Translations under genes and position numbers: made by a program
Shown: one piece after another, positions 1 through 10,412 of the stretch
Layout of the letters: the number at the start of each line of letters is the position of its first letter
Numbering within the stretch: the stretch's first letter is position 1
The notes under the pieces: generated by a model
What the model saw: only the letters and a program-made list of their open reading frames with translations
The model's database searches: none
Told to the model about the DNA's origin: nothing
Source: Candidatus Heimdallarchaeota archaeon
GTDB taxonomy: Archaea > Asgardarchaeota > Heimdallarchaeia > Heimdallarchaeales > Heimdallarchaeaceae
DNA: 10,412 nt
Reading direction: 5' to 3'
Assembly: GCA_016840095.1 (NCBI GenBank)
Contig: JAEOSZ010000018.1
Coordinates: forward strand, 1 to 10,412

Positions 1-2
1 AA

Positions 3-326
3 TCTGGACTCACAGAGGACATATTCATTGATCCAAAACATCCGTATACTTATGCACTCTTTGAAAGTATTCCTTCTCTTGAAAAAGATAAAACACGTCT
101 TGAAACAATTCCAGGAAACGTACCAAGATTGATTAATCCTCCAAAGGGTTGTCGTTTCCATCCAAGATGCAAATATGCAACAGAGATTTGCTCTCGTGTT
201 CGACCTCCTGAATATAAATTTGGTAGAGGACGTCGTGTCGCTTGTCACCACTTTGAAGAGTTAGACTTACACATCGATATGGAAGCGATTAGAGAAGCTA
301 AAGCTGTCGTTAAGGAGGAAGCATAA
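3..326 (+). CDS. oppD: Oligopeptide/dipeptide ABC transporter ATP-binding subunit, C-terminal part (OppD/DppD-like; 5'-truncated by window edge)
   Basis: The frame is open from base 3: SGLTEDIFIDPKHPYTYALFESIP...TIPGNVPRLINPPKGCRFHPRCKYATEIC...VACH. This is the oligo_HPY C-terminal domain with four Cys. It sits directly upstream of a second ATPase. The ORF-track start at 129 is internal. Confidence 0.9.
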   Translation, partial: SGLTEDIFIDPKHPYTYALFESIPSLEKDKTRLETIPGNVPRLINPPKGCRFHPRCKYATEICSRVRPPEYKFGRGRRVACHHFEELDLHIDMEAIREAKAVVKEEA

Positions 327-327
327 A

Positions 328-1365
328 ATGACAACACTAGAACAATATGAAACTGTAGATCTCTTCTCAAAATGGGATGCAAAAACACAACCAATTATCA
401 CTTTAGATAATCTTAAGAAGTGGTTCCCAGTCAGCCAACAAGCTGTACTTTTCTCTAAAGTGGTTGCAAACATCAAGGCTGTAGATGGAGTTAATCTCTT
501 TCTAAACAAAGGTGAAACTCTGGGATTAGTTGGTGAATCTGGTTGTGGTAAAAGCACAACTGCAAGAGTTACTGTAAAGTTAGAAGAACCTACTGAAGGA
601 TCTGTATATTTCAAAGGTATAGACATTTTCCAGCCTATGACTCGTGAGGAAGAATTAGCAGTAAAACGTCAGTTACAGATGGTTTTCCAAGATCCTTATT
701 CAAGTTTGAATCCAAGAAGAATGGTTCTTGATCTTATTAAAGAGCCATTTGATATTCATTATCCTGATATGCTCTATGAGGAAAAAGAATCAAGGGTTCT
801 TGAAATTCTTGCTAAAGTAGGATTGGAAGATTATCATGCCTTGAGATATCCCCATGAGTTTAGTGGTGGACAAAGACAAAGATTAGGAATTGCAAGAGCA
901 TTAGCTATTCATCCAGAAGTTATATTGCTTGATGAACCAGTTTCAGCTCTTGATGTATCTGTACAAGCTCAAATCTTAAACCTCTTACATGACTTGCAAA
1001 AAGATTTCAATCTAACTTTCATGTTCATTGCACACGATCTAAGTGTTATCAAACATGTTTCTGATAGGGTAGCAGTAATGTATCTAGGAAAAATTATGGA
1101 AATGTGTCCAACAGGAGAACTTTTCCGTAAGACAGCTCATCCATATGCTGTGTCTTTACTTTCAGCTATTCCTCGACCAGATCCTCGTATCAAAATGGAT
1201 CGTATTATTCTTGAAGGAGATGTTCCAAGTCCAATAAATCCTCCTACAGGATGTCCATTCCATCCAAGATGTTACAAGGCACAGGAGATATGTTCGCAAG
1301 TTACTCCATCATTAGAGGAACTAGAACCGGATCATTATGTGTCATGTCATTTTCCAGAAATCTAA
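328..1365 (+). CDS. oppF: Oligopeptide/dipeptide ABC transporter ATP-binding subunit (OppF/DppF-like)
   Basis: Walker A GESGCGKST, Q-loop VFQDP, signature FSGGQRQR, Walker B ILLDE, H-loop IAHD, and C-terminal HPY...GCPFHPRC...C...CH. An AAGGAGG SD-like sequence lies upstream within the end of the previous gene. Confidence 0.95.
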   Translation: MTTLEQYETVDLFSKWDAKTQPIITLDNLKKWFPVSQQAVLFSKVVANIKAVDGVNLFLNKGETLGLVGESGCGKSTTARVTVKLEEPTEGSVYFKGIDIFQPMTREEELAVKRQLQMVFQDPYSSLNPRRMVLDLIKEPFDIHYPDMLYEEKESRVLEILAKVGLEDYHALRYPHEFSGGQRQRLGIARALAIHPEVILLDEPVSALDVSVQAQILNLLHDLQKDFNLTFMFIAHDLSVIKHVSDRVAVMYLGKIMEMCPTGELFRKTAHPYAVSLLSAIPRPDPRIKMDRIILEGDVPSPINPPTGCPFHPRCYKAQEICSQVTPSLEELEPDHYVSCHFPEI

Positions 1366-1402
1366 TTTTTCCCTCTTTTCCTTTTATTTTTTCATTTTTT
1401 TT
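1366..1402 (+). terminator. Archaeal-type oligo-T terminator of the opp operon
   Basis: Pyrimidine tract with several T4-T8 runs directly after the TAA stop; no GC-rich hairpin. Confidence 0.6.
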
Positions 1403-1410
1403 GAACTACA

Positions 1411-1424
1411 CGAGAATTTTTTAA
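1411..1424 (+). promoter_or_regulatory. BRE/TATA promoter of the AhpD-like gene
   Basis: CGAGAA followed by TTTTTTAA, ending about 24 nt before ATG 1448, which fits a leaderless archaeal transcript. Confidence 0.5.
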
Positions 1425-1447
1425 TGTACTAATTTGTGAAAATCATA

Positions 1448-2026
1448 ATGCATGGTGCACAGTACTTTAAGAAACGAACTTATTCTTTCAAATCCTTTAG
1501 ACAAGATATCTCCTATATGCGTAGGAATAGGTCCAAACTAAAAGAATATCGGAAAGCAAAGAGATTAACTCCACAATTCAGAGAAAAAATAATGTTAGTA
1601 GTCACTGCAGTTAACGAATGTAGATATTGTGAATGGGGTCATTCAATTTTAGCTTTAAACTATGGTTGTACTGAGGAACAGATAGAGCAAATTATGGAAC
1701 ATGATTTTGATTCTTGTGATCCAGAAGAAGTAATAGCGCTTGCTTATGCACAACATTATGCTGAAACAGGAGGATTACCTACTGAAGAAGCAAAACAGAA
1801 GTTAGTTGAATTCTATGGAGAACAAAAAGCTCAAGATATTCAATTAAGTATAAACATGGTTACGATAGGAAATTTACTTGGAAATACAATAGATGCATTT
1901 GAAAGCAGGTTTAAGGGATTGCCCCCAGAAAATGGATCATTTTTACTTGAATTATTTCTCTATTCTATAGGTTGGCCTTTTGTAATATTGATGAAAATAA
2001 AAATGAAAAAGAAGTATAAGAATTAG
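1448..2026 (+). CDS. Carboxymuconolactone decarboxylase / AhpD-family (alkylhydroperoxidase-core) protein with C-terminal hydrophobic segment
   Basis: Contains E-x-I-x-L-x-V-x-x-V-N-E-CRYC-EWGH, the AhpD CxxCxxxH core. ATG 1448 is preferred over GTG 1436 on TATA spacing. It overlaps the convergent dehydrogenase gene by 4 bp (TTAG). Confidence 0.85.
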   Translation: MHGAQYFKKRTYSFKSFRQDISYMRRNRSKLKEYRKAKRLTPQFREKIMLVVTAVNECRYCEWGHSILALNYGCTEEQIEQIMEHDFDSCDPEEVIALAYAQHYAETGGLPTEEAKQKLVEFYGEQKAQDIQLSINMVTIGNLLGNTIDAFESRFKGLPPENGSFLLELFLYSIGWPFVILMKIKMKKKYKN

Positions 2027-3048
2027 TATCCATCGTCTAAATTAACTTCGTTTATGAACTCATTCTTTCCTTTTGCAAATCTTATTATGTTTTTAATCTG
2101 TTCATCCCACCGTTTCAAATCACTCATGGGTGAAGCACCTCTGTGTGGAGATAAAATTACGTTTTCTAGAAAGTAAAAGGGAAACTTTGATGGGAATTTC
2201 CTTCCTTGTTCATCTTCTTCTGGTTGATAATCATACCAAACATCTATGGCCGCTCCAGCAATCTTCTCTTCCCTCAATACCTCAAATAAGCTCTCTTCGT
2301 CTATGATTGGTCCTCTTCCTATATTTACAAGATAACTATCTTTACCAAGCATTTCAAGTTCTTCTCTTTGGATTAAACCTTCAGTTACAGATGTCAAAGG
2401 AACCGCAATAATCAAGATATCAATTTCTTCAAGAAAAGTTGGAAGATCTTCAAAACTATATCTTGTTACAGGTGTTGGTAAAGGTTCTTTTTGCTTATCC
2501 CAATTCTTTCGAAGTATAGAAAATTTAACATCAAATCCAGCTAAAAATGTGTGAACTAACTTATTAACGGCTCCATATCCTAGCAGCCCAACTTTTTTTC
2601 CTCGTAAAGGAGTAGACGTAGCATGAGCATCTCCTCGTCTCCAAAGCCCATCAACCATCCAGTTATGGTGAAGTATTACTTTATTCATTAAGGAGAGTAA
2701 AATTGCTACAACATGCTGAGCAGTGAAATAGGCATTACCATGTCCATTAACTAGAATCAATTTCCTTCTCTCATTTACTTCTTTAAAGAGAGGAATAAGA
2801 TGTTGTACTCCCGCGCCTGGATTAAGGAAAAGTTTGGCATTCACAGCAGCTTCAAGTAGTTCTTTTGATGGTCTCCACCCCATAATAATATCTGCTTTAG
2901 GTGCTAATTCCAAAAGAGTTTCATCAGATAAATCTGGAGGAACAATTAATTTAACTTGAGGATACCTCTTTAATCCTTTATCTAAATACTTCTTTAGCTT
3001 CTCATTTGGTTGCCAAATACATAAGACGTTGACATCTTTACTGCTCAT
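2023..3048 (-). CDS. D-isomer-specific 2-hydroxyacid dehydrogenase family protein (NAD(P)-binding)
   Basis: GAGV substrate-domain motif, Rossmann GLLGYGAVN, VPLT..T.GLI, NIGRG (catalytic Arg), AAIDVW, and SPHRG (catalytic His). Confidence 0.92.
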   Translation of the reverse strand: MSSKDVNVLCIWQPNEKLKKYLDKGLKRYPQVKLIVPPDLSDETLLELAPKADIIMGWRPSKELLEAAVNAKLFLNPGAGVQHLIPLFKEVNERRKLILVNGHGNAYFTAQHVVAILLSLMNKVILHHNWMVDGLWRRGDAHATSTPLRGKKVGLLGYGAVNKLVHTFLAGFDVKFSILRKNWDKQKEPLPTPVTRYSFEDLPTFLEEIDILIIAVPLTSVTEGLIQREELEMLGKDSYLVNIGRGPIIDEESLFEVLREEKIAGAAIDVWYDYQPEEDEQGRKFPSKFPFYFLENVILSPHRGASPMSDLKRWDEQIKNIIRFAKGKNEFINEVNLDDGY

Positions 3049-3104
3049 TGAATTGAAAAATAATGACCGAATTATTAACCTTATCCTTAATAACTGTCTA
3101 AGTA

Positions 3105-3135
3105 AACCTCTTAATGTTCATACGAACATGAGGTT
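3105..3135 (+). promoter_or_regulatory. Inverted repeat/hairpin overlapping the SD of the TIGR04076-like gene
   Basis: AACCTC-tta-ATGTTC-atac-GAACAT-GAGGTT gives 6+6 bp of pairing. GAGGT (3130-3134) is the SD of ATG 3142. Confidence 0.5.
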
Positions 3136-3141
3136 AGAACA

Positions 3142-3450
3142 ATGCCAAAAGTAAAAGTAACAGTAATCAAACTAATTAATCCAGATGATATCTTTGAAGA
3201 TGGGTTTATGCACCCTAAAGGAGATAGAATTAAGACATGTACTGCTTTTAATGAAGGAGATGAATTCATAATTGATAATCTGAATAAACCCGAAAAATTC
3301 TGTGGTTGGGCTTGGAGAGATATCTTCAAAGATCTATCAGTTCTCAATTTTGGTGGAGATTTTCCTTGGACTCCAAAAGGAGAAGCAATCACTTGTTGTA
3401 CAGACGGTATGAGACCAGTAATCTTCAAATTAGAAAGAATCGAAGAATAG
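3142..3450 (+). CDS. TIGR04076-like small Cys-rich protein (paralog 1)
   Basis: KVKVTVIK...C..F..GDEF...P..FCGWAW...GG.FP...CCTDGMRPVIFKLER pattern, with a GAGGT SD upstream. Confidence 0.85.
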   Translation: MPKVKVTVIKLINPDDIFEDGFMHPKGDRIKTCTAFNEGDEFIIDNLNKPEKFCGWAWRDIFKDLSVLNFGGDFPWTPKGEAITCCTDGMRPVIFKLERIEE

Positions 3451-3491
3451 AGTATCTTTATCATAATCCATTTATTGAATTCCAGCAAGAA

Positions 3492-4250
3492 TCATAATTG
3501 TAGTTCAAGATATTCAATGAGTTCATTTAATAATTTAACAAATTCTGGATTTATTGTTAGTAATAATTCGATGAAGTTTGCAATATCTCCAGGATCTACA
3601 TCTGTTTCTTGCAAAGCTTTTTCAAATTTCGCTAAACTTTCGAATAATTTCTTGGAATGAGATTGTCCAATCTGTACATAACGCTTGTAAAAATCTTGAA
3701 TTCTTTCAGATTTTAATTTTGAATCAACATGAGGTACTAATCTAGCCATAGCTGAAAAAGCATTTTCAATTTTTTCATATTCCTCATAATCTATTCTAAA
3801 AATTAATACCTGGGCAGTTCTCCCATAATATGATACATTGTGTCTGCCTTCACGAAGAATTGCTACTGTTTGAATAAGTCCAACTTCTTCTAATTTCTGT
3901 ATGTGAAAATACAAATTATGCAAACTAATATCGAATTCATTCCAGTTAATGCCTTGAATATCCCTTTTCTCTTCTTTATAGACACCTATTCTATGGTAAA
4001 TTTCCTGAGCATTCAAAGCTCTTCTTATTGATATTTTATCTGATTCCTCTTCAATTTCCTCTTTTATTCCCTCACCTAAAGCTTTGAGTATTACTTGTCT
4101 TGCAGTATGAGCATAATAAATCTTCTCAGCATCCTTCACAAATTGTATTCTTGGAAGTGATTCCCAAAAAGTATAAAGAATTTGGCGATCTCTAGGATCA
4201 AATTTTACAGGGATATTATCTACCATCTTAATTCCTTCTAAAATCCTCAT
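3492..4250 (-). CDS. Winged helix-turn-helix (ArsR-like) transcriptional regulator with helical C-terminal domain
   Basis: ARQVILKAL...ALNAQEI...SLHNLYFHIQKLEEVGLIQ...GRHNVSYYGRTA gives the recognition helix plus wing. The gene is divergent from the MBL operon. The start could be ATG 4226 (MVDNIP), which is preceded by AAGGA. Confidence 0.75.
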   Translation of the reverse strand: MRILEGIKMVDNIPVKFDPRDRQILYTFWESLPRIQFVKDAEKIYYAHTARQVILKALGEGIKEEIEEESDKISIRRALNAQEIYHRIGVYKEEKRDIQGINWNEFDISLHNLYFHIQKLEEVGLIQTVAILREGRHNVSYYGRTAQVLIFRIDYEEYEKIENAFSAMARLVPHVDSKLKSERIQDFYKRYVQIGQSHSKKLFESLAKFEKALQETDVDPGDIANFIELLLTINPEFVKLLNELIEYLELQL

Positions 4251-4309
4251 CTTTTAATTTTTGCATTAGTTGAGATTTCTATACAAATATTCGCACAACC
4301 AATAATATA

Positions 4310-4340
4310 TTTTACGGTTAAAATAATTTTAACGGTAAAA
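4310..4340. promoter_or_regulatory. Tandem palindromic operator (2 x TTTTA-N4-TAAAA) abutting the TATA box
   Basis: TTTTACGGTTAAAA (4310-4323) and TTTTAACGGTAAAA (4327-4340). The whole 31-mer is an inverted repeat with 14/15 matching arms. TATA-like TTTTTAAA follows at 4344-4351. Confidence 0.65.
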
Positions 4341-4372
4341 ATATTTTTAAATGTTCGTTCTTCTTTGTGTGT

Positions 4373-5296
4373 ATGATTGGTCGTTATGTTGAAATCGGAG
4401 ATAGAATAGTTGTATTAGAGAATGAATATGATGCAAATCTAACGTGTATTTCCTCTGAAGAGGGGTTAATTTTCGTAGATACTGGTCGCAGAGATAATCT
4501 TGCATTGAAATTTAGAAAAGATATGGAACAAAAATTCAATAAAGAAACATCACATCTTCTTATTACACACTACCATTTTGATCATTATGGAGCTATGGCA
4601 GTTTTTAATGATGTTGAAATTATTGCTGCACAATCAGGTTACAAAGATTTCTCATTGGCTCTTCAAACGTATTTAACTAAAGAAAAAAGGAGAGAAGATG
4701 TAAACGAGTGGAAAGAAGAGTATAGAAAAAACAACATAGAACCAGATGCAGGCAGGTTACTTCATTGGGAATATTATCCAAGAAACGAGATATTTCTCCC
4801 AACAAAACAAGTTAAGGATGAGTTGATTTTAGGTAATGATTCTGAAAAAATAGTTTTCAAAGTTGTTGGGGGGCACTCAAAATGTACAGCTCATGTGTAT
4901 ATTCCATTTGAAGCTGTTGTCCACGTTAGTGATAATCTTGCTACTGATTCAAATGGTAATGATGGTGTTTTTCTTGGACATTCAATGTTCTTCTATAGAC
5001 CGGGAATAAGTAGTAAAACAATCGACATTCTTGAGCAAATCAGTAGTTCTCCAATCGAAACTACTATTCCAGGGCATGGACCAGTAATTAACAAAGAGCA
5101 AACTACAAGAATCACCAAATATCTGAGAGACTTCAATATAATCATTCGTTCTTCTATTAATGAAGGATTAAGTTTAGATGAACTAATCAACGATTCAAGA
5201 TTCACGACCTTTTATGATACAAAACCAGATTATTGGTCAACAATAATCCAAAGACAATATAATCTCATATCTGAGGAGATTCAAATTAAAAAATAA
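4373..5296 (+). CDS. MBL-fold metallo-hydrolase (cyclase/glyoxalase II-like)
   Basis: VDTG, THYHFDH (HxHxDH), GGHS, SDNL and IPGHG motifs. ATG 4373 lies 22 nt after the TATA box (leaderless) and is preferred to the ORF-track GTG 4367. Confidence 0.9.
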   Translation: MIGRYVEIGDRIVVLENEYDANLTCISSEEGLIFVDTGRRDNLALKFRKDMEQKFNKETSHLLITHYHFDHYGAMAVFNDVEIIAAQSGYKDFSLALQTYLTKEKRREDVNEWKEEYRKNNIEPDAGRLLHWEYYPRNEIFLPTKQVKDELILGNDSEKIVFKVVGGHSKCTAHVYIPFEAVVHVSDNLATDSNGNDGVFLGHSMFFYRPGISSKTIDILEQISSSPIETTIPGHGPVINKEQTTRITKYLRDFNIIIRSSINEGLSLDELINDSRFTTFYDTKPDYWSTIIQRQYNLISEEIQIKK

Positions 5297-5316
5297 GGAA
5301 ATTATAGGTGAAAATA

Positions 5317-5628
5317 ATGTCAAAAGTGAAAATAACAGTAATAAAAAAATATGGTCCTAAAGATATTCTTGGACACGAATTTATCAGACCAAATGGTAAA
5401 CCCATTCCAATCTGTTCTTTCGGAATTGGTGAAGAATTTATTGTTGATGAGTCTGGTAACATGCCAGAAAACTTCTGTCATCATGCTTGGTTTGGATTGT
5501 ACAAAAATGTTCAAGTTCTAAAATATGGTGGAGGATTTCCTGAATGGACTGGTGAAGGAACCATTTACAATGCATGTCCAGATGGAATCAGACCTGTCAT
5601 CTTCAAGCTAGAGAGACTAGAAGACTGA
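5317..5628 (+). CDS. TIGR04076-like small Cys-rich protein (paralog 2)
   Basis: About 50% identical to 3142-3450 by my hand alignment (about 52/104); C...FCHHAW...ACPDGIRPVIFKLER. The AGGTGA SD at 5306-5311 and alignment with paralog 1 favour ATG 5317. Confidence 0.85.
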   Translation: MSKVKITVIKKYGPKDILGHEFIRPNGKPIPICSFGIGEEFIVDESGNMPENFCHHAWFGLYKNVQVLKYGGGFPEWTGEGTIYNACPDGIRPVIFKLERLED

Positions 5629-5652
5629 ATTTGCTTAACTAAGGTGAATTAA

Positions 5653-6054
5653 TTGAAATTTGATTCTGAGATAAGAAAGATTGAGGATATTGTCTATCTC
5701 TATATTGAAGGATTATATGATCGTAAGTTCAATTTGTTAGAAAAAGCATTTTGGAAAGAATCCAGGAATATTGGGATAACAGCTGAAAATGAGTTTTGGT
5801 TCAAAACGATGGAATTTTGGAAGAAAAAATGTTCAATCCCCCTAGAAAGCAAATTATCTGAAAACAGAGAAATTAGTATTGAATCTATTGATTACTGGCA
5901 CAACTCTGCAGTTGTGCGAGTGAAAATGGTAGTTACTCACCCTGAAAGAATATACGAATGCACAGATTTTCTTTCACTTCTGAAGATTGAGAATGAGTGG
6001 AAAATATTCAACAAGCTTTGGTCTGCAAGAAACATTGAAGCGGAAACAGTATAG
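5653..6054 (+). CDS. Nuclear transport factor 2 (NTF2/SnoaL-like, putative lumazine-binding-type) family protein
   Basis: Y.EG.Y..K..LLEKAF...SAVVRV...TDFLSLLKIENEWKIFNK pattern. The TTG start has an AAGGTGA SD at 5641-5647. Confidence 0.8.
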   Translation: MKFDSEIRKIEDIVYLYIEGLYDRKFNLLEKAFWKESRNIGITAENEFWFKTMEFWKKKCSIPLESKLSENREISIESIDYWHNSAVVRVKMVVTHPERIYECTDFLSLLKIENEWKIFNKLWSARNIEAETV

Positions 6055-6063
6055 AATCATGTA

Positions 6064-6076
6064 AGAAAGTTTTAAA
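6064..6076 (+). promoter_or_regulatory. BRE/TATA promoter of the PLP enzyme gene
   Basis: AGAAAG-TTTTAAA ends about 26 nt before ATG 6103. Confidence 0.5.
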
Positions 6077-6102
6077 CATACTAGAAAACAAATGTTGTTT
6101 AG

Positions 6103-7398
6103 ATGATGTTCAAGGAAGAACTTATTGATCAAATCAGAGCTGTATTCCCAAGAGCAGTTACTGATTATACAGGGCGTAAGCGTGCTTTCTTTGATAATGG
6201 AACAGCAACACTTGTAGTTGACAATGCTGCAAAAGCAGAAGCTGTAGCTAGAATCAATTGTAGTGCAAATGTTGGAGCTATTTTTAATGAATCCAAACTA
6301 GCAACCGATACAATTCAAATGGGAAGGCAAGCCATTACTGATTTCTTAAATGCCCCTAGTCCAGCTACTATTATCTCAGGAGAATCTGCAACGTCTTTAC
6401 TCTTTAACTTAAGTTATGCCTTAGGTAAGGAACTTACAGGTAATGAAAATATAGTAACAACAGATTATGAGCATTATACTAACGTTGATCCTTGGGTGGA
6501 GTTAGAACGAAGAGGGAAAGTGGATAAGGTTAGGTTTGCTAAGCTGAACATGGAAGAGGGAACACTAGATATGGACCATCTTCAAGAATTAATAGACTCT
6601 AACACAAAAATCGTCACAATAACTGGAGCTTCAAACATGCTAGGAACCATAAGTCCGTTAGAAGAAATTGGAAAACTAGCCAAAGAAGTTGAAGCTTACT
6701 TTATTATCGATGCAGTTCATCATATCCCTCATGGTCCAACTGATGTTCAAGCTCTAGATTGTGATTTTCTTGTTTTCTCAGGATACAAACTCTTTGCACC
6801 TCATGGAAGTTATCTCTATGGTAAAGAAGAACATCTTGAAAATCTCCAACCTTATAAAGTTAGAACTGCCCCAACAACACCACCTGGAAAGTATGAGTGG
6901 GGAACTAGAAATCAGGCAACTTTTGCAGCTATAAGTGGTGTAATGGAACATCTTCTTTGGATTTCTAGTGAAGTAGAAACTAATTACTCCAAAGAATATA
7001 GACAATTTGAGGATAACAAACGTGCATTGAAAATTGCAATGGATGCCATACAGAAGTACGAAACAGAGTTTTCCAAAGCTATACTTACAGGTTACGATGA
7101 TGCCCCAGGTTTGTTAGATATGCCTAAGGTTACTATATATGGTTTAACTGACTTAAACAGATTAAGTGAGAGAGACCCTACTTTTTCCTTTGAGGTAGAA
7201 AATGTTCCTGAAGAAAAAATAGTAAATCATCTATGGAAAGAAGGTGGGATTGCAGCTCGCGCTGGTCATTATTACTCTTATGCTCAAGATATTTACAATA
7301 AGCAAAAAATCGTTAGAATTAGTTTGGTACACTATAACACTCTTGAGGAAATCAAAACATTTCTAAAAACTCTAGATGAGTTATGTAAACAAAATTAG
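6103..7398 (+). CDS. Class-V PLP-dependent enzyme, cysteine desulfurase-like (VC1184/TIGR01976-type, no catalytic Cys)
   Basis: IRAVFP...FFDNG, EHYTNV.PW, ASNMLGT, IDAVH, FSGYKLF (PLP Lys), E.GT, and RISLVHYNT. RAGHYY stands where SufS has RAGHHC. Confidence 0.88.
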   Translation: MMFKEELIDQIRAVFPRAVTDYTGRKRAFFDNGTATLVVDNAAKAEAVARINCSANVGAIFNESKLATDTIQMGRQAITDFLNAPSPATIISGESATSLLFNLSYALGKELTGNENIVTTDYEHYTNVDPWVELERRGKVDKVRFAKLNMEEGTLDMDHLQELIDSNTKIVTITGASNMLGTISPLEEIGKLAKEVEAYFIIDAVHHIPHGPTDVQALDCDFLVFSGYKLFAPHGSYLYGKEEHLENLQPYKVRTAPTTPPGKYEWGTRNQATFAAISGVMEHLLWISSEVETNYSKEYRQFEDNKRALKIAMDAIQKYETEFSKAILTGYDDAPGLLDMPKVTIYGLTDLNRLSERDPTFSFEVENVPEEKIVNHLWKEGGIAARAGHYYSYAQDIYNKQKIVRISLVHYNTLEEIKTFLKTLDELCKQN

Positions 7399-7428
7399 GA
7401 TACATTTTACTGGTAAATAGATAGATGG

Positions 7429-7516
7429 AAAAAGGAAGCTAGCTCTACTAAGCTTGCCAAATCAACAATAAGAATGCAACGTCTGAACCACCAAGCAGAG
7501 TAGGCAAGCTAGCTTC
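7429..7516 (-). ncRNA. Candidate structured small RNA (~82-88 nt rod-like hairpin), family unknown
   Basis: A perfect 10-bp terminal helix, two further 5-bp helices and a G-U-rich upper stem. TTTATATA lies at -29..-22 with a U/G initiator, and the 3' end reads CUUUUU. There is no expression evidence. Confidence 0.45.
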
Positions 7517-7608
7517 AGTAGGATATGAAGAATAGACTATATAAACACAAAAAAATGTCAAATTCCCCCTCAGAGAGGTTTTTAACTATACTAAAGATAG
7601 AACAGAAA

Positions 7609-7685
7609 TGGCGCCGTTGGTAGGACTCGAACCTACGACCGGTCGGTTAACAGCCGACTGCTCCACCGAACTGAGCTACAACGGC
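7609..7685 (-). tRNA. tRNA-Asn(GTT), CCA encoded, no intron
   Basis: Reverse complement GCCGTTG TA GCTC AGTTCGGTG GAGC A GTCGG CTGTTAA CCGAC CGGTC GTAGG TTCGAGT CCTAC CAACGGC G CCA; all four stems pair. Confidence 0.97.
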
Positions 7686-7720
7686 AGCCTTTAGGTTACA
7701 TTCGTTCTTCTTTCTCTTTC

Positions 7721-7737
7721 TTTTTAAACCTTTTTTT
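7721..7737 (-). promoter_or_regulatory. BRE/TATA promoter of tRNA-Asn (the T7 run reads A7 on this strand)
   Basis: The minus strand reads AAAAAAAGG-TTTAAAAA, with the TATA 36-43 nt upstream of the mature tRNA 5' end. Confidence 0.6.
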
Positions 7738-9021
7738 CTATTCTCTAATTTCAATTCCAGTTTTTTCAAGTGCATCATAAACCAAATTATTAATTCGGAA
7801 ACGTTCTAGAGGAAAAATCCAGTCACTAGTCTCCGGGCAATATTGTGTGAGAGTTATAATAATCAATTCATTTTTTGGGTCTATGTCAAAAAGTGTACTC
7901 AAAGCACCAGCCCAACAGTACCAACCTATGCCATTTCTAAAAATATTTTTGGTTTTCTTGACTAGAACGCCTAACCCAAATCCATATCCCTGGTTTCTTT
8001 CAATTGATTCGGAATCTTGATATGGAACGTATTGCATATCGAGATATGTTTTGTTGTTTGGTAAATGATTAGAAGTCATTAGCTCTATTGTTTCTTTGGT
8101 TATAATTTGCTTATCTTCGTACATCCCCTTATTTAGCATCATAACACAGAATTTCAGATAGTCATCTAATGTAGAAACTAATCCTCCACCTCCTGATAAG
8201 AACTTTATTTTGTGTTTGAATCCTTCAAAGATAGCTCCTTCGACTTCTATCAATTGTTTTTCTTTATTCTTTTGGTATACTTTTGGCAATCGATCCCATT
8301 TCTCTTTAGGAACATAAAAATCCGTATCACTCATCCCCAGCTTATCAAATATTTTCTCTTTAAGAAAAATATCCAGCTTCTTTCCTGATGCTTTCTCTAT
8401 TAAATAACCTAAAAGTTCATGATTGAAACCATACCACCAATGTGCTCCTGGTTCAAATGCAAGAGGTAGTGATGCGAGTTTTTTACTGAATATCTCTAAT
8501 GAATCCATTTCAGGATATATATTAAGTTTATATCTTAATCTGTTATTTCCCTTTAATCCAAATTTTTCCCCATATAAAATATCAATTGGAAGTTTTGCAT
8601 AATCACCGTAGCTTAAACCAGATGTGTGTGTAAGTAGATGTTTAATTGTTATTTCATTTTTAGCATCCTCTAAGACTACCTTACCGGTTTTCTTGTCATA
8701 AGATTTCAATACTTGTGGATTTTTGAATTCAGGAAGAAATTTACTGATGGGATCATCCAGTTCAAATTTTTCCTCCTCATAAAGAATTAAAGCAGCTGAA
8801 CAAGTAATTGGTTTTGACATAGAATACATTCTAAATATATCATCAAAAGCAATAGGTATTTCATTTTCTTTATCTTTCCATCCAAATTTATCACAATAGA
8901 TTATTCTATCTTTATGATAAACAGTACACAAGACACTACCAGTAATATCTTCTTCTATGTACTTCTGGAACTCTTTTGTGAGTTCAGCAAATGAATCTGG
9001 ACTTATCTGATTATTAATCAT
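7738..9021 (-). CDS. Serine hydrolase, beta-lactamase/class C fold (family VIII esterase-like)
   Basis: FRMYSMSK (SxxK), LELDDPI-like FELDDPI, HLLTHTSG, PLAFEPG..WWYG, SGGGGL.ST..DY, and WAGA. The start is placed at ATG 9021 (MINNQISP) because the ORF-track extension to 9162 overlaps the divergent gene and a TATA-like TTAATTAA lies about 26 nt upstream of 9021. Confidence 0.9.
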   Translation of the reverse strand: MINNQISPDSFAELTKEFQKYIEEDITGSVLCTVYHKDRIIYCDKFGWKDKENEIPIAFDDIFRMYSMSKPITCSAALILYEEEKFELDDPISKFLPEFKNPQVLKSYDKKTGKVVLEDAKNEITIKHLLTHTSGLSYGDYAKLPIDILYGEKFGLKGNNRLRYKLNIYPEMDSLEIFSKKLASLPLAFEPGAHWWYGFNHELLGYLIEKASGKKLDIFLKEKIFDKLGMSDTDFYVPKEKWDRLPKVYQKNKEKQLIEVEGAIFEGFKHKIKFLSGGGGLVSTLDDYLKFCVMMLNKGMYEDKQIITKETIELMTSNHLPNNKTYLDMQYVPYQDSESIERNQGYGFGLGVLVKKTKNIFRNGIGWYCWAGALSTLFDIDPKNELIIITLTQYCPETSDWIFPLERFRINNLVYDALEKTGIEIRE

Positions 9022-9114
9022 CAAAATAACTGTAATAATTATGAAATTAATTAAGTTTGGGCTAAATTTGTAGTAAAAATTATCAATAAGGAAGTATAAG
9101 ATTATACGAGGAAG

Positions 9115-9789
9115 ATGGATATCAAAGCTCAAGAAGAGCTGTTTGAGAAGAATTGGGAGCACTATAGTAAAATAATGTTAGAAGACAGAGTTCCTCTTTT
9201 TGATGATAATGTAATTTATTCTGGACGAAAACTCTATGATAAAAATAATCCTCCATTTCTTGCATCTATTGTTAAAGTATCTCCAAAACTATGGGAGAAT
9301 CTTCAGCAAATACAAGCTGAGTTTGACAGAATAGACTCTAGACACACGTATTTTCACCCCATTTATTATCACATTACTCTCAAAGAATTTGGTTGGGAAG
9401 ATCAAGTAGATCTTAAAGAAATTACTGAAAAAATGACTAAAATACTAAGTGATTTCCCGCCTTTTAATTTAGAAATTAGAGGGATTAATTGTTTTGAAAG
9501 AATTATCTTTGCACAAGTATTTGATAAGAAAAAATACCTTGAATCTATTTTCAACAAGATTTTCGAAGAGTTTCCTCATCTGGAAAAGTACTTCCCCTTT
9601 TATCTTCCACATGTTTCTCTAACAAGAATTGAGACCACTGAAGCTAGAAACATAATCAGTAAGATAAATGAGAAGTACAGAGAAGTAAATATAGGCTCTA
9701 TGAAAGTAGAAAAAATCCAAATTGTATCAGCAAGACCATATTTGTCAGTCGGTAGAATTGAAATCAAAGAGCATATCGAACTTAAATAA
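9115..9789 (+). CDS. 2H phosphoesterase superfamily protein (2'-5' RNA ligase / RNA 2',3'-cyclic phosphodiesterase-like) with N-terminal extension
   Basis: Two H-x-T/S motifs, YHITL and PHVSL, about 80 aa apart, plus PPFNLEIRGINCF. Confidence 0.85.
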   Translation: MDIKAQEELFEKNWEHYSKIMLEDRVPLFDDNVIYSGRKLYDKNNPPFLASIVKVSPKLWENLQQIQAEFDRIDSRHTYFHPIYYHITLKEFGWEDQVDLKEITEKMTKILSDFPPFNLEIRGINCFERIIFAQVFDKKKYLESIFNKIFEEFPHLEKYFPFYLPHVSLTRIETTEARNIISKINEKYREVNIGSMKVEKIQIVSARPYLSVGRIEIKEHIELK

Positions 9790-9803
9790 AAGTTAGTTAC
9801 AAT

Positions 9804-9819
9804 CAAAATACTTTTTATA
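9804..9819 (+). promoter_or_regulatory. BRE/TATA promoter of tRNA-Thr
   Basis: CAAAATAC-TTTTTATA, with the TATA ending about 32 nt upstream of the tRNA 5' end. Confidence 0.55.
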
Positions 9820-9850
9820 CGAATATTATCAAAACTCCTTGCAAAGTGTT

Positions 9851-9925
9851 GCCTCGGTAACTCAGTGGTAGAGTGATTGACTTGTAATCAATTAGTCGAG
9901 GGTTCAATTCCCTTCCGAGGCTCCA
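9851..9925 (+). tRNA. tRNA-Thr(TGT), CCA encoded, no intron
   Basis: GCCTCGG TA ACTC AGTGGTA GAGT G ATTGA CTTGTAA TCAAT TAGTC GAGGG TTCAATT CCCTT CCGAGGC T CCA; U73 discriminator as in archaeal tRNA-Thr. Confidence 0.97.
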
Positions 9926-9983
9926 TTATTATCTTTATTTGATCATTGCTAAGAAATAATAATACTAAACTCTTTTTTCAATT

Positions 9984-10412
9984 ATGAATAAAGAAGAAGT
10001 CGAAATCTTTACTCTAAAGAAATCAGAAGAATTATCTCCAAAAATATCCAACTGGTTTGCTTTGATGCAGGAAACAAGAGAAAGGTTGCTAAGAATAGTT
10101 AATGATCTCAAAGATGAAGAGTTTGATTATTCTCCTGATGAGGGCTCCTTTGAAACTATTGGAACACTTCTGCTTCACATAGCAGGTGTTGAATGGAGTT
10201 GGATTTTCGAGGATATAGATGGAGAAGAAATAGATTTTGAGAGATTCAAACATGGATTCGCTCTACGATCAGAGGTAAATATTTCACAATTAAAAGGTAA
10301 AGGAAAGTCATTCTATTTAGAGAAGTTATCGGAAGTAAGGAATCAAGTTTATAATAGATTAACCAAATTCAATGATGAAGATCTTTCAAAATTAGTCGGT
10401 TCTGATAATGAA
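9984..10412 (+). CDS. DinB/YfiT-like family protein (3'-truncated by window edge; absent from ORF track)
   Basis: Open frame from ATG 9984 to the window end: MNKEEVEIF...MQETRERLLRIVNDLKDEEFDYSPDEGSFETIGTLLLHIAGVEWSWI...YLEKLSEVRNQV. The TIG.LL.HIA..E motif carries the first metal-binding His. Confidence 0.85.
   Translation, partial: MNKEEVEIFTLKKSEELSPKISNWFALMQETRERLLRIVNDLKDEEFDYSPDEGSFETIGTLLLHIAGVEWSWIFEDIDGEEIDFERFKHGFALRSEVNISQLKGKGKSFYLEKLSEVRNQVYNRLTKFNDEDLSKLVGSDNE

Follow-up and report, generated by a model that had tools for sequence, protein, structure and literature searches.

A predicted family of small RNAs closed by an invariant 9-bp terminal clamp in a genus of Candidatus Heimdallarchaeota

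The hairpin downstream of tRNA-Asn in the window, the whole 10,412-nucleotide stretch of a Candidatus Heimdallarchaeota contig that was analyzed, is predicted from sequence to belong to a multi-gene family of small RNAs with invariant termini, which the earlier note on this DNA had missed. The discrete ~85-nt archaeal ncRNA proposed in that note, with a promoter and terminator of its own, is supported as a predicted gene by block conservation, a promoter, and a U-run, and both the predicted gene unit and the family are well supported. At least 54 distinct members, 58-88 nt long and of about a dozen types, start with GAAGCUAGC and end with GCUAGCUUC, which would pair to form a 9-bp clamp. The member in the window is referred to as type A. 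Its host MAG, G000, comprises 3.44 Mb at 33% GC and is 89% complete.

The minus-strand letters quoted in the earlier note were confirmed at 7516-7429, and the RNAfold minimum free energy (MFE) structure of this segment reproduces the fold drawn there by hand: a 10-bp helix, a UGC bulge, CUACU/AGUAG, a 2x2 loop, GCUUG/CAAGC, wobble pairs, and UCAG/UUGA (Table 1). The MFE of the minus strand is -32.4 kcal/mol, compared with -22.0 +/- 3.0 kcal/mol in 200 dinucleotide shuffles, none of which is as good (z -3.45). Folding of both strands against shuffles, as the note had suggested, gives a divided answer: the minus strand beats all shuffles, but the plus strand, with an MFE of -26.5 kcal/mol that is weaker in absolute terms, has a similar z of -3.84. 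Folding alone therefore leaves the strand undecided, and the assignment to the minus strand is made because of the promoter, the U-run, and the wobble substitutions described below. The 10-bp terminal helix forms as drawn in the genome of origin, but its 10th pair, U10-A73, is lost in orthologues, which have A, C, or U opposite U10, and the apical pairs 29-57, 34-52, and 36-51 are likewise not kept. The predicted conserved structure is the 9-bp clamp, helices P2 and P3, and a largely open apical region of ~35 nt.

Table 1. Predicted type A clamp RNA, its parts, and flanking elements (window coordinates)
Feature	Position	Strand	Remarks
T-run	7549-7555	-	upstream of TATA box
GTG triplet	7546-7548	-	conserved; upstream of TATA box
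TATA box TTTATATA	7538-7545	-	-29 to -22 from +1, from sequence; kept in ten orthologues
Predicted type A clamp RNA	7429-7516	-	+1 = G 7516; stem end 7435; likely 3' end within U5 run
Clamp 5' arm GAAGCUAGC	7508-7516	-	common to 54 distinct members; carries all 18 wobble-type deviations
UGC bulge, 3 nt	7504-7506	-	precedes P2 5' strand
P2 5' strand CUACU	7499-7503	-	pairs 14-18 with 68-72 invariant, 10 orthologues
P3 5' strand GCUUG	7492-7496	-	pairs 21-25 with 61-65 invariant
Invariant 22-nt segment, apical 5' side	7470-7491	-	RNA positions 26-47; invariant in 10/10 orthologues
P3 3' strand CAAGC	7452-7456	-	partner of GCUUG, invariant pairs
P2 3' strand AGUAG	7445-7449	-	partner of CUACU, invariant pairs
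Clamp 3' arm GCUAGCUUC	7435-7443	-	altered in 1/54 members (collected at <=1 clamp mismatch)
U5 run	7429-7433	-	likely archaeal termination signal; kept with following CCAUCU in all orthologues
tRNA-Asn(GUU)	7609-7685	-	ARAGORN and Rfam; 92 nt upstream of RNA start; separate from RNA

The promoter lies exactly where the earlier note had placed it, with TTTATATA at -29 to -22 from G 7516 and a T at -1. The U5 run after the stem is also present, although it begins one base (C 7434) past the last pair at 7435 and not two. The caveat that no purine-rich BRE precedes this TATA box can be softened, as all promoters of the family, together with that of tRNA-Asn, have a conserved triplet rich in G immediately before the T/A box. 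From this box, an RNA of ~85-88 nt with predicted ends would be transcribed from G 7516 into the U5 run. The features by which a stand-alone archaeal ncRNA gene is recognized in sequence (a TATA box some 26 nt before a start at a purine, an oligo-U stop, and stronger conservation than in the flanks) are all present at the locus. As previously stated, the RNA is GC-richer than its flanks (0.40-0.41 versus 0.26-0.33 in non-tRNA flanks) and holds no credible ORF: among frames of >=20 aa, only a 37-aa TTG frame and a 32-aa plus-strand spacer frame are present. The 37-aa frame begins upstream of the predicted transcription start, and a small-protein product was rejected because the frame is unconserved and the sole ORF starts upstream of that point. 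The statement that the RNA matches no recognized family holds as well, in that an Rfam search of 7300-7800 at E <= 10 returned only tRNA and chance matches far below threshold; ten loci of other family types searched with Rfam 15 at E <= 1 gave nothing on the RNAs. ARAGORN finds no tRNA or tmRNA at the clamp RNA, and only tRNA-Asn and a tRNA-Thr (9851-9925) in the window.

Type A was compared across ten sequences, from seven genomes (the own genome and six congeneric ones) and three metagenome contigs. A block from ~7556 to 7415 (about -40 to +100) is 92-94% identical in the six congeneric genomes and is present in the three metagenome contigs, and the 82-nt RNA core shows 98% mean column identity over the 10 orthologues. 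Outside the block the sequences diverge, and upstream of ~-45 the own genome is unalignable with the others. The 141-nt element is single-copy in its own genome, by which a dispersed identical repeat there is ruled out. Clamp pairs 1-9 are 100% standard or wobble in the type A orthologues; two C-to-U changes in the terminal helix yield U·G pairs and one U·G becomes U-A, while the remaining changes affect the base opposite U10, the 2x2 loop, and the apical 3' strand. Conservation and covariation in relatives, both of which the earlier note had put forward as checks, thus part company: ten orthologues exist, but they contain 0 compensatory pairs, and shuffles equal the observed values. Double-sided covariation is absent from type A because the orthologues are too similar. 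The 22-nt segment on the apical 5' side is a candidate functional surface. It holds a Shine-Dalgarno-like GGUGG and is partly common to type B and to the diverged A' forms, and the strand opposite it (7460-7469) varies among the 10 orthologues.

The adjacency of tRNA-Asn to the type A RNA is specific to this sub-clade. On the other side, a convergent PLP (class V aminotransferase) gene has its stop codon at 7398, ~30 nt past the U-run, and a beta-lactamase-family gene is a further neighbor. A hairpin that sits between a tRNA 92 nt upstream and a convergent stop codon could be the terminator or 3'-UTR hairpin of the PLP gene, which the earlier note had itself raised against its proposal, or a trailer of tRNA-Asn. 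In three congeners, however, tRNA-Asn is directly followed by the convergent aminotransferase gene and the hairpin is absent, so the hairpin is neither the PLP gene's nor the tRNA's own. No T-run follows the hairpin on the plus strand, a conserved TATA box of its own is found at the canonical distance, and relatives of the RNA occur at unrelated loci; a terminator or trailer is scarcely tenable. In two genomes, the tRNA-Asn body is located 3.7-4.5 kb upstream through an insertion and only a 12-nt tRNA 3' remnant adjoins the type A RNA, which keeps its promoter.

Several further features of this locus were noted in passing. The insertion that splits the pair in one genome (~3.7 kb; L214:51-1952, G024:C139) encodes a 633-aa protein with a Cas12f1-like TNB (TnpB-type) domain and also holds a 259-aa ORF without a Pfam match; a similar gap of 4.4 kb between tRNA-Asn and the type A RNA is seen in G010:C105. 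In G002, G011, and G022 (L018, L021, and L022), a family-like promoter, CTTTATATA, lies downstream of tRNA-Asn at the same spacing and is followed by GAAGCUUCG, which runs into an apparent protein-coding gene. The family promoter and 5' end may have been donated by such loci, or left behind in them as a relic. In the window, a gene of the 2H-phosphoesterase/LigT-like (2'-5' RNA ligase) family (9115-9789, plus strand) lies 1.6 kb from the RNA and adjoins tRNA-Thr. This linkage is not kept in relatives, in which tRNA-Thr lies ~0.9 kb from tRNA-Asn.

The family was reached through weak BLAST matches to the promoter and the first 30 nt of type A, which led to four loci whose resemblance to it is confined to the promoter, 9-11 nt at the start, and 9-10 nt at the end. 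The exact pattern GAAGCTAGC-N40-70-GCTAGCTTC is present in 18 of the 25 genomes of the genus, with zero matches to the reversed-pattern control, and when one mismatch is allowed, 21 of 24 congeners have it, as does one genome of a sister genus. Four members of four types are encoded in G000, on C100 (type A), C150 (230-308), C11 (24944-25005), and C32 (21406-21465). The hallmarks of the family are the same promoter spacing, a G at +1, the 9-bp clamp, and a G-poor interior peculiar to each type. For 45 of 55 sequences, the orientation follows from a T/A box that occurs on just one side and at a constant distance; among the 52 members scored, a TTTWWA box starts at -29 in 29 and between -27 and -33 in 40. 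The promoter-sense orientation corresponds to the G-poor strand (12.7% G, 38.5% U, 24% C), and a pyrimidine-rich tail follows. In L034 (G004:C53) and L042 (G006:C190), the type F RNA is followed ~57 nt later by a tandem arrangement of another promoter and another clamp RNA, this one type E-like.

Across the 54 members, the nine clamp pairs show 20 deviations, of which two are mismatches and 18 are wobbles (G·U or U·G) when read in the promoter-sense strand. All 18 wobbles are on the 5' arm and the 3' arm is changed once, although 4 of the 9 possible wobble-generating changes would fall on the 3' arm. The wobbles are estimated to represent ~10 independent events (A2G, A3G, C5U, A7G, and C9U in different types). 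Because members were gathered at <=1 clamp mismatch, part of the clamp's invariance is a product of the search, whereas the type of change and the arm on which it falls are not; 8 of the 9 clamp pairs are kept in a type J homologue that was retrieved by BLAST and not by the pattern. Pairs 10-13 show no preference for pairing across the family and are unconstrained, which makes the module exactly 9 bp. That 18 of the 20 deviations are wobbles on the sense strand argues for selection on RNA rather than DNA, and a strand-specific constraint on the clamp at the RNA level is shown by this substitution pattern.

The same pattern bears on the possibility that the family is a miniature mobile or selfish DNA element, bounded by inverted termini of 9 bp, whose copies have spread within the genus. 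Such an element would account for dispersed copies whose inverted termini are identical and 9-bp perfect, as are the terminal repeats of a MITE, for the presence/absence polymorphism at the tRNA-Asn locus, for tandem copies in two genomes, and for the narrow range. The interiors, however, differ between types, each type being single-copy and syntenic, and the deviations are wobble-compatible on one strand. The promoter lies outside the inverted termini at a fixed distance and on one side only, and no transposase is associated with the neighbors of the own-genome copies. Neither in interior nor in copy number does the family resemble a MITE, G000 carrying four copies of four types with unrelated interiors. 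The MITE or dispersed repeat that the earlier note had envisaged as a refuting outcome was therefore not what was found: only 9 + 9 terminal bases and the promoter are shared by types that are single-copy and syntenic, with strand-specific wobbles. A mobile-element origin is very improbable.

Most types are panhandles: inside the clamp lies a largely unstructured stretch that often contains an AUCCCC-like box. No other type is as structured as type A. The A' forms share their 5' half with type A, and in a consensus structure of A plus A' the clamp alone is common, the interior being kept as sequence. Types A, A', B, and B' have a CUGC-N-GGUGR element in common. The convergent neighbor of types C, I', and E is the same ThiS-like gene, which makes these types positional orthologues; their interiors are very different and their clamp is the same.

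At individual loci, the following arrangements were observed. In G000, the gene beside the clamp RNA at C11:24944-25005 is ThiS/SAMP-like (C11:25013-25303) and ends Gly-Gly-stop; the corresponding loci are L040, L052, L054, L036, L191, and L194. A UUAUCC-type box of types C, I', and E is complementary over 6-9 bp to the GGAUAA end of the ThiS-like mRNA, and the first T-run of type C is ~97 nt downstream, so that a read-through transcript would be fully antisense to the 3' end of that gene. Type D (G013:C12:79186-79245, L033; G024:C141, L060:151-210) lies ~88 nt past the 3' end of 23S rRNA on the opposite strand, and its transcript would therefore be antisense to read-through of the rRNA operon. 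Types B (G000:C150:230-308) and J (L184 and L192) each hold 8-10 nt that copy the anti-Shine-Dalgarno, as UCACCUCC or as a one-off variant of it; in type B, a small hairpin pairs this copy with a GGUGA strand that resembles a Shine-Dalgarno.

Paralogues whose interiors are unrelated have kept the clamp in sequence and not only in pairing, with next to no variation in its 3' arm. A helix that served only to protect the ends should have drifted and covaried among paralogues; instead, the interiors have been replaced and the clamp, above all its 3' arm, has not, which suggests that the clamp is a common handle. The reading favored here, as fairly probable, is that each member is an independently transcribed, stable ncRNA in which the clamp would be that handle and the interior a specificity module. 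The 9-bp clamp, GAAGCUAGC paired with GCUAGCUUC, would close a type-specific interior and be followed by the pyrimidine-rich tail. The handle would be read by a shared protein or by processing or stabilizing machinery, or the 3' arm might have a second, single-stranded role. The part assigned to the interior agrees with the ThiS-side positional orthologues, which differ inside and have the same clamp, and with conservation of interior sequence within a type even without structure. It counts against a handle that proteins seldom recognize a perfect A-form helix by its sequence. In type A, P2 and P3 would form a rigid stalk presenting the invariant strand at 7491-7470.

If the clamp is instead an exonuclease shield and termination aid whose identity reflects recent duplication, the members could be plain trans-acting, base-pairing sRNAs, type A acting through a short seed (for example, pairing of GGUGG with the 3' end of 16S rRNA or a C-rich partner). 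The interiors are G-poor, C/U-rich, and mostly unstructured, like those of seed-type sRNAs, and the family is young. The Shine-Dalgarno consensus of the genome is GGTGA, the CUGC-N-GGUGR element is common to A, A', B, and B', and the anti-Shine-Dalgarno copy in types B and J is significant (z -2.5 to -3.5). Against such sRNAs, the interiors of positional orthologues have diverged almost completely while their clamps are identical, so drift since duplication cannot explain the clamp, and the 3' arm is far more constrained than pairing needs, with 18 of 18 wobbles on the 5' arm. Type A gives no anti-Shine-Dalgarno signal (z +0.9), and its longest complementarity to the genome is 17 nt, within the shuffle range of 17-24. 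Plain base-pairing sRNAs are thus an unlikely explanation. Family-wide anti-Shine-Dalgarno mimicry was rejected (mean z -0.6, with significance only in types B and J), as was an extended antisense target of type A in its own genome, and for complementarity to 23S rRNA, the rRNA compared (the MAG itself yielded no rRNA, 16S included), no type is convincingly above shuffles. A telomerase-like template function for the AUCCCC box was also rejected, as there are no G-rich tandem arrays and GGGGAT is in mild excess (798 versus 586 expected). The near-total invariance of type A, its rigid stalk, and the lack of an extended target make a protein-bound particle or a short-seed binder more likely than a long antisense RNA.

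The clamp could also serve a precursor, either because the type A hairpin is cut by an RNase III homologue or because the clamp juxtaposes the two ends for circularization by ligation. RNase III is uncommon in archaea. A bacterial-type homologue (Pfam Ribonucleas_3_3, up to 98 bits) is encoded at G000:C145:40783-41154 and in 35 other genomes of the order. The gene is present in G000 and in all 13 genera of the order, type A offers ~20 stacked pairs, and the 5' and 3' ends are set side by side by the clamp. Circular forms of several archaeal small RNAs are known (PMC12558985). Most members, however, have the 9-bp clamp alone, which is too short for RNase III, and no bulge-helix-bulge motif is present at the clamp; a precursor is quite improbable. 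As a family-specific partner, RNase III was rejected, since its presence in all 13 genera gives no correlation with the family.

Returning to the handle, a bolder and decidedly tentative extension is that the clamp RNAs would be RNA subunits of an undescribed RNP system of Heimdall-type Asgard archaea, in which a factor reads the clamp and the interior picks the target. Such a factor would recognize above all the near-immutable 3' arm, and the exchangeable interior would decide what is bound. Among the candidates examined, no partner protein for the clamp was identified, and the genes neighboring the four own-genome copies have no family in common. An Argonaute guide was rejected, as no PIWI domain is present in G000 (89% complete). 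If true, the RNP reading would provide an independently arisen functional counterpart of the eukaryotic Y, vault, and Class I RNAs or of guide-RNA families.

As delimited by the searches made, the predicted range of the family is one genus labelled Candidatus Heimdallarchaeota with traces in a sister genus. In a pattern scan of 185,579 species genomes, the non-Heimdall matches examined are without the promoter and of unrelated GC, as expected of chance. Five pattern matches on viral contigs are likewise without promoter and of foreign GC, so virus-borne copies were rejected, and so were viral targets, because nothing viral matches the invariant 22-mer. Four further genera of the taxonomic family, scanned at <=3 mismatches, yield no credible member and counts close to those of controls; BLAST with type J finds no members outside the genus, and the orthologous ThiS-like locus in other genera carries none. 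The three-mismatch matches in the sister genus belong to a normal CRISPR array with an unrelated 37-nt repeat. The arrays in question (L202:3156-3766 and 14564-15959, G041:C46) have a 37-nt repeat with a period of 73-75 that contains GGAGCUAG and a CACCUCC stretch, a likeness to the clamp that is probably coincidental. A CRISPR-derived RNA was rejected, as the termini of the clamp RNAs are inverted and not direct and an 18-mer spacing scan of G000 finds no array. The narrow range would also fit a young, possibly selfish element.

No earlier description of this clamp RNA family could be found, and within the searchable papers the literature holds nothing relevant on the motif or on Asgard sRNAs and almost nothing on Asgard ncRNAs. 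A promoter-driven small RNA family can thus be defined from sequence alone, by a signature that others can search for, and it merits an Rfam entry as well as masking and annotation in Heimdallarchaeial MAGs. To our knowledge, its pattern of an invariant 9-bp clamp, changes restricted to wobbles, and an immutable 3' arm is unusual among archaeal sRNAs. A protein that reads the clamp would point to a new RNP in an archaeal lineage labelled Heimdallarchaeota; failing such a reader, the family would still offer regulators that are tractable to study and whose interiors change rapidly from one species to the next.

The clamp RNAs resemble several known systems in part. Y RNAs are paralogous RNAs of ~80-110 nt in which a conserved terminal stem is the protein handle for a variable, pyrimidine-rich interior and a U-rich 3' end. 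The clamp RNAs are similar in size, in the terminal stem formed by both ends, in the variable pyrimidine-rich interior, and in the U-rich 3' end. They differ in that their clamp is without the bulged helix read by Ro60, Rfam gives no Y_RNA match, and TROVE/Ro60 (PF05731) is absent from G000 (89% complete), although it was detected in the control genomes Deinococcus and Bacteroides; a Y-RNA/Ro60 reading was rejected, as G000 has no TROVE domain. In archaeal box C/D and H/ACA guide sRNAs, conserved elements near both ends bracket a variable guide sequence. With these, the clamp RNAs share end elements around a variable part, similar sizes, and stand-alone genes, but they have no C/D boxes, K-turn, pocket, or ACA, and Rfam snoRNA models do not match. 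By eye, the sense-strand sequences contain no RUGAUGA/CUGA pair or K-turn, and in type A only a 3-nt bulge and a 2x2 loop, with no pseudouridylation pocket, are present and the 3' flank C-UUUUU-CCAUCU is without ACA. Many clamp RNAs display an unpaired AUCCCC-type box between helices, as C-rich seed sRNAs of the RsaE/RoxS and Yfr1 types do, but type A has no C-rich box, and the invariant clamp is without a counterpart there.

The nearest described architecture that could be documented is, by analogy, that of the Class I RNAs of dictyostelid social amoebae, which are 42-65 nt long and encoded by multi-copy, stand-alone genes with a shared upstream element at a fixed distance (PMC7919456). A short stem joins their 5' and 3' ends, with highly conserved terminal residues around a variable interior, and little is understood of what these RNAs do; the stem keeps its structure but varies in sequence, and a hallmark 11-nt motif lies next to the 5' stem (PMC7919456). 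The likeness to the clamp RNAs (58-88 nt) is one of architecture only and comprises the terminal stem, the conserved ends, the fixed-distance promoter element, and the variable interior. Unlike in Class I RNAs, the 9-bp stem of the clamp RNAs is itself invariant and no universal motif follows the 5' arm. As one group is eukaryotic and the other archaeal, with no sequence similarity between them, the relationship is one of analogy and not of homology.
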